64,000 nucleotides of DNA from Dehalococcoidia bacterium (GTDB lineage Bacteria > Chloroflexota > Dehalococcoidia > UBA2979): NCBI GenBank assembly GCA_036013055.1, contig DASCQM010000001.1, positions 39,015 to 103,014 on the forward strand, in the 5' to 3' direction. Both the position numbers and the translations under genes were made by a program. Below the pieces are notes generated by a model. The model was not told the DNA's origin and did not search any database. It was given only the letters and a program-made list of their open reading frames with translations. This document shows, one piece after another, positions 1 through 64,000 of this stretch (position 1 is its first letter; every line of letters begins with the position of its first letter).

Positions 1-692
1 CCGGCCTCCTCGATGATCGGGACGAGCGCGGCGATGTCGTACGGCGAGATCTCGGGTTCGAGCGTCGCCTCCGCCTTGCCCTCCGCCACGAGCAGGTGCG
101 CCCAGAAGTCACCAAACCCACGCGTTCGCCACGCCGAGCGCAGCAGCCGATCAACGTGGTCACCCCAGCGACCGGAGAGGCGCGCGTACGAGCCGTAGAG
201 CAGTTGCGCATCGTCGATCGTCGCGCGGTCGGAGACGCGTAGCCGCTCGCTCGTTCCGCTGTCGGCTGGCAGTGGGCCGCGGAAGGCACCGCCGCCGCGT
301 GCCGCCCACCAGCGAGTGCGCATCGCGGGTGCCGACGCCACGCCGACCTCCTGCACGCCGTCGCGCTCGAATCCGATCAGGGTCGCCCAGACCTCAACGC
401 CTCGCGCGAAGTTGTGGGTGCCATCGACGGGGTCGAGGATCCAGCGCGGCGCGCCGGGTGCGCCCTCGATCGTCGGCTGCTCCTCGCCAAGGATGCCGTG
501 GTCAGGGAAGCGCTCGATGATGCGCTCTCGCAGCATCGCCTCGGTCTCGATGTCCGCGCGCGTGACTAGCGTGCCGTCCGCTTTCGCGCGCACGCCGGAC
601 TCGCCACCGAAGTAGCTCATCGTGATCTGGTCGGCGGCCTCCGCCAGCGCCAGCGCGAAGGCCAGCACCTCGACGTTGTTCGGCCGGGTCAT
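1..692 (-). CDS. hisN: Histidinol-phosphatase, inositol monophosphatase family (3' end runs off the window)
   Basis: Not in the ORF track. Manual translation from ATG at 692 gives MTRPNNVEVLAFALALAEAADQITMSYF...KADGTLVTRADIETE...FPDHGILGEE...RWILDPVDGTHNFARG (IMPase motifs). It lies at the end of a his gene cluster. Confidence 0.85.
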   Translation of the reverse strand, partial: MTRPNNVEVLAFALALAEAADQITMSYFGGESGVRAKADGTLVTRADIETEAMLRERIIERFPDHGILGEEQPTIEGAPGAPRWILDPVDGTHNFARGVEVWATLIGFERDGVQEVGVASAPAMRTRWWAARGGGAFRGPLPADSGTSERLRVSDRATIDDAQLLYGSYARLSGRWGDHVDRLLRSAWRTRGFGDFWAHLLVAEGKAEATLEPEISPYDIAALVPIIEEA

Positions 693-701
693 TCCGCCCC
701 G

Positions 702-1343
702 CTATCCCGCCGCAACGGCGGCGCGAGCTTCGACGAGGTCGCGGACGAACTCGACGGCCGCATGCACGCCGAGCGTCTGCGTTTCCAGTGCCATCGAGGG
801 CTTCGCAGGCGTCTTGCCCTCGACCTGTTCGGGTAGATATGGCAGATGGATGAAGCCGCTCGGGATGTCGCGGCCCGTCTCCGCAAGGTGGTGCTGCACG
901 ACGTAGGTCACCTCGTTGCAGATGTACGTCCCCGCCGTGTTCGAAACGGCAGCGGCTGCCCCGGCCTCGCTGAGGTGCGCAGCAAGGTCCTGTACCGGCA
1001 GACGTGAGAAGTAGGCAGCCGGGCCATCGTCGACGAGCAGCGCCTCGTCGAGTGCCGCATGCTCGTCGTCGCGGTCGATCAACACGTTGATACCGACGCG
1101 CTCCACCGAGAGTCGTTCGCGCCCGCCCGCCTGGCCGAGGCCAAGCCACGCATCGAAGTTGCCGCCGTCCAGCTCCGGCAGCAGCAGTTCGAACGAGACG
1201 CGACCGCGTACCGGTAGCTTGAGCGTCGTCAGTTCAACGTTGCGCGGCGGGTCCGCAGCCAGCGCTCGCAGGATCTCCGCCGAGGGATTGATCGTCTCGC
1301 CGCCGAACGGCTCGAAGCCGGTAAGCAACAGTCGCATGGTCAT
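702..1343 (-). CDS. pcp: Pyroglutamyl-peptidase I
   Basis: LLTGFEPFGG...NPS, VERVGIN (Glu), AGTYICN (Cys) and GFIHLP (His) triad motifs. Confidence 0.93.
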   Translation of the reverse strand: MTMRLLLTGFEPFGGETINPSAEILRALAADPPRNVELTTLKLPVRGRVSFELLLPELDGGNFDAWLGLGQAGGRERLSVERVGINVLIDRDDEHAALDEALLVDDGPAAYFSRLPVQDLAAHLSEAGAAAAVSNTAGTYICNEVTYVVQHHLAETGRDIPSGFIHLPYLPEQVEGKTPAKPSMALETQTLGVHAAVEFVRDLVEARAAVAAG

Positions 1344-1400
1344 CCTCCTCGAACCTCAATTGGCCGTGTTGGTTAGGTAGTTATGTCCTAACCAACGCCG

Positions 1401-2006
1401 CTACGTCGTCAGCGTCTCTTTCGTCGATGGCACGCGCCCTGCGATGCGGCCGTCGGGTCGCGTCGCGGCGTCCATCGCTCGCCCCAGCGCCTTCATCGCC
1501 GCCTCTGCGATGTGGTGGTCGTTCGCGCCCGCGATCTGCGTGACGTGCAGCGTCAGCCGCCCACCGACGGCAAACGACTGAATCACGTGCGAGACCATCT
1601 CCGACGGTGCCTCGCCGATGCGGTCGCCCGCGAAGTCAAAGGAGACTGCCGAGTACGGGCGTCCCGAGATATCGACGACGGCCTGCACCAGCGCCTCGTC
1701 CAGCGGGACGGTCGCGTCTGCCATGCGCACGATACCGGCGCGGTCCCCCAGCGCCTGATCGAACGCCGTGCCTACGGCCAGCGCGACATCCTCCATCGTG
1801 TGGTGGGCGTCTATCTGTAGATCGCCGTCGCAACTGACCTTGAGGTCGAATCGGCCGTGGCGCGCGAAGGCGTCGAGCATGTGGTCGAAGAACCCGATGC
1901 CCGTGGCGATCTCCGCCCTACCCTCACCGTCGATGTTCAGTTCGACGGCGATCGTTGTCTCCGCTGTCTCACGGCTGACGCTGGCGCGCCGCTCACTCTC
2001 GTTCAT
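1401..2006 (-). CDS. hisB: Imidazoleglycerol-phosphate dehydratase
   Basis: RETAET, TGIGFFDHML, IDAHHTMEDV and NDHHIAEA motifs. Confidence 0.97.
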   Translation of the reverse strand: MNESERRASVSRETAETTIAVELNIDGEGRAEIATGIGFFDHMLDAFARHGRFDLKVSCDGDLQIDAHHTMEDVALAVGTAFDQALGDRAGIVRMADATVPLDEALVQAVVDISGRPYSAVSFDFAGDRIGEAPSEMVSHVIQSFAVGGRLTLHVTQIAGANDHHIAEAAMKALGRAMDAATRPDGRIAGRVPSTKETLTT

Positions 2007-3115
2007 GCCTCTGCTCCCAGTTCTTGCGCGACCTCGGCCAGCGCTTCAATCACTCGATCGGTGTCCTCCGCCGTGCCGACGGAGATGCGGATATGGCCGC
2101 GCAGGCGGTCGCTGTCGAAGTAGCGAATGATCACACCACGGCTGCGCAATGCCTCGCGCACCGTCGCGCCATCCGAGCGCAGCAGTCGGCAGAGCAGAAA
2201 GTTCGTGTCGGACGGCCACGGCTCGATCCAACCGGTCGCCTGCAGCGCCTCGAGCAGCCGCTCGCGCTCGGCCGTGATCGTGCACGCGCGCTCGTCGAGC
2301 TCTTCGATGTCCTGCAACGACGCCAGCGCAGCGACCTCCGCCGCGACGTTGAGGCTGTACGGCTGTTTCACGGCCATCGTCGCCAACGCCAGCGCCTCTG
2401 GCATTACCGCGTAGCCGATGCGCATGCCAGCCAGGCCGCCCCACTTGCTGAAGGTGCGAAGCACGACGAGCGGGGCACCCGCCGCCGCCAGCGGCGCCAC
2501 GGATTCCTCCGCTGAGAACTCGATGTACGCCTCATCGATCACGATCAGGGCGCCGGTCTCCAGTAGCTCCTCGATCAACTCGCGAGATGCCGCGTTGCCC
2601 GTCGGATTGTTCGGCGAGGGTAGGAAGACCGCTTTCGCGTCGCGCGCGGCAGCGAGCAGCGACTCGCGGTCCAGCTCCCAGTCCTCGCGGCGCGGCACGT
2701 CGACGACCTCCGCGCCGTACTGCTGGGCGTCGAACGAGTACATGCCGAAGGTCGGTGACGAGATCACGATGCGTTCGCCGGCCTCGATGCAGCAGCGAAA
2801 GACCGCCTCGATCATCTCGTCGGAACCCGCGCCGGCGACGATCGTCGACGCTGGTACGCCGAGCCAACCGGCGAGGGCCGCGCGCAGTTCGCGCTGTTCG
2901 GCGTCCGGGTAGCGGTGGGCGGCGTAGTCGCCTGCCAGCGCCGCGCGCGCCTTCGTCGAAGGGCCGTACGGGTTCTCGTTGGCGTCGAGACGCACGAGGT
3001 CCGAGACCGCAAGGCCGTATTGCGCGGCGATCTGCTCTGGCGCGTCCAGCGTCGCGTAGTCGTCGTACGAGAGCAGCGCCGGGCGCAGCATCTTGGCAGG
3101 TTCGAATGTGGCCAT
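2003..3115 (-). CDS. hisC: Histidinol-phosphate aminotransferase
   Basis: LDANENPYG, SPNNPTG, DEAYIEF and LRTFSKWGGLAGMRIGY motifs. ATG at 3115 overlaps the hisD stop. Confidence 0.95.
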   Translation of the reverse strand: MATFEPAKMLRPALLSYDDYATLDAPEQIAAQYGLAVSDLVRLDANENPYGPSTKARAALAGDYAAHRYPDAEQRELRAALAGWLGVPASTIVAGAGSDEMIEAVFRCCIEAGERIVISSPTFGMYSFDAQQYGAEVVDVPRREDWELDRESLLAAARDAKAVFLPSPNNPTGNAASRELIEELLETGALIVIDEAYIEFSAEESVAPLAAAGAPLVVLRTFSKWGGLAGMRIGYAVMPEALALATMAVKQPYSLNVAAEVAALASLQDIEELDERACTITAERERLLEALQATGWIEPWPSDTNFLLCRLLRSDGATVREALRSRGVIIRYFDSDRLRGHIRISVGTAEDTDRVIEALAEVAQELGAEA

Positions 3116-4455
3116 CAACGGCCCTCCAGGCGGTGTTCGATCGCTCGTGCGTGCGCGGTCAATCCTTCGGCGCGGGCCAGCGTTGCCGCGAACGGCCCGA
3201 CCTCGTGAAACTCTTGCTCGGAGACATCGATCGTCGATGTGATCTTCAGGAAATCGAAGACCGAGAGCGGTCCGGCGAAGCGCGCGGAACCACCGGTCGG
3301 CATCACGTGGCTCGGGCCCGCGACGTAGTCGCCGAGCACCTCCGGCGAGTGCTCGCCGATGAAGATGCCACCGGCGTTCGTCACCTGCTCCACCAGCATC
3401 TCCGGATTCTCGGTCAGAAGCGCCAGGTGCTCCGGCGCGAACTCATTCGCGAGCTCGACCGCCTCGTCGAGGTCAGCCGCGACCACGGCTCCGCCATTCT
3501 CGACCGCCACGCGGGCGACCGACTCTCGCTCAAGGTGGGTGAGTTGCAGCTCAACCTCCGTCGCGACCGCTTCCGCGTGTTCCCGGCTCGTCGTGATCAG
3601 TACCGGAGTCGCCAGTTCGTCGTGCTCCGCCTGCGCGAGCAGGTCGGCAGCGCAGAGATCCGGCGCGGCTGTCGCATCCGCGAGCACGAGCGTCTCCGTC
3701 GGCCCGTAGAGCGCGTCGATGCCGACGATGCCATAGAGCTGCCGCTTCGCGAGCGTCACGAAGACGTTGCCGGGGCCGAAGATCTTGTCGACGCGCGGCA
3801 CCGTCTCCGTGCCGAACGCGAGCGCGGCGATGCCCTGCACCCCGGACGCGCGGAAGATGCGGTGCACGCCCGCCAGGTGCGCGGCCACGAGCTTTAACGG
3901 GTGCACGCTGCCATCGGCGCGCGCAGCCGTCACGCCGACGATCTCCGGAACCTCGGCGACAGTGCCGGGCACCGCAGCGTGGATCACCGTCGACGGCAGC
4001 ACGGTATCGCTGCCGGCCATGTAGATGCCGGCCCGCCGTAGCGGGCTCACGGTCATGCCGATGCCCTCGTGCGTGAACGATCGAGGGCCGTGCTCCATCT
4101 GTCGCTCGTGATAGAGGTGTACGCGATCGAGCGCGACCTCGAGCGCCTCCATCAGCTCTGACGAGACATCGTCGTACGCCGCCATGATCTCGTCGTGCGT
4201 CACCTCCAGCTCCTCGTACGAGGAGCCGTCGAACTGCTGCGAGTAGCGACGGACGGCGGCATCGCCCTCGCTGCGCACGTCTTCGATGATGCGTGAAACA
4301 ACCTCGGCTGCACTCAACTCCTCGCCGAAGATCTCGGCGATGCGGGCGCGGACGTGATCCGGTAGCGCCGGCGCGGTGAGCCGATCCTCGGCGCGGCGCA
4401 GCACCGTGCGACGTGCCTCGTCGGCCCCCTCGACGATGCGCAGTGTGTTGCTCAT
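3115..4455 (-). CDS. hisD: Histidinol dehydrogenase
   Basis: VDKIFGPGNVFV, GIDALYGPTE, DLLAQAEHD, APEHL and GDYVAGPSHVMPT motifs. Start taken at MSNTLRIV (4455), overlapping the upstream stop. Confidence 0.95.
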   Translation of the reverse strand: MSNTLRIVEGADEARRTVLRRAEDRLTAPALPDHVRARIAEIFGEELSAAEVVSRIIEDVRSEGDAAVRRYSQQFDGSSYEELEVTHDEIMAAYDDVSSELMEALEVALDRVHLYHERQMEHGPRSFTHEGIGMTVSPLRRAGIYMAGSDTVLPSTVIHAAVPGTVAEVPEIVGVTAARADGSVHPLKLVAAHLAGVHRIFRASGVQGIAALAFGTETVPRVDKIFGPGNVFVTLAKRQLYGIVGIDALYGPTETLVLADATAAPDLCAADLLAQAEHDELATPVLITTSREHAEAVATEVELQLTHLERESVARVAVENGGAVVAADLDEAVELANEFAPEHLALLTENPEMLVEQVTNAGGIFIGEHSPEVLGDYVAGPSHVMPTGGSARFAGPLSVFDFLKITSTIDVSEQEFHEVGPFAATLARAEGLTAHARAIEHRLEGR

Positions 4456-5201
4456 TTCAGGTACTCCCTCAGTTGTTCCAGCGAGCGATCGACGGTCCAT
4501 TCGAGGAACTCCGCGACGCTCGCCTCGGTGACGTGGTCCATCGTCTCCGCGAGGATCTCCGGCACGTCGCGACCGAACTGCTCGATGTCCTCTTCCGAGT
4601 ACCCGGCGCGCTTGAGGTGGTGGGTGATCATTCGAGGGAAGCGATCCCACGTCGCTGGCTGCGATGTGATGTCACGCACGACCTCGACCCAGCGGCCCAG
4701 CGTCTCCGCTTCGATGAATTCGACAGTGGCGGCCGCCGAGTCGTCGGTGAGCACGTCACGCACGTCACCCATCACCGCCGCCTGCTCACGGGCACGTCGA
4801 TCCATCTCGTACTGGAGCACACGGTCGAGCACGTTGCCGCGCGGCGGATCGTCTTTCCAGACGGTCGCGCCAAAGTAGAGCCGGTAAACACGCTCGATGT
4901 ACTGCTGGTCCATCACCAGGTGCGTGAGAAAACCGGCCATGAAGGCGCGCGTCGGCACGTCCAGCGCCACCGCGTCGCTGAGCCCGGGGTGCTGATCGAA
5001 CATGATCGCGATCGCATCCTGGCTCTCGAAGTTGTCGAGCGAGAAGAAGTGCGTCTCGATGCGGTCGCGTCTGGTCAGTACGCGAATGTCGGGCGCGGTT
5101 GCTCCGAGATAGAACGAGCCGCGATCGGCGTCGATCGACGTGTGCGCGAGCCGATCCGCTAGGATCCGCGCGGTTGCGAGGTGCGATCCGAGCGAGGGCA
5201 T
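4452..5201 (-). CDS. Zinc-dependent phospholipase C-like family protein
   Basis: N-terminal MPSLGSH, then GATAPD, THF and GFLTHLVMD, the metal-ligand pattern of Zn_dep_PLPC-like proteins. Confidence 0.7.
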   Translation of the reverse strand: MPSLGSHLATARILADRLAHTSIDADRGSFYLGATAPDIRVLTRRDRIETHFFSLDNFESQDAIAIMFDQHPGLSDAVALDVPTRAFMAGFLTHLVMDQQYIERVYRLYFGATVWKDDPPRGNVLDRVLQYEMDRRAREQAAVMGDVRDVLTDDSAAATVEFIEAETLGRWVEVVRDITSQPATWDRFPRMITHHLKRAGYSEEDIEQFGRDVPEILAETMDHVTEASVAEFLEWTVDRSLEQLREYLK

Positions 5202-5202
5202 C

Positions 5203-6603
5203 TCAGTTACTCGCCTCCACGCCCGCCCACAGACGGGCGACCAGCTCGTCGCGAAGCGGCCCGCGATCGCCCGCGGGCGCGACCGGCGAACCGATTACAC
5301 AGGCGGTCGACTCCATGATCACGTCAATCATACGCAGCCCGTTGGCGCGCATGGTCTCGCCGGTCTCGGAACCCTCGATCAGAATCTCCGCGTCGTCCGG
5401 CACGAACGCCTCCGACGCCCCGGAGATCGGGATCACGCGGTAGCGGCCAAGGTGTCGCTCACGCGCGTAGTGGTCCGCCAGCGGCGCGTACTCCGACGCC
5501 ACCCGGATCGCCCGCTCGGGGTCGTCGCGACGCCAGTACGCGACCGCTTCGTCGATCGTCTCGGCGGGCAGCGCGTCCGGCACGACCGCGCCGAGCTGGT
5601 ACTTGGAGCGCTTCAGGTCCACGAGTTCCTCGACCGGCGACGTCGGGAAGGTCGCAAGGTGCGCCGAGAGCCAGTCGCGACCCGTCAGCGCGAGGTCGAA
5701 GAGGCCGAGGGCGACCGCGCTCGGCATGTCCTGCGGGCGGAGCACCTTCACCTCGACGCCGGCCATCCCCGACGCGGGACGCCGCACCGCCTGCGCATCG
5801 TCGTAGCCCTCAAAGGCGATGCCGGCATCGGTCAGCGCGGCCACCGCGTGGCGTTGCGCGTGCCCGTCGGGCACCGCGAGACGCAGTGAGGTGCGAGCCG
5901 AAATCGCGGGTGCGTTACGCCCGCCATTGCGTTCGATCGTCGGCGGTACCTCCAGCGCGGTCTCGGGCCGGCCGGCCGGCAGCTGCATCAGCGCTTCGAG
6001 CGCCTGCCGCAGATCCTTGCCTGCCAGCGCCTCGCGGTTGCCGATCAGTCGCGCACCGCCCGCCTGCACCACGGCGACGGTTGATAGCCCCTCGGCAGCA
6101 GAAGCTACTTCGGAACAGACCGCAAAGTCGGCGTCCTCCGGTGGCCACGCCTCAGCCTGTCCCCAGACGTTAAAGACGCGGTAGTTCGGGACACGGATGC
6201 GGTTGAGGAACTTCGTCGCGAGGTTCGGGTACTCCGTCGCGACGCGCACGGCGGCGCCCCCCGCGAGGTCGTCGAATCCAACGCCAGCCGCACCAGCGAG
6301 CACCAATCGCTGCGTGCCGACATCGAGCGATCGCAGCGTCACGATCGACTCGTGGCGGTAACGCGCGAGCAGTTCTTCAACCCAGACGCCACTGGTGATC
6401 CCGAGGTCGTACTGGCCGAGCGCCACCTGAATCGGGATGTCGCGATCGGCGAAGACTCGCACGAGCACCTCTGGGCGACCGTCGACGTCGAAGCGGTAGT
6501 TTCGTGAGCCCTCGCCGTAGCCTTCGGCAACGAATCCAACCGCCGCGAGGCGCTCCGCCAGCGGGTCTCTGAGGTCGCCACGGGGCAGTGCGACGCGGAT
6601 CAT
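5203..6603 (-). CDS. hisG: ATP phosphoribosyltransferase with two tandem short-form HisG domains
   Basis: Two copies of the HisG pattern: IRVALPRG / LRLAVPDG, DIPIQVALGQYDLGIT / DMPSAVALGLFDLALTG, and RVATEYP / RVASEYA. Adjacent to hisZ. Confidence 0.9.
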   Translation of the reverse strand: MIRVALPRGDLRDPLAERLAAVGFVAEGYGEGSRNYRFDVDGRPEVLVRVFADRDIPIQVALGQYDLGITSGVWVEELLARYRHESIVTLRSLDVGTQRLVLAGAAGVGFDDLAGGAAVRVATEYPNLATKFLNRIRVPNYRVFNVWGQAEAWPPEDADFAVCSEVASAAEGLSTVAVVQAGGARLIGNREALAGKDLRQALEALMQLPAGRPETALEVPPTIERNGGRNAPAISARTSLRLAVPDGHAQRHAVAALTDAGIAFEGYDDAQAVRRPASGMAGVEVKVLRPQDMPSAVALGLFDLALTGRDWLSAHLATFPTSPVEELVDLKRSKYQLGAVVPDALPAETIDEAVAYWRRDDPERAIRVASEYAPLADHYARERHLGRYRVIPISGASEAFVPDDAEILIEGSETGETMRANGLRMIDVIMESTACVIGSPVAPAGDRGPLRDELVARLWAGVEASN

Positions 6604-7592
6604 CGGTCCGCCACCAATTCGGCGATGCGCAGCAGGTTCGCGGCGAATCCGGATGCCGGAGCCTGCCGATCACCGAGCGCGCCGCTCAACCGGTCGTATC
6701 TGCCGCCGGTCACCAGCGGTCGTTCGTCGGCACTGACGACGAAGGTGAGGCCGGAGTAGTACTCGAAACTGCCCGCTGCTGAGGGCCGCACGAGCGCGAC
6801 GCTCCCCGCCTGCTGCAGCGCGTTCGTCGCAGCTTCGAGCTCGTCGAGGGCGCGCCCCGCTTCGGCGTTCCCGGGCAGCGCGGCGCGCAGGTTGGCGAGG
6901 TACGCCGGGGTGCTGCCATCGACGTCGAAGAGCAGCCGCACGGCGGAAGCACCGTCCGGGTTCGCCCCGACCAGCTCGTCGATCACCGCGTCATCGCCGG
7001 CAAGCAGGCGGTCGTATGCCGCGACCTGCTCCGGCTGGTCGAGCCCGGCCGCCGCGAGCACGGCGCGCACCAGTCCGGCGTGGGCGATCTCGTAGCGGAC
7101 GTCATCGAACCCGAGTTCGATCAGGAAGTCCCGCGCCAGCGTCAGCAGTTCGATGTCGGCCTCTGGGGCTTCGATGCCGAAGAGCTCGACGCCGCACTGC
7201 CAGATCTCACGGTCGCCTGTCGGGTCGAATCGGTAGACCGGCTGCACGTAGCAGAGCCGCGCCGCGCCGCCACCGTTCTGCTGCTCCTCGTACCAGCGCG
7301 CCGCCGGCACTGTGCTGTCCGGTCGCAGTACGACCCGCTCCCCGCTCCAGCCATCCCAGTCGAGGAACGAGTAGACGCCGTCGAGGAGCTGCGGCGAGAG
7401 CGATCCCGTGGCGGTGTAGAGGTGCAGGGGTTCCAGCGCCGGCGTGCGGATCTCGCGGTATTCGCTGCGCGCGCAGACATCGAGGAACGCGCGCTCCACG
7501 CGTCGGAAGCGCGCCATCTCATCGGGACCCATGTCACGCATGCCGCTGCTGCGCAGCCCTTCGTCGCTTGTCTCGCTACTCGCTGGGGGCAT
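6600..7592 (-). CDS. hisZ: ATP phosphoribosyltransferase regulatory subunit
   Basis: HisRS-like core (GMRD, EIRTPALE, VLRPDST, QCGVEL, EYYSG, GGRYD) with no anticodon-binding domain. First gene of the his cluster. Confidence 0.9.
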   Translation of the reverse strand: MPPASSETSDEGLRSSGMRDMGPDEMARFRRVERAFLDVCARSEYREIRTPALEPLHLYTATGSLSPQLLDGVYSFLDWDGWSGERVVLRPDSTVPAARWYEEQQNGGGAARLCYVQPVYRFDPTGDREIWQCGVELFGIEAPEADIELLTLARDFLIELGFDDVRYEIAHAGLVRAVLAAAGLDQPEQVAAYDRLLAGDDAVIDELVGANPDGASAVRLLFDVDGSTPAYLANLRAALPGNAEAGRALDELEAATNALQQAGSVALVRPSAAGSFEYYSGLTFVVSADERPLVTGGRYDRLSGALGDRQAPASGFAANLLRIAELVADR

Positions 7593-7656
7593 CGGTGGTC
7601 TCCTGGCAGGGTTGTCTCGTCATTGTGGCTGGTCTCGGGCAAGTTCGTTTCAGGCA

Positions 7657-7688
7657 AGAAAAAACCGCGGCGGCATCGCCGTCGCGGT
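7657..7688 (-). terminator. Attenuator terminator upstream of hisZ
   Basis: Minus strand reads ACCGCGACGGC-GAT-GCCGCCGCGGT followed by TTTTTCTT, between the leader ORF and hisZ. Confidence 0.8.
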
Positions 7689-7714
7689 AGTCGATTCAGG
7701 CCCTGTCCGAGGAA

Positions 7715-7798
7715 CTACGGGCGCACACGACCATCCGACGGCGAGGTTCGCCGCTCGGCATGCGCGTGAGTCGCGACCACTGAAGTTCGTGTCTTCAT
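7715..7798 (-). CDS. Putative his operon leader peptide MKTRTSVVATHAHAERRTSPSDGRVRP (27 aa)
   Basis: Short ORF with His-Ala-His, directly upstream of an intrinsic terminator and hisZ. A TACGCT -10-like box lies 8 nt upstream of the ATG. Confidence 0.65.
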   Translation of the reverse strand: MKTRTSVVATHAHAERRTSPSDGRVRP

Positions 7799-7857
7799 CG
7801 CCAGAAAGCGTACGAACGAACTGGTAACACGGTCAAGCGACCGCTACTGCTCGCCCA

Positions 7858-8658
7858 TTAGCCGCTCGACGACGGCGGCGCGGTTGTCACATCGCCCGCC
7901 GAGAACGGCTGCGTCGTGCCGTCGGCGAGCCGCAGCACGAGTTCCCCGTGCTCGCTGACGTCGAATGCTTCGCCCTCGACCACGCCCGACGGCGTCGCGA
8001 GCCGGACGCGCGTGCCGAGGGTGATCAGGCGGCCGCGCCACTGCTCTATCAGGGCGGCGGGGTCGGCGTCGAGCAGATCGCTCCATCGTTGCAGCGAGTA
8101 CGAGAGCGCCGCCAGCAGACTTTCGAGGTCGGGCGGATCGCCGCCTGCACCCTCGATGCTCGTGGCGGTCGTCAGTAGTTCCGCTGGCGGATCGCGCAGG
8201 TCGCGGACGTTGATGCCGATGCCTAGGAAGACATCGAGCGCGGCCCCGTGCCGCGCCTCGGCGAGCACGCCGACGAGCTTGCGGTCTTCGTACAGCACAT
8301 CGTTCGGCCACTTGATGTCGGTCGGCAGATCGCTCGTCTCGCGGATCGCGTCGGCCGCGGCCAGCGCGCCCGCAGCGCTCAATAGCGGCGCGTGCTCGGT
8401 GTGGGCGGGGCGCAGGTGGAAGGTGACGGCGAGCCCGCCGCCCGGCTGCGAGAGCCACGTGCGCCGTTGCCGCCCCCGTCCGGCGGTCTGCTCACCAGCC
8501 ACGTACACGGTACCAACGTCAGCGCCCGCATCGGCACCCGCCCGCGCGTCGTCCATCGTCGATGCGGTCTGCTCGCGATAGCGCACGTTCGCGCCGACGA
8601 CACCGCCCGACGAGGCAGCGTGGAGGGTCTGATAGCGGTCGAGATCAAATGGCGGCAT
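7858..8658 (-). CDS. birA: Biotin--[acetyl-CoA-carboxylase] ligase (no N-terminal HTH)
   Basis: QTAGRGRQRRTW, IKWPNDV, RKLVGVL, GIGINV and C-terminal SAGDV motifs. Confidence 0.93.
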   Translation of the reverse strand: MPPFDLDRYQTLHAASSGGVVGANVRYREQTASTMDDARAGADAGADVGTVYVAGEQTAGRGRQRRTWLSQPGGGLAVTFHLRPAHTEHAPLLSAAGALAAADAIRETSDLPTDIKWPNDVLYEDRKLVGVLAEARHGAALDVFLGIGINVRDLRDPPAELLTTATSIEGAGGDPPDLESLLAALSYSLQRWSDLLDADPAALIEQWRGRLITLGTRVRLATPSGVVEGEAFDVSEHGELVLRLADGTTQPFSAGDVTTAPPSSSG

Positions 8659-8721
8659 GGCGTTGCGGTCGAGGATACCTGTCGCTGCTTTGTGCCGGAG
8701 AGTTTGTCGCCAGACGCAGAA

Positions 8722-8745
8722 ACGCCCCGGAAGATTCCGAGGCGT
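8722..8745 (-). terminator. Terminator-like hairpin closing the small 8787-8855 unit
   Basis: Minus strand ACGCCTCGGA-ATCT-TCCGGGGCGT followed by a short TTTCT tail. Confidence 0.55.
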
Positions 8746-8786
8746 CCTGACAAGTCTACGGGCTATGAACCCGTGAGCATCCTCGC

Positions 8787-8855
8787 TTAGGAGCTCTTCT
8801 CCGTGGAGAAGATGCCCAGGTGGTTCACAGCCTTGCGACTAGAACAATAACCCAT
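8787..8855 (-). CDS. Small ORF MGYCSSRKAVNHLGIFSTEKSS (22 aa), or dual-function sRNA
   Basis: Preceded by AGAAAGGAGGTGAT and its own promoter-like elements; followed by hairpins. Confidence 0.5.
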   Translation of the reverse strand: MGYCSSRKAVNHLGIFSTEKSS

Positions 8856-8882
8856 TAGACATCACCTCCTTTCTTGCCCTCG

Positions 8883-8922
8883 ACGATAGCGGCCGGTCCC
8901 CTGCGCCGTCAATTGCGCAATT
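8883..8922 (-). promoter_or_regulatory. Sigma70-type promoter with an overlapping 12-bp palindrome
   Basis: TTGACG (8912-8907), 18 nt, TATCGT (8888-8883). The palindrome AATTGCGCAATT at 8911-8922 overlaps the -35 edge. Confidence 0.6.
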
Positions 8923-8947
8923 CCCCTATCGGTATAGCGACCCAGCC

Positions 8948-10306
8948 CTACTCGCCGGTCACCTCGCGAATCGCCGCGTCCAGCGCCCCGAGGATGTGGT
9001 CGACCTCGTCGCCGTTCACGATCAGCGGCGGAGCGAGCACGATCTGGTCGCCGACGAAGCGCGTGATCACTTCGCCCTCCTCGCGCATGTGCCGCGCGAC
9101 CTTGCCGCCGGTGCCATCAGCCGCGTCGTACGGCGTCCCGCTCTCGGCGTCCTGCACGAGCGTTAGCCCGGCGATCAGGCCGAGGTTGCGGATGTTGTTG
9201 ACGTGTGCATGATCGCTGAACGTCGCACGCAGCCCGTCGCCGAGCCGCGCGCCCATCACGCCGGCATTCTCGACGAGGTTCTCGTCCTCGAAGATCTGCA
9301 GGTTGCGCAGCGCGACGGCCGCCCCCGTCGGATGTGCGCTGTTGGTGTAGGCGTGCATGAAGCGAGCGTCGCTCGGCAGGTCCTGCAGCGCCTGCATGAT
9401 GCGGTTGTTGACGACGAACGCACCCATTGGCACGTAGCCGGATGTGATCGCCTTCGCCAGCGAGAGGATGTCGGGCTGCACCTCCCAGTGCTCCAGTGCG
9501 AACCAGCGACCGGTGCGGCCGAAACCCGTGATCACCTCATCGGCGATGAACAGCACCTCGTACTGGTCGCAGATCTCGCGAATCTTCGTGAAGTACTCGG
9601 CGGAGGGCGTCCAGACGCCGCCCGCGCCCTTGACCGGCTCCGCGATGAAGGCGGCGACGGTATCGGCTCCCTCGCGCTGGATCGCAGCCTCCAGCCAGTG
9701 CGCGCACTCGCCGTCGCTGTTCAGCTCACAGTCACATTCGAGGTTGTCGGGCTGCGCGGTATGCACCATCTCGGGCACCAGCGGGCCGAAGTACTTCCAG
9801 AACGGCGGCAGCCCCGTCAGCGACGCAGTGGCGAGCGTGCCTCCGTGGTAGGCGCGCTCGCGGGCGATCACCTTCACCTTCGAGCCCTTGCCCTGCAGGT
9901 TCCAGAAGAAACGAGCCGCCTTGAACGCGCCCTCGTTCGACTCCGACCCGGAGTTGGTGAAGTAGACGCCGTTCAGATCGTCGTATGCGAGGTCCGCGAC
10001 CTTCGACGCGAGCTGGATCGCCGGGACGTTCGAGAAGCCGGTGTAGTTGTTGGTGAAGGCGACCTTGCGCATCTGATCCGCCGCCGCGTCCGCGAGCTCC
10101 GCGCGGCCGTGACCGATGGCGACATTCCACAGCGACGAGAGACCATCGATATAGCGACGGCCGCGCACGTCGTAGAGCCAGACGCCGTCGCCGTGATCGA
10201 AGATCACCGGCTCCTGGTGCTCGGGTACGTAGTACTGCGGGTGGATCAGGTGGGCCAGGTCCTCTTCGACCAGACCCGCAATCGCGTCTTCGTTCATCGT
10301 TGCCAC
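8948..10306 (-). CDS. Class III (omega-amino acid/polyamine) aminotransferase
   Basis: YIDGLSSLWN, SGSESNE, AYHG, FIAEPV, FIADEVITGFGRTG and SLAKAITSGY motifs. Confidence 0.92.
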   Translation of the reverse strand: MATMNEDAIAGLVEEDLAHLIHPQYYVPEHQEPVIFDHGDGVWLYDVRGRRYIDGLSSLWNVAIGHGRAELADAAADQMRKVAFTNNYTGFSNVPAIQLASKVADLAYDDLNGVYFTNSGSESNEGAFKAARFFWNLQGKGSKVKVIARERAYHGGTLATASLTGLPPFWKYFGPLVPEMVHTAQPDNLECDCELNSDGECAHWLEAAIQREGADTVAAFIAEPVKGAGGVWTPSAEYFTKIREICDQYEVLFIADEVITGFGRTGRWFALEHWEVQPDILSLAKAITSGYVPMGAFVVNNRIMQALQDLPSDARFMHAYTNSAHPTGAAVALRNLQIFEDENLVENAGVMGARLGDGLRATFSDHAHVNNIRNLGLIAGLTLVQDAESGTPYDAADGTGGKVARHMREEGEVITRFVGDQIVLAPPLIVNGDEVDHILGALDAAIREVTGE

Positions 10307-10348
10307 GGCAGCCTCCTCGTTCGTCGGGAGATCGGACTCTACCGCGCC

Positions 10349-11866
10349 TTAGCCGAAACGCGCAGCGATCAGCTCCCGCGCCATGCCGCTCTCACTCCAC
10401 GCGACGGGTCCGCCAGCCCGCTCGATCGACGATTCGTGGCCCTTCCCCGCGAGCAGCACGAGGTCGCCCTGCTCGGCGATCGCAAAGGCGCGATCGATCG
10501 CCTCACGCCGATCCGGCACGCGCTCGAAGCGCTCGCCCTCGGTGGCCCCGGCGGCCGTCATCGCGCGTGCGATGTCATCGATGATTGCGTCGCCGTCTTC
10601 AGACCGCGGGTCTTCCTCAGTCAGTACCGCGTACCCTGCCAGCTCGCCGGCGACCGCGCCGAGCCCGCTGCGACGTTCGGACGAACGCTCTCCCGCACAA
10701 CCGAAGACGACGATCAGCCGCCCATCGACGACCTCGGCGAGCGTCTCGAGCACGCGCTGCATCGCGTCCGCCGTATGCGCGTAGTCGACGATCACGTCGA
10801 ACGGCGCGCCGCCGATGCGCTCCATGCGGCCCGGGACGCCTTCGCAGGTCGCGACGCCCATCGCCGCGCCGCCGACATCGAGGTCGAGCGCCCACGCGAC
10901 CGCGAGCGCGGCCGTGGCGTTCGAGATGTTGAACGCGCCGGGCAGCCGTACGCTCGCCTCCACCGACGCGCCGGTCGCCGCGACGGCGAACGTCGATCCG
11001 TCCGGCCACGCGATGATGTCGCGCGCGCTGAGGTTCGCCGAGCGGTCGTCGATGCTGTAGCTCATCACCGGCACACTCGACGCGGCGGCGAACGGCTCCC
11101 ACTCGTCGCTGTCGAGGTTCACGATCGCGACGCGGGAGACGTCCTTCGTCGTCGGCTCGTCGAGCATCGTGAAGAGCCGCAGCTTCGCGTCGCGGTAGGC
11201 ATCGAGCGTTCCGTGGTGGTCGAGATGGTCGGGCGTCAGGTTCGTGAAGACGGCAATGTCGAATTCGCAGTCCACGAGCCGCAGCAGGTCGAGGCCGTGC
11301 GAGGTCGCCTCCACGACGGCGTGCGTGCAGCCGGCCTCGACCATCTCCGCGAGCTGCCGCTGGATTACCGGCGCCTCCTGCGTCGTCAGGCGCGTCGGGT
11401 GCGGCGCGTCGACGCCGTCGATGCGTGAGCCGATCGTCGTCAACACGCCTGTCTTGACGCCCGCACCCTCGAGCGCCGCGCCGGCGAAGTAGGCGGTCGT
11501 CGACTTGCCGTTCGTGCCGGTGATGCCCACGACCGTGAGCTGACGCGCGGGGTAGCCCTCATGGGCGGCAGCGATCGAGGAGAGCGCGCGACGGCTGTCC
11601 GGCACCTCGACGACCGGCACACCTAGCGGCATCAGCGCCTCGCCGCGGCCGGCCTGCGCGACGATCGCGACCGCCCCACCTTCGACGGCGGCGGCAGCGA
11701 AGTCGTGCCCGTCGGCCTGCGCGCCGACAACGCAGACGAAGAGATCGCCGGGATCGACGTCGCGCGAGTCATGGCGGATCGCGGCGACATCCGACGGCAG
11801 GTCGGACAGTACGTTGGGTCGCACATCGGGTGGCAGACCCTCGCGCCAGTCGCCTCGGGCGGTCAT
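10349..11866 (-). CDS. murE: UDP-N-acetylmuramoyl-L-alanyl-D-glutamate--diamino acid ligase
   Basis: DSR, GITGTNGKSTT, EATSHGL, FTNLTPDHLD, VDYAHT, VFGCAGER, EDPR and AGKGHE motifs. Confidence 0.92.
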   Translation of the reverse strand: MTARGDWREGLPPDVRPNVLSDLPSDVAAIRHDSRDVDPGDLFVCVVGAQADGHDFAAAAVEGGAVAIVAQAGRGEALMPLGVPVVEVPDSRRALSSIAAAHEGYPARQLTVVGITGTNGKSTTAYFAGAALEGAGVKTGVLTTIGSRIDGVDAPHPTRLTTQEAPVIQRQLAEMVEAGCTHAVVEATSHGLDLLRLVDCEFDIAVFTNLTPDHLDHHGTLDAYRDAKLRLFTMLDEPTTKDVSRVAIVNLDSDEWEPFAAASSVPVMSYSIDDRSANLSARDIIAWPDGSTFAVAATGASVEASVRLPGAFNISNATAALAVAWALDLDVGGAAMGVATCEGVPGRMERIGGAPFDVIVDYAHTADAMQRVLETLAEVVDGRLIVVFGCAGERSSERRSGLGAVAGELAGYAVLTEEDPRSEDGDAIIDDIARAMTAAGATEGERFERVPDRREAIDRAFAIAEQGDLVLLAGKGHESSIERAGGPVAWSESGMARELIAARFG

Positions 11867-11986
11867 GGCAGCATCGTAACGCGATCGCTGCGCGAGTTCG
11901 CCGGGTCTTGCGGCTGAGGGGGGCTGGGGGGGGGGGCACTGTAGAAACTACTGCGCACGCAATCGTAGCGCCGAGGGGGCACTGAC

Positions 11987-12403
11987 TTGATCGAACTCAC
12001 CGATGAGATGCGCGACTCGCTGGCCAGCGCGCTGGCCGACAAGCTTCCGGTCACCGTCTGCTACGTCGATGTTGACGGACAGCCGCAGATCAGCTTCCGG
12101 GGCACGGCGCAGGTACACAGCTCCGACCAGATCGCGACCTGGGCGCGCGACCCCAACGGTGGGCTCCCCAACGCGATCGGCGACCGGCCCCGCCTCTCGC
12201 TGCTCTACCGCAACCCCGGCGCACAGCTCGGATGGCAGTTCCAGGGGCGCGCACACATCGATGAGTCCGACGCCGCGCGGGACAAGATCTACGACGCCTC
12301 ACCTGAGGTCGAGCGGAACCGCGACGAAGAGAAGAACGGCAAGGCGATCGTGATCGACATCGACCGCGTGATCGCTCGCGGCCAGACGCTGATGGAGCGC
12401 TAG
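11987..12403 (+). CDS. Pyridoxamine 5'-phosphate oxidase-like (split beta-barrel) protein
   Basis: DGQPQISFRG, RPRLSLLY and QFQGRA pattern; 138 aa. Confidence 0.7.
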   Translation: MIELTDEMRDSLASALADKLPVTVCYVDVDGQPQISFRGTAQVHSSDQIATWARDPNGGLPNAIGDRPRLSLLYRNPGAQLGWQFQGRAHIDESDAARDKIYDASPEVERNRDEEKNGKAIVIDIDRVIARGQTLMER

Positions 12404-12417
12404 TCGCGGCAGTAGTA

Positions 12418-12781
12418 GTGCCAGGGGGCCTGTAAGCCGAATTCTGTATCTCTCCCGAAGGAGAGACGACGGCCATCCATCTAGGACGACAGTTGCCTGC
12501 CGCCTCCAGCGACCTACCCGGGAGCGAGGCGGACCACCCCATACTCCCCTATTTGGTCTTGCTCCGAGTGGGGTTTGCCCGGCCGCCTCGTCTCCGAGAC
12601 GCCGGTGCGCTCTTACCGCACCATTTCACCCTTACCCCCGAGGGGGCGGTTTGTTTCTGTGGCACTTTCCGTCGGCTTACGCCGCCCGGCAGTTAACCGG
12701 CACCCTTGTCCGTTGGAGTTCGGACTTTCCTCCCGCGCCCCCGCAAGCGAGGACACCGGCGGCCGTCCGGCCCCCTGGCAC
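12418..12781 (-). ncRNA. rnpB: RNase P RNA (type A)
   Basis: Minus strand has GAGGAAAGTCCGAACTCC near the 5' end and ACAGAATTCGGCTTA near the 3' end. P1 helix is GTGCCAGGGGGCC / GGCCCCCTGGCAC. Confidence 0.97.
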
Positions 12782-12819
12782 GATCGATCTTACGACGGCT
12801 CCGGGCTGTGGGAGAGGCT

Positions 12820-13896
12820 CTACGAGGACGCGTCCGGGAGTTCGCGCGTCATCACATGCAGGTCCTCGGGAGGCAGCTCGACGACCCAGCGGTCGCGGCT
12901 GGCGACGCCGATCACTTCGTACGGTCGCGAGGCGACCTCGATCTCGACGGCCGGACCCGCGCCCTCCGGCTGCAGGTGCAGCGTGTGCGTGTTGCCGAAC
13001 GAGAGCCGGCTCGTGATCGACGCGACGAAGCTGTTTGGCGGCATCTCACCGTCGGGGTCGTGGCGACGCAGGTTGCACCGCTCGGCGCGGATCGCGACAT
13101 CGACGTCACCGCTCACGCCCGACGGCACGTCCGCGCGCAGCGCGAGACCGTCGACGGTCACGCGGTCGCCGTCGATGGTGCCGCTGAAGACGTTGCCGAC
13201 GCCGGTCAGCTCCGCCACGCGACGCGACGACGGACGCTGGAAGACCTCGTCGCGACGATCGAACTGGAGCAGATCGCCCTCGTCGATCACGGCAACACGG
13301 TCGGCGAGCAGGTGCGCCTCGCGCAGGTCATGCGTGACGAAGAGAATCGGCAGGCCGTACTCCTTGCGCAGGCGCAGCAATTCAGCGCGCAGGTCCTGTC
13401 GCAGCACCTCGTCGAGCGCCGAGAACGGCTCGTCGAGCAGTAGCACCTCTGTGTCGCGGACGAGCGCCCGCGCCAGCGCGACGCGCTGCTGCTGCCCGCC
13501 GGATATCTCGGTCGGACGGCGCTCGTCGAGGCCCTCGATCGAGAGCACCGAGCGCAACGTCTGCCAGCGCGCGCGCGCGTCGCCGTCGCCCTCAACGCCG
13601 ACGAGCACGTTCTCTTCGACGTTCATGTGCGGGAACAGCGTCGACTCCTGGATCACGTAGCCAACTCGGCGCTCCTGCGGCGGCAGGTCGATGCCGGCCG
13701 ACGAGTCAAAGACCTGCCGCCCGCCGATCGCGATCTGGCCGGGCGAGGGCCGGGTCAGGCCAGCGATGGTGCGCAGCGTGAGCGTCTTGCCCGAGCCCGA
13801 GCGCCCGTAGATCACGACCACCTCATCTTCGGCGTCGATCGCGATTTCGAGCGCGAAGTCACCGGCCAGCGTCGTGAACGACGCGCTCAGGCTCAC
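12820..13896 (-). CDS. modC: Molybdate ABC transporter ATP-binding protein
   Basis: GRSGSGKT, ISGGQQQRVALAR and LLLDEPF motifs with a TOBE-like tail. GTG at 13896 overlaps the modB stop. Confidence 0.85.
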   Translation of the reverse strand: MSLSASFTTLAGDFALEIAIDAEDEVVVIYGRSGSGKTLTLRTIAGLTRPSPGQIAIGGRQVFDSSAGIDLPPQERRVGYVIQESTLFPHMNVEENVLVGVEGDGDARARWQTLRSVLSIEGLDERRPTEISGGQQQRVALARALVRDTEVLLLDEPFSALDEVLRQDLRAELLRLRKEYGLPILFVTHDLREAHLLADRVAVIDEGDLLQFDRRDEVFQRPSSRRVAELTGVGNVFSGTIDGDRVTVDGLALRADVPSGVSGDVDVAIRAERCNLRRHDPDGEMPPNSFVASITSRLSFGNTHTLHLQPEGAGPAVEIEVASRPYEVIGVASRDRWVVELPPEDLHVMTRELPDASS

Positions 13897-14690
13897 TGGT
13901 ACGCACCCTGCGAGCCGATGAAGCGGTGCAGTACGACGAGCAGCGCGAGCGCGACCGCGACGAGAATCACGGCGATCGAGACCGCCCCCGCGAGACCCGC
14001 CGACGACTCGAAGGCCGCGAGGATCGCCAGCGGCATCGTCTGCGTGCGTCCCGGCAACGACCCGGCAAAGAGCAGCGTCGCGCCCAGTTCGCCGAGCGCC
14101 CGTGCCCAGCAGAGCACCGCCCCGCCCGCGAGCGCAGGCCAGACGAGCGGAAGCGTCACACGTCGGAATGTGCGCCAGCGCGAGAGTCCGAGGGTGTGGG
14201 CGACGCCCTCGAAACGCGGGTCCGCCGCGACAAAGCCCGCGTATGCGGTGCGCACGTAGTACGGAGCGGAGACGAAGACCTGCGCCGCGATCACGCCGGC
14301 GGTGGTGAACGAGAGCGCGATGCCCGCACCCTCCAGCGGCTCGCCTGCGTAGCCGCGCCGCCCGAACATCGCCAGTAGCGCGATCCCGGCGACGGCGGGC
14401 GGCAGTACGAGCGGCAGGTCGAGCAGGCTCGCCGCCAGCCGCATCGACGTCGATCGGCTGCGGGCGAGCATGTAGGCGAGCGGGGTGCCAAAGGCGATCG
14501 AGATGCCGAGGCTGAAGGTCGCCGTAAAGACCGAGAGCCAGAGCGCGTCCCACGTCCTGCCCGATCCCAGCTCGCTGCCGACATCGCCGTCCGTCAGCGC
14601 GCGAACGAAGAGTCCGACGAGCGGCAGCACGAAGAAGAGCGCGAAGACGATCGGCGGGACGACCCAGAGACGGCGTAGCTGCGTAACCAC
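13893..14690 (-). CDS. modB: Molybdate ABC transporter permease
   Basis: DLPLVLPPAVAGIALL and WARALGELGAT...GRTQTMPLAI motifs. Confidence 0.92.
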   Translation of the reverse strand: MVTQLRRLWVVPPIVFALFFVLPLVGLFVRALTDGDVGSELGSGRTWDALWLSVFTATFSLGISIAFGTPLAYMLARSRSTSMRLAASLLDLPLVLPPAVAGIALLAMFGRRGYAGEPLEGAGIALSFTTAGVIAAQVFVSAPYYVRTAYAGFVAADPRFEGVAHTLGLSRWRTFRRVTLPLVWPALAGGAVLCWARALGELGATLLFAGSLPGRTQTMPLAILAAFESSAGLAGAVSIAVILVAVALALLVVLHRFIGSQGAYQ

Positions 14691-14691
14691 G

Positions 14692-15447
14692 TCAGTTGCC
14701 GGCCACGAGCGGGAATCCGAATTCGACGAACGCGGTCTCCGCCGTCGTCCCCGCGAGGAAGGCGAAGAACGACTCCACGTCGCTGTCGGGCGCGCGACCG
14801 CCGTCTGTCACCAGCGTGGCGACATACTGGTTGCTCGGTGGCTGCTCGCCCAGCGCGATCGCACGGACGCCATCCGCGCTCGGGACATCGGTCGCATAGA
14901 CGAACGCGACGTCGGCCTCGCCCAGTTCGACGCGCGACAGCACCACCCGCACCGATGGGTCACGTGTGACGATCCCCGCGCGGAAGGCAGCGGCGAGCGA
15001 CGGTTCCATCGCGTCCAGTGCCGCCTCGGTCAGCCCGCCCACCGGTACACCGGCCGCCGCGACGGCGACACGCGGTCTCGCGGTGGCGATCTCGTCGACC
15101 GTGAACCACGGCGCATCCTCGCGAACGGCGATCACGAGCGTGCTCTCGGCGAGCACAACGGGTCGCGTTGCCAGGTTCGCGTCAACAAGCCGCTGTGCCT
15201 GCGCGCGATTGGCGGCGATGTAGATGTCGGCGGGCGCGCCCTCCTCGACCTGCGTCGCGAGCGCCTGCGAACCGCCGAACACCAGATTGATGTCGGCATC
15301 GGGGTTCTGCATGCGGTAGCGTTCGACGACCCTCGGCAGCACGTCCGTCAGCGATGACGCCGCGTAGACATCAGCGGCGCCGCCACCGTCGCTACATGCG
15401 GTGGCGACGAGACTGACGGAGAGCAGCAGAGGTATCAGGCGGAACAC
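14692..15447 (-). CDS. modA: Molybdate ABC transporter substrate-binding lipoprotein
   Basis: Lipobox ATAC, YAASSLTD, FGGSQAL, VPVG and GEADVAFVYATD motifs. Confidence 0.9.
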   Translation of the reverse strand: MFRLIPLLLSVSLVATACSDGGGAADVYAASSLTDVLPRVVERYRMQNPDADINLVFGGSQALATQVEEGAPADIYIAANRAQAQRLVDANLATRPVVLAESTLVIAVREDAPWFTVDEIATARPRVAVAAAGVPVGGLTEAALDAMEPSLAAAFRAGIVTRDPSVRVVLSRVELGEADVAFVYATDVPSADGVRAIALGEQPPSNQYVATLVTDGGRAPDSDVESFFAFLAGTTAETAFVEFGFPLVAGN

Positions 15448-15488
15448 GTCGCAAGTATCGCACCACGCACCGAGAGCCGCCGCCCGGG

Positions 15489-16850
15489 TCAGCCGACGAG
15501 CGTGACGGTGACCTCGTCGTCAGTCACGACGGCCCGCGCGACGACCCGCGTCAGCAGCGCACGGCGCTCATCCGACGGCAGCTCGTCCCACCGCTCGGTC
15601 AGTCGGCTCCGCGCGTCAGCGACTGACACGGCGGCAACTCCCACATCGGATCGCTCGAACTCGCTGAGCACGAGCGGTGTTGCCGCGTTCAGTAGTTGCT
15701 GCGCGGTCCACTGCCCCGACGCCCGCATGTCGAGCATGTGGTCGAGGGTTCGTTGCGATGTGCGGTCGTCGTTGCGTTGATCCGCTGGCGATGCGCTAGG
15801 CGGCCGTCCGCCGGTCGCTGGTGCCGGCAGCAGGCCGATCTGGGTGCGCACCTGAGTTTCGAGCTCAGCCGCGCGACGCGTGTGGTAGTCGCAGCGCCCA
15901 TGGTTCGTCCGCGACGCGCACTGGTAGTACGCGACCTCCTCGCGCTCCCCGCCCGCGCGTGCGCGGCTGCGACGCATGCCGATCAGGCTGCCGCCGCAGT
16001 ACCCGCAGCTCGCGATGCCCGACAGCAGGTACTGACGCCGCCGCTGCTTCGAGGGGCTGGTGCGGCGCTTTGCGGTGAGCCGTTGGGCGGTCTCGAACTG
16101 CCCTCGCGTAACCAGCGCCTCGTGCGCGCCCTGCACCACCACGCCGAGCCGACGGTAGGTGCCCGTGTAGACCGCGTTGCGCAGGATGTCTCGGATCGAG
16201 GCGGTCGACCACGGCCGCCTGCGACGGGTGCGCAGGTCGCTCGCGTTCAGCTGCTGGGCGATCCGTCGCACGCCCGCGCCGTCCTCTACGCAGGCTCGGA
16301 AGATGCGGCGGATCACGTCTGCCTCAGGCGGCTCCGGAACCAGATGTCGCTCCTCGATGCGATATCCGTAAGGCGGACGGCCGAGCGCCTGCCCGCGTAG
16401 CGCCTTGCGGCGCATCGCCTCACGCACGCGCTCTCCGCGACGTTCCGACGGCCCTCGCGCGTCCCAGCCGTCGACGAGTGCGCGGTCGGACTGCGTGCCG
16501 TCAGCGAGGTGCAACGTGATGCCAAGCGCACCCAACAGGAGGTAGTGACGGGCACGCGTCCGCACGTCGTCAGCGAGCACGTCGAAACCAGCAACAACGA
16601 TGGCGATGTCGGTGCGCTGCGACTCGTCGATGGAGCGGACAAGCGTCAGCAGGGTGTCGTCAGCGTCACTCGCTGCCTCGATCGGCGGCGTCTCCGGGAG
16701 CGGTACGGCGAGGACGAGATCTCGTTGCGCGCAGTACGCAGTGACCCGCTCTCGCTGCACGTCGATCGGCAGTTCGGGCAGTGCGCGGAGGTAGCCGAGC
16801 GCGATCGTCGGAGGCATCGCATGCTCCGGAAGCCGGGGACGTCGCACCAC
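15489..16850 (-). CDS. Large serine recombinase-family protein with a degenerate catalytic domain
   Basis: Recombinase domain (GRPPYGY, W..ASIRDILRNAVYTG, HEALV) and Zn ribbon (LLSGIASCGYCGG...YYQC...C). N-terminal GYLRAL lacks the catalytic Ser. Start may be ATG 16817. Confidence 0.85.
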   Translation of the reverse strand: MVRRPRLPEHAMPPTIALGYLRALPELPIDVQRERVTAYCAQRDLVLAVPLPETPPIEAASDADDTLLTLVRSIDESQRTDIAIVVAGFDVLADDVRTRARHYLLLGALGITLHLADGTQSDRALVDGWDARGPSERRGERVREAMRRKALRGQALGRPPYGYRIEERHLVPEPPEADVIRRIFRACVEDGAGVRRIAQQLNASDLRTRRRRPWSTASIRDILRNAVYTGTYRRLGVVVQGAHEALVTRGQFETAQRLTAKRRTSPSKQRRRQYLLSGIASCGYCGGSLIGMRRSRARAGGEREEVAYYQCASRTNHGRCDYHTRRAAELETQVRTQIGLLPAPATGGRPPSASPADQRNDDRTSQRTLDHMLDMRASGQWTAQQLLNAATPLVLSEFERSDVGVAAVSVADARSRLTERWDELPSDERRALLTRVVARAVVTDDEVTVTLVG

Positions 16851-16938
16851 CCGCCTTGCGACACGTTAAGTATATCCCGCCCCATCGCAAGCGGTGCTAC
16901 GATCGATGCCCCTGAAGACAACGCACCCGGAGGACACG

Positions 16939-17487
16939 GTGCTTTACAACGTCTCAGTCTTGCTCGGCGAGTCGCTCGGATCTTCACGCCAACTGGCGGT
17001 GGAGGAGCAGTTCGTCACGGTCGCGGACGAGGGCTACGAGACCACGGTCAGCGGCGACGTCACGCTCTTCCGCACCGACCGCGGCATCCTCGTGCAGGCG
17101 AAGCTGCTGGCGCGGCCACAGATCGAGTGCGGGCGCTGCCTGAAGCCGTTCACGTACGAGCATCGACTGAAGTTCGATGAGGAGTTCGTCTTGCCGAGCG
17201 AACCCGGTGCCGACGATGCGATCGAGGCTGGCCCCGACGACTTCAGCATCGACGAGAGACAGCATCTCGACGTCAGCGAAGCCGTCCGGCAGTATGAACA
17301 GTCGGTGTTACCGATTCGGCCGATGTGTCGACCCGACTGCGCCGGGCTCTGCTCCACCTGCGGGCAGGATCTGAATGAAGGTACGTGCGGCTGTCCGAAG
17401 GCCGACCTGGATGAGCGCTGGACGTCGCTCGCGGGGCTTTCGGATCAGTTGAAGACGGAGGAAGCCAGTGGGAGTACCCAAGCGTAG
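16939..17487 (+). CDS. yceD: DUF177 / YceD family protein
   Basis: CGRCL and CRPDCAGLCSTCG motifs; GGAGG SD before GTG 16939; directly upstream of rpmF. Confidence 0.9.
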   Translation: MLYNVSVLLGESLGSSRQLAVEEQFVTVADEGYETTVSGDVTLFRTDRGILVQAKLLARPQIECGRCLKPFTYEHRLKFDEEFVLPSEPGADDAIEAGPDDFSIDERQHLDVSEAVRQYEQSVLPIRPMCRPDCAGLCSTCGQDLNEGTCGCPKADLDERWTSLAGLSDQLKTEEASGSTQA

Positions 17488-17647
17488 GACGCCACGGGCA
17501 AAGCAACATCACCGTCGCAGCCACCACCACAAGAAGGGCCCGCAGATCGTGCGCGACCCGCGGAGTGGCGGCTGGAAGGTGAATCATCGCGCCAGTAGCG
17601 TGGATCGTGACAGCAAAGGTCGCCCCCTCGACCCGATCGAGCCCTAA
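17468..17647 (+). CDS. rpmF: 50S ribosomal protein bL32, cysteine-free form (59 aa)
   Basis: Not in the ORF track. Translates as MGVPKRRTPRAKQHHRRSHHHKKGPQIVRDPRSGGWKVNHRA...; canonical position between yceD and the fab genes. Confidence 0.88.
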   Translation: MGVPKRRTPRAKQHHRRSHHHKKGPQIVRDPRSGGWKVNHRASSVDRDSKGRPLDPIEP

Positions 17648-17686
17648 GACCCACCCGATCCTCCCCGCCGGATCACGGAACCTCAG

Positions 17687-18661
17687 ATGCCTCCTACCGG
17701 TGCACCCGAACTGAACATCGCTGACCTGCCGGTCGCAGCCGATACCGCATGGCTGTTTCCCGGCCAGGGCGCGCAGCACGTCGGCATGGGCCGTGATCTC
17801 TACGACGAGATCCCCGCCGCGCAGGCAATCTTCGACGCCGCAGACGCCGCGCTCGATGTCTCACTCTCCTCGATCTGTTTCGACGGGCCGGAGGACGAGC
17901 TAACGCGCACGATCAACACGCAGCCCGCGCTCGTCGCCCACTCGCTGGCGGCACTGGCAGCGGCGCTCGAGGCGGGCACGCTCACGTCCCGACCCGCCTT
18001 CATGGCCGGGCACTCGCTCGGCGAATACGCGGCACTGATCGTCGCCGATGCGATCGACTTCGAGAGCGGCATGCGGCTCGTCCGTGAGCGCGGTCGCACG
18101 ATGCAGGAAGCCTGCGACGCGACGCCGGGTACGATGGCCGCGATCCTCGGCATGGAGCCGGGCGACCTGATCCCGATCTGTGAGCAGCACGGCGCATCGC
18201 TCTGCAACGTCAACGCACCCGGCAACATCACCATCGGCGGCACCGCCGAGGCTGTGGCCGCCGCCAGCGAGGCCGCCAGCGAGGCCGGCGCTTCGCGCGT
18301 CGTACCGCTTGAGGTCGCCGGCGCATTCCACACGCCGCTGATGGACAGCGCCCGCGAGGCGATGAGCGCACCGCTCGCAGGCGCGCCATTCGCCGACCCG
18401 ACGATCCCCGTCGTCTCCAACGTCACCGCCGCACCCATGACCGCCGCCGCCGAACTCGCGCCGGAGCTGACGCAGCAGATCACCAGCCCGGTGACGTGGG
18501 TCGACTCCGTGCGCACGATGCTCGACGCCGGCGTGACTAACTTCATCGAGTTCGGACCGGGGCGCGTGCTCACCGGTGCGATGCGTCGCATCGAACGGTC
18601 CGCCACCACGCGCAACGTCGGCACCGTCGCCGACGCCCGTGGCGACGAGCCCGAAGACTAG
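17687..18661 (+). CDS. fabD: Malonyl-CoA:ACP transacylase
   Basis: FPGQGAQ, TQPAL, GHSLGEY and VAGAFHT motifs. Confidence 0.96.
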   Translation: MPPTGAPELNIADLPVAADTAWLFPGQGAQHVGMGRDLYDEIPAAQAIFDAADAALDVSLSSICFDGPEDELTRTINTQPALVAHSLAALAAALEAGTLTSRPAFMAGHSLGEYAALIVADAIDFESGMRLVRERGRTMQEACDATPGTMAAILGMEPGDLIPICEQHGASLCNVNAPGNITIGGTAEAVAAASEAASEAGASRVVPLEVAGAFHTPLMDSAREAMSAPLAGAPFADPTIPVVSNVTAAPMTAAAELAPELTQQITSPVTWVDSVRTMLDAGVTNFIEFGPGRVLTGAMRRIERSATTRNVGTVADARGDEPED

Positions 18662-18677
18662 GCGGAGCACGCACGCC

Positions 18678-19442
18678 ATGACCTCCGATAGCTCTCTTCC
18701 CCTCGCCGGTCGAACAGCCGTCGTCACCGGCGGAGCGCGCGGCATCGGTCGCGCGATCGCGATGGAGATGGCACGCCAGGGAGCGACGCTGGTGCTCACC
18801 TACCGCACGAATGGCGTAGTCGCCGAGGCAGTGGCGCGCGAGATCCGCGAGCTCGGCGGAAGCTGCGAGACGACTGAGGTCGATGTCCGACGCAGCGCCG
18901 ACATCGAGCGCATGATCGAGGAGGCGCGGCAGGCCCACGGCGGTCTCGACATCCTCGTCAACAACGCCGGCGCGCGAGACGACGGCCTGGTGATGCGGAT
19001 GTCCGAGGAGTCGTGGGACGACGTCGTTGAGACGAACCTCAAGGGAACGTTCCTGGCGACGAAGCTCGCCCTGCGCCACATGCTGCGCGCCCGCTGGGGC
19101 CGCATCATCAACATCACCTCGGTCGTCGGCATCATCGGCAACGCCGGGCAGGCCAACTACGCGGCCTCGAAGGCCGGCGTGATCGGCTTCACGCGCTCCG
19201 TGGCCCGAGAAGTCGCCTCGCGCGGCGTCACCGCAAACGCGATCGCCCCCGGTTTCGTCGACACCGATATGACATCCGGCCTCACCGACGAGCAGAAGCA
19301 GTCAATCCTCGATCAAGTGCCGATGGGCCGTTACGCCCAGCCCGAGGAGATCGCACCACTCGCCGCGTTCCTCGCGTCCGAGAGTGCTGCATACATCACC
19401 GGGCAGACGTTCAACGTCGATGGCGGGCTGGTGATGCAGTAA
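18678..19442 (+). CDS. fabG: 3-oxoacyl-ACP reductase
   Basis: TGGARGIG, NNAG, NYAASKAG and PGFVDTDMT motifs; lies in the fab operon. Confidence 0.95.
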   Translation: MTSDSSLPLAGRTAVVTGGARGIGRAIAMEMARQGATLVLTYRTNGVVAEAVAREIRELGGSCETTEVDVRRSADIERMIEEARQAHGGLDILVNNAGARDDGLVMRMSEESWDDVVETNLKGTFLATKLALRHMLRARWGRIINITSVVGIIGNAGQANYAASKAGVIGFTRSVAREVASRGVTANAIAPGFVDTDMTSGLTDEQKQSILDQVPMGRYAQPEEIAPLAAFLASESAAYITGQTFNVDGGLVMQ

Positions 19443-19870
19443 TGGCGAGCAGCCCACGTCGACGTTCGCGCATCGCCGCGTTTCAGGCGCTCTACGAGAC
19501 GGATGTCTCCGGCCGCGACATCGACGCCGCGCTCGACCGCCAGATCGAGGTCTCACGACTCTCCGACGACGGCGCGGAATTCGCGCGGCATCTCGTCGAC
19601 GGGGTGCAGCAGTACCACCAGCAGATCGACTACGAGATCGCGACCCACGCCACGCAGTTCCCGCTCAAGGACATGGCGGCGGTCGACCGAAACGTGCTCC
19701 GTCTTGCAATATACGAAGTGCTCTTTGATAATCGCGCGGCTCCGCTACGGGCGGTGATCAACGAAGCCGTTGAGATTGCCAAGGGATACGGAACAGAATC
19801 TTCCGGACGATTCGTGAACGGGGTGCTCGGCGCGATCGCGCTGGCTGCCTCCGGCGAGAACAAAGCGTAG
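19442..19870 (+). CDS. nusB: Transcription antitermination factor NusB
   Basis: RRRSRIAAFQALY, VDRNVLRLAIYE and INEAVEIAKGYG...FVNGVL motifs. Confidence 0.96.
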   Translation: MASSPRRRSRIAAFQALYETDVSGRDIDAALDRQIEVSRLSDDGAEFARHLVDGVQQYHQQIDYEIATHATQFPLKDMAAVDRNVLRLAIYEVLFDNRAAPLRAVINEAVEIAKGYGTESSGRFVNGVLGAIALAASGENKA

Positions 19871-19909
19871 CTAATCCGCCTCGTGAGGGGCCTGAGAGGA
19901 GACTGAGCA

Positions 19910-20173
19910 GTGGCATCAGTCTACGAGCGAGTACGAGGCCTGATCGTCGAACAGCTCGGCGTCGAAGAGGACGAAGTGACCCCCAACGCGTCTTTCGTTG
20001 ACGACCTCAACGCTGACTCGCTGGATCTCGTCGAGCTGATCATGTCGATCGAAGAAGAATTCACCCCGGACGCCGAGTCAGAGATCGAGATCTCCGACGA
20101 GGACGCCGAGAAGATTCAGAGCGTTCAGGACGCGATCGACTACCTGCACAACGCAGGCATCGACGACGACTAG
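19910..20173 (+). CDS. acpP: Acyl carrier protein
   Basis: [14 protein letters not shown] phosphopantetheine attachment motif. Confidence 0.97.
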
Positions 20174-20278
20174 CACGCGGGTCACGCCTGGCCTGCCAGG
20201 GTCAGGCCCGCACCCAACGTCATGCCCAACCTCGCGCCGGGAGTCCTTTCGACTCACCGGCGCGTATCATAGCTAGCA

Positions 20279-21031
20279 ATGGGACCAGAACTGTTCGGCG
20301 TCGGTGCTGCTGAGGCCGTCCTCGTATTTGTGATCGCGCTGATCCTCGTCGGACCTCAGCGTTTTCCGGAAATCGCTCGCCAGAGCGGCCGGTGGTATCA
20401 GGTCGCGCGCCGCTACACCGCCGAAGTGACGAAGGACGTGCGCGGCGCGATCGACGATCTCGAGGAGGAAGTGAAGGCCGAGACCGCCGACCTCCGGGAG
20501 GTCCGCACGATCGGCGAGGAACTCGAAACCGGTGTGCAGGCTACCGGCGACGATCTTGATGCCATCGGCGATGACGTTGAGGCGTCGACGGGTGCAACGC
20601 CTGCACCAGCGCCCGCGCCCAGCGCCAGCCGCGCTGTATCGTCCGGCACCGCCGGCCCACCGGTACGCTCGGACAAGATGCCGCCCAAGCCCCCGCGCCA
20701 AGAGCGCCCGACAGAGCCCGAAGCAGCCGACAACGCGCCTCCGACCGCGCAACCAGCCGCATCGGCAGACGCCCAACCCTCGCAGGCTGCACCCGCGCCA
20801 ACCGCAGCACCGCAAGCTGACGAGTCCGCTGAGAGCGGCGGCGAAACGACGAGCGAGCGGCTGACGTCGGGCACGGTCGGGCCACCGGCGCGCTCCGACA
20901 AGATGCCACCCAAGCCCCCGCGCCGCGAGCGCCCTACACCGCCGACTGCCGCGAACGCGCCCGAGTCCGAGTCGGATGAACCCTCAGAGAACGGCGTCTC
21001 CGCACGCTCGGGCAGCAGTAGCGACAGCTAG
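20279..21031 (+). CDS. tatB: Twin-arginine translocase subunit TatB-like, with a long Pro/Ala-rich tail
   Basis: FGVGAAE...ALILVGPQRFPE followed by an amphipathic helix; directly upstream of tatC. Confidence 0.82.
   Translation: MGPELFGVGAAEAVLVFVIALILVGPQRFPEIARQSGRWYQVARRYTAEVTKDVRGAIDDLEEEVKAETADLREVRTIGEELETGVQATGDDLDAIGDDVEASTGATPAPAPAPSASRAVSSGTAGPPVRSDKMPPKPPRQERPTEPEAADNAPPTAQPAASADAQPSQAAPAPTAAPQADESAESGGETTSERLTSGTVGPPARSDKMPPKPPRRERPTPPTAANAPESESDEPSENGVSARSGSSSDS
20639..20938 (+). repeat. Two about 75-bp internal direct repeats in the tatB tail
   Basis: SSGTAGPPVRSDKMPPKPPRQERPT (about 20639-20713) and TSGTVGPPARSDKMPPKPPRRERPT (about 20864-20938). Confidence 0.85.
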
Positions 21032-21036
21032 CGAGC

Positions 21037-21804
21037 GTGACTACCGACGCACCGGCCGCTGACGCCCCCGGGAACGATCCCCCCGCGGGCGGCGGCATGT
21101 CGCTACTGGAGCATCTGCTCGAACTTCGTTCCCGCGTCACGTGGATGGCCGTCGCCGTCCTCGCCGGGATGATCGTCTTCTTCATCCCACCGGTCGGCTT
21201 CGGCACGATCGAATTCCTAAAGGAGCCGGCACTCAAGGAGAACCCCGACTTCATGCTCCAGGCGATTTCGCCGATGGAGAACATCGTGGCGTACTTCCGC
21301 GTCGCCCTGCTCGGCGGCATCGCGATCGGCATGCCGGTCGTGATCTACCAGGTGATGCGCTTCATCCACCCCGCACTCGAACCGGGCGAGAAGAAATGGA
21401 TCTACCCGATCGTGGTCGGGTCGTCGCTCGCCTTCATCGGCGGGCTGGCCTTCGGCTACTACATCGTGCTGCGCTTCGCCTTCGGATTTCTCGGCAAGTT
21501 CGGACAGGACTTTGCGGAGATCAACTGGACCGTGACGAACTACATCGACCTCACGACCCGCCTGCTCTTCGTCATGGGCTTCGTCTTCGAGACGCCGATC
21601 TTCATCATGGGTCTGGCCAAGTTCGGCGTGGTGAACGCGCGCATGCTGCTCGGCTTCTGGCGCTATGCGATCGTGATCGCGTTCGCCTTCTCGGCGATCG
21701 CGACACCGACGCCCGACCCAATCGTGCAGTCGCTCGTCGCCGTGCCGATGGTGGTGCTCTACTTCGTTGGCATCGCACTCGCATGGCTCGTACGTCGCGA
21801 CTAA
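21037..21804 (+). CDS. tatC: Twin-arginine translocase subunit TatC
   Basis: MSLLEHLLELRSR, FIHPALEPGEKK, FETP and ATPTPDP motifs. Confidence 0.95.
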   Translation: MTTDAPAADAPGNDPPAGGGMSLLEHLLELRSRVTWMAVAVLAGMIVFFIPPVGFGTIEFLKEPALKENPDFMLQAISPMENIVAYFRVALLGGIAIGMPVVIYQVMRFIHPALEPGEKKWIYPIVVGSSLAFIGGLAFGYYIVLRFAFGFLGKFGQDFAEINWTVTNYIDLTTRLLFVMGFVFETPIFIMGLAKFGVVNARMLLGFWRYAIVIAFAFSAIATPTPDPIVQSLVAVPMVVLYFVGIALAWLVRRD

Positions 21805-21899
21805 TAGCGGATAAACCGTATATGCGAATTCGCAGACACATTGCGACCCCGCATCGTGCGGTGCTACGCTTCTCATGACTCCCCAGCGAAGGGTCGCCC

Positions 21900-22463
21900 G
21901 TGTCTGAAATCGGGTCTGACTTCATCGAACTCTACGAGGAGATAGCCGACTGTCCGAATTGCGCACTGGCCCGTCAACGAACGCAGACTGTCCCCGGCTC
22001 CGGGCCGGCTTCAGCCGAGATCATGTTCATCGGCGAGGCGCCGGGAGCGCGCGAGGACGAGCAGGGCTTCCCGTTCGTCGGACCGTCGGGCAAGTTCCTC
22101 GACGATCTGCTCGCATCGATCGGGCTCTCTCGCGAGACCGTCTACATCTGCAACGTCGTGAAGTGCCGCCCGCCGGACAATCGCGACCCACAGCCCGAGG
22201 AGATCGCAGCCTGCAAACCGTTCCTCAACCGCCAGATCGAGATCATCTCTCCGAAGGTGATCGTTACGCTTGGCCGCTTCTCGATGGCTCCCTGGTTCCC
22301 GGACACGACGATCGGTCGCGTGCACGGTCAGCCGATCGAGGTCGACGGACGATTCATCGTCCCGATGTACCATCCCGCCGCCGCACTGCATCGCGGCAGC
22401 CTGCGAGGAGAGATCGAGGCCGACTTCGCGCGGCTGCCGGAGCTGCTGAAGCAGGCGATCTGA
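21900..22463 (+). CDS. udg: Uracil-DNA glycosylase, family 4 (Fe-S)
   Basis: [27 protein letters not shown] and YHPAA motifs. Confidence 0.93.
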
Positions 22464-22515
22464 TGCCGGCTTGCCGCACCCTCGATGCGAGCGCGACCAG
22501 CGGGAGCGCGGGCCA

Positions 22516-24171
<1,656 letters not shown>

Positions 24172-24234
24172 TCCAGCACCATCGTGGATGCCGGCCCTGG
24201 CGGGACGCGGGCATCTACTAGAGGAGTTGAGCTG

Positions 24235-26709
24235 ATGGCTCGAACAAGCACCCGCCGCAGTCGAGGTCAGACCGCCAGCAAGCGCGCGTCGAAGCCTGTC
24301 CCGGACATCACGACGGTCGGCCGTTTCTTCTTCCGCCCGGAAGTCGTCGGGACGGCACTTGTCGTCCTCGCCGCCGCATGGGTACCTACCCTGCTGCCGC
24401 TCGCCGGAGTACTCGACGACGCGCGCGACGCGATCGTGCGATCGCTCGGACTGCATGCTTTCACGCTCACGCTCGTGATCACGTTCGCCGGCATCGTCCT
24501 GGCGTTGCGACGTGGCGAGTGGCTCAACCAACATCGACGTCACGTGCTCGGCGTGCTGGTGCTGCTGGTCTTCGCCTCGGGGCTGCTCGGCCGCTGGTAC
24601 CCACAGGCGCAGGTCGGCTCCGTCGATCTGATGACGCACTCCGCAGGTGGCGACGGCGGGAAGTTCCTCACGTCGGCACCCTTGAGCGTGCTCGGCTGGC
24701 TGATGTTGCTGCCGGTCGGCTTTGCGCTGCTCTGGCCGCGCACGGCCGCGCGGATCCTGCGCGCGACGCCCGGCGTCGTTGGTCGCGGGCTCGCCACGTC
24801 CTGGCATGCGTTCTGGCGGCTCGGCCTGCATCGAGCGGCCGGCAACGCGATCGCAGCGCCGTTCCGTAGCTTCGCTCGCGCCCGACGGCTGGCCGCCGAT
24901 GCCCCCTTGCCCGATCCATCGTCCGACCAGCAGTCCGACTTCCGCCCCCTCGCCGGCGACCCCGAGCCCTCGCTCGCCGAAGCGGTGCCCGCGACGGCCA
25001 CGGCGATCGCCGACGAGGTCGACGATGAAGCCGACTTCGACGATCCGTTCGCGCCCGAACCTGAAGAGGACGAAGAAGAGAACGCGACGCAGATCCCGAT
25101 GGACATGGAGACCGCCGCCGAGGGCTGGCGACACGCTAGCGACGGCTGGCAGCTCCCGCCGATCGATATCCTGGAAGAGGGCTCTGGCGCATCGTCCGCC
25201 GCGCTCGACAGCGACCGCCGCGCCCGCGCTATCGAGTCTACGCTTGCGTCGTTCGGCGTCGACGCGAAGGTGACCCAGATCAACGAGGGCCACGCCGTCA
25301 CGCAGTTCGGCATCGAGCCCGGCTGGGACGTCCGCACCCGCATGATCATCGAGCGTGACGCCAGCGGGAAGGCGATCCTCGACGACGAGGGGAAGCAGCA
25401 GCACAAGGAGGTCGAGGTCTCGCGGACACGGGTGCGCGTGAACCGCATCACCGCGCTCCAGAACGACCTCGCGCTGGCGCTCGCCGCCCCCTCGCTGCGC
25501 ATCGAAGCGCCGGTGCCGGGAAAGCAGATGCTTGGCATCGAGGTGCCGAACATCACGCAGACCACGGTGACACTACGCAGCGTGCTTGAGTCGAAGGCGT
25601 ACAAGAAGACGTCGGCGAAGGCCGCGCTGCCGATCCCGCTTGGCACGGGCGTCTCCGGCGAGTCGGTCGTTGCCGACCTCGGCAGCATGCCGCACTTGCT
25701 GATCGCCGGTGCCACCGGCTCGGGCAAGTCAGTCTGCCTGAACACGATCATTAGCGGCCTGCTGATGAACTACTCACCGGAGCAGTTGCGCTTCGTGATG
25801 ATCGACCCGAAGCGCGTCGAGCTGACGCCGTTCGCGCCGATCCCGCACCTCGCGTTCTCGGAGATCGTTGTCGACCTCGACAAGATCCGCGGTGCCTTCC
25901 AGGCGGTGATCAACGAGATGGAGTCGCGGTACCGACGCTTCGCCCAGGCCGGCGTGCGCGACATCAAACGCTTCAACGAGAAGATGGGCGGCAAGCCGCT
26001 CCCCTACTGGGTCGTGGTCGTCGACGAGCTCGCCGACATCATGATCGCGAACCCGTATCAGGTGGAGCGTCAAATCGTGCGCCTTGCGCAGCTCGCGCGG
26101 GCGACCGGCATCCACCTCGTGCTCGCAACGCAACGCCCGTCGGTCGACGTCGTGACGGGCCTGATCAAGGCGAATTTCCCAACGCGCATCGCGTTCGCCG
26201 TGGCCTCGCAGGTCGACTCGCGAACCGTGCTCGACCAGGGCGGCGCCGAGAAGCTACTGGGCAAGGGCGACATGCTCTTCCTCGCGACCGACTCGCAGAA
26301 GCCACGCCGGTTGCAGGGTGTCTATGTGTCGGACGACGAGACCGACGCGATCGTCAACTTCTGGACGAGCGATCGCTTCGAGGACCTCTCGCCGGAGAAG
26401 CACGACGAGCTGCTCCAGGAAGGCGAGCGACAAGTCGAGGAGATGGAAGAACCGTCCGAGGACGATGTGCCCGACGACCCGATGATGCAGAAGGCGCTCG
26501 CACTCGCGCGTGAGACCAACCGCCTCTCGACGTCGATGCTGCAACGCAAGCTGCGCATCGGATACCCGCGGGCGGCACGCATCATGGACGACCTCGAAGA
26601 GCGAGGGATGATCGGCCCTGCCGAGTCCGGCGGCTCATCGCGACAGGTGCTGATGGACGCCGAACCGGCCGCACCGGCTGGCGTCGGCTGGGACGACGAC
26701 TCGGACTAG
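24235..26709 (+). CDS. ftsK: DNA translocase FtsK/SpoIIIE
   Basis: N-terminal TM helices, PHLLIAGATGSGKS, IDPKRVEL, VDELAD, ATQRPS and gamma-domain LQRKLRIGYPRAAR. GAGGAG SD before ATG 24235. Confidence 0.96.
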   Translation: MARTSTRRSRGQTASKRASKPVPDITTVGRFFFRPEVVGTALVVLAAAWVPTLLPLAGVLDDARDAIVRSLGLHAFTLTLVITFAGIVLALRRGEWLNQHRRHVLGVLVLLVFASGLLGRWYPQAQVGSVDLMTHSAGGDGGKFLTSAPLSVLGWLMLLPVGFALLWPRTAARILRATPGVVGRGLATSWHAFWRLGLHRAAGNAIAAPFRSFARARRLAADAPLPDPSSDQQSDFRPLAGDPEPSLAEAVPATATAIADEVDDEADFDDPFAPEPEEDEEENATQIPMDMETAAEGWRHASDGWQLPPIDILEEGSGASSAALDSDRRARAIESTLASFGVDAKVTQINEGHAVTQFGIEPGWDVRTRMIIERDASGKAILDDEGKQQHKEVEVSRTRVRVNRITALQNDLALALAAPSLRIEAPVPGKQMLGIEVPNITQTTVTLRSVLESKAYKKTSAKAALPIPLGTGVSGESVVADLGSMPHLLIAGATGSGKSVCLNTIISGLLMNYSPEQLRFVMIDPKRVELTPFAPIPHLAFSEIVVDLDKIRGAFQAVINEMESRYRRFAQAGVRDIKRFNEKMGGKPLPYWVVVVDELADIMIANPYQVERQIVRLAQLARATGIHLVLATQRPSVDVVTGLIKANFPTRIAFAVASQVDSRTVLDQGGAEKLLGKGDMLFLATDSQKPRRLQGVYVSDDETDAIVNFWTSDRFEDLSPEKHDELLQEGERQVEEMEEPSEDDVPDDPMMQKALALARETNRLSTSMLQRKLRIGYPRAARIMDDLEERGMIGPAESGGSSRQVLMDAEPAAPAGVGWDDDSD

Positions 26710-26820
26710 ACCGGCCGTCGATTCCACGTCTCGCGCCAACGCCGACGATAGTGTCTGACGGTCCGTGGACGCGGGACGTTTGGGGCTCCCGTCCGCTCAG
26801 GCAGTGGCTACCATGTAGGT

Positions 26821-27070
26821 GTTCCAGCCAGAGAGGTTGCCGCCGGGAGGAGAGGTCCGCCGTTGAAGATAGATAGCAACCGTTTGCCTCGCCTTCGACC
26901 AAACCGAACGACGGGCTGAACTCACCCCTGACAGGAGCACCTGAACAACTCCGGATTGCCCTATCGGCTCCAACGCCGAACCAAGAGATCGCCAACGTCA
27001 GGGAGCCGAGGCAAGCGACTCACTCGAATACCGCACTCACCGAGAGAGACCCCCGCGGCGGGGATCTTTC
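26821..27070 (+). ncRNA. Candidate structured RNA (about 250 nt), possibly with an 18-aa sORF
   Basis: TACCAT -10-like box at 26809-26814; nested helices 26835-40/26876-81, 26881-91/27007-17 and 26926-32/26997-27003; terminator at 27042-27070. Strand inferred from these signals. Confidence 0.55.
27042..27070. terminator. Intrinsic terminator, likely bidirectional (candidate ncRNA / uvrB)
   Basis: GC hairpin GAGAGACCCCCG-CGG-CGGGGATCTTTC, running into a pyrimidine-rich TTTCTTCGTTCTCTT tail. Confidence 0.6.
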
Positions 27071-27122
27071 TTCGTTCTCTTCTCGCTGTGGCGCTTGATG
27101 GAGCCGCCGCTGGGACGAGCGA

Positions 27123-29264
<2,142 letters not shown>

Positions 29265-29318
29265 GGGTGCCCTTCGCTACCCGATCATTGTATCGCGCAT
29301 CGGAACACGGCTCTGCGG

Positions 29319-30086
29319 TCAGGCTGCGCGCGCGGGCTCGGCCATTACGACGCGATCCTTCCCTGCCCGCTTCGCCTGGTACATAGCCCGGTCCGCCAGC
29401 GCGACCAGCGCGTCCGCCCCCGCCTCGACGTCGACCAACGTCGCGACGCCGACTGAGACCGTCGCCTCCACGTGATCGCCGTCGCGGTCGATCGCGTGCT
29501 CGCTGACCGCGAGTCTCAGTTTTTCCGCAACAGTGACGGCGTCGCCTGAGGCTGTCTCAGGTAGCACGACGACGAACTCTTCGCCGCCGTATCGACCAAC
29601 GACGTCCGAGTCGCGAACGTTGGACGCCAGCATCGACGCGACCTCTGCGAGCACGAAGTCGCCGTACGCGTGGCCGAGCCCATCGTTGATCGCCTTGAAG
29701 CTATCGATGTCGATCATCAGCAGTGAGAGCGGCCGGTCGTAGCGGCGGGAGCGGTTGAACTCCGCTGAGAGCCGGTTCTCAAGCCCTCGACGGTTGAGAA
29801 TCCCGGTCATCGCGTCGGTGATCGCAAGCTGTTCCAGCCGCGAACTGGCCTCGCGCAGGGCAGCGCCAGCCTCAACGAGGCGGCGTTCGCGCATCAGCGA
29901 GGTCGCGGAGTCGAGCCAGAGCTGTCCGGCCAGTCCCGCGGAAACGGCCGCCAGTGCCATCCCCAGTGCCGGCCAACCGCGATCCGGGCCGATTCCCGCC
30001 GGATGCACTCCTGCGAGCGCGAGCAGCAACGTGCCGACCGCAAGACCGGCAATCATCGGCCAGCGCCGTCTCAGCGTCGGGGGCAT
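29319..30086 (-). CDS. Membrane-anchored diguanylate cyclase
   Basis: Two TM segments, TDAMTGILNRR, DIDSFKAIND, I-site RDSD and RYGGEEF. Confidence 0.92.
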   Translation of the reverse strand: MPPTLRRRWPMIAGLAVGTLLLALAGVHPAGIGPDRGWPALGMALAAVSAGLAGQLWLDSATSLMRERRLVEAGAALREASSRLEQLAITDAMTGILNRRGLENRLSAEFNRSRRYDRPLSLLMIDIDSFKAINDGLGHAYGDFVLAEVASMLASNVRDSDVVGRYGGEEFVVVLPETASGDAVTVAEKLRLAVSEHAIDRDGDHVEATVSVGVATLVDVEAGADALVALADRAMYQAKRAGKDRVVMAEPARAA

Positions 30087-30217
30087 CGAACCGCCTCAGA
30101 ACCGCCTCATCCACGCCCACGCGGCGCAGTCATACGGTTCAGGGTCACATCGGATGCGGTGGTCCGGCATCAGGGTTCACGATCGGAGCGGCAGCCGAGG
30201 ACGAGCAAGGGCAATCC

Positions 30218-30844
30218 CTAGCTGGGCGGTGCCTGCCCCTCCAGGACGAGTCGCAGCAGGTGCTCAAGATCGTCGATCTCCGGCTGAGCCAGCATCACAT
30301 CCTCGACCACCGACTCGGCGTCGCGCCGGCCGTACTGAAGCTGCACCAGCGCCTCGACTGCGTCCGCGCGGAGGTCTGGTGCAGCGATGCCTTCGGGCGT
30401 GTCGATGTCGTCGCGTAACAGTGCCTCTTGCAGCAGACGGCCGTGGAGCTGGGCGACGATCGTCGATGCAAGTCGCGTACCGATGCCGGGAAGCTGTTGC
30501 AGCGCCTTCGCGTCCTCAGTCTCGATCCAGCGCGCGATCTCGGAGATCGGGCGCGTGAGCGCGCGTACCGCCCGCGTCGGGCCCACGTCGGGGACATCGA
30601 TGAACTTGCGGAAGAACTCGCGCTCGGCGAGATGCGGAAAGCCGATGATCACCGGCATCGGGTTGCGGTCGGAGACGTGGTAGTAGGTGTAGAGGCTCAT
30701 CTCCGAGCCGGGTTCGTGCTGCGTGATCCAATCGCCTGCGAAGAGCGGGATGATCAGCTCGTAGGTGACGCCGGAGACGTCCAGCCATAGCGTCGCGCTG
30801 TCCGCGTCCCACTGGACGAATAGTCCGCGCAGCGCAGCGATCAT
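30218..30844 (-). CDS. ruvA: Holliday junction branch migration protein RuvA
   Basis: MIAALRG, DVSGVTYE, HhH motifs (VPDVGP, LPGIG) and EALVQLQY; follows ruvC. Confidence 0.9.
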   Translation of the reverse strand: MIAALRGLFVQWDADSATLWLDVSGVTYELIIPLFAGDWITQHEPGSEMSLYTYYHVSDRNPMPVIIGFPHLAEREFFRKFIDVPDVGPTRAVRALTRPISEIARWIETEDAKALQQLPGIGTRLASTIVAQLHGRLLQEALLRDDIDTPEGIAAPDLRADAVEALVQLQYGRRDAESVVEDVMLAQPEIDDLEHLLRLVLEGQAPPS

Positions 30845-31350
30845 CGAGCGATCAGCTCCTCGAGGTGCGCCTCCGCGCAGCGAGTCAGCGCGATCGCGAG
30901 CGCGTCCGAGACATCGAGCGGCGATGGCTCTTCCTTGAGCGAGAGTTGCGCCATCACCATCTGCTGCACCTGCTCCTTCGGCGCGCCACCGTAGCCAGCG
31001 ACCGTCTCCTTGATCGCCGTAGGGGCGTACTCGTAGACGGGGATGCCATTCGATGCGGCCGCGACCATCACCGCCGCCCGTGCCTCGCCGATCGCCAGCG
31101 CGGAGCGAACGTTCTGCGCGACGAACTGCTGCTCGATCGCGACCTCGTCGGGTTCGTGCTCCTCGATCAGGTCGTGGATTCCATCGGCGATCTCCGCCAG
31201 CCGCTCGGCACGCGATCGCTTCGCCTTCGGGCGGATCGTGCCCATGGCGGCGACCGTCGCCTCGCGTCCCGCTGGCGCGGCATCGACGATGCCAAATCCA
31301 GTGATCGTCAGTCCCGGATCGACTCCCAGTACCCGGCGTCGCGCGCTCAT
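30841..31350 (-). CDS. ruvC: Holliday junction resolvase RuvC
   Basis: VLGVDPGL, VAIEQQF, IKETVAGYGGAPKEQV and DVSDALAIA motifs. Confidence 0.95.
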   Translation of the reverse strand: MSARRRVLGVDPGLTITGFGIVDAAPAGREATVAAMGTIRPKAKRSRAERLAEIADGIHDLIEEHEPDEVAIEQQFVAQNVRSALAIGEARAAVMVAAASNGIPVYEYAPTAIKETVAGYGGAPKEQVQQMVMAQLSLKEEPSPLDVSDALAIALTRCAEAHLEELIAR

Positions 31351-31366
31351 CGAGGACCCTCCCCGC

Positions 31367-32119
31367 TCAGGATGCGGCCAGCGCTTCGAGCGCTTCCTCC
31401 GGGAAGTCCGCGTTCGAGAAGACGCGGGCGACATCGTCCAGCTCATCAAGCTTCTCAAGCAGGCGCAGCGTCTTCAGCGCGGCCGAGGCGTCGAGTTCAA
31501 GCGTCGTCTTCGGAAGCTGCGCCAGCTCGGCCTGTCCGACGTCGATGCCGGACTCGTCGAGCGCGCGCCGAACGAGTTCGAGCGATTCGCGTTCGGTGAT
31601 TACTTCGACTTGCTCGTCATCGGCCGAGACATCGAGCGCGCCCGCCTCGATTGCCGCGAGCTGCACCTCGTCGATGTCCGTGGTCGAAGCATCGATGGTG
31701 ATCACGCCGCGCATCTCGAACTGCCACGCAACGGCACCAGCGTCGGCCATGTTGCCTCCGCCGTTGGTGAAAGCGTTGCGAACCTCTGCCACGGTGCGAT
31801 TGCGGTTGTCCGTAACCGCCTCGACCAGCACCGCAGTGCCGCCGGGGCCATATCCCTCGTACGTCACCTCCGCGAGCGCGTCCCCGCCGCTGCCACCCGT
31901 GCCGCGCTGAATGGCGCGATCGATGTTGGCGTTGGGCATGTTGTTGTCTTTGGCACGCTGCACGGCCAGTCGCAGCCGTGAGTTCATGTCGGCGTCGCCG
32001 CCGCCTTCGCGGGCGGCCATGCTCACCTCACGGGCAAGCTTGGTGAAGAGCTGCCCACGCTTGGCGTCGGTCGCAGCCTTCTTGTGCTTGATCGATGACC
32101 ATTTTGAGTGACCGGACAC
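31367..32119 (-). CDS. yebC: YebC/PmpR family protein
   Basis: SGHSKWSSIKHKK, YEGYGPGG and TDNRNRT motifs. Confidence 0.96.
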   Translation of the reverse strand: MSGHSKWSSIKHKKAATDAKRGQLFTKLAREVSMAAREGGGDADMNSRLRLAVQRAKDNNMPNANIDRAIQRGTGGSGGDALAEVTYEGYGPGGTAVLVEAVTDNRNRTVAEVRNAFTNGGGNMADAGAVAWQFEMRGVITIDASTTDIDEVQLAAIEAGALDVSADDEQVEVITERESLELVRRALDESGIDVGQAELAQLPKTTLELDASAALKTLRLLEKLDELDDVARVFSNADFPEEALEALAAS

Positions 32120-32215
32120 TTCGCCTCCGTCTGCCACCTGCTGAATCTGCCACCATGCTAGCAGTGGCGATCGACAAGCGTGAAGCTCGGCCCCCACCCG
32201 CACACCACTACCGTG

Positions 32216-33058
32216 CTACGGAACGAGTGTGGTGTTGTCGATCAGCCGCGTCGCGCCGAAGCGGACCGCGAGCGAGAGCACCGCAGCGGCCTCCACCGTG
32301 CCCGTCAGCTCCTCGAGCGTCTCGCTGTCCGCAAGTGAGACGTAGTCGATGTCGGCGAGCGGCTGGGCTTCGATGCCGCTCCGCACCATGCCGCGCAACT
32401 CGTCGGGGTCACGCACGCCGTCGTCAAAGGCCGCCTCGGCTCGTCGCAGCCCGCCGGAGAGCGAGAGCGCCTGCTGGCGGTGCTCGTCTGAGAGATAGAC
32501 GTTCCGCGACGAGAGCGCGAGACCGTCTGGTTCGCGAATGATCGTGCAGCCGATGACCTCGATCGGCAGGTCGAGGTCACGCGTCATCGCCTGAATCACC
32601 CGCAGCTGCTGCGCGTCCTTCTCGCCGAAGTACGCACGGTCGGGTTGCACGATGTTGAAGAGCTTCGTCACGACCGTCGCGACACCGTCGAAGTGGCCGG
32701 GACGGTTCTCACCCTCGAGGCGCTCTGCGATACCGGAAAGCGTCACGACCGTGACCAGTCCCGCCGGGTATATCTCATCGACGGATGGCGCGAACACGAG
32801 ATCGACGCCGGCCTCCGCGAAGAGGGAGAGATCGCGTTCCTCGTCGCGCGGGTAACGCTCAAAGTCTTCGTTCGGTCCGAACTGCGTCGGATTGACGAAG
32901 AGCGAGGCGATCGTGATCGCGCACTGCTCGTTGGAACGAGCGACGAGCGAGAGGTGGCCTTCATGCAGGGCGCCCATCGTGGGCACGAGCCCGACGGGCG
33001 AGGTGGCCTCAATGCGAGCGGCGCGCATCTCCGCGATCGTGCGGACGATCTGCATCAC
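32216..33058 (-). CDS. panC: Pantoate--beta-alanine ligase
   Basis: VPTMGALHEGH, FVNPTQF, RPGHFDGV, FGEKDAQQ, GLALSSRN and RLIDN motifs. Confidence 0.97.
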   Translation of the reverse strand: MMQIVRTIAEMRAARIEATSPVGLVPTMGALHEGHLSLVARSNEQCAITIASLFVNPTQFGPNEDFERYPRDEERDLSLFAEAGVDLVFAPSVDEIYPAGLVTVVTLSGIAERLEGENRPGHFDGVATVVTKLFNIVQPDRAYFGEKDAQQLRVIQAMTRDLDLPIEVIGCTIIREPDGLALSSRNVYLSDEHRQQALSLSGGLRRAEAAFDDGVRDPDELRGMVRSGIEAQPLADIDYVSLADSETLEELTGTVEAAAVLSLAVRFGATRLIDNTTLVP

Positions 33059-33105
33059 CGTCGTGGTCCGTTCGCTCGCTGTCGCTGACTACTACGACTG
33101 ATCGA

Positions 33106-34059
33106 CTAACTGGCACCCTCGGTCGAGTCGGAATCGGAGACGACGCGCTCGATGATGTCGCCGTCAGCGTCCCACTCGGCAAGCACCTCGGCGGCATCAC
33201 TCAGGTCGTCGGACGGGCTGGCGGTCATGCGCTCGATCAGCGCAAGCGCCCGCTCGTCCATGTAGTTCGACTCGGCGGCCGTCGGGAATTCGCCCGCCTC
33301 AACCTGCTCGCGGTACTCGGTGATCGCGTTCCGGATCAGGTCGCCACCCTCGATAAAACGACGTGCGTGCTTCGGCTTGAAGTCCTGGTAGAGCCCGAGC
33401 ATGTCGTGCAGCACCTGCACCTGACCGCTGCAGAAGGGCCCGGCGCCGATGCCGATCGTCGGCACCCTCAGGCGCTGCGTGATCATGTGGGAGAGCGCCG
33501 TCGGCACCGTCTCAAGCACGACCGAGTACGCGCCGGCATCTTCGAGCGCCTTCGCGTCGCCGATCACGCTCACGGCCTCGCGCGGGGTCTTGCCCTGCAC
33601 CTTCCACCCGCCGACGGTGTTCACCGACTGCGGCGTGAGGCCGACGTGGCCCATCACGGGGATGCCCGCTTCCACGAGCTTGTGCACGGTCTCGGCGACG
33701 CGCACGCCGCCCTCGAGCTTCACTGAACCGCAGCCGGTCTCCTTCATGATGCGGGCGGCGTTGCGCAGGGCGTCCTGCCAGCCGGTCTGGTACGAGCCGA
33801 AGGGCATATCGACGACGACATGCGCGCGCTCGCTACCGCGCACGACCGCCTTGCCGTGGTGGATCATCTCATCGACGGTGACGGGTAGCGTTGAGTCATA
33901 GCCGAGCACGACCATGCCGAGCGTGTCGCCAACGAGCAGGATCGGGATACCCGCCTGATCCGCCAGCTTCGCCGTCGGATAATCGTATGCCGTAAGCATT
34001 GTGATGCGCTGATCTCTGTCCCGCATTCGCTGCAGGGCCGTGACGGAAACTCGCTTCAT
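33106..34059 (-). CDS. panB: 3-methyl-2-oxobutanoate hydroxymethyltransferase
   Basis: MLTAYDY, LVGDTLGM, DMPFGSY, VKLEGG, GHVGLTPQ and IGIGAG motifs. Confidence 0.97.
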   Translation of the reverse strand: MKRVSVTALQRMRDRDQRITMLTAYDYPTAKLADQAGIPILLVGDTLGMVVLGYDSTLPVTVDEMIHHGKAVVRGSERAHVVVDMPFGSYQTGWQDALRNAARIMKETGCGSVKLEGGVRVAETVHKLVEAGIPVMGHVGLTPQSVNTVGGWKVQGKTPREAVSVIGDAKALEDAGAYSVVLETVPTALSHMITQRLRVPTIGIGAGPFCSGQVQVLHDMLGLYQDFKPKHARRFIEGGDLIRNAITEYREQVEAGEFPTAAESNYMDERALALIERMTASPSDDLSDAAEVLAEWDADGDIIERVVSDSDSTEGAS

Positions 34060-34454
34060 CGCTGCACCTCCGCTGAAACTACGCTCGACGTTGGACTCGC
34101 TCCTGGACTTTCAGTGATCCGATTCTGCTCGTTGACATGCACGAGCGCCGGATGATGATCAGCGATCTGGTCGTTGGGAACTGTCTCGTAGTTCACAATG
34201 ATCACCTTGTCACCGGGCTGTACAAGGTGGGCGGCCGCACCATTGATGCGAATCTCGCCGGACCCGGCCGGGGCGACGATCGCATAGGTCTCCAGTCGCG
34301 CGCCGTTCGTCACATCGAGCACGTGCACGTGCTCCCACTCGGCGATGCCGGCGGCGTCCATCAGCGCCTCGTCGATAGAGACCGAGCCCTCGTACTCAAG
34401 GTCGGCTCCGGTCACCGTCGCCCGGTGGATCTTCCCTCGCAGCATGGAGCGCAT
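34056..34454 (-). CDS. panD: Aspartate 1-decarboxylase
   Basis: KIHRATVT, YEGS self-cleavage site, NGARLETY and NGAAAH motifs. Confidence 0.96.
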   Translation of the reverse strand: MRSMLRGKIHRATVTGADLEYEGSVSIDEALMDAAGIAEWEHVHVLDVTNGARLETYAIVAPAGSGEIRINGAAAHLVQPGDKVIIVNYETVPNDQIADHHPALVHVNEQNRITESPGASPTSSVVSAEVQR

Positions 34455-34470
34455 CAGGACACACCCCCGG

Positions 34471-34620
34471 ACACAAAGGCACCTCGGACACGCCGAGGTG
34501 TGGTTGAGTTCATCTCTGTCATATGCCCCTCCGTCTCGGTCACAAGGATCCAAGCGGTGCGTCTGGGGAGTCGTTGCCCTCTCGTCAAATTGCCTGACCG
34601 CCTGATAGGTCGATCCGGCT
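34471..34620 (-). promoter_or_regulatory. pan RNA motif-like structured leader of panDBC
   Basis: Two hairpins with unpaired A residues (34619-34592 and 34557-34531), then the hairpin CACCTCGG-CGTGT-CCGAGGTG with a CCTTTGTGT tail. Confidence 0.65.
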
Positions 34621-34625
34621 GCCTC

Positions 34626-34654
34626 AGTATTAGGTTCGCGCCGAGGCCTGTCAA
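34626..34654 (-). promoter_or_regulatory. Sigma70-type promoter of panDBC
   Basis: TTGACA (34654-34649), 17 nt, AATACT (34631-34626). Confidence 0.7.
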
Positions 34655-34679
34655 CGACCCTGCAGCCGGGAAGAATCCG

Positions 34680-35696
34680 CTACCGCGCTACGGCGGCCCA
34701 TTCGCTCGCGGACGGCACACCAGCGAGGCCGGTCGCGAGCTGAACGCCGCGCAGTAGCGCGCGCTCGACCGCTCGCGTCGCCATCGCTTCGAGCGCTGTG
34801 CCGCCGGGCCGCTCGACCTCCACCTCGCCCGTCGCGAGCACGAAGATCGCGTCCCCGTCGCCGCCGGTATGCGCGGGCCAGGTGGTGCGGGCGAAACCGT
34901 CATGGCAGACCGTCGCCAGCCGATTCGCCTGCGGCTTGGTGAGCCGAGCGTTTGTCGCCACGACGGCCAGCGTCGTGTTCTCCGGGCCGGGCGTTGCGGC
35001 CTCGCCTTTGACTTCCTCGTCGTCCCGAGGCCAGGCGCGGCCGGTACGCAAGTGCGCGTCCAGATCGATGAAGCCCGAGCCATCCGCACGAGGGGCCGCG
35101 ACGACCTCGCCGGTCTGCGGATCGCGGATCGAGCCGCCGGCGTTCACCGCGACGATCGCGCCCGCGATGATGCCCGTATCCAGCACCTCGCTTGCGGTGC
35201 CAATGCCGCCCTTGAGAATGCGGTCGCGCCCGGCGCTCTTCGCTACCGTCGCTCCGGTGCCCGCGCCGACCGAGCCCTCGGCGACGCGCCCGCTCGTCGC
35301 GCGCTGCGCGGCACGGTAGCCCGCGGCCGCGTCGGGCCGTCGCGGCAGGCCGATGCCGAGGTCGAAGAGGTTCGCCGCGGGAACGATCGGAACAACCGAG
35401 CCGCCGAATGCGAAGCCGGAGCCGTTCTCCTCGAGGAACCGCATCACGCCGCCCGCAGCATCGAGCCCAAAGGCCGACCCGCCGGTCAGCATCACCGCAT
35501 GCACCTGATCGACGAGGTTCTCGGACCGCAGCAGGTCAGTCTCGCGGGTGCCGGGTGCGGCACCACGAACATCGACGCCGCCCATCACACCGGCCATCGA
35601 GAGCACGACGGTGCAGCCTGTGGCCGCGCGACGATTCGTCCAGTGACCAACCTTGATCCCGGGGACGTCCGTGATCGCGTCGCGAAGTGTCGCCAC
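34680..35696 (-). CDS. P1 (S58 / DmpA-like) peptidase
   Basis: ITDVPGIKVGH, RGAAPGTRETD, GGSAFGL, GAGTGA, ENTTL and DGDAIF motifs. Confidence 0.9.
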   Translation of the reverse strand: MATLRDAITDVPGIKVGHWTNRRAATGCTVVLSMAGVMGGVDVRGAAPGTRETDLLRSENLVDQVHAVMLTGGSAFGLDAAGGVMRFLEENGSGFAFGGSVVPIVPAANLFDLGIGLPRRPDAAAGYRAAQRATSGRVAEGSVGAGTGATVAKSAGRDRILKGGIGTASEVLDTGIIAGAIVAVNAGGSIRDPQTGEVVAAPRADGSGFIDLDAHLRTGRAWPRDDEEVKGEAATPGPENTTLAVVATNARLTKPQANRLATVCHDGFARTTWPAHTGGDGDAIFVLATGEVEVERPGGTALEAMATRAVERALLRGVQLATGLAGVPSASEWAAVAR

Positions 35697-35698
35697 CG

Positions 35699-36601
35699 CT
35701 ACCCCGCTGCGGTTACGAGCACTCGACGCGGGACCGCCTCATCGATGAATGCGAGACAGCGCGCCAGGTATCGGTCCGGGTCATCGACGTAGGTGCGGCA
35801 GTGCTCGCCACCATCGACGACCCATGTCTCGACCTGCTCGTTGAGCGTCGAAGCGGCCACGTTCAGCGTCTGCGCAACGGGGACCTCCGAGTCGGCGGTG
35901 CCGTGTACGAGCAGTACTGGTATCGCGCCGACATCGTTGATCGCGCGCTGCGGCGACAGTGCGTTGACGTCGGCACGATAGATGCTGCGCGCGACCCAGC
36001 AGGCGGAGGTAAACATCCAGTTCGGCAGGTGGTGCCAGTGGAATCGCAGTTGCTCACGTGCCGAACTGGCCGGCGAGTCGGCGATCACCGCGTCGGCAGG
36101 TGCGCCGGCCGCGACCGCCGAGATCGCGAGCGATCCGCCGAGGCCGAAGCCGTGGAGGATCAGCGGCAGTCCGATCACGCGCCCGCGCACGTAGGCGATC
36201 GCGACGGCCACGTCGCGCTGCTCGGTGCTGCCGAGATGGTTGCGCGCGCCGCTCGATTCGCCGCGCCCACGCAGGTCGAAGGCGAAAACGTTGAAGCCTC
36301 GCCGCACGTAATCGCTCTGCAGTGAGAGCAGGCCGATGCCGGGGTCGGCACGTGTCCCCGCGCTGTCGTGAATCAGGATCACCGTGGCCCGTGCGCCCGG
36401 AGAATCGAGGAACCAACCGCGAAGGATGATCCCGTCGGGCGCGAGCAGTTGGACGTCCTCGAAACGCAGGCCCATCACCTCGGGCGTGCCCTCGACGCGA
36501 CGGCGGCGCGAGCGTGTGAACCGCTCGGCGACGTACAGCGTGACCACGCCGTAAACGAGGGCAACAGACGCGACGGCTCCGACCATGAGCCACACGGTCA
36601 T
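35699..36601 (-). CDS. Membrane-anchored alpha/beta hydrolase-fold protein lacking the nucleophile Ser
   Basis: DGIILRGWF, FDLRGRGES and LLVHGTADSEVP motifs; the nucleophile elbow reads GFGLGG. Confidence 0.8.
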   Translation of the reverse strand: MTVWLMVGAVASVALVYGVVTLYVAERFTRSRRRRVEGTPEVMGLRFEDVQLLAPDGIILRGWFLDSPGARATVILIHDSAGTRADPGIGLLSLQSDYVRRGFNVFAFDLRGRGESSGARNHLGSTEQRDVAVAIAYVRGRVIGLPLILHGFGLGGSLAISAVAAGAPADAVIADSPASSAREQLRFHWHHLPNWMFTSACWVARSIYRADVNALSPQRAINDVGAIPVLLVHGTADSEVPVAQTLNVAASTLNEQVETWVVDGGEHCRTYVDDPDRYLARCLAFIDEAVPRRVLVTAAG

Positions 36602-36685
36602 CGCTGAGTTACTCGGAGTTTGCCCGCCACAGTAGGAAGACCGTAACAACCTCGGTCGCATTCCGACAACCGCAGCGACGCGTGC

Positions 36686-37258
36686 TCAGACCAGCGCGAA
36701 CACGAAGGCGGCGACCCCGAAGGCGATGAACAGCAGCCCGGCAGCTCGCGCCATTAGGCGGCGAGGAACCCGCGTCAAGAACGATCCACCGATGATCACC
36801 GCCAGCCCATCGACGACGATCATGCCGGTCGTCGCACCGAACCAGACGCCGACGCGATCGGATGGATTCGTGCTCGAGAGCGAGAGCGCAGCGACCTGTG
36901 TCTTGTCGCCAAGCTCCGACGCGAAGAGTGTCGCGGCGAGCGCGAACATGACGAGCAGGCCCGATCGACCACCCGCCGTGATCTCTTCCTCTTCCTCGTC
37001 GTCGTCGTGCATCGCCCAGATGCCGAAGCCGATAAAGAGCAGACCCGAGAAGATCGCGACCTGCTGCTCAGTTAGCAGCAGGTCGACGGCACCGCCCGCG
37101 AGTACGGCCAGCGCCATGATCAGCGACGCCTCGATTGAGAGCGCGACCATCACCTGCACGGCGCCGTAGCGAGGGGCCAGGATCATCGCCATCAGCATCG
37201 ACTTATCGCCGAGCTCCGCAACGACGACGAGAGCAAATGTTGCCCACAGTGCCGTCAC
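36686..37258 (-). CDS. TMEM165/GDT1 (UPF0016) family cation transporter
   Basis: Two ELGDKS / ELGDKT motifs. GTG 37258 overlaps the mutM stop. Confidence 0.92.
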   Translation of the reverse strand: MTALWATFALVVVAELGDKSMLMAMILAPRYGAVQVMVALSIEASLIMALAVLAGGAVDLLLTEQQVAIFSGLLFIGFGIWAMHDDDEEEEEITAGGRSGLLVMFALAATLFASELGDKTQVAALSLSSTNPSDRVGVWFGATTGMIVVDGLAVIIGGSFLTRVPRRLMARAAGLLFIAFGVAAFVFALV

Positions 37259-38076
37259 CGGCGCTGGCACCCCGGGCAGAAGTGCGTGCCACGCCCGACG
37301 ACGCGGGTCTTTCGAATTTCCCGCCCACAGCGCTCGCACGGTTCGCCGTCGCGACGAAAGACGTGCCACCGCACCTGGTGCAGGCCGGACTCCCCTGCCC
37401 CGTCGCGGTAGTCGGAGAACGTTGAGCCGCGATCGTCGAGTGCGTCGTTCAGCGTCTGCACGATCGCCGTGTGCAGTCGCGCGATGCGCTTCGGCCCCAG
37501 CCGCTGCGCGCTGGTGCGCGGGTCGATGCCGGCGAACCAGCACGCCTCGTCGGCGTAGATATTGCCGACGCCCGCCGCCACCTTCTGGTCGAGCAACACC
37601 GCTTTCACTGCGGTACTGCGACGGCTGAGCTGATTACGTAGCCAAGCGAGATCGAATTCGACTGAGAGCGCATCGGGGCCACTATGCGGCATCGCGTCGG
37701 TAGCGTCCTCAAGCAGGTGCCAGGTGCCGAACTTACGCATGTCGTTGAAACGCATCGACGTGCCGTCGTCGAAGTCGACGCGCGCTCGCTCGAATCTCGC
37801 GGGCTCAGCGGCCGCGGGCAGGTGCACCAGCGAGCCGGTCATGCGCAGGTGCAGCACCCACGTCCGCTCGTCGTCGAGCTCCGCGAGCAGGTACTTGCCG
37901 TGCCGACGCAGCGCGGCGATGCGACGCCCGACGAGCTGCCGTTCGAGGTCCCGCGGCGCGTGTGTAACCGCCAGCCGTTCCGCGCCACCGGCGATGGAGG
38001 CAGCGGTGATCGTGCGCCCCACGATGAGCGGTTCGAGGTCGCGTCGGATCGTCTCGACCTCGGGTAGCTCAGGCAT
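37255..38076 (-). CDS. mutM: Formamidopyrimidine-DNA glycosylase
   Basis: MPELPEVE, RHGKYL, HLRMTG, GVGNIYADE and a C-terminal CERC...CPGCQ zinc finger. Confidence 0.97.
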   Translation of the reverse strand: MPELPEVETIRRDLEPLIVGRTITAASIAGGAERLAVTHAPRDLERQLVGRRIAALRRHGKYLLAELDDERTWVLHLRMTGSLVHLPAAAEPARFERARVDFDDGTSMRFNDMRKFGTWHLLEDATDAMPHSGPDALSVEFDLAWLRNQLSRRSTAVKAVLLDQKVAAGVGNIYADEACWFAGIDPRTSAQRLGPKRIARLHTAIVQTLNDALDDRGSTFSDYRDGAGESGLHQVRWHVFRRDGEPCERCGREIRKTRVVGRGTHFCPGCQRR

Positions 38077-38103
38077 GACCGGGGCCTCCGACGGTGGCGG
38101 CGA

Positions 38104-40947
38104 CTATTCGAGTTCGCCCCAGGATGCGCCCCACTTCTCGTCGAGTTCCAGCGGGACCGCGAGTTCGATCGATGGCATCAGACGCTGCGCGATCTCGCGT
38201 ACGTCTTCCAGTTCATTGCTCGGTAGCTCGAAGATCAGCTCGTCGTGGACCTGCAGCACCATGCGTGCGAGCTTGCCCTTCTCTTGCCGCTCGGTCAGTT
38301 CGGCGTCGATGTTGTTCATCGCGATCTTGATGATGTCGGCGGCCGTGCCCTGGATCGGCATGTTGATCGCGATTCGCTCGGCCGCCATCTGACGGTTGCG
38401 ATTGCTCGACCGCAGATCTGTGATGTAGCGCCGCCGCCCGGTCATCGTCTCGGCATAGCCGCGCGCCTTCGCCTCGTCGACGACCTGATCGCGCCAGCCC
38501 GCCACAGCGGGGTACGCCTCGAAGTAGCCCGCGATGAACTGGTCGGCCTCATCGCGCGGGATACCCTCGCGCTGGGAGAGACCGAAGGCGGTCAGCCCGT
38601 AGAGCACCCCGAAGTTGAAGACCTTCGCCCGGCGGCGCATCTCACTCGTCACCTCGTCGAGCGGCACGTCGAAGATGCGCGCGCTCGTCGCGGCGTGGAT
38701 GTCCTCGCCGCGGTCGAAGGCGGCGCGCAGCTCTGCATCGCCGCAGATGTGCGCCAGTACCCGCAGCTCGATCTGCGAGTAGTCGACGGAGAGCAGCAGC
38801 GGGTCCTTGCCGCAGTCGCGCGCGACGAACGCACGACGCACCACGCCGCCGGTCTCGCCACGGACCGGGATGTTCTGCAGGTTCGGGTCGTTCGACGCGA
38901 GCCGGCCGGTCGCCGCCGTCACCTGCGAGAACACGGAGTGGACGCGATCGGTTCGCGGGTTCACCTGCTGCGGCAGCGTATCGACGTACGTCGACTTGAT
39001 CTTGGTCAGCTCGCGCCACTCCAGCACGGCCTCGACAGCGGGATGCACATGCTTCAGCGGCTCCAGCGCGTTCGCGTCGGTCGTGTAGCCGGTCTTCGTC
39101 TTCCGCGTCTTGGGCAGCTCCAACTCCTCGAAGAGTACGAGCGAGAGCTGCAGCGGCGACCCGATCTGGAACTCATGCCCGACCGAGTCAAAAACAGCCT
39201 TCTCAGCTCGCTCGATGCCCTCGACGAGCTCCTCGTCCAGTTGCTCTAGCACCGGCACGTCGAGCGCGAGGCCCTGACGCTCCATGCGCGCGAGCACGCT
39301 GATGTGCGGCATATCGATATCACTGAAGACCTCGTCGACGCCGCCGGCCTCCATCTCCTCGACGAGCTCGTCGGCGAGCCGCAGTGCGAGGTCAGCGCCA
39401 CCGGTCACGAGCTGCGCGCAGTCCTCTGGCGTCGTGCGCGAGTACGGGATCGCCTTGCGGCCCGTGCCGAGCAACTCCTTCGGTTCGATCAGTTCCTGCC
39501 CCAGCCGCTCGAAGGCGGCGGCACGCACGGTGACGTTCGAGTCGCCGAGCAGATAGGCCGCGACCATCGTGTCGATGTCGACATCGAAGGTGAAGCCGCC
39601 CTCCGCCTCGGCGAACGCGACCTCGGCCGCCTTTGCGTTGTGCGCGACACGCTTCAGCTTTGCATCGGTGAAGAGCGGCTTGATCGCGGCGAGCGCATCG
39701 ACGGCGGCGAGCTGCTTCAGCAGCGGCAGCGGCTCGGGAGCGTCGACGACCATCTCCTGCTGCCCCTCGATCGGTGGCGGCGGCTCCTGCGTGTGTCCGA
39801 ACGGGACGTACCAGCCCTTCGACGTCTCGGTCGAGATGCCGATGCCGACGAGCGAGTCGGCGGCGCGCATCGGATGCGGATCGTCGGCGACGACCTCGAA
39901 GGCGAATCGTCCGGCCTTGCGCACGGCGCTGACCATCGACTTCAGTGCGGTCTTGGTCGTCACGACCTGGTACTCGCGGACCTCGTCGGTCGGCGACTCA
40001 GTGCGCTCCCGATCCTGTCGGTCAGCGCCGTCGTCGGAGTGGCGAGGCAGGCGGGTGACGAGCGAGCGGAATTCCATCTCACGGAAGAACTCCAGCACCG
40101 CGTCGCGGTCGTAGTCGTGGACGATCGAAGCATCGAGATCGAGAGCGACCTCGGGAACTTCGCGCACGATCGTCGCCATCATCTTCGAGTGGACCGCGTC
40201 GTCACGTCCGGCGGCGAGCGCCTTCTGCGCACGCGGTGGCTTCAGTTCGTCGACGTGGTCGAGCATCGATTCCAGCGTGCCCCACTGCTCGATCAGTGCC
40301 TTGGCGCCCTTCTCTCCGATGCCCTTCACGCCCGCGATGTTGTCCGAGTTGTCACCGACCAGCGCCTTGTAATCGCGAATCTGGTCCGGGCTGAATCCCC
40401 AGCGCTCATGCACCTTCGCGTCGTCGTACATCACGTAATCGTGCTGGTAGGGCCGATACATGTAGACCTGCACGCCGGGCTCGACGAGCTGCACCATGTC
40501 GTTGTCCATCGTCATCACGACTGCGGGCACGCCCTGCGCCGCAGCCTGCGTGACGAGCGTGCCGACGACATCATCCGCCTCGTAACCCGGCGCCTCGACC
40601 ACGGGGATGCGGAAGGCGTTCAGCAGCTCGCGCACGCGGTCGATCTGCGATGGCAGGTCATCGGGAATGGGAGGGCGGGTTGCCTTGTAGGCCTCGTCGG
40701 CCTCGTGGCGGAACGTCGGACCCTTCGCATCCCACGCCGCGATTACGTGCGTCGGCGAGAGCGCCTCCAGGACGTACAGCAGCGTATTCGCGTAGCCGAA
40801 GACCGCCCACACGGGCTCGCCGCTGCGACGCGCCGTGAGCGTGTCTCGCATCGCGTAGTAGGAGCGGAAGATGAGGCCGTGCGAGTCGAGAATGAGAAGC
40901 AGGGGCTTCTCTTCGGAACCTGTTTTCGAGTTCGATTTCGCCGCCAC
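38104..40947 (-). CDS. polA: DNA polymerase I
   Basis: 5' nuclease (YKATR, GYEADD, GDNSDNI) and polymerase motifs TGRLASNDPNLQNIP, DYSQIELR, KVFNFGVLYG and QVHDEL. Confidence 0.98.
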   Translation of the reverse strand: MAAKSNSKTGSEEKPLLLILDSHGLIFRSYYAMRDTLTARRSGEPVWAVFGYANTLLYVLEALSPTHVIAAWDAKGPTFRHEADEAYKATRPPIPDDLPSQIDRVRELLNAFRIPVVEAPGYEADDVVGTLVTQAAAQGVPAVVMTMDNDMVQLVEPGVQVYMYRPYQHDYVMYDDAKVHERWGFSPDQIRDYKALVGDNSDNIAGVKGIGEKGAKALIEQWGTLESMLDHVDELKPPRAQKALAAGRDDAVHSKMMATIVREVPEVALDLDASIVHDYDRDAVLEFFREMEFRSLVTRLPRHSDDGADRQDRERTESPTDEVREYQVVTTKTALKSMVSAVRKAGRFAFEVVADDPHPMRAADSLVGIGISTETSKGWYVPFGHTQEPPPPIEGQQEMVVDAPEPLPLLKQLAAVDALAAIKPLFTDAKLKRVAHNAKAAEVAFAEAEGGFTFDVDIDTMVAAYLLGDSNVTVRAAAFERLGQELIEPKELLGTGRKAIPYSRTTPEDCAQLVTGGADLALRLADELVEEMEAGGVDEVFSDIDMPHISVLARMERQGLALDVPVLEQLDEELVEGIERAEKAVFDSVGHEFQIGSPLQLSLVLFEELELPKTRKTKTGYTTDANALEPLKHVHPAVEAVLEWRELTKIKSTYVDTLPQQVNPRTDRVHSVFSQVTAATGRLASNDPNLQNIPVRGETGGVVRRAFVARDCGKDPLLLSVDYSQIELRVLAHICGDAELRAAFDRGEDIHAATSARIFDVPLDEVTSEMRRRAKVFNFGVLYGLTAFGLSQREGIPRDEADQFIAGYFEAYPAVAGWRDQVVDEAKARGYAETMTGRRRYITDLRSSNRNRQMAAERIAINMPIQGTAADIIKIAMNNIDAELTERQEKGKLARMVLQVHDELIFELPSNELEDVREIAQRLMPSIELAVPLELDEKWGASWGELE

Positions 40948-41018
40948 GAACGCAGTATAGTCACCCAGTCGCCCCCACCCACAATCCCTAGCGGCCCAGC
41001 GATCGTAGAATCTCCCGA

Positions 41019-44000
41019 ATGATCCATTTCCGATCGCTGCCGGTCATTGCCATTCGCCGCATGCTTGGCAACTGGCGCCTGCTGACGAGCGTGATCATCG
41101 GCACGATCGTCGCCGCAGCCACGCTCTCCTCGACGGCAATCTACTCGGACGCGATCCGCGATCTCGGGCTCGACTTCGCGCTTGAACAGCAGCCGGTCGC
41201 TGACCTCGACGTGAAGGTGCTGCAAAGCAACCAGGGCGTCGACCGCGTGCAGTACCGCGATTCGCGCGACCGCGTGGATGGCGGCATCGCCGCCGTTCTG
41301 GGCGATGCCGCCGACACGCTGATCCGAATGGGCACCAGCGCGACGTTCTATCCAGCCCCAGCGGGATCGCAGGTCGACTACAGCGACAGTGGACGCGATC
41401 GCGCAGTGCTGCGATTCCGTTCCGAACTGCAGCAGCAGGTCGATGTCGTGATCGGCGAGTTCCCCCGATCACTTGCGCGCGCTGGAGCCGAACCGCTGCC
41501 TGTTGCGATCGGGATCGAGACCGCGACGACGTCCGGGATCGAGATCGGGCAGCAGTTCGACCTCTTCCCCTTCTGGGACTCAGCCGCCCGGCCGGTCACC
41601 GTCGAGGTCGTCGGCATCGTCGAGGCGCTGGCACCCAGCTCCCGGTACTGGGGAGACGGCGAGGAGGTGCTCGACCGCCACACCCAGAACTGGGACACGT
41701 TCGCGATGCTGATCCCCGAGACCACGTTCTTCGGCGCGATGGTCGACATGGCGATCGGCGTCTCGGCCGACTACGACACTCTCTACACGGTCGACCTCGA
41801 CGCGCTGAACTCGCGCAACGGTCGCGACATCGCATTCGCCCTCGACTCGCTCGAGCGCCGGCTCTCCGGGTTCGATAGCCGACTGCACGTCGACACCGCG
41901 CTCGGCGACGTGCTCGAGACCTACGACGAGAAGCTGTTCTTCACGCAACTTCCGCTCTTCGTGCTGCTGCTCCAGATCGGCGGCATCGTCGCCTACTACC
42001 TCGTGATGGTCTCGACGATGTTGATCGAGCGTCAGGCGGCGGAACTGGCGCTGCTGCGCAGTCGTGGCGCGACCACAGCACAGCTGCTCGTGCAGTACAG
42101 CATCGAGGGCGTGCTCCTCGCGGGGCTTGCCGCGGCGACAGGACCTCCGCTCGCCGCGACCGTGATTTCATCCCTCGGTCGCACGCCTGAATTTGAGCTG
42201 CTCTCGGGCGGCGGCCTGCTTGAGGTGAACATCTCCACGTTCGCGTACGGCCTTGCCGGCGCAGGCGCGATGATCGCTTTCCTCGCCCTGATGCTCCCGG
42301 CGTGGCGCGCGACGCGAAACACGATGGTCGAGTTGAAGCACGCGAGTGCGCGCCCCCGCCCGACTCCACTGTTCATGCGCTACTACCTCGATGTTGCACT
42401 GGTGCTGATCAGCGCCGTGGTCTTCTGGCAGCTCTCACAGCAGGAAGAGCTGTTCACCGAGTCGTTCTTCGGCGAGATGCAGGCTGACCCGTTCCTCTTG
42501 CTCACGCCCTCGGTCTTCTTGCTCACCGTTGGGATCGTCTTCCTGCGCCTCTTCCCGATCGTCCTGCGGCTGGCCGCCGCCATCGTCGGCTTGACCGGCA
42601 GTGTCGCCGTGCTCGTCGGCATGCGCTCGCTCGTGCGCAACCCGGGCCATTACACGCGCCTGATCCTGCTGCTGATGTTCGCAACGGGCGTCGGAATGTT
42701 CGGCGCGTCGTTCCGCGAGACGCTCACACAGTCGTACGACGATCGATCGTTCTACGAGGTTGGGGCAGACGTCCGCGCCTCCGACCTGCGCGCGCTGACC
42801 GGAACCGGCGACATCGCATTCGTCGACGCTGTGAACACCGTTCCTGCGTCGGTCGCCTCGCCGGTCTCGCGCGTCGGTGGTCGTATCAGCCGGGGCGCAA
42901 ACATCTCGACTGTGGAGTTCATGGGCATCGACCCGGAGACGTTCACGGAGGTCGCATACTCCCGCGGCGACTTTGCCGACCACTCGCTAGAGGAGATGAC
43001 AAGCACGCTCGCGGCCAACTCCACGTCGCTTGTCGGCGCGCCGATTCCGGTGGACGCGCGGCAGCTCGGCATGTGGATCAAGTCGCCCGACATTCGCGGC
43101 CCGGTGCGCATTGGCCTCACCCTGCGCGATGCAGGCGGCCGTTACCTGAACAGCGTCTTTGCAGAGGTCGTGCCGAACGACCCGACGTCCGACGAGTGGC
43201 GCTTCATCGCGCTCGATCTCGAGGACATGGTCGAGCGCTTCGGGCCGATGCGTGAACAGCCTCTGATCGCCCCGCTGACGCTGCACGCACTCTTCGCGGC
43301 GCCGCAGGGGTCGATCGCTCGTTCTGCGGGCAAGCTCTTGTTCGGTGCGGTACTGGCGACGTCGGAACCACCGCTACCACCGGCAGAGGACGCGGACATC
43401 GCCCGTCCCGAGTCGTTCCGCGGTCGGACGCCCGAAGTGCCGGCGGCGGTGCTGGCGACGAATGCATTCCCGGGCGCGACGCTTGTGAAGTCGTTCGAGA
43501 GCCTCGATGGCTTCGAGGTGATCCGGGACCTCGCGGCTGTGCCGGCCGCGGACACGGCGACTAGCACGAGCGACAGCCCGCCGGGATATGAACGCTCCAC
43601 GAGACTGCAATGGGCGGGCGTCGGCTTCCGGCAACCGAACGTTCGCGGCCTCCAGCAGAGCACCGACAGCGCTCCGATCGTGTTCTACCTGCACCGTACG
43701 CTGGCCACCCAACTCGAGGTCGAGGTCGATGACGCCGTCAACATCCTGGTCGGGCAGAAGTTCACCACCGGCCTCGTCGGCGGGATCTACGACCTCTTCC
43801 CGACGGCCAAGATCAGCAGCAACGGCAGCACCCTGGTGATAGCGAACCTCAGCCGCTTGATGGCGGCCGTGAACGCATCGCCAGCCGCGGTCGCGCACGC
43901 CCCAACCGAGGTCTGGTTCTCCAGCGACGATCCGGTGGCGACCCGAGAGGCGCTGGAAGGTGACCACTTTGCCGCGGGTGAGGTGCTCGACATCGAATCG

Positions 44001-44465
44001 ACGCGATTGAGCCAGCAACGCGACCCGCTGGTCGCCGCCGGATGGCAGGGCATCCTCGCGATCGCGTTCGGCGCTGTCCTGCTGCTGTCGGCGATCGGGT
44101 TCCTCGTCTACTCCTACCTCACGGCACAACAGCGCGCCCTTGAGTTCGCGATCCTGCGGACGCTCGGCTTTTCACGCTGGCAGGTCTTCTCGCTGGTCAC
44201 GTTTGAGCACCTCTTCGTGATCGTCGCCGGGATGGGACTCGGAACGGCGGTGGGCCTGCAGGTCGGCCGCATGATGATGAACTTCCTCGGCACCGACGAA
44301 CGCGGCAAGGAAGTGTTGCCGCCGTTCGTCCTCGGTGTCTCGTGGCCGTCGGTGTTCTTCGCCTGGGGCATCCTGGGGACGGTGTTTGTTGTGACGATTG
44401 GAGGCGTGGTGCTACTTTATTTGCGCCTCCAAGTGCACCGCGCCCTCCGGATTGGTGACGCCTAA
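41019..44465 (+). CDS. Large FtsX/MacB-type ABC transporter permease
   Basis: Two FtsX-like modules (ELALLRSRGAT; EFAILRTLGFS) with large extracytoplasmic loops. Confidence 0.85.
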   Translation: MIHFRSLPVIAIRRMLGNWRLLTSVIIGTIVAAATLSSTAIYSDAIRDLGLDFALEQQPVADLDVKVLQSNQGVDRVQYRDSRDRVDGGIAAVLGDAADTLIRMGTSATFYPAPAGSQVDYSDSGRDRAVLRFRSELQQQVDVVIGEFPRSLARAGAEPLPVAIGIETATTSGIEIGQQFDLFPFWDSAARPVTVEVVGIVEALAPSSRYWGDGEEVLDRHTQNWDTFAMLIPETTFFGAMVDMAIGVSADYDTLYTVDLDALNSRNGRDIAFALDSLERRLSGFDSRLHVDTALGDVLETYDEKLFFTQLPLFVLLLQIGGIVAYYLVMVSTMLIERQAAELALLRSRGATTAQLLVQYSIEGVLLAGLAAATGPPLAATVISSLGRTPEFELLSGGGLLEVNISTFAYGLAGAGAMIAFLALMLPAWRATRNTMVELKHASARPRPTPLFMRYYLDVALVLISAVVFWQLSQQEELFTESFFGEMQADPFLLLTPSVFLLTVGIVFLRLFPIVLRLAAAIVGLTGSVAVLVGMRSLVRNPGHYTRLILLLMFATGVGMFGASFRETLTQSYDDRSFYEVGADVRASDLRALTGTGDIAFVDAVNTVPASVASPVSRVGGRISRGANISTVEFMGIDPETFTEVAYSRGDFADHSLEEMTSTLAANSTSLVGAPIPVDARQLGMWIKSPDIRGPVRIGLTLRDAGGRYLNSVFAEVVPNDPTSDEWRFIALDLEDMVERFGPMREQPLIAPLTLHALFAAPQGSIARSAGKLLFGAVLATSEPPLPPAEDADIARPESFRGRTPEVPAAVLATNAFPGATLVKSFESLDGFEVIRDLAAVPAADTATSTSDSPPGYERSTRLQWAGVGFRQPNVRGLQQSTDSAPIVFYLHRTLATQLEVEVDDAVNILVGQKFTTGLVGGIYDLFPTAKISSNGSTLVIANLSRLMAAVNASPAAVAHAPTEVWFSSDDPVATREALEGDHFAAGEVLDIESTRLSQQRDPLVAAGWQGILAIAFGAVLLLSAIGFLVYSYLTAQQRALEFAILRTLGFSRWQVFSLVTFEHLFVIVAGMGLGTAVGLQVGRMMMNFLGTDERGKEVLPPFVLGVSWPSVFFAWGILGTVFVVTIGGVVLLYLRLQVHRALRIGDA

Positions 44466-44468
44466 GCA

Positions 44469-45383
44469 ATGGTGAGCGACAGCACGGTCGAGACGCCGTA
44501 TATCCACTGCGAAGATCTCTTCAAAATCTACAAGACGGACGAGCTGGAAGTCGTCGCGCTGCGCGGGTTGGACCTGAAGGTCGCCACCGGCGAGATGATG
44601 GCGATCGTCGGCGCGTCGGGCTCCGGCAAGAGCACGCTGCTGAACATCCTCGCGGGGCTCGATCAGCCGTCGGCGGGACAGGTGCGGGTCGGCGAGCGCG
44701 ACCTGCTGACGACAACCGAGGACGACCTCGTCGACTACCGGCGCGCAGAGGTCGGCTTCGTCTGGCAGCAGACCGGCCGCAACTTGATCCCGTATCTCAG
44801 CGCCGAGCAGAACATCGAGGTACCGCTAATCCTCGAGGGGGCGACCCGACGAGAGGCGAAGCGCCGCGCCCAGTTCCTGCTTGAACAAGTCGATCTGATG
44901 CACCGGCGCAACAATCGCCCGGACCAGGTCTCTGGCGGCGAACAGCAGCGCATCGCGATCGCCGTCGCGCTGGCCAACAACCCGCCCTTGCTGCTCGCCG
45001 ACGAACCCACCGGCGAGCTCGACCGCGCGACCGCCGACCAGGTCTTCAACGTCTTCCACAAGCTGAACGAGGCGCTCAACGTCACGGTCGTCGTCGTCAC
45101 CCACGACCGCGCGATCTCGGAGCGCGTCGATCGCGTGATCGCAATGCGCGACGGCCGCACCAGCTCAGAGGTGATCCGCCGCGCGGCGTTCGCCCGCGGC
45201 GAGGGTGAGATCACGGAGGAGTTCGCCGTCGTCGATCGCAGCGGCCGGCTGCAGGTTCCGCGTGAAATGATCGAGGACCTTGAGATTGGCGAGCGGGCGC
45301 GCGTCACGTTCGTCGATGACCACGTCGAGATCCGGCCGGAGTTCCCGAAAGACGAAGACACGCAGCCGTGGCGCCGACCGTGA
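44469..45383 (+). CDS. ABC ATP-binding protein (MacB/LolD-like) with a C-terminal AbrB-like extension
   Basis: GASGSGKS, SGGEQQR and LADEPTGELD motifs; tail AVVDRSGRLQVPREM. Confidence 0.88.
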   Translation: MVSDSTVETPYIHCEDLFKIYKTDELEVVALRGLDLKVATGEMMAIVGASGSGKSTLLNILAGLDQPSAGQVRVGERDLLTTTEDDLVDYRRAEVGFVWQQTGRNLIPYLSAEQNIEVPLILEGATRREAKRRAQFLLEQVDLMHRRNNRPDQVSGGEQQRIAIAVALANNPPLLLADEPTGELDRATADQVFNVFHKLNEALNVTVVVVTHDRAISERVDRVIAMRDGRTSSEVIRRAAFARGEGEITEEFAVVDRSGRLQVPREMIEDLEIGERARVTFVDDHVEIRPEFPKDEDTQPWRRP

Positions 45384-46171
45384 CCAGCGAGTCGTACGTG
45401 GTTCGCGCCGTGAACGTCGATCGCACGTTCAAGCTGGCCGACCTCGAGGTGCGCGCGGTGCGCGATGTCTCGCTGGAGATCCCGGAGGGCCAGTTCATCG
45501 CAATCGTCGGACGTTCCGGTTCGGGAAAGACGACGTTCCTCAATATTCTCGCCGGACTCGACCGGCCGACGAACGGCTCAGTCTTCATCGGAGATGCGGA
45601 GATCTCCCGCTACAGCGAGGGCCAGCTCACCGGCCTGCGACGTCACACCGTGGGTTTCGTCTTCCAGTCGTTCGGCCTGCTGCCGCTGCTCTCCGCTGCG
45701 GAGAACGTCGAGCTCGCGCTCCGCATCGCCGGCGTCGGACTGCGCGAGCGTGGCGAGCGCACGAGCGAGCTGCTGGAGCAGGTCGGACTGACCGGACGTG
45801 CCGACCACCGCCCGTACGAGCTCTCCGGCGGCGAGCAGCAGCGTGTTGCAGTCGCGAGAGCACTCGCCAACAATCCGCAGATCCTGATCGCCGATGAGCC
45901 GACTGGCGAACTCGACTCGACGACGGCAGAGCAGACGTTCAACCTCCTCCGTGGTGTCGCGGAGCGTGGCGTCACCGTGATCACCGCGACGCATGACCCG
46001 TTCGTCATGGAGCACGTCGACCGCATCGAGGAACTCGCCGACGGCCGGCTACTGACGCCGGAAGAACGAACGTTCAGTGCGGCCCCGTCCCACCCGGCAG
46101 CCCCGGCAGTCGCCGCCGCGACCGAGACGCCGGAGGACGCGGCGTGGCGACCACCCACGCCCACGCGGTAG
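45380..46171 (+). CDS. ABC ATP-binding protein (MacB/LolD-like)
   Basis: GRSGSGKT, LSGGEQQRVAVAR and IADEPTGELD motifs. Confidence 0.9.
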   Translation: MTSESYVVRAVNVDRTFKLADLEVRAVRDVSLEIPEGQFIAIVGRSGSGKTTFLNILAGLDRPTNGSVFIGDAEISRYSEGQLTGLRRHTVGFVFQSFGLLPLLSAAENVELALRIAGVGLRERGERTSELLEQVGLTGRADHRPYELSGGEQQRVAVARALANNPQILIADEPTGELDSTTAEQTFNLLRGVAERGVTVITATHDPFVMEHVDRIEELADGRLLTPEERTFSAAPSHPAAPAVAAATETPEDAAWRPPTPTR

Positions 46172-46186
46172 CGGACCGCCGACAGG

Positions 46187-46795
46187 ATGAACCGGCCTGA
46201 CGTTCCGCGCGGCGCAGGTGGGCGCCGTCGCTACGTCCCAACCTGGCCACGGCACATGCAGCGCAATCGCCGCCGCCTCGGGAGGGTCGCCCTGATGATG
46301 GGTGCCCTGATCTTCGCGATCTCGGCCGTCTTCACGTTCGGCAACAAGGCGGAGGCCCCCGTGACTCCCGCGCTGGAGCAGCGAGCCGACGGCTGGTACT
46401 CCGCAGCAGCGACCACGCTTCCACTCGTGCGGCTCGCGACAGTGATCGATGGCGACACCGTCGATGTGCTTGCCGCGCAGACGCCACTGCGCATCCGTGC
46501 CTTCGGAATCGATGCGCCCGAGTTGGATCAGCGCTGCGCCGCCGCGGCGACGGCCCGCCTCGGCGAGCTGGCGGCGAACGGGATGCGGCTACAGCCCGAC
46601 GATCGTCTGCAGGACGAGTTCGGACGCGAGCTGCGCTACCTGTTCACCGTCGATGGTCTGTCGATCGACTCGGCGATGGTCTCCGAAGGGCTCGCGCGAG
46701 CGTGGCGCGATGACGGCGTGCTGCGCGATCACCTCGTCGCGCTCGAAGACGAAGCACGCGACGCCCGACGCGGCTGCCTCTGGACGTCCGGCTAG
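46187..46795 (+). CDS. Thermonuclease (SNase) family protein
   Basis: VIDGDTV, RAFGIDAPE, DEFGREL and EARDARRGCLW motifs with an N-terminal TM segment. Confidence 0.88.
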   Translation: MNRPDVPRGAGGRRRYVPTWPRHMQRNRRRLGRVALMMGALIFAISAVFTFGNKAEAPVTPALEQRADGWYSAAATTLPLVRLATVIDGDTVDVLAAQTPLRIRAFGIDAPELDQRCAAAATARLGELAANGMRLQPDDRLQDEFGRELRYLFTVDGLSIDSAMVSEGLARAWRDDGVLRDHLVALEDEARDARRGCLWTSG

Positions 46796-46801
46796 CCGGG
46801 T

Positions 46802-47566
46802 CTAGTCGCCCGCCGGCGCGACTTCCCGCAGGTGGAAGATCAGCGCGCTGTTATCCCACTGCACGATCTCGTGCGGGGCCAGCACGTTCACCCATGCCGT
46901 CCGTGTCGCGCGACCGTTCCGCACCTGCAACCGCCACGTCTGGAATACGCCGGCCGGCACCTCGATCTCCTGCTGGTCGATCACGCGCAGGATCACCGTC
47001 TGCAGGCTGCGGTCGAGGTGGTTCACCGAGACGTATCGCGCCTCGTACTCCTCGGCAAAATCGAGCGTGCGCCAGAGCCACAGCGACGTCTCGTTGTCGT
47101 AGTAGCTGCCGTCGAGGTCGATGGTCTTCTCGCTGATGTCGCCGCCTTCGACGGCACCAAACGTGACGGACTCCGCCACCCCGCTCGTCGCATCGATGTT
47201 GTACTGCGACGTGTAGCTGTCATCGCGACCCTCGGAGGTGACGGCACGGCTGAGCGTGTGCGGCAGCAGGCGGGCATCCGCGCGAACGGCGACCTGATCG
47301 ACGACGTCCGACAGCGCTCCATCAACGGTCTGACGGTAGCTCTGGGTCAGCTCCAGCGAGTCACCCCGGGCCACAACGCCAAGTGTCCCCTGCCCCACCA
47401 CTGTCCCGTCTCTGCCAATGAGGTCGTAGACCAGCCGCTCGCCAACCTCGAACGGCGCGCGATGCACGACATCCGACGTCCCGTCGGCTGACGAGCCGCC
47501 GACACACGCGGTGCCGATCAGCAGTACCGCCGCGATGGCGAGCAGCACGCGCAGACGGTTCACCAT
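46802..47566 (-). CDS. Lipoprotein, DUF3108-like
   Basis: Lipobox GTAC, PFEVGERLVY and EIEVPAGVF motifs. Confidence 0.6.
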   Translation of the reverse strand: MVNRLRVLLAIAAVLLIGTACVGGSSADGTSDVVHRAPFEVGERLVYDLIGRDGTVVGQGTLGVVARGDSLELTQSYRQTVDGALSDVVDQVAVRADARLLPHTLSRAVTSEGRDDSYTSQYNIDATSGVAESVTFGAVEGGDISEKTIDLDGSYYDNETSLWLWRTLDFAEEYEARYVSVNHLDRSLQTVILRVIDQQEIEVPAGVFQTWRLQVRNGRATRTAWVNVLAPHEIVQWDNSALIFHLREVAPAGD

Positions 47567-47569
47567 GCG

Positions 47570-48595
47570 CTAGAGCGAGCCGAGGACGCGGCTGGCCGCC
47601 GCGATCGCCTGATCGATGTCGGCGCTGTTCACATCGAGGTGCGTCACCATGCGGATGCGCGTCGGGCTCGTGCCGCTGCACGCGACGCCTTCCGCCGCCA
47701 ACTGCTCACGGAACGCCGGACCGTCGACGCCCTCAAGCTCGTAGAAGACGATGTTCGAGTCCACGCTCGCGGGGTCGAGCTTCACGTGCGGAAGACCCGC
47801 GAGGCCATCGGCGAGCCGACGCGCGTTCGCGTGGTCCCCGGCGAGTCGATCAACGTTGTGCTCAAGGGCGTAGAGCGCTGCCGCGGCGATCACTCCGGAC
47901 TGCCGCATTCCGCCGCCGAGCTGACGTCGGATCGGGCGGGCCCGGTCGATGAAGTCCGCCGGGCCCGTGACAACCGATCCGACAGGCGCACCGAGTCCCT
48001 TCGAGAAGCAGAACGAGACGGTGTCTGCCTCGGCAGCAAGCGTCGCCGCGTCCGTCTCCAGCGCAGCGGCGGCGTTGAAGATGCGCGCGCCATCGATGTG
48101 CACCGCAGCGCCAGCGCCGCGTGCGACCGCGATCACGTCACGCATCTCGGTCAGCGCGATTGCCGCGCCGCCGCAGCGATTCTGCGTGTTCTCGAGGCAG
48201 ACGAGCGCGGTCGGCGGCGGCGTGCCAACCGGCCGTAGCGCGCCTTCGACGTCGGATGGGTCGATGCGCCCGCGGTCGTCGTTCGCGACGGTGCGCAGGC
48301 TGATCCCGCCGAGTGCCGATGCGCCGGTTGCTTCGTGGTGCAGGATGTGCGACTCGGAGCCGACGATCGCCTCGTCGCCGCGCCCGCAATGCGTGAGCAG
48401 CGCGACGAGGTTCGCCATCGTCCCGCTGGGGACGAAGAGCGCCGCCTCCTTGCCGATGCGCTCGGCGGCGGCCAGTTCCAGCGCCTGCACCGTCGGGTCG
48501 TCCCCAAGCACGTCGTCGCCGACCTCGGCGGTCGCCATCGCGTGTCGCATCTCGTCGCTGGGGCGGGTCACGGTGTCGGAACGGAGGTCAATCAT
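47570..48595 (-). CDS. ltaE: Low-specificity L-threonine aldolase
   Basis: IDLRSDTVT, PSGTMAN, HIDGARIFNA, CFSKGLGAPVGS and GGGMRQ motifs. Confidence 0.96.
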   Translation of the reverse strand: MIDLRSDTVTRPSDEMRHAMATAEVGDDVLGDDPTVQALELAAAERIGKEAALFVPSGTMANLVALLTHCGRGDEAIVGSESHILHHEATGASALGGISLRTVANDDRGRIDPSDVEGALRPVGTPPPTALVCLENTQNRCGGAAIALTEMRDVIAVARGAGAAVHIDGARIFNAAAALETDAATLAAEADTVSFCFSKGLGAPVGSVVTGPADFIDRARPIRRQLGGGMRQSGVIAAAALYALEHNVDRLAGDHANARRLADGLAGLPHVKLDPASVDSNIVFYELEGVDGPAFREQLAAEGVACSGTSPTRIRMVTHLDVNSADIDQAIAAASRVLGSL

Positions 48596-48703
48596 GCGAG
48601 CAGTCACCGATCTCGTGTTGCGTCGAGCGTTCATCAGGCTCGCTCTGGGGACTATCGAAACAATGAAGGGCGCCGCGTCTTGCCGCCACCCGGCGAGTCG
48701 TGA

Positions 48704-49156
48704 CTACGTGCGCTCGGAAGGTTCGCGCTCCCAGAGAGTGTGAAAGCCTTCGCCACCGGTAATCGCGGCCGTGACCTCCAGCCGCTCGGCAGCCACGAGC
48801 TGGCTGAACGCCTGCTCTGACTGCGTGGCCAGGTCGACCCCGCCCAGCGCGACGAGGCGTGTCTCGATCCGCGACCAGATACCGGCATCGCGCATCGCCT
48901 GCGCCGGACGCGGCCAGCTGAAGACGGTGATCTGTTCCGGAAGCTGCATGTTCGGTCGCAGCTTCTGCAGCGAACGGTAGCGCTCCTCCGCCGACGAGAC
49001 GCGCGGCACGATGCGGATCATCGGCGGGTCGCCCTCGGCGGTGCGGTTGTCGACGAGCAGCCGTCGCTCGACGCGGTCGAAACGCACGATGAACACCTCC
49101 GCGTCATCGATGACGCGGCGGATATCATCCATGTCGATCCCGAAATCAGAGTCCAT
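48704..49156 (-). CDS. Hypothetical protein (150 aa)
   Basis: Protein-like ORF from MDSDFGID with high-GC3 codon use; TACAAT lies 9 nt upstream. Confidence 0.7.
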   Translation of the reverse strand: MDSDFGIDMDDIRRVIDDAEVFIVRFDRVERRLLVDNRTAEGDPPMIRIVPRVSSAEERYRSLQKLRPNMQLPEQITVFSWPRPAQAMRDAGIWSRIETRLVALGGVDLATQSEQAFSQLVAAERLEVTAAITGGEGFHTLWEREPSERT

Positions 49157-49212
49157 ATGACGAAGATTGTAGTGACCGTCGTGCCCGGGAGGCAACGCCT
49201 CGCGCGCCCCGG

Positions 49213-50037
49213 CTAGTGCGGCGCGGGCGCCTGGTATGTGCGATCGAGGTACGGAATGTGCACCAGTCCGGCGGCCTGCAGCCCCATCACGATCAGCACC
49301 GCCCCACCGACACGCGTCATCGTGTCGAGGTGCTGCTGCAGGAGGTTGCCAACGAGCCCGACCGAGGCACCAAGGATTGCGAAGACGAGCGTGAACCCGA
49401 TCACGAAGGCGACGGCGTGCATGAAGACACGTCGGCGGTCCGCCTGCGTGTCGCCGGTCCCATTCATCGCCTCCCCCGCGAGGTTCGCGAGATAGACCGG
49501 CACCAGCGGCAGCACGCACGGCGAGAGGAAGGAGACGATACCCCCGAAGAAGGCGATCGCCGGACCCGCGAGCCCATCAACGCCGGAGCTCAAGCCTTCC
49601 TCGGCGGACGCGGTCTGACCGAAGAAGAAGCCGAAGGACTGGAAGTAGCGATTGAGCTGCGAGAACTCGCCGAGCAACATCAGCGTACCGACGACGATGA
49701 ACAGCGCACCCGCACCAATCATCAACTTCGACATGTGTGGCTGAATCTGCCGCAGGCGAGGTGAAATCCAGCCGAAGAACGCGCCGAACGCGAGGAACCA
49801 GGCACCGAGCCCCAGCGAGTACGCGACAAGCAGCAGCGCGCCCTGGTAGGCGTTGCCCGACGTCGCGGCCAGCGTCAGCACGACGCCGAGAATTGGGCCG
49901 ATACACGGCGACCAGGCGATTGAGAACGCCGAGCCGATCGCGAACGAGCGCGGGTAGCCGCTACCAAGCGCGCCGCGAACGCCTGCGAAGCGCTTCGCCG
50001 CCTGCTGGTCTGGTGCCGGGGTCGCTGTGGTCGCCAT
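49213..50037 (-). CDS. ccdA: CcdA / DsbD-beta family membrane electron transporter, circularly permuted
   Basis: The WSPCIGPILG half precedes the SFLSPCVLPLVPVYL half, the reverse of canonical order. Alternative start at 50061. Confidence 0.88.
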   Translation of the reverse strand: MATTATPAPDQQAAKRFAGVRGALGSGYPRSFAIGSAFSIAWSPCIGPILGVVLTLAATSGNAYQGALLLVAYSLGLGAWFLAFGAFFGWISPRLRQIQPHMSKLMIGAGALFIVVGTLMLLGEFSQLNRYFQSFGFFFGQTASAEEGLSSGVDGLAGPAIAFFGGIVSFLSPCVLPLVPVYLANLAGEAMNGTGDTQADRRRVFMHAVAFVIGFTLVFAILGASVGLVGNLLQQHLDTMTRVGGAVLIVMGLQAAGLVHIPYLDRTYQAPAPH

Positions 50038-50153
50038 GCCATCTCTCTCGCGCACGTCCATTGTCGTACCGCTCGACCCCCTCGCGGGTGAGCGCACTCA
50101 CGCAGCGATGTTATGAATCTGTGAAATCTGGCGCGGTCATCACTGCGGCCCGG

Positions 50154-50354
50154 TCACTCCTCGATGCCCAGCAGGCGCCTGCGCGCCGCGTCGTACTGTT
50201 CCTTCGTGCGCGCCTCGCGGTTGAGCAGCCCCTTGAGCACGGGAGGTTCGATGCGCTCGCCATCAAGGAAGAAGGCGTGCAACCGGTCCAATTGCGTCTG
50301 CCACGCCTTCCAGGCCTCGCTGTATGCCTTGCGTGCGTCGCTGTCACTCACCAT
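50154..50354 (-). CDS. Small helical hypothetical protein (66 aa)
   Basis: Protein-like ORF with TAGACT 6 nt upstream of the ATG. Confidence 0.65.
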   Translation of the reverse strand: MVSDSDARKAYSEAWKAWQTQLDRLHAFFLDGERIEPPVLKGLLNREARTKEQYDAARRRLLGIEE

Positions 50355-50410
50355 GGATCCAGTCTATCGAACCGCATCTGATCGGTCTGTGATCGCGTCA
50401 CACGGTTCCG

Positions 50411-52087
50411 TCAGGCGCCCTCACGCATTGCCGCCTTCTGCTCGCGATAGTCGGCGTAGCCGCCCGCGAATTCGGTGAGCTCTCCGTCGTCGAGTTCCAC
50501 GACGCGGTCCACGACGCGGTCGACGACGCGATCGAGGAAGTAGCGGTCGTGCGAGATCACGAAGACCGTGCCCGCGTAGTCATCGAGTGCTTGCTCAAGC
50601 AACTCGGCGGACGGGATGTCGAGGTTGTTCGTTGGCTCATCGAGCATCAGCAGGTTCGCGCCCATCAGCATCAGCTTCGCCATCTGCAGGCGGCTCTTCT
50701 CGCCGCCGCTCAACGTCGAGATCTGCTTCCCCGCGAGTTGATGGTCGAAGAGGAATCCCCCGAGAAACCCGTAGGCCTCGCCCTCCGACATCGACTTCAT
50801 ACGCCGCACCTCATCGACCGGCGTGCTGTCGAACCGCAGCGTCTCGTGCTCCTGCGCGTAGTAGCCGACAGAGATGCTCGGGCCGAGCTTCGACTGGCCC
50901 TCGGTCGGCTCCTCTTCGCCGAGGACCGTGTGGAACAGCACGGACTTGCCGGACCCGTTCGGCCCGACCAGCCCGACGCGCTCGCCGGCGGAGATCAGCA
51001 GATCGAGCCCGCTCAGCACCGCCGTCTGATCGAACCGTTTGTGCAGCCCGATCAACTCCAGCACCTTGCGGCTGCCACGCTCCGACGTGAGCCGCAGCCC
51101 CATCTGCCGGCGCTTGATCACCGGCGCCGGAGTGCGATCCATCTTCTCAAGCCGCTTCTCCATGCTCTTCCAGCGGCGCACCATCTTCACGTTCTGCCCG
51201 CTGGTGCTGAAGTCCTTCATCCGCTGAATCGACTGCTCAAGACGCGCGGCCTCGCGATTCTCGAGGACATGGTCCTTCTGCTGCTTGAGGAGCTGCGACT
51301 GCTTCTCGTGCGCGTACTCGGAGTAGTTCCCCGCGAAGACCGTGAGTTGTGGGCGGCCCGGGTGGAGGCCGCTCAAGTCCAGCTCGGCGATCGAGTCGAC
51401 GAGCACATCGAGCAGGTAGCGGTCGTGCGAGATGATCACGACCGCGCCGGGGTGTCGTGAGATCACGCGCTCGAGCCGCGCCTTGCTCGCGAGATCGAGG
51501 TGGTTGTCCGGCTCGTCGAGCAGCAGGATGCTCGGTTGCGTGACCAGGACGCGCGCCAGCCCGACCATCTTGCGTTGCCCGCCACTGAGCGCCCCGGTCG
51601 GCACGTCGAAGAGATCGGGACCGACGCCGAGATCACGCAACGCGCTCTCGGCGCGGCCACGGAAGTTCAGGCCACCGCGACGCTCGAAGTCGTCGAGCAG
51701 TCGCGTGTGCGCCTCCATCACCTCGGCCAGTCACTCCTCGTCTTCGTAGACCGCGGGCTGCCCCATGCTCGCCTCGTGCCGCTGTAGCTCCGCCTCGATT
51801 GCGGCGAGTTCATCGTCGGCGGCCAGTACCTCGTCGAGAGCGGTGCGGTCAGCGTCGAACTCCGGCGTCTGCGCGAGATAGCCGATCGTGACGTCGCGCG
51901 AGCGGATCACGGACCCACCGTCCGTCTCTTCCTCGCCGATGATCAGCTTCAGCAGCGTCGACTTCCCCGCCCCGTTCGGGCCGACGAGACCGATCACCTC
52001 GTCATCCTGGATCTCCCACGAGACGCCCTGAAGCACCGGCCGGGCGCCGAAGTATTTGGTGACATTCGAGAGCGCGAGAGAAATCAC
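50411..52087 (-). pseudogene. ABC-F family ATPase interrupted by one in-frame TGA (51731-51733)
   Basis: ORFs 51731..52087 and 50411..51721 share one frame (...VYEDEE*LAEVMEAH...). Together they give both ABC domains. Confidence 0.8.
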
Positions 52088-52189
52088 GTGGGGGCCTCGG
52101 TCCGTCAGTCGATCGTACCAGCGTGAACGCCGGGATCGAGGTTCGCCGCGAGCAGTCTCGAACGAGATTCGTCACTTCGTCGGCGCTGG

Positions 52190-52912
52190 TTGGAGACATC
52201 GCCCACTCGCGACGATGATCCATGCGTATCCACCGGGGAGTTGGCGACGACGATGGTCCAGGCAAACGACGACGACGCGCGCAACGAGGAACCCGCTGCT
52301 GAGCCGGGCGAAGAGCCCGCGGCTGGTGCCAGGAACAACTACGGCGACACTGACGATGCGCCCGACGATGAGGCTGACCAGGAACCTGCGGAGGGCGGCG
52401 GCAGAGCTGCCATCCTCGCGCGCGTCCCGACGCTCGGACGCCCGCTCGCGATCGGGGGCGGCAGCGCGTTGCTGCTCATCTGGACGATGCTGCTCTGGCA
52501 GCTCTCCGGGTCGTTCTCCGAGCTGAGCGCCTCGGCTCAGACGATCGCCCATCAGGTCGAAGCGGCTTCGACCGTCGCATCGGAAGCCGCGTCAGGCGTC
52601 GCCGCAGTCGAGCGCGCCGATACGTCGTCGGCTCATGCCGAAGCGACCGTAGTCGCCGACCTGCGCGTCAATCTCGAGTCCACGCCGCAGCCACTCCCGA
52701 CGCCCGAACCAACGCCGGAGCCGACGCCCGACCCGTCGCTGCTGCTCGGCGAACCGATCGTCACCCGCGGCCTCGACCTCTGGAATTGCAGCGACTTCGA
52801 GACGTGGGAGCAGGCGCTGACGGTCTACGAGGCGAATCTGCCCAACGACCCGAATCTGCTCGACTTCCTCAATACCGGCGTGCCATGCCAGTACCTGCGG
52901 GCGGCGGACTGA
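52190..52912 (+). CDS. Membrane-anchored protein with a C-terminal Excalibur-like Cys motif
   Basis: Acidic N-terminus, TM segment, PTPE repeats, then NCSDFETWEQA...DPNLLD...GVPC. Confidence 0.6.
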   Translation: METSPTRDDDPCVSTGELATTMVQANDDDARNEEPAAEPGEEPAAGARNNYGDTDDAPDDEADQEPAEGGGRAAILARVPTLGRPLAIGGGSALLLIWTMLLWQLSGSFSELSASAQTIAHQVEAASTVASEAASGVAAVERADTSSAHAEATVVADLRVNLESTPQPLPTPEPTPEPTPDPSLLLGEPIVTRGLDLWNCSDFETWEQALTVYEANLPNDPNLLDFLNTGVPCQYLRAAD

Positions 52913-52966
52913 CGCACAGGCGATTCGTAGGCACCGCGAGCGACGGGCAGACACGGCGACCGGGTA

Positions 52967-53260
52967 CTACGGAAGCGCGGCGGTGATCGACGCGGTCTCT
53001 TCCTCCGTAAACGCGCGGAGGGTCGTCGTGGTCACGTTGCCGCGCGCACCCTGCGCGAGCAGGAACCCGGCGGCAGTCTCGTCATCAGGCACTTCGGCGA
53101 GTGCGATGAAGTCATATTCGCCCATCGTGAGATAGAAGAAGATCATCCGCCCGCCGGCGTCCTTCAGCGCATCCTTTGCAGCCTGCAGTCGGTCAGTTGT
53201 GTTCTTCGCATCCTTGATTCCCTGCTCGGTGTACTTCCCGAGGATCGCGTAGCTTGGCAT
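52967..53260 (-). CDS. GYD domain protein
   Basis: YTEQGIK, YLTMGEYD and GNVTTTTLRAF motifs. Confidence 0.88.
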   Translation of the reverse strand: MPSYAILGKYTEQGIKDAKNTTDRLQAAKDALKDAGGRMIFFYLTMGEYDFIALAEVPDDETAAGFLLAQGARGNVTTTTLRAFTEEETASITAALP

Positions 53261-53354
53261 CGCAATGTCCCTTCATCACGTTCGTACTTGACGCGGATAG
53301 TACGCCGCAGTGAGGGCGAGTCAAGACGAGGGAAAGCCGTGATACGGCGAACCG

Positions 53355-54116
53355 CTAGGATTCAGTATCGATTCCCGCGCAGGCAAGCAAGCTCGGAATT
53401 GTGGTTCGCAGCATCTGCGCTGACTTGAGCCCGCGAGTGGGGTTGGCAAACGGACCGTTCTCGCTCGCGCCGTCCGCGGCCCCGACGTGATGGTAGCCGA
53501 ATGTTGTCGCGCGGCTGCTCGCCTCGCCGACCAGTTCGGCGAGGCCGCCATCCGGCGGCAGATCAAACACGTCACGCAGCGGCAGCGGAAGATCCAGGCC
53601 ATTGACGAATTCACGCCCGAGGTCATGAGCAGTCGCGGCACCACCCTTGGCTGACTGCCCGCTTCTCAGGAGATGCAGATAGCCGATCTCCGCAACGAGT
53701 CCTGCCGCCAGCGCCCACTGCTCGTACTGACCGTGCTTGGCCGCGAGCTGCCACGACAGCACCGCGACCGCCATCGCGCGCTGCCAGAACGGGTGCTCAG
53801 CCACGTCGGCACCTTCGCTCCCGCAGGCGAGCACGAACGAGCGCGCGAGACCGTAGCCACGGACGAGATCGAAGCCGCTCTCGTCAATCGCATCACGCAT
53901 CGTCAGCGGCGGTCGCGAGGGGGCATCCGTGCCATACGCACTGCGAATGTGACGCGCGATGTCGAGGTCGCGGCCGCCGATTTCAGCCAGTCGCTGGTGA
54001 GCCTGCCGGTCGTCCTCGTTCAGCATCGTCAGATCGCTGAACAGCGATCCCCAGTACTGGTCCCACGCGATCAGATCGCTCGCCGCGCCCTCAGTTGGAT
54101 GTCTGCCCTCGTTCAT
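53355..54116 (-). CDS. Degenerate HDOD-like domain protein
   Basis: DAIDESGFDLVR, FWQRAMAVA, AAGLVAEIG (HD replaced by AE) and AHDLG...LPLPL. Confidence 0.55.
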   Translation of the reverse strand: MNEGRHPTEGAASDLIAWDQYWGSLFSDLTMLNEDDRQAHQRLAEIGGRDLDIARHIRSAYGTDAPSRPPLTMRDAIDESGFDLVRGYGLARSFVLACGSEGADVAEHPFWQRAMAVAVLSWQLAAKHGQYEQWALAAGLVAEIGYLHLLRSGQSAKGGAATAHDLGREFVNGLDLPLPLRDVFDLPPDGGLAELVGEASSRATTFGYHHVGAADGASENGPFANPTRGLKSAQMLRTTIPSLLACAGIDTES

Positions 54117-54160
54117 TGATCGAGTATCGACTGCCGGCGGCGTCGACGGATCGCGATCCG

Positions 54161-55018
54161 TTACTCGACGTTCAGCGCGCGCACCATTCCACCGACGAAG
54201 TGCGGCACTCCGGTCGGGCTGGGAATGAAGCAGATCAGCGCGTAGCTGCCAGCGTCAAGGTCCAGCGTTCCCACCTGGCTGACGCCCGGCAAGACACCCT
54301 GGACATCGCCGACCGGCGCGAACGGCGGCGGGCCGGTGGGCGCTTCCGTGCTCGCGAGCGCGCCCATGAACTGCTCAAACGTGATTCCATCGAGCCGGAA
54401 GACGTTCACCTCGTGCGGCTCAGCGCCGTCGTTCGTGAACTCGATCGTGACCTCGCCAGCATCCACCGACGCCGGTGCGTCGAAGGAGTACGAGACACCC
54501 GCGCCGTCGTCGAGCCCGATCACCGTAATGTCGGCCTCCGGGAGATCAGCTTCGACTACGTCACCGCCGACCTCGACCGTCGTTGCCATCCCCTTCGCGA
54601 AGTGCGGCACACCATCGGTGTCAGGGACGAAGCAGAGCAGCGCGTACGTGCCTGCTGGCAAGTCGTCGGTCACCGAACCGCTGAGGCCGGGAGCGAGCTG
54701 ACCCACTCCGCCCGCGAATCGCGCCCACTCGGGGAACGGTGCGCCTTCCTCGACGGCGGCCAGACCGCCCATCAGTTCGCCGAGCGTGTGGCCATCGATC
54801 TGGACAAGCTGAACGTGGTGAACCTGTTCGCCCACGTTTTCCAGGATGATTTCGTTGGTCCCCGCCTGGAACTCGCCGGACAGAGTGAAGGAGAATTCTC
54901 CCCCCTCGATCGTGACGACGTTTGGCGTCGCTTCATCATCGCTGCACGCCGCGATCGTGAGTACCAACGCGAGTGCCAATACGGGTAGTAGTCGAGCAAT
55001 CCTTATCTGTGTTCCCAT
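54161..55018 (-). CDS. Lipoprotein with two cupredoxin-like domains
   Basis: Lipobox IAAC and two repeats: H...GTYALLCFVP...HFAKGM and H...GSYALICFIP...HFVGGM. Confidence 0.75.
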   Translation of the reverse strand: MGTQIRIARLLPVLALALVLTIAACSDDEATPNVVTIEGGEFSFTLSGEFQAGTNEIILENVGEQVHHVQLVQIDGHTLGELMGGLAAVEEGAPFPEWARFAGGVGQLAPGLSGSVTDDLPAGTYALLCFVPDTDGVPHFAKGMATTVEVGGDVVEADLPEADITVIGLDDGAGVSYSFDAPASVDAGEVTIEFTNDGAEPHEVNVFRLDGITFEQFMGALASTEAPTGPPPFAPVGDVQGVLPGVSQVGTLDLDAGSYALICFIPSPTGVPHFVGGMVRALNVE

Positions 55019-55165
55019 CCCCTCCAAGTTTGGAGGGCACTCTGCTGTCTGACGGAGTCAGGGTCAAGCCTGTCCCACACCCGTTTGGCCATCACCGGGT
55101 TCGGAATCGGCGAGCGGATCCGCGGCGACAGGGATGGCTCGGCCAGACGAAGGATCCCCGGATCA

Positions 55166-55195
55166 CCGAGAGCGGCCCACGCGGGCCGCTCTCGG
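55166..55195 (-). terminator. 13-bp GC hairpin downstream of tRNA-Glu(CTC)
   Basis: CCGAGAGCGGCCC-ACGC-GGGCCGCTCTCGG; no clear U-tract. Confidence 0.55.
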
Positions 55196-55207
55196 ATACG
55201 AATCGCT

Positions 55208-55284
55208 TGGTGCCGCATAGGGGATTCGAACCCCTGATCTCCGCCTTGAGAGGGCGGTGTCCTGGGCCACTAGACGAATGCGGC
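55208..55284 (-). tRNA. tRNA-Glu (anticodon CTC)
   Basis: Acceptor stem GCCGCAT/ATGCGGC with ACCA end; anticodon arm CCGCC-CTCTCAA-GGCGG; GTTCGAATC T-loop. Confidence 0.96.
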
Positions 55285-55445
55285 GCCGCAGACCAATCAC
55301 GTTACTAGCGCCTCGCGTGGCCCTCAAGTGGGTTCCGCACTACTTCCGCGCCCCGAAGCGCGCCGCTTCCGGCAGGGAGCACGATCCGATGTGATTGCGA
55401 CTCATCCGGCTGGCTCGTAGCTTGTGGGCGGAGGCGGAGGGCATC

Positions 55446-55838
55446 GTGAACATCGAACTCGTCGACCGCTCGCTCTTCGTGAAGAAGACAGTCTCGGTCT
55501 TTGTGCTCTCGTTCTTGCTGATCCCGCTCGTCTCGCTGAAGAGCGACGTGCCCGTTCTCGTCTACGCCGGTGCGCTCGTCGTGCTGCACATCTTCGTGCT
55601 CATCGCGTACTTCTACCGCGTGAAGGTGCGCGAGCTCGACTCCAATGCGAGGTCGCTCGCAGCGAGGGTGGTCGCCCTGATCGTCGTCAGCTATCTGCTG
55701 TACGTGGGGTCGAGCTTCGACGATGACGCGTCGTACGTTTCGCTCGCGATCCAGATGTTCGCGGTCTCGGTACTGCATACGGCGATCCTGCTGCTGCTGA
55801 CCGCACGGATCGCGGATCGGGACGCACCAACCACGTAA
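55446..55838 (+). CDS. Hypothetical membrane protein with about 4 TM segments
   Basis: Hydrophobic ORF; GGAGG SD before GTG 55446. Confidence 0.65.
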   Translation: MNIELVDRSLFVKKTVSVFVLSFLLIPLVSLKSDVPVLVYAGALVVLHIFVLIAYFYRVKVRELDSNARSLAARVVALIVVSYLLYVGSSFDDDASYVSLAIQMFAVSVLHTAILLLLTARIADRDAPTT

Positions 55839-55970
55839 TCCCCGCGTCGTTAGATCCGGCACCCAGATCGACCGACCGTCGGACCGTCCGTGCGATAGCA
55901 TGCGCGGCAAGAAGTCGAGCACCGCGTCGCAGCGCACCACACAGCGCCGCCGCAACCGATTGGAATCACC

Positions 55971-56933
55971 ATGGATCTGGGAGTCATGATCGAGGGCCAA
56001 GACGGGCTCTCGTGGGATCGCTGGCGCAGGATCATCCGCGCCGCCGAAGACCTGGGGTTCGAGTCGCTCTGGCGCTCCGACCACTACGTCGCGTTTTCGG
56101 AGCCGCGCGAGCGCGAGGCGCTGGAGACGTTCATCTCCTTCGTACTCGTCGCCGAGGAGTCGGAGCGCATTCGCTTCGGTCCGCTCGTCGCCTCGATGAC
56201 GTTCCGTCCGCCGGAGCTGCTGGCACGCATGGCGGCGCAGATCGACGTGCTCTCGAGCGGTCGCTTCGTCTGCGGCGTGGGTGCCGGCTGGAACGTCCCG
56301 GAGCACGAGTCGTTCGGCATCCCCTTCCCGTCCGTCGGCGAGCGCATGGATCGGCTCGATGAGTCGATTCAGGTGTTGAAGGCGCTCTGGTCCGACGCCC
56401 CGGCGACCTTCGACGGCAAGCACTACCAGCTCGCGGACGCCATCTGCTACCCGAAGCCGGCGCAATCACCGCTCCCGCTGCTGGTCGGCGGCAGTGGCGA
56501 GAAGCGCACGCTCCGCATCGTGGCCGAGCACGCCAACGAGTGGAACTTCACCGGCGGCGGCGTCGATCGTTACCTGGAGAAGCGCGCCGTTCTCGAACGG
56601 CATTGCGCCGACGTGGGTCGCGACCCAGAGGAGATCCGCCATTCGACGATGACCGGCTTCGTGATCGGCGCTGACGAGGCCGGCGTGAACGCGCACGCAG
56701 AGCGCATTCGTGAAGCGAATCCACTCTTTCAGCGCGGGACGACTGAGGAGACGGTCGCGGGCCTGAGGGAGCGCGGCTGGCTCGTCGGAACGCCCGGCGA
56801 GGTCGTCGAGCAGCTCGGGCAGCGCGAGGAGGCCGGGCTTTCCGGCGTGATGATGCAACACCACGCGCAGGAGGATTTCGACGTGCTAGAGCTGATCGCG
56901 AAAGAGATCTTGCCGCAGGTGCAGCGGAGCTAG
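55971..56933 (+). CDS. LLM-class (probably F420-dependent) oxidoreductase
   Basis: AEDLGFESLWRSDH, SGRFVCGVGAGW and LVGGSGEKRTL motifs. Confidence 0.9.
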   Translation: MDLGVMIEGQDGLSWDRWRRIIRAAEDLGFESLWRSDHYVAFSEPREREALETFISFVLVAEESERIRFGPLVASMTFRPPELLARMAAQIDVLSSGRFVCGVGAGWNVPEHESFGIPFPSVGERMDRLDESIQVLKALWSDAPATFDGKHYQLADAICYPKPAQSPLPLLVGGSGEKRTLRIVAEHANEWNFTGGGVDRYLEKRAVLERHCADVGRDPEEIRHSTMTGFVIGADEAGVNAHAERIREANPLFQRGTTEETVAGLRERGWLVGTPGEVVEQLGQREEAGLSGVMMQHHAQEDFDVLELIAKEILPQVQRS

Positions 56934-56952
56934 GGGGCGCAGCGCCGGTAGG

Positions 56953-57717
56953 TCACTCGCGGACGTCGACCGCATCGGGGTAGCGCAGCCGCACGCGGTC
57001 GACCGCGCCGAAGGGCGGCTCGAAGACCAGTCCCGCGCGCGCATAGACGCCGCGCGGAATGCCGAGGTCGGCGAGCCAGAGTTCGCCCGCGTGCTCCTCA
57101 CGTAGTCCGGCCTTCGGCAGCGCGAGCGTGAGTGTCACCGAGGCGTGGACCGCTACCCCCGGCGTCTCGCCGCTGTCGGGATCGACGCCGGAAGGCACAT
57201 CGAGCGAGATCACCGGTGACGGTGCGGCTTCCGCTGCGCGGATCAGACCCATCGTCGGTCCGCGCGGCGCGTCCTTCAGCGAGTAGCCGACGATCGCATC
57301 GAGCACGAGGTCGCTGTCGGCGACATCGAATGCCTCGGCGAAGCTCAGTACGCGCGCCGGCGTCTCGGCGAGCGCCATCAACTGCTGCCCGAGCGCCCCG
57401 TCTGCCTGCGAGGGACGCGCGGAAGTCACGGCCAGCACATCGACGCCACGATTCGCGAGATGGCGTGCGGCGCAGATCCCTCCGCCGCCGTTGCCACCAC
57501 TGCCCGCGAGCACGAGCACCCGGCGGCTGCGCCAGTCGTCGCCGAGCAGTTGCAGCGCCTGCATCGCCAGCGCCATGCCGGCGTGCTCCATCATCTGCAG
57601 CAAGGTCGGCCCGCGATCCTCGACGGCAACGCGGTCGATCTCGCGCATCTCGGCGACGGTCACCGCGGGCACATCGATGCCGTCGTCGGTGTGAAACATC
57701 GGTCGCGGGGTGGTCAT
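56953..57717 (-). CDS. nnrE: NAD(P)H-hydrate epimerase (stand-alone YjeF_N)
   Basis: MREIDR, MMEHAG, GSGGNGGGG, DAIVGYS and SLDVPSG motifs. Confidence 0.88.
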   Translation of the reverse strand: MTTPRPMFHTDDGIDVPAVTVAEMREIDRVAVEDRGPTLLQMMEHAGMALAMQALQLLGDDWRSRRVLVLAGSGGNGGGGICAARHLANRGVDVLAVTSARPSQADGALGQQLMALAETPARVLSFAEAFDVADSDLVLDAIVGYSLKDAPRGPTMGLIRAAEAAPSPVISLDVPSGVDPDSGETPGVAVHASVTLTLALPKAGLREEHAGELWLADLGIPRGVYARAGLVFEPPFGAVDRVRLRYPDAVDVRE

Positions 57718-57785
57718 CGTGATCCGCAGGCGGCGCGGCGCGGGATGCAATCGGCGCGGCTGCCGTGGCTGGAAAGAGCGTGCAC

Positions 57786-57861
57786 TGGTGCCCCCACGGG
57801 GATTCGAACCCCGGTTTCCACCTTGAAAGGGTGGCGTCCTAGTCCCCTGGACGATGGGGGC
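57786..57861 (-). tRNA. tRNA-Glu (anticodon TTC)
   Basis: Acceptor stem GCCCCCA/TGGGGGC with ACCA end; anticodon arm CCACC-CTTTCAA-GGTGG. Confidence 0.96.
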
Positions 57862-58107
57862 AGCCGCCGTCGAGGATAGCAGCGGCCATCGGTGGGGTCA
57901 TCGGCGGGACGCCTACTGATTCGCGTGGTCGCGCGAGACAGCCGTGTAGCGACTGTAACGAGGCTCGAAGAGCGCCTTGATATCGACTGCTCGCGGATGC
58001 CGGCGGTGACGCGAGACTCGCTCGTAACGACTTCGCAGGACTGATCCGCAAGCGCGGCACAGATCGGCACGACAGCGCGAATTCCGAACCTGATGCGAAA
58101 GCGGCGA

Positions 58108-58143
58108 TTGCTCGCATCTTCGGCATATGCTAAAGCATATGCC
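58108..58143 (+). promoter_or_regulatory. Promoter with a perfect 22-bp palindromic operator-like site
   Basis: TTGCTC, 17 nt, TAAAGC (preceded by TG-c), 7 nt, ATG. GGCATATGCT-AA-AGCATATGCC spans 58122-58143. Confidence 0.6.
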
Positions 58144-59712
58144 ATGACAACAGCAGCCGTTCAGCATATCTGCGGTCATTGCGGGCATCAGTGGTTCCCT
58201 CGCCAGGCGACACCACCTGCCCGCTGCCCGCGTTGCCAGAGGCCGTACATAGCGGAGGACGCGATGACTACTACGCGAACGACCGACGAATATCAGGCCC
58301 CGGTTTCGAACTACCCGTTGCTGCTGCGACTGGCGATCGCCAACGAGATTGGCAACCTCGCCAAGGTGACGGCCGCGATCAGCGCGGCCGGCGGCGACGT
58401 CGGCGACATCGAAATCAGCGAGGCCAGTGCCGACGTGATGATTCGCGACTTCCGAGTCTTCTGTCGGGATGAGGCGCACGCGCGCCAGATCGTCGCCAGC
58501 ATCGATGAACTCGACGGCGTCGATGTGCAACTCGCATCCGACCGCACGTTCCAGCTCCACCGTCGCGGCAAGATCGAGGTCGCGAACAAGGTGAACATCC
58601 GCACGATGCAGGAGCTCTCCCACGTCTACACGCCGGGCGTCGCGCGCGTCTCGATGCAGGTCTCCGAGAATCCGGACGCGGTCTGGGCGCTGACAACGAA
58701 GGTGAACACGATCGCCGTTGTCACGGACGGCACCGCCGTGCTTGGACTCGGCGACATCGGCCCACAGGGCGCGCTGCCCGTGATGGAAGGCAAGTCGATG
58801 CTCTTCAAGAGCTTCGGCGACATCGACGCGTGGCCGATCTGTCTCGACACGAAGGACACCGAGGAGATCATCGCCATCTCGAAGGCAATTTCGCCGGGAT
58901 TCGGCGGCATCCTGCTGGAGGACATCTCCGCCCCTCGCTGCTTCGAGATCGAGGATCGCCTGCGCGACGAACTCGACATCCCCGTGATGCACGACGATCA
59001 GCATGGGACGGCCGTGGTCGTACTGGCAGCCCTGATCAACAGCCTGAAGATCGTTGAAAAGCGCCCCGAGGACCTGAAGGTCGTCGTGCTGGGCGTCGGC
59101 GCCGCCGGCGTCGCGTGCACGAAGATCCTGATGAACTTCGGCGTGAAGAACGTGATCGGCTTCGACAGTCGCGGCTCGATCTACAAGGGCCGCGACAACC
59201 TCAACCCGATCAAGGAGTGGTTCGCCGACAACACGAACGAGGAGGGCTTCGACGGCAACGTCGGCGATGCCCTCAAGGGTGCCGACCTCTTCCTCGGCCT
59301 CTCGGGCCCGCGCCTGATCACGCCGGAAGACGTCGAGGGGATGGCCGACGACGCGATGGTCTTCGCGATGGCGAACCCGGAGCCTGAGATCATGCCGACC
59401 GAAATCGAGGGCAAGGCACGGGTGATCGCCACCGGGCGTTCCGACTTCCCCAACCAGGTCAACAACGTGCTCTGCTTCCCCGGCCTCTTCCGCGGCGCCT
59501 TCGATGCCGGCGCGACGGAGATTACCGAGGAGATGAAGATCGTCGCGGCTCGCGCCATCGCAAGCGTGATCCCCGACGAGCAGCTGAACGAGGACTACAT
59601 CCTCCCCTCAGTCTTCAATGAAGAGGTCGTCTCGCGTGTCGCTTCGGCCGTGGCTGCCGAAGCAGTGCGTTCGGGTAAGATCCGCGGAAGCGGCTCGCAG
59701 ATCTTCATCTAG
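58144..59712 (+). CDS. NAD(P)-dependent malic enzyme with an ACT domain and an in-frame N-terminal Zn ribbon
   Basis: YTPGVA, VTDGTAVLGLG, PVMEGK, LEDI, HDDQHGT and GRSDFPNQVNN motifs. A second possible start is ATG 58264 (SD GGAGG). Confidence 0.92.
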   Translation: MTTAAVQHICGHCGHQWFPRQATPPARCPRCQRPYIAEDAMTTTRTTDEYQAPVSNYPLLLRLAIANEIGNLAKVTAAISAAGGDVGDIEISEASADVMIRDFRVFCRDEAHARQIVASIDELDGVDVQLASDRTFQLHRRGKIEVANKVNIRTMQELSHVYTPGVARVSMQVSENPDAVWALTTKVNTIAVVTDGTAVLGLGDIGPQGALPVMEGKSMLFKSFGDIDAWPICLDTKDTEEIIAISKAISPGFGGILLEDISAPRCFEIEDRLRDELDIPVMHDDQHGTAVVVLAALINSLKIVEKRPEDLKVVVLGVGAAGVACTKILMNFGVKNVIGFDSRGSIYKGRDNLNPIKEWFADNTNEEGFDGNVGDALKGADLFLGLSGPRLITPEDVEGMADDAMVFAMANPEPEIMPTEIEGKARVIATGRSDFPNQVNNVLCFPGLFRGAFDAGATEITEEMKIVAARAIASVIPDEQLNEDYILPSVFNEEVVSRVASAVAAEAVRSGKIRGSGSQIFI

Positions 59713-59747
59713 GGGCTGAGTCGCACCGACGGCAGTTCCAGAGATCA

Positions 59748-59776
59748 AAGAAGGCCCGGCAATGCCGGGCCTTCTT
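59748..59776. terminator. Bidirectional intrinsic terminator
   Basis: AAGAAGGCCCGGC-AAT-GCCGGGCCTTCTT between convergent genes. Confidence 0.85.
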
Positions 59777-59795
59777 CTCTTCGCAATTGCCTTGA

Positions 59796-60059
59796 CTAGG
59801 CTGGGGTCGCCGCCAGCGCCAACACCACCGCCGTCTTCAGCTCACCCATCTCGGGATAGGTGCCGGTTTCGCGCTTCGAGTACGCCAGCTCGTCGTTGAT
59901 CCAGAACTCGAAATCGCCGCCGCCACCCATCTCTAGGTCGAAGCGCTCGATGTCGGGCTGATACTCCGCAAGAATCTCGGCCGCCGTCCAGACGGCCCTC
60001 TGCATGTAGTTTCAGTCGACGCAGTAGCGAAGCTTGATTCGCAATCCACCTTCAGCCAT
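59796..60059 (-). CDS. Rdx (SelW/SelT/SelH-like) selenoprotein with a CxxU motif (87 aa)
   Basis: MAEGGLRIKLRYCVD-TGA(60014-60012)-NYMQRAVWTAAEIL...GGGGDFEF...SKRETGTYPE; GGGAGG SD; hairpin just 3' of the TGA. Confidence 0.88.
59983..59996 (-). promoter_or_regulatory. Putative bacterial SECIS hairpin
   Basis: GCCGT-CTGG-ACGGC, separated from the in-frame UGA by 15 nt. Confidence 0.6.
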
Positions 60060-60078
60060 TCGGGCCTCCCCAGTCTCT

Positions 60079-60687
60079 CTAGCCGTAGCGTTCTTCGGTC
60101 CACGGGTCACCGTGCATATGGTAGCCGTACATCTCCCAAAAGCCAGCGCGATCCGCGGCCATGAACTCAATGCCACGCACCCACTTCGCGCTCTTCCAGA
60201 AGTAGAGCTGCGGGATCATCCCGCGCAGCGGCCAGCCGTGCTCGGGCGTCAGTGGCTCGCCGTTGTGCGTGTGCACGAACAGGATGTCGTCGCTCATCAG
60301 CTCGGCCAGCGGCACGTTTGTCGTGTAGCCGCCGTACGAGTGGAACATCACGTGCTTCGCCTCGGGCTTTACGCCGACCAGTTCCATGACATCGCTGAAG
60401 CGCACGCCGACCCAGTCGTTGTCGTACTTGCTCCACGTCGTCACGCAGTGGATGTCGGTGCGAACGTCGACCTGGGGCAGCGCCATGAACTGCTCCCAGC
60501 TCAGCGAGACCTCCTGATCGACGAGACCGCCGATGTTGAACTGCCACGTGTCGAGGTCGACACGGGGAATCGCACCGTAGTGCAGGATTGGCCAGCCGTC
60601 AGTCAGTCGCTGACCGGGTGGCAGGCGCTTGCGCGAGTCTTCGGGCGGCGCGTCGCTCGCCGGATCACGGGTGAGGTCGAGTGCCAC
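60079..60687 (-). CDS. Sulfite-oxidase-like molybdopterin oxidoreductase (no evident signal peptide)
   Basis: RLPPGQ, DIHCVTTWS, HGWPLR, YFWKSAKW and GFWEMYGYH motifs. Confidence 0.9.
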   Translation of the reverse strand: MALDLTRDPASDAPPEDSRKRLPPGQRLTDGWPILHYGAIPRVDLDTWQFNIGGLVDQEVSLSWEQFMALPQVDVRTDIHCVTTWSKYDNDWVGVRFSDVMELVGVKPEAKHVMFHSYGGYTTNVPLAELMSDDILFVHTHNGEPLTPEHGWPLRGMIPQLYFWKSAKWVRGIEFMAADRAGFWEMYGYHMHGDPWTEERYG

Positions 60688-60837
60688 GGAGCATCCCCTT
60701 CGCTCAAAGTGGTCACAACATCGTAGCCTCGCGCAGCGGCGCATCTCAACTGCCCCCCCACATCGATCGACGTGCACCGATCGAGGTCCCGGCAGCCCCC
60801 GAGCGAATGCTGGGCTACGCTGGGATCGAGGTGCTGC

Positions 60838-61359
60838 GTGGCACAACCCTCGACGTCAGAAGCCCCGACGCCGCACGCGACGATCTCGCGTGCGCGGCTG
60901 CTGCCGTTCTTCGGTATCGCTCTCGCGGTCGTTGCCGCAGATCAACTGACGAAATCACTGATCCGCGGCTGGCTCGACCGCGGCGAGAGCTGGCCGACCC
61001 GCGACGGCTGGCTCCAGCTCTCACACGTCGAGAACTCCGGCGCCGCGTTTGGCATCCTGCAGGGCGCGGGGACGCTGCTGATCATTCCGGCGCTGATCGG
61101 CATCGTCGCGGTGATCGCGTTCCTCTTCGTCGCGCCGTTCGGAGGACGCCTCTACTCGGTCGCGCTGGCGCTGATCCTCGGCGGTGCAACGGGCAACCTG
61201 ATCGACCGGGCCGCGCGCAGCACGGTCACCGACTTCATCGATCCGAAGTTCTACCCCGCGTTCAACATCGCCGACTCCGCGATCGTGATCGCCGTTGTCA
61301 CGCTGTTCCTGCTCTCATTCCTCGACCAGCATGCCGACGCCGAAGACGCACCGCAGTGA
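60838..61359 (+). CDS. lspA: Lipoprotein signal peptidase II
   Basis: DQLTK, ENSGAAFG, GGATGNLIDR, VTDFI and FNIADS motifs. Confidence 0.95.
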   Translation: MAQPSTSEAPTPHATISRARLLPFFGIALAVVAADQLTKSLIRGWLDRGESWPTRDGWLQLSHVENSGAAFGILQGAGTLLIIPALIGIVAVIAFLFVAPFGGRLYSVALALILGGATGNLIDRAARSTVTDFIDPKFYPAFNIADSAIVIAVVTLFLLSFLDQHADAEDAPQ

Positions 61360-62303
61360 CGGGCACCCGACAGGACTTCGCCGCCACGGAGGCCGGCCGC
61401 CTCGACCGCCTCGTCGCCGGGGCGCTGCCCGAGTTGTCGCGCTCGCAGGCGCAACGACTGATCGAGGATGGCCGCGTCACCGTCGATGCCGCGACCGTCA
61501 CGAAGGTGGCGCACGCCGTGACCGTTGGCGCGACCATCGAGGTCGAATTGCCGGTCGTCCCCGACCTCGATCTGATCGCGCGCGACGTGCCGCTCAGCAT
61601 CATCTTCGAGGACGAGGAGACGCTGGTGATCGACAAGGCGCCCGGCATGATCATCCACCCCGCCCCCGGCGTGCAGGGCGTGACGCTGATCAACGTCGTG
61701 CGCGCGCGTTACCCGTCGGTCGCGGAGATCGACGAGAGCAACCGACCGGGCGTCGTACATCGTCTCGACCGCGACACGTCCGGCGCGATGGTCTTCGCGA
61801 AGTCGTCGACGGCCGCGCAGGTGCTACGCGATCAATGGCGCGAGCGCGAGACGCTGAAGATCTACCTCGCCATCGTCGACGGCCGAGTCGACCCGATCGA
61901 GGGGATCATCGAGTCGGAGATCGGCCCCGATCCCGCGAACCCGCGCCGCCGCGCCGTGATCGAGAACGGCCAGTCCGCGCGCTCGCAGTACCGCGTGCTT
62001 GAGCAGTACGGCGATGACGCGGCACTCGTCGAGGTACAGATCTATACCGGCCGCACGCACCAGATTCGCGTCCACATGGCCGCGATCGGATATCCGGTCG
62101 TCGGCGACACGCTCTACGGCAGTGGCTCGGAGCTGATCGAGCGCCAGGCGTTGCACGCGTCGCGGCTCGGCTTCACACTCGCCACCACCGGCGAATGGCG
62201 CGAGTTCGAAGCGCCGCTCCCGCGCGATATGATCGATGTGATCGCCGGCCTGCGACAGCGCTTCCACACCACGCCGGCATCCGAGATTGGCGAACTACCG
62301 TGA
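61356..62303 (+). CDS. rluD: RluA/RluD family pseudouridine synthase with an S4 domain
   Basis: RLDRL...SRSQ, DKAPGM, VHRLDRDTSG, TGRTHQIRVH and QALHA motifs. Confidence 0.92.
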   Translation: MTGTRQDFAATEAGRLDRLVAGALPELSRSQAQRLIEDGRVTVDAATVTKVAHAVTVGATIEVELPVVPDLDLIARDVPLSIIFEDEETLVIDKAPGMIIHPAPGVQGVTLINVVRARYPSVAEIDESNRPGVVHRLDRDTSGAMVFAKSSTAAQVLRDQWRERETLKIYLAIVDGRVDPIEGIIESEIGPDPANPRRRAVIENGQSARSQYRVLEQYGDDAALVEVQIYTGRTHQIRVHMAAIGYPVVGDTLYGSGSELIERQALHASRLGFTLATTGEWREFEAPLPRDMIDVIAGLRQRFHTTPASEIGELP

Positions 62304-63793
62304 CCGTTCGAGTCCGATACGCACCGAGCCCGACCGGGGACCCGCACGTCGGCAACATCCGCACGGCGCTCTGGGCGTGGCTACACGCGCGCCACCACGG
62401 CGGCAAGTTCATCGTGCGGCTTGAGGACACAGACCAGTCGCGCGCGATCGACGGCTCGCTGGAGCGCATCCTCGACTCGCTGCGCTGGCTCGGCATCGAC
62501 TGGGACGAGGGCCCCGACATCGGCGGACCCTACGGGCCGTACGTGCAGTCGGAGCGCCTCGACCTCTACCGCGAAGCCATCGACCGCCTGCTCGCCAGCG
62601 GCGACGCGTACCCCTGTTTCTGCACGCCCGAGGAGCTGAGCGAGCTGCGCAAATCGCAGCAGAAGGCGAAGCTCCCGACCGGCTACGAGGGCAAGTGCCG
62701 CCTAGTCGATGTCGCCGACGCCCGCACACGCGTCGAGGGCGGCGAGCCGCACGTGATCCGCTTCCGCATGCCGGACGAAGGCACGACCACCTTCACCGAT
62801 GCGTTGCGCGGTGAAATCACCGTCGAGAACAGTACGCAGGAAGATTTCGTGATTCTGAAGTCGGACGGCTTCCCGACCTACCACCTCGCCCACGTCGTCG
62901 ATGACCACGCGATGGAGATCACGCACATCATCCGCGGCGAGGAGTGGATCCCGTCCGCGCCGCGCCACCTGCGGCTCTTCGAAGCGCTTGGCTACGAGCC
63001 GCCGATCTTCGTACACAACCCGGTGATTCTCGGCCCGGACGGCGGCAAGCTCTCCAAGCGCCACGGCGCGAAGTTCGTGCTTGAGTACGCCGAGGAGGGC
63101 TACCTGCCGCAGGCCGTCTTTAACTTCCTCGTGATGATGGGCTGGTCGCTCGACGGCGAGACTGAGATCGCCTCACGCGAGCGCCTGATCGAGGCCTTCG
63201 ACGTCACCGATCTCTCGCCGAGCCCGGCCGGTTTCGATACGCAGAAGCTGGAGTGGATGAACGGCGTCTACCTGCGCGACATGCCGGAGCGCGAGCTCTC
63301 GGAGCTCTTCGCACAGCGGTTGGAGCGCGACCTCCCCGGCGACATCGCCCGCCCGCTCGACCGCATGGTCGTTGAGCAGTTCACGCCGCTGGTGCAGGAG
63401 CGCGTGAAGCTGCTCTCCGAACTCGCGCCGATGGTCGACTTCTTCTTCCGCTCTGTGATCACGCCGGCCGAGCCGGAAGCGATCCTCGGCAAGCCGTTCC
63501 GCAAGCGCCCGGACGCTGCACCGGGCATCCTCGCCGCCGCCGCCGACGCGCTCGATGCGCTCGATGAGAGCAGCGGCTGGTCGCACGAGGCGATCGAAGA
63601 GCGGTTGCGAGCGCTGGCGAAGGAGCTGGAAGAGAAGCCCGGCGATGTCTTCATGCTCTGCCGCGTCGCCGTGACCGGGAAGTCCGTCACGCCACCGCTC
63701 TTCGAGACGATGGAGATCATCGGCCCGGTGCTCACCGTCGAACGGCTGCAGGCGGCCGAGGCTTCACTACGCGCCGTCACCACCGACGCCTGA
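62300..63793 (+). CDS. gltX: Glutamate--tRNA ligase
   Basis: RYAPSPTGDPHVGN, RLEDTD, CFC...CR, PTYHLA and KLSKRHG motifs. GTG 62300 overlaps the rluD stop. Confidence 0.97.
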   Translation: MTVRVRYAPSPTGDPHVGNIRTALWAWLHARHHGGKFIVRLEDTDQSRAIDGSLERILDSLRWLGIDWDEGPDIGGPYGPYVQSERLDLYREAIDRLLASGDAYPCFCTPEELSELRKSQQKAKLPTGYEGKCRLVDVADARTRVEGGEPHVIRFRMPDEGTTTFTDALRGEITVENSTQEDFVILKSDGFPTYHLAHVVDDHAMEITHIIRGEEWIPSAPRHLRLFEALGYEPPIFVHNPVILGPDGGKLSKRHGAKFVLEYAEEGYLPQAVFNFLVMMGWSLDGETEIASRERLIEAFDVTDLSPSPAGFDTQKLEWMNGVYLRDMPERELSELFAQRLERDLPGDIARPLDRMVVEQFTPLVQERVKLLSELAPMVDFFFRSVITPAEPEAILGKPFRKRPDAAPGILAAAADALDALDESSGWSHEAIEERLRALAKELEEKPGDVFMLCRVAVTGKSVTPPLFETMEIIGPVLTVERLQAAEASLRAVTTDA

Positions 63794-63891
63794 CGCGCCG
63801 CAGCCCCGTCGCGCGATCGCCGCAGCGCCGCCGTAGCGCGGCGGCTCCCTACGTGATCGGTACGGCCGGGTTTGCTAGGATCGAGCTCCGC

Positions 63892-63965
63892 TCGGGACTC
63901 GTCTAATGGTAGGACAACGGATTCTGGTTCCGTCAATTGGGGTTCGAATCCCTGGTCCCGAGCCA
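63892..63965 (+). tRNA. tRNA-Gln (anticodon CTG)
   Basis: Acceptor stem TCGGGAC/GTCCCGA with GCCA end; anticodon arm ACGGA-TTCTGGT-TCCGT. Confidence 0.96.
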
Positions 63966-64000
63966 ACTTTTCAGATTCGAACACGGCCTCGTCCCATATG

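Follow-up and report, generated by a model that had tools for sequence, protein, structure and literature searches.

The window analysed here, a stretch of 64,000 nucleotides (G000:C1:39015-103014), belongs to an assembly of 2.32 Mb in 21 contigs that is 93.7% complete with 7.7% contamination, and the sequencing runs containing the stretch carry marine or seawater metagenome labels. Within it, ftsK and uvrB converge on a gap of 413 nt (26710-27122), in agreement with the initial annotation, which had placed about 410 bp between the two genes. The features of the gap and its flanks are collected in Table 1.

Table 1. Features of the ftsK/uvrB intergenic region and the flanking genes (positions of the window).
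Feature	Position	Strand	Basis or remarks
ftsK	24184-26709	+	FtsK alpha, FtsK_SpoIIIE and gamma domains (Pfam); stop TAG 26707-09
Hairpin-like stretch after ftsK stop	26757-26800	+	direct sequence reading
-10-like box TACCAT	26809-26814	+	matching place in relatives: (c/g)ATACT-like box, then GTAC
GGTTGC, 5′-UTR motif	26835-26840	+	conserved in family alignments
Shine-Dalgarno-like (SD) GGGAGGAGAGG	26845-26855	+	purine-rich GGAGG columns conserved across family
Short ORF, TTG start 26863, 18 codons, MKIDSNRLPRLRPNRTTG	26863-26919	+	stop TGA 26917-19
Long-range helix, 5′ strand CGTTTGCCTCG	26881-26891	+	inside ORF codons 7-10
Enclosed central domain	26892-27006	+	CCCUGAC/GUCAGGG, UCGGC/GCCGA, A/C-rich linkers, four CYGAAC
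Long-range helix, 3′ strand CGAGGCAAGCG	27007-27017	+	complementary to 26881-91, one G-U
Intrinsic terminator	27043-27075	.	G+C hairpin 27051-63, AGAGAGA flank, T-rich tail (terminator scan)
uvrB	27123-29264	-	UvrB domains (Pfam)

The hairpin-like stretch behind the ftsK stop codon is possibly the terminator of ftsK, which would set this gene apart from the compact plus-strand unit that follows. This unit runs from a -10-like box to an intrinsic terminator and includes an mRNA-like 5′ part, namely GGGAGGAGAGG, the TTG at 26863 and its 18-codon frame, that the initial annotation had missed. At the place of the box the consensus of relatives reads GGATACTGnAnGTA, and a scan for the sigma-70 consensus found no full promoter at the unit; judging from the place of the box, transcription would start at about 26821-26823. 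The terminator stem reaches symmetric arms at 27043-56/27058-71, strong CCCCGG-type hairpins occupy the matching place in relatives, and the terminator probably serves both the unit and the convergent uvrB. There is no co-directional gene 3′ of the unit. The TACCAT box, the 3′ terminator and the lack of a downstream gene on the same strand had been pointed out before and hold up here, as does the notion of a discrete unit, which has its own promoter-like box and terminator and is conserved in relatives.

Homologs of the unit came to light by synteny and profiles only: with the 413-nt gap as query, BLASTN returned nothing but the gap itself in its own genome and no match in 40 relatives. Of 29 loci in relatives, 19 show the ftsK> <uvrB order with 29-1112 nt between the genes, and an iterated nhmmer profile recognised a core block common to 12 of 20 gaps, including that of the window itself. 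Within this block a (c/g)ATACT-like box is followed in order by GTAC, GGTTGC, a purine-rich GGAGG, CCGCC, one base and TTG or ATG. What is conserved family-wide is this 5′ module only, comprising the promoter-like box, the SD, the start and the first ten or so codons. R1, a covariance/sequence model of the block, matched 53 of the 99 genomes of the order and 17 of its 21 genera at E<=0.01, and 38 of 99 genomes and 11 of 21 genera at E<=0.001, both counts coming from the same 99 genomes and differing only in the threshold. Most R1 matches are immediately next to the 3′ end of uvrB, mostly in the ftsK/uvrB gap, and the head-on placement of the unit against this end recurs at four loci of another genus. 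Elsewhere in the class, five weak R1 matches (E 1e-4 to 1e-3) were found unconvincing, as they come without GGTTGC and the -10 context and one of them begins a 297-residue ORF. The core was present in only two of 80 uvrB loci of named Chloroflexota genomes and in only one of 80 loci of a metagenome scan that turned up nothing closely related to the window, the best uvrB identity being 74%.

The same genome carries a paralog on contig C2 (about 2330-2530), with a GATACT box, an SD, a TTG start, 19 codons (MQEDDSPASYGPTLIRSAA) and a terminator. It is more canonical than the window's copy, faces a convergent alpha/beta-hydrolase gene and has a split phage-type integrase nearby. By sequence comparison, the unit is a member of a previously undescribed family restricted to one order of marine Dehalococcoidia, with the window's copy as a divergent member. 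We found no description of the family in the literature on SAR202 small RNAs or on noncoding RNA and small ORFs of Chloroflexi.

The short ORF was evaluated across the family. From 51 distinct profile hits, six lying inside long ORFs (L150, L154, L155, L157, L158, L161) were removed to leave 45 units; L143, which has no start anchor, was left out of all counts. The start column of the 45 units holds TTG in 43 and ATG in two, the TG being invariant, and GGAGG-type SD columns are conserved at -14 to -10 from the start. GGAGG stands 4-12 nt before 272 candidate long-ORF starts in this genome, and only 23 of these SD-led starts are TTG. That a minority start genome-wide is near-fixed in the family points to an added constraint. 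Among the 45 units, column entropy peaks at the third codon position in every codon from 3 to 9, the second position usually showing the least. In pairs 60-99% identical over codons 2-12, 52% of the codon differences are synonymous or conservative in the ORF frame, a share that drops to 28% and 30% when the other two frames are read. Because the units are kin, these pair counts and entropies lack statistical independence and overstate the support. Stops within the first eight codons occur in none of the units in the ORF frame, compared with four and 11 in the other frames. ORF length is kept within genera, with 17 codons in the MKQDESPASRSSRVxRR type and 18 in the MDxEDPAAVSPSALVRTA type, and same-genus orthologs have ORFs of 13 and 18 codons in the same frame. 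Where the window's ORF shares codons with the ORF of L003, an ortholog from its own genus, third-position differences are found (CCT/CCC, CGA/CGG, CCA/CCG). Taken together, the SD, the start, the periodicity, the frame-specific change and the kept lengths suggest that the short ORF is translated. They do not support the earlier view of a purely non-coding RNA, as the part conserved throughout the family consists of an SD, a TTG or ATG and some ten codons with a coding pattern.

Across the family, ORFs vary in length between 8 and 109 codons, some having only 8-9, and the peptides are poorly conserved past about 12 residues, their C-terminal halves not being conserved. In the best-sampled genus, twelve consecutive bases of the ORF never vary, and codons 6-9 are invariant even at their third positions, which indicates that an RNA-level constraint overlaps the ORF. 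At least three D/E/P residues among residues 2-7 are found in 28 of the 45 units versus 8% of the 272 background starts. The window's ORF has a single D/E/P residue there and is without the family-typical acidic N-terminus, the C2 paralog having four of six, and no run of codons for one amino acid was seen in it.

The initial annotation had proposed five nested helices for the window's copy. All five are complementary: besides the 11-bp pairing of 26881-91 with 27007-17 these are GGTTGC 26835-40 with GCAACC 26876-81, CCCTGAC 26926-32 with GTCAGGG 26997-27003, GGAG 26934-37 with CTCC 26949-52 and TCGGC 26964-68 with GCCGA 26975-79. Three are favoured in the ensemble, with probabilities of 0.55-0.96 for the 11-bp helix, 0.87-0.96 for CCCUGAC/GUCAGGG and 0.87-0.97 for UCGGC/GCCGA, whereas GGUUGC/GCAACC (0.00-0.20) and GGAG/CUCC (0.06-0.07) are not favoured; in the minimum free energy (MFE) structure, CAAC pairs instead with the GUUG that contains the start codon. 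The MFE of 26822-27072 is multi-branched and contains the 11-bp helix, which also appears in the MFE of 26800-27085. Relative to shuffled sequences, the MFE has a z of -2.60 for 26822-27072 and -1.35 for 26800-27085, but only -0.53 for the unit body without the terminator hairpin (minus strand -0.07), so that the fold is more stable than shuffles only with the terminator included. The body-only MFE has 0 nt in long-range pairs, the helix probability there being 0.55, and alternative pairings involving letters of the terminator are present in the window (inverted repeats I1 and I4). L003 folds into a 5′ hairpin, a long-range helix starting from the ORF, enclosed hairpins and a terminator (MFE z = -3.05). 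This is the layout of the window's copy as well, and the 11-bp helix of the window fits a recurrent pattern of the family.

Most units have a strong hairpin about 200-250 nt after the start, which makes the RNA roughly four times as long as the ORF, and almost every unit retains a tail three times the length of its ORF. The tail profile of one genus found no match in any other genus. Within the best-sampled genus, RNAalifold on a subgroup of nine sequences gave a branched consensus of 58 pairs in ten helices, in which 93% of cells are paired versus 33-44% with the partners slid. Both partners have changed in 12 pairs, a number that falls to 1-6 after sliding, and in 500 shuffles neither the paired cells nor the double changes nor the covariation score ever came up to the values observed. 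The tail is thus structured in this genus, and its helices covary. In this subgroup the SD and start region pairs with ORF codons 6-13 in helices that are nearly invariant and hence carry no covariation signal, and the next helix joins the ORF end to the stretch just before the terminator, with two covarying pairs. RNAalifold on the 5′ module of 16 units gave no consensus pairs. The covariation check in relatives suggested by the initial annotation yielded compensatory changes in the tail of one genus and no consensus structure for the 5′ module. Pairing between ORF and tail recurs more widely: of 39 units, 30 have an MFE in which 5 nt or more of positions +15 to +60 find their partner 80 nt or farther downstream, and such long-range pairing averages 14.7 nt, compared with 3.6 nt in shuffles. 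Bodies without terminators have a mean z of -0.98 in these 39 units, with 33 below 0 and five below -2.

An Infernal scan of the gap against Rfam gave no match at the gathering score, so that no Rfam family adds to the initial annotation, which could not match the unit to tmRNA, SRP RNA, RNase P RNA or a T-box. At E<=10, sodF sRNA (15.3 bits) and HOXB13-AS1_2 (10.5 bits) appeared and were set aside as chance-level. The tmRNA of the genome, missed by aragorn -m, was found with Infernal at G000:C1:641-990 (163.6 bits), so the unit is not the tmRNA, and the RNase P RNA lies at 12417-12778 of the window. It had further been proposed that the unit might be a divergent 6S/Ms1-like RNA. 6S RNA forms an extended rod that is double-stranded over most of its length and opens into a large central bubble. 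The 6S model (RF00013) matched nowhere in the window at the gathering score, nowhere in 26650-27180 at E<=10, and neither in the whole genome at E<=1 nor in five further relatives of 1-2 contigs. With no match even at E<=10 and a branched fold in place of a bubbled rod, the 6S proposal finds no support.

The four CYGAAC copies reported in the initial annotation do start at 26904, 26916, 26941 and 26976, the stop codon of the ORF falling within the second of them, and only one of 5000 dinucleotide shuffles reached four copies (0.34 expected) for this motif, which was chosen post hoc. They are not conserved, however, since the two same-genus orthologs and the paralog have none. The count of the commonest 5-mer is ordinary (reached by 446 of 1000 shuffles), no 4-mer, CAAC included, stands out as a family-wide linker motif, the enrichment of CAAC being confined to the window's copy and L003. 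GGA (six versus a shuffle mean of 7.05) and ANGGA (one versus 1.71) are not enriched. CsrA is encoded in this genome. Within the order, CsrA occurs in 41 and the RNA in 38 of 99 genomes, many of which are incomplete; in g3 (4/4), g15 (5/5) and g19 (1/1) the RNA is present in all genomes and CsrA was found in none of the ten, whereas genus g13 has CsrA in 6/6 and the RNA in 0/6. Hfq was not found in this genome. The suggestion that the unit acts as a protein sponge is therefore not supported, given the unconserved CYGAAC, the ordinary GGA content, three RNA-bearing genera without detectable CsrA and the failure to find Hfq. Overall, the observation behind the initial annotation is confirmed in part, and its interpretation partly supported.

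One metatranscriptome contig (157 nt, depth 3.7) spans 26836-26992 with a single change, T>G at 26942, which abolishes the third CYGAAC. Nothing was found in the same run over the ftsK or uvrB flanks within the stretch examined. The contig would fit a discrete, relatively abundant RNA, for which it is weak evidence, because contigs show neither ends nor strand and library DNA is possible. Three DNA runs gave short pieces only over the unit, with no variants in the covered parts.

For the unit as a whole, we see about an even chance that it is a self-contained small gene whose product is a translation-coupled, ORF-bearing small RNA of a new family. Its transcript of about 250 nt, placed behind the -10-like box, would consist of a 40-nt leader, the SD, the TTG, the 18-codon ORF, a folded tail of about 150 nt and the terminator. 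The tail would be a domain closed by the long-range helix, and because the 5′ strand of this helix sits within the ORF, a translating ribosome would have to open it. The closed tail, together with the pairing of the start codon, may limit translation, and the RNA could exist in two states, translated and open or untranslated and closed, with the tail as the part that would act on other molecules. Counted against this reading are the body z of -0.53 and the 0 nt of long-range pairs in the body-only MFE of the window, the tails of different genera without detectable shared sequence, the lack of a consensus structure in the 5′ module, the RNA-level constraint laid over the ORF in the best-sampled genus, an RNA contig that is possibly DNA-derived, and peptides that are poorly conserved, encoded by ORFs of 8-109 codons and without an acidic N-terminus in the window. 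A more elaborate version would be a ribosome-gated riboregulator, in which the tiny, mostly drop-off-prone ORF with its D/E/P start senses translation status, and passage or abortion of the ribosome opens the helix locking the tail or leaves it closed. Either a trans-acting domain would thereby be switched or antisense read-through into uvrB would result, an orphan leader-peptide sensor having turned into a stand-alone regulator. We regard this version as quite improbable.

It is unlikely that the unit is simply a micropeptide gene with a peptide of 17-18 residues as its only product and a tail that is just an untranslated region and terminator without a function of its own. The coding-type signals, the 17-18 codons kept within several genera, the unlike tails between genera and the mean MFE z of only -0.98 in 39 units would all suit such a gene; yet the peptides lack conservation in their C-terminal halves, where the overlapping RNA hairpins covary, some ORFs have only 8-9 codons, the tail is three times the ORF length in nearly all units, and the ORF pairs with the tail over a long range in 30 of 39. 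The opposite reading, a purely non-coding trans-acting small RNA in which the SD- and TTG-like letters serve structure or binding and which titrates a protein or binds RNA polymerase, is rather unlikely. It could draw on the own terminator and the lack of a downstream gene, the structured tail of one genus, the presence of CsrA with a GGAGG placed as expected of hairpin-loop GGA sites, and a 6S role left unfilled, as no 6S RNA is detectable in the genome or in five further relatives. Third-position periodicity, frame-specific conservative change and the alternation of TTG and ATG at one column speak against it, as do the branched fold and missing 6S match at E<=10, the lack of GGA enrichment, the mismatched distribution of RNA and CsrA (g3, g15 and g19 versus g13) and the absence of CYGAAC from orthologs.

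Two further readings concern the surroundings and the state of the window's copy. An orphan leader-peptide attenuator, in which translation of the ORF decides on terminator formation and antisense read-through into the 3′ end of uvrB lowers its expression, is very improbable. The short ORF, alternative pairings and terminator do resemble leader-peptide attenuators, the pairings involve letters of the terminator, the place against the 3′ end of uvrB is kept across genera, and the D/E/P-rich starts of 28 of the 45 units use residues that MgtL uses for sensing, according to the part of the source consulted (bioRxiv 10.1101/2021.02.02.429294). The terminators, however, are long perfect G+C hairpins, read-through is hypothetical, the second copy faces an unrelated hydrolase gene, the kept place may merely reflect kept synteny, and the window's own ORF is not D/E/P-rich. 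We assign the smallest chance of all to a decaying remnant, that is, a copy that has lost the function of the family and whose helices and repeats arose by chance in G+C-rich DNA. Its lost acidic start, the 13-codon ORF of different sequence in L003, the body z of -0.53, the lack of a BLASTN match to the gap even within the genus and the more canonical paralog on another contig could be read in this way, but the unit retains an intact box, SD, TTG, open frame, long-range helix and terminator, it differs synonymously from L003 at third positions of shared codons, and an RNA contig lies over it.

To our knowledge, hardly any small RNAs or micropeptides have been described from Chloroflexota, and we know of no genetics for the uncultured marine Dehalococcoidia. 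The family offers a concrete conserved candidate for study, having a clear start site, a covarying tail in one genus and a recurring link between ORF and fold. It also bears on the annotation of intergenic regions, as a conserved tiny ORF can go unnoticed in a gap that looks structured and non-coding. Should the ORF of the preferred ORF-bearing small RNA gate its fold, a stand-alone example would be added to a mechanism known mainly from operon leaders.

Among known systems, 6S RNA resembles the unit in being a small, abundant-looking stand-alone RNA; the unit differs from it by the missing model match, the branched fold, the conserved start and ORF, and its absence from, or lack of detection in, many genera of the order. 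With sponges of the CsrB/RsmZ type, it has in common repeated motifs in unpaired linkers, a GGAGG in a short hairpin region and a CsrA encoded in the genome, but GGA is not enriched, CYGAAC is neither a CsrA site nor conserved, and the occurrences of RNA and CsrA do not match. In the MgtL leader ORF, which precedes mgtA, an N-terminal D/E/P-rich motif makes ribosomes drop off, as described in the consulted part of the study (bioRxiv 10.1101/2021.02.02.429294). Most ORFs of the family are likewise D/E/P-rich at their start (28 of 45) and set in a long structured RNA; unlike MgtL as described there, the unit has no downstream gene and its ORF only one D/E/P in six residues. A second comparison is offered by rnTrpL, an attenuator-derived small RNA with a 14-codon ORF (peTrpL), of which RNA and peptide are both functional according to the section of PMC12612679 consulted. 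It shares with the unit a very short ORF followed by alternative hairpins and a terminator, whereas on that account it lies before trp genes and contains Trp codons, the unit having neither a co-directional gene nor a run of codons for one amino acid. As the window's ORF has a single D/E/P residue and no gene follows, the unit is not a member of either leader class. A regulated gene downstream on the same strand, as in leader attenuators, is missing at all loci compared, uvrB being convergent here and in the four loci of the other genus and the paralog facing the hydrolase gene.

The remaining comparison is with SgrS/SgrT, a dual-function small RNA whose SgrT ORF has 43 codons in the same excerpted source (PMC12612679). 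Like it, the unit is a stand-alone gene of about 230-250 nt in which a short 5′ ORF precedes a non-coding part and an intrinsic terminator. It differs from SgrS/SgrT, so far as the excerpt describes that RNA, in lacking any sequence relation, in its ORF of 18 codons, in a genome where Hfq was not found, and in that the ORF itself would form part of the helix closing the tail. By analogy with what these partial accounts provide, the layout of the unit comes closest to the ORF-bearing dual-function small RNAs such as SgrS/SgrT and rnTrpL/peTrpL.

A second copy of the small gene is found in the same genome (G000) at locus L258, outside the window, and it is the more canonical of the two, with a convergent alpha/beta-hydrolase gene as its neighbour. 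A phage-type integrase gene, broken into two ORFs (286-798 and 844-1335), lies about 1 kb from this copy and near the contig end, so the L258 copy may adjoin a mobile-element remnant.

Within the family, one genus represented by loci L006 and L012 shows an ftsK-uvrB spacing of just 29-36 nt. Neither of the two genomes carrying these loci yielded the unit at any position; it is therefore dispensable or replaced in that genus. At L008, a locus of another genus with a 418-nt gap, inspection by eye revealed GGAGG followed by CCGCCC and then a TTG start with a 19-codon ORF, while R1, our model of the shared block, reported no match there. The true extent of the family is probably larger than the counts obtained with R1.

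Back in the window, a sequence shortly 3' of the ftsK stop, GCGCCAACGCCGA, returns as GCTCCAACGCCGA within the central hairpin of the unit, and CGCCAACG occurs once more further downstream. The stem of the terminator is flanked on opposite sides by AGAGAGA and TCTTTCT, which is why it could act for both the small gene and the convergent uvrB, whose stop is located 52 nt past the terminator arm. The RNase P RNA and the three tRNA genes in the window are ordinary.

Features of the window and of contigs C2 and C12 of the same genome
Feature	Position	Strand	Remark
RNase P RNA, bacterial class A	window 12417-12778	-	306 bits; ordinary
GCGCCAACGCCGA	window 26733-26745
GCTCCAACGCCGA	window 26967-26979
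CGCCAACG	window 26990-26997
Terminator	window 27043-27071
tRNA gene	window 55211-55284	-	ordinary
tRNA gene	window 57789-57861	-	ordinary
tRNA gene	window 63892-63962	+	ordinary
L258 copy	G000:C2:about 2330-2530	+	GATACT box, SD, TTG, 19-codon ORF MQEDDSPASYGPTLIRSAA, terminator
csrA gene	G000:C12:86682-86831	+	63 bits; outside window

Regarding known RNA systems, the Rfam 6S model gave no match in the whole genome of G000 (E<=1) and none in the relatives G005, G007, G008, G076 and G095, all assemblies of 1-2 contigs (E<=0.1), in a search that returned matches in 5 of 14 control genomes. Hfq was searched for in G000 and not found. A csrA gene is present in this genome, and the distribution of CsrA in the order is patchy (41/99 genomes), with CsrA encoded by 12/12 genomes of one genus and by 0/19 of another.

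Follow-up and report, generated by a model that had tools for sequence, protein, structure and literature searches.

Within the window (i.e., the whole 64,000-nucleotide stretch of Dehalococcoidia DNA that was analyzed), an intact open reading frame (ORF) on the minus strand (49213..50037; stop codon, 49213-49215) encodes a CcdA-type protein in which the two halves of the chain occur in swapped order. Translated from the ATG at 50037, the protein has 274 amino acids (aa). Alternative starts are an ATG at 50061 and a GTG at 50097, as far as which the frame stays open; an identical protein in the database (P0002) has a length of 282 aa, which matches a start at the ATG at 50061. The neighbors of the gene are a 66-aa ORF (50154..50354, minus strand) and an ORF of approximately 150 aa (48704..49156, minus strand), neither of which has a Pfam family, together with a threonine aldolase gene and an ABC-F type ATPase gene (50411..52087, minus strand). 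The ABC-F gene is interrupted by an in-frame TGA (51731..51733) that separates a 118-aa N-terminal ORF (51731..52087) from a 436-aa ORF in the same frame (50411..51721); it could be a pseudogene, or the interruption could represent a sequencing error or a read-through site. The parts of the permuted ccdA gene are as follows.

49213..50037, minus strand: permuted ccdA gene (ORF; identity to P0002; DsbD_TM match of 69.5 bits)
49948..50037, minus strand: N-terminal tail, residues 1 to 30 (4 Lys/Arg; predicted to be cytoplasmic), equivalent to the latter part of what was the TM3-TM4 loop
49669..49947, minus strand: first half, residues 31 to 123, equivalent to canonical TM4-TM5-TM6 (residues 31 to 133 align to 5vkv 113 to 211)
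49903..49905, minus strand: Cys45 in the TM4-type motif Ser-Pro-Cys-x-Gly-Pro (here Ser-Pro-Cys-Ile-Gly-Pro), the first motif in the chain
49564..49668, minus strand: junction/linker, residues 124 to 158 (predicted to be outside the cell; 1 Lys/Arg, 4 Asp/Glu), in which the former C-terminal tail is followed by new residues and then by the former N-terminal tail
49258..49563, minus strand: second half, residues 159 to 260, equivalent to canonical TM1-TM2-TM3 (residues 161 to 258 align to 5vkv 7 to 93)
49516..49518, minus strand: Cys174 in the TM1-type motif Ser-Pro-Cys-x-Leu-Pro (here Ser-Pro-Cys-Val-Leu-Pro), the second motif in the chain
49213..49257, minus strand: C-terminal tail, residues 261 to 274 (predicted to be cytoplasmic), equivalent to the initial part of what was the TM3-TM4 loop, and stop codon

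The protein belongs to the DsbD_TM family of Pfam (PF02683; 69.5 bits; cutoff, 27.1), which it matched in two stretches, and it also matched DsbD_2 (41.8 bits; cutoff, 24.9). The NCBIfam DsbD and TsoB models gave weak matches that were far under their cutoffs. DsbD proper was ruled out on the basis of the length of the protein (i.e., 274 aa), its score with the DsbD model NF001419 (43.5 bits; cutoff, 330), which matched the core alone, and the lack of alpha and gamma domains.

A phmmer search against solved structures identified the CcdA of T. thermophilus (5vkv_A; whole-sequence E value, 1.7e-26) as a match in two out-of-order pieces. Residues 161 to 258 aligned to positions 7 to 93 of 5vkv_A (i-E value, 8.6e-14), while residues 31 to 133 aligned to positions 113 to 211 (i-E value, 2.1e-11). 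The second solved CcdA (2n4x) matched weakly in the same search and in the same swapped order. We then applied a doubling test, in which each protein was joined to itself and searched with a canonical-order HMM (240 positions) constructed from 106 canonical sequences (86 database representatives and 20 Dehalococcoidia genes). The two halves in their native order scored 146 and 118 bits, and the self-concatenated protein gave a single domain that spanned HMM positions 8 to 236 of 240 with 261 bits across the joint. The circular permutation of CcdA is thus confirmed, with a signal far beyond chance. These alignments support a cut point in the TM3-TM4 loop and a new joint from TM6 to TM1, with both catalytic cysteines retained. 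The protein thus departs from the collinear TM1-to-TM6 order and, according to the topology predicted below, from the external position of the two termini; this deviation is what defines the permuted variant.

The original prediction, made from the sequence of the window, had described a C-terminal-type half followed by a linker and an N-terminal-type half, and the stretches that it quoted were found in that order. The two out-of-order partial matches that it expected from a DsbD/CcdA profile were seen with 5vkv_A and in the two stretches of DsbD_TM, and its reading of the gene as a natural circular permutation agrees with the 5vkv_A alignment, the doubling test, and the invariant motifs described below. 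As it had also stated, both Pro-Cys cysteines are kept in an intact ORF (Cys45 and Cys174 in the 274-aa frame). A new linker is present as proposed, but not with the proposed length of 17 residues: its real span is approximately residues 124 to 158, from the last helix of the first half to the first helix of the second, and the alignment to the 5VKV C-terminal tail is retained in residues 124 to 133. The tails of the protein keep the conserved flanks of the TM3-TM4 loop and the start of the linker keeps the 5VKV tail, as a clean cut-and-rejoin event predicts. For annotation, the consequence is that profile searches of permuted CcdA return two out-of-order partial matches; in databases, the permuted proteins are labeled as ordinary CcdA ("CcdA"), as TauE/SafE family members, or as hypothetical proteins.

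Hydropathy and an AF2 model both revealed six hydrophobic stretches or long helices, with one repeat of 5VKV in each half. CcdA has been described as six helices in two inverted repeats, and an elevator-like movement of TM1 and TM4 within a scaffold made up of the remaining four has been proposed (PMC7329351). For the permuted protein, we infer the opposite orientation of the two three-helix repeats from the distribution of Lys and Arg. Across 66 sequences, the N-terminal tail, the 91-104 loop, the 185-204 loop, and the C-terminal tail contain a mean of 11.8 Lys+Arg, compared with 2.3 in the 61-65 loop, the linker, and the 233-243 loop. Given the positive-inside rule, these levels predict that both termini are cytoplasmic and that the linker lies outside, and each helix would thereby keep its canonical CcdA orientation. 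In canonical CcdA, both termini are outside the cytoplasm. The N- and C-terminal domains of DsbD (i.e., alpha and gamma) are periplasmic according to PMC3322552, consistent with this orientation. The proposal that the permutation moved the termini to the opposite side of the membrane therefore fits the predicted topology.

The AF2 model, generated from the 66-sequence alignment, had a pLDDT of 78.9 and a pTM of 0.70; it placed two short helices in the linker (residues 125 to 138 and 140 to 149), and residues 8 to 21 had pLDDT values below 50. When the model was compared with 48,161 representative chains using VIA-align, 5vkv ranked first by a narrow margin (Z, 8.7; rmsd, 4.5 Å; 202/224 residues aligned), with a Z score in the range that the tool flags as common among helical bundles; the next, unrelated rows had Z scores of 8.2 and 7.2. 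A Foldseek search of the PDB gave no match at an E value of ≤0.001 (5vkv ranked 50th; E value, 1.8), which says little since the relatives in the PDB are NMR structures only and differ in chain order.

The swapped order is widely conserved. The best 120 matches in a word-indexed protein search were all collinear with the permuted CcdA (63 to 100% identity; 88 to 100% query coverage; 243 to 299 aa), the C-type motif preceded the N-type motif in all 120, and none of these 120 relatives carried a fused domain. Of 19 loci from the genome collection, 18 were from Dehalococcoidia or Chloroflexota metagenome-assembled genomes and were collinear (58 to 84% identity); the nineteenth, from Melghirimyces, had the canonical order. 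The order to which the window belongs consists of one family with 21 genera, and a match to the permuted ccdA was found in 90 of its 99 genomes and in all 21 genera, including 48/48 of the high-quality genomes (≥90% complete, ≤5% contaminated). Among the matches listed in this order, nearly every one covered residues ~25 to 272 in a single piece. Additional canonical-order matches were observed in one genome of the order (G231; 70% complete). Fixation of the permuted form thus extends across an entire order of marine Dehalococcoidia. The survey of relatives that the original prediction had called for returned collinear proteins, and the gene, which had been treated as a singular oddity, is the standard form of that order.

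In an alignment of 66 permuted sequences (37 to 92% identical to the query), Cys45, Cys174, and their flanking Pro and Gly residues, which make up the two Pro-Cys motifs, were invariant in 66/66 sequences. The invariant residues comprise W42, P44, C45, G47, and P48 in the first half and S172, P173, C174, P177, and P180 in the second half. Nearly invariant positions were found in the N-terminal tail and at the start of the first half (G27, Y28, R30, and S31), in the linker (F125, L128, N129, F132, G136, F137, T142, E146, and G155), and in the C-terminal tail (P262, L264, R266, T267, Y268, and Q269).

The two small flanking ORFs are conserved in position as well: the 66-aa ORF lies upstream of the permuted ccdA in 18/18 Dehalococcoidia loci, and the ORF of ~150 aa lies downstream in all 16 loci with enough flanking sequence. 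We rejected a functional linkage of these ORFs to ccdA, since synteny extends over the whole block around the gene (i.e., also to the threonine aldolase, DUF3108, SNase, and ABC ATPase genes), their homologs in families f20 and f2 are not beside the permuted ccdA, and in a genome of another family (G170) they adjoin each other without ccdA between them. The two small ORFs thus seem to be an older gene pair within which ccdA is now located.

The genome that contains the window (2.32 Mb; 21 contigs) is 93.7% complete and 7.7% contaminated. In a profile search, the permuted CcdA was its single PF02683 match, and no match to ResB (system II) was found. Two Cytochrom_C_asm genes are located on contig C20 and belong to a complete Ccm operon of system I. 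This operon starts with a gene for a thioredoxin-like protein (G000:C20; L024:14442-14999) and continues with CcmE, CcmF, and CcmH, two ORFs of no assigned family, and then CcmA, CcmB, and CcmC; CtaA, a UbiA-family (CtaB-like) gene, and COX1 come next. The two unassigned ORFs, between CcmH and CcmA (L024:10082-11391, minus strand, i.e., G000:C20), encode 343 and 93 aa and have no Pfam family. The earlier remark that no thioredoxin or cytochrome c maturation genes adjoin the permuted ccdA is correct for its neighborhood; the Ccm operon lies on another contig. The thioredoxin-like protein of the operon combines a hydrophobic anchor segment at its N terminus with a Trp-Cys-Gly-Pro-Cys site, as expected of CcmG.

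Since the permuted ccdA is the sole DsbD-family gene found, the genome encodes a Ccm operon with a CcmG-like protein, and CcdA is described as reducing CcmG homologs (PMC3322552), we infer that the permuted CcdA is the working reductant supplier for cytochrome c maturation. At the above levels of completeness and contamination, the assembly may lack a further gene of the DsbD family, and an origin of the ccm contig in another organism is conceivable. The protein is probably the functional CcdA of its host. We consider it very likely that it represents a functional CcdA-type thiol-disulfide electron transporter of the DsbD family with a circularly permuted chain (i.e., TM4-5-6, an outside linker of ~35 residues, and TM1-2-3). 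In the mechanism that we propose, the six helices would pack as in canonical CcdA and lie the same way round in the membrane, with the termini alone differing in that they would now be cytoplasmic, within the old TM3-TM4 loop. Electrons would be taken from cytoplasmic thioredoxin and passed via Cys45 and Cys174 to the CcmG-like thioredoxin that the Ccm operon encodes and that is anchored in the membrane; its reduction would keep the cysteines of apocytochrome c reduced.

The protein may instead be functional with a client other than cytochrome c maturation (e.g., a peroxiredoxin, a methionine sulfoxide reductase, or another thioredoxin-like protein outside the cytoplasm), or its partner specificity may have been changed by the outer linker and the cytoplasmic termini. 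The lack of ccm and thioredoxin genes beside the permuted ccdA would be compatible with such a role, as would the 35-residue outer linker, which is well conserved within the order and could form a new surface, and the three permuted paralogs kept by genome G069, which hint at several clients. We regard this as unlikely, however, given that the gene is the sole one of the DsbD family found in the genome, that the CcmG-like thioredoxin of the Ccm operon is of a type that depends on CcdA/DsbD in known systems (according to PMC3322552), and that the degree of conservation in the helices surrounding the two cysteines equals that in canonical CcdA. Supply of reductant to the CcmG-like protein thus remains our preferred reading.

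We surveyed the class using 201 sampled genomes, of which 134 had a match. Single collinear matches, indicative of the half-swapped form seen in the window, were found in families f1 (own genome and 9/9), f2 (3/3), and f20 (2/2). A second pattern, in which the match covered approximately residues 20 to 195 (i.e., TM4-6, the linker, and TM1), was found in families f21 (9/9) and f23 (9/9) and in one f33 genome; representative sequences and eight extracted genes revealed the order TM2-3-4-5-6 followed by TM1. The remaining genomes, among the matches listed, gave two pieces in the canonical order. Where source names were given for the permuted representatives, they were Chloroflexi or Dehalococcoidia. 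The two permuted forms share the TM6-linker-TM1 junction and predicted cytoplasmic termini, and the second form, like the half-swapped one, is the single CcdA-like match in most of its genomes. The forms differ in that the second is cut in the TM1-TM2 loop, while the half-swapped form is cut in the TM3-TM4 loop, and in that the second occurs in the sister families f21, f23, and f33 and is absent from the window's order. Two proteins of the second form (P0158 and P0180; 340 to 360 aa) carry an extra hydrophobic insert of ~100 residues between the equivalents of TM3 and TM4. Genome G069, which belongs to the same family as the window, encodes three half-swapped paralogs with 66, 58, and 45% identity to the query (G069:C1:563813-566636 and G069:C1:2165065-2165838; see also G209), two of which are ~1.3 kb apart.

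The relationships among these forms were examined in a quick IQ-TREE tree (101 rows by 232 columns), for which the permuted proteins were rotated to the canonical order and only HMM match columns were used, with the linker and termini excluded. The rows comprised 30 half-swapped sequences (18 of ~126 from two protein searches and 12 extracted genes), 15 sequences of the second form, and 56 canonical sequences (20 from Dehalococcoidia and the first 36 of the 86 representatives). Canonical sequences were interspersed among the permuted ones, which split into three groups for the half-swapped form and into three or more for the second form; the 45% copy of G069 clustered with the sequences of family f20. 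Constraining all permuted rows together cost 64.6 log-likelihood units (AU test, p = 0.022), and constraining the half-swapped rows together cost 56.6 units (p = 0.047). A single origin is thus weakly rejected by the tree. Since the AU tests were run after the tree was seen, the tree search and the alignment were short, and the p-values lie close to the significance threshold, a repeated origin of the permuted CcdA (or its reversion) is suggested rather than established. A bolder scenario, to which we give less than even weight, is that CcdA was permuted repeatedly and independently within one class, by half-swapping at least three times and by transfer of TM1 to the end at least twice, and replaced the canonical gene each time. 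The linkers of different permuted clades share only the canonical tail motif and a composition rich in Gly, Ser, Ala, and Glu, and linker homology was therefore dropped as evidence on origin, the shared signal being too small to argue for or against a single event.

The most likely route to the permuted gene would be a tandem duplication and fusion of ccdA followed by the loss of the outer halves, a route that is possible because the canonical termini both lie on the outer side of the membrane. A split of ccdA within the TM3-TM4 loop with refusion in the reverse order, or an ancient independent fusion of two half-size genes, would lead to the same arrangement. The tandem 12-helix intermediate was not found in any of the best 120 longer relatives (481 to 881 aa), in a search that is itself weak evidence (coverage, ≤45%) and in which the motifs were in the canonical order in 116 proteins and limited to the N-type motif in 4. 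This null result would favor fission or half-genes, and half-size ancestors are conceivable in that the halves of CcdA are described as homologous inverted repeats (PMC7329351). On the other hand, each half shares 45 to 55% identity with its counterpart in canonical CcdA of Dehalococcoidia, and in the tree the permuted forms are nested among these canonical sequences, both of which make an ancient separate fusion unlikely. The linker also keeps the canonical C-terminal tail motif, as a head-to-tail fusion of full genes predicts. Overall, we consider fission or a fusion of half-genes improbable, and favor duplication and fusion.

The integrity of the gene was assessed using independent assemblies. 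Logan contigs from two runs, X1 (study P1) and X2 (study P2), cover positions 49100 to 50200 (1,101 bases) with one mismatch and no indel or joint, and a contig of run X6 (study P3) covers 49100 to 49685, including the junction (49564 to 49668), with zero differences; one of these runs may be the source of the window DNA. Coverage of the junction, a check that had been proposed at the outset, was thus provided by contigs of three studies with zero or one mismatch and no joints. Many unrelated metagenome contigs matched only a segment of ~40 bases at the TM1 Pro-Cys motif (49489..49531), so that depth rose sharply there and loose ends appeared in each of the four runs; we read this spike as DNA-level conservation of the motif in the ccdA genes of other organisms. 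No RNA data sets were present among the 20 runs listed. The dN/dS ratios were 0.13 and 0.14 in comparisons with the two closest loci; at dS values of ~0.8 to 0.9, more distant pairs are saturated. The permuted ccdA is an intact, conserved gene under purifying selection. An assembly artifact, or a decaying remnant of a tandem ccdA duplication, might be suspected given the metagenomic origin of the genome, its 7.7% contamination, and the fragmented copies in a few genomes of the order (G262, G275, and G279), but can be practically dismissed in light of the bridged junction, the 18 collinear loci in other assemblies, the presence of the permuted form in 90/99 genomes of the order, the low dN/dS ratios, and the invariant catalytic motifs.

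The permuted CcdA has in common with canonical CcdA (5VKV) six helices, two Pro-Cys motifs, the alignment of each half with its matching half, and the same expected role (i.e., the supply of reductant to a CcmG-like thioredoxin). It differs in the order of its helices (TM4-5-6 and then TM1-2-3 instead of TM1 to TM6), in the new outer linker of ~35 residues that joins the old termini, and in the cut cytoplasmic TM3-TM4 loop, where its own termini are predicted to lie in the cytoplasm. With E. coli DsbD (NF001419) and ScsB, it shares the membrane core and two membrane-embedded cysteines, as these proteins are described in PMC3322552. It lacks the periplasmic alpha and gamma domains and helices 7 and 8 of DsbD; with cytoplasmic termini, DsbD-style periplasmic fusions at the ends of the chain would need extra helices.

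Full-text literature searches, judged from their result listings, returned no description of a permuted CcdA or DsbD, although a remark in the CcdA structure paper or the main review is possible. The permuted CcdA is thus real, conserved, and apparently undescribed. To our knowledge, natural circular permutations of multihelix membrane proteins have rarely been documented. Here, such a permutation is fixed and under purifying selection in what is apparently the only CcdA of its host. Nature has thereby set up an experiment on the elevator movement proposed for CcdA: the TM3-TM4 connection has been cut, and TM6 has been tied to TM1. If the permuted CcdA works, then the movement does not need those connections. 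If the repeated origins are true, the elevator fold of CcdA would be indifferent to helix connectivity, and selection would favor cytoplasmic termini (e.g., for insertion without translocation of an N-terminal tail). Together with the canonical form, the two permuted forms provide three connectivities of one small fold that can be compared with respect to insertion, stability, and partner recognition. The chief value of the permuted CcdA appears to be as a natural test of helix connectivity in a small elevator-type membrane protein.
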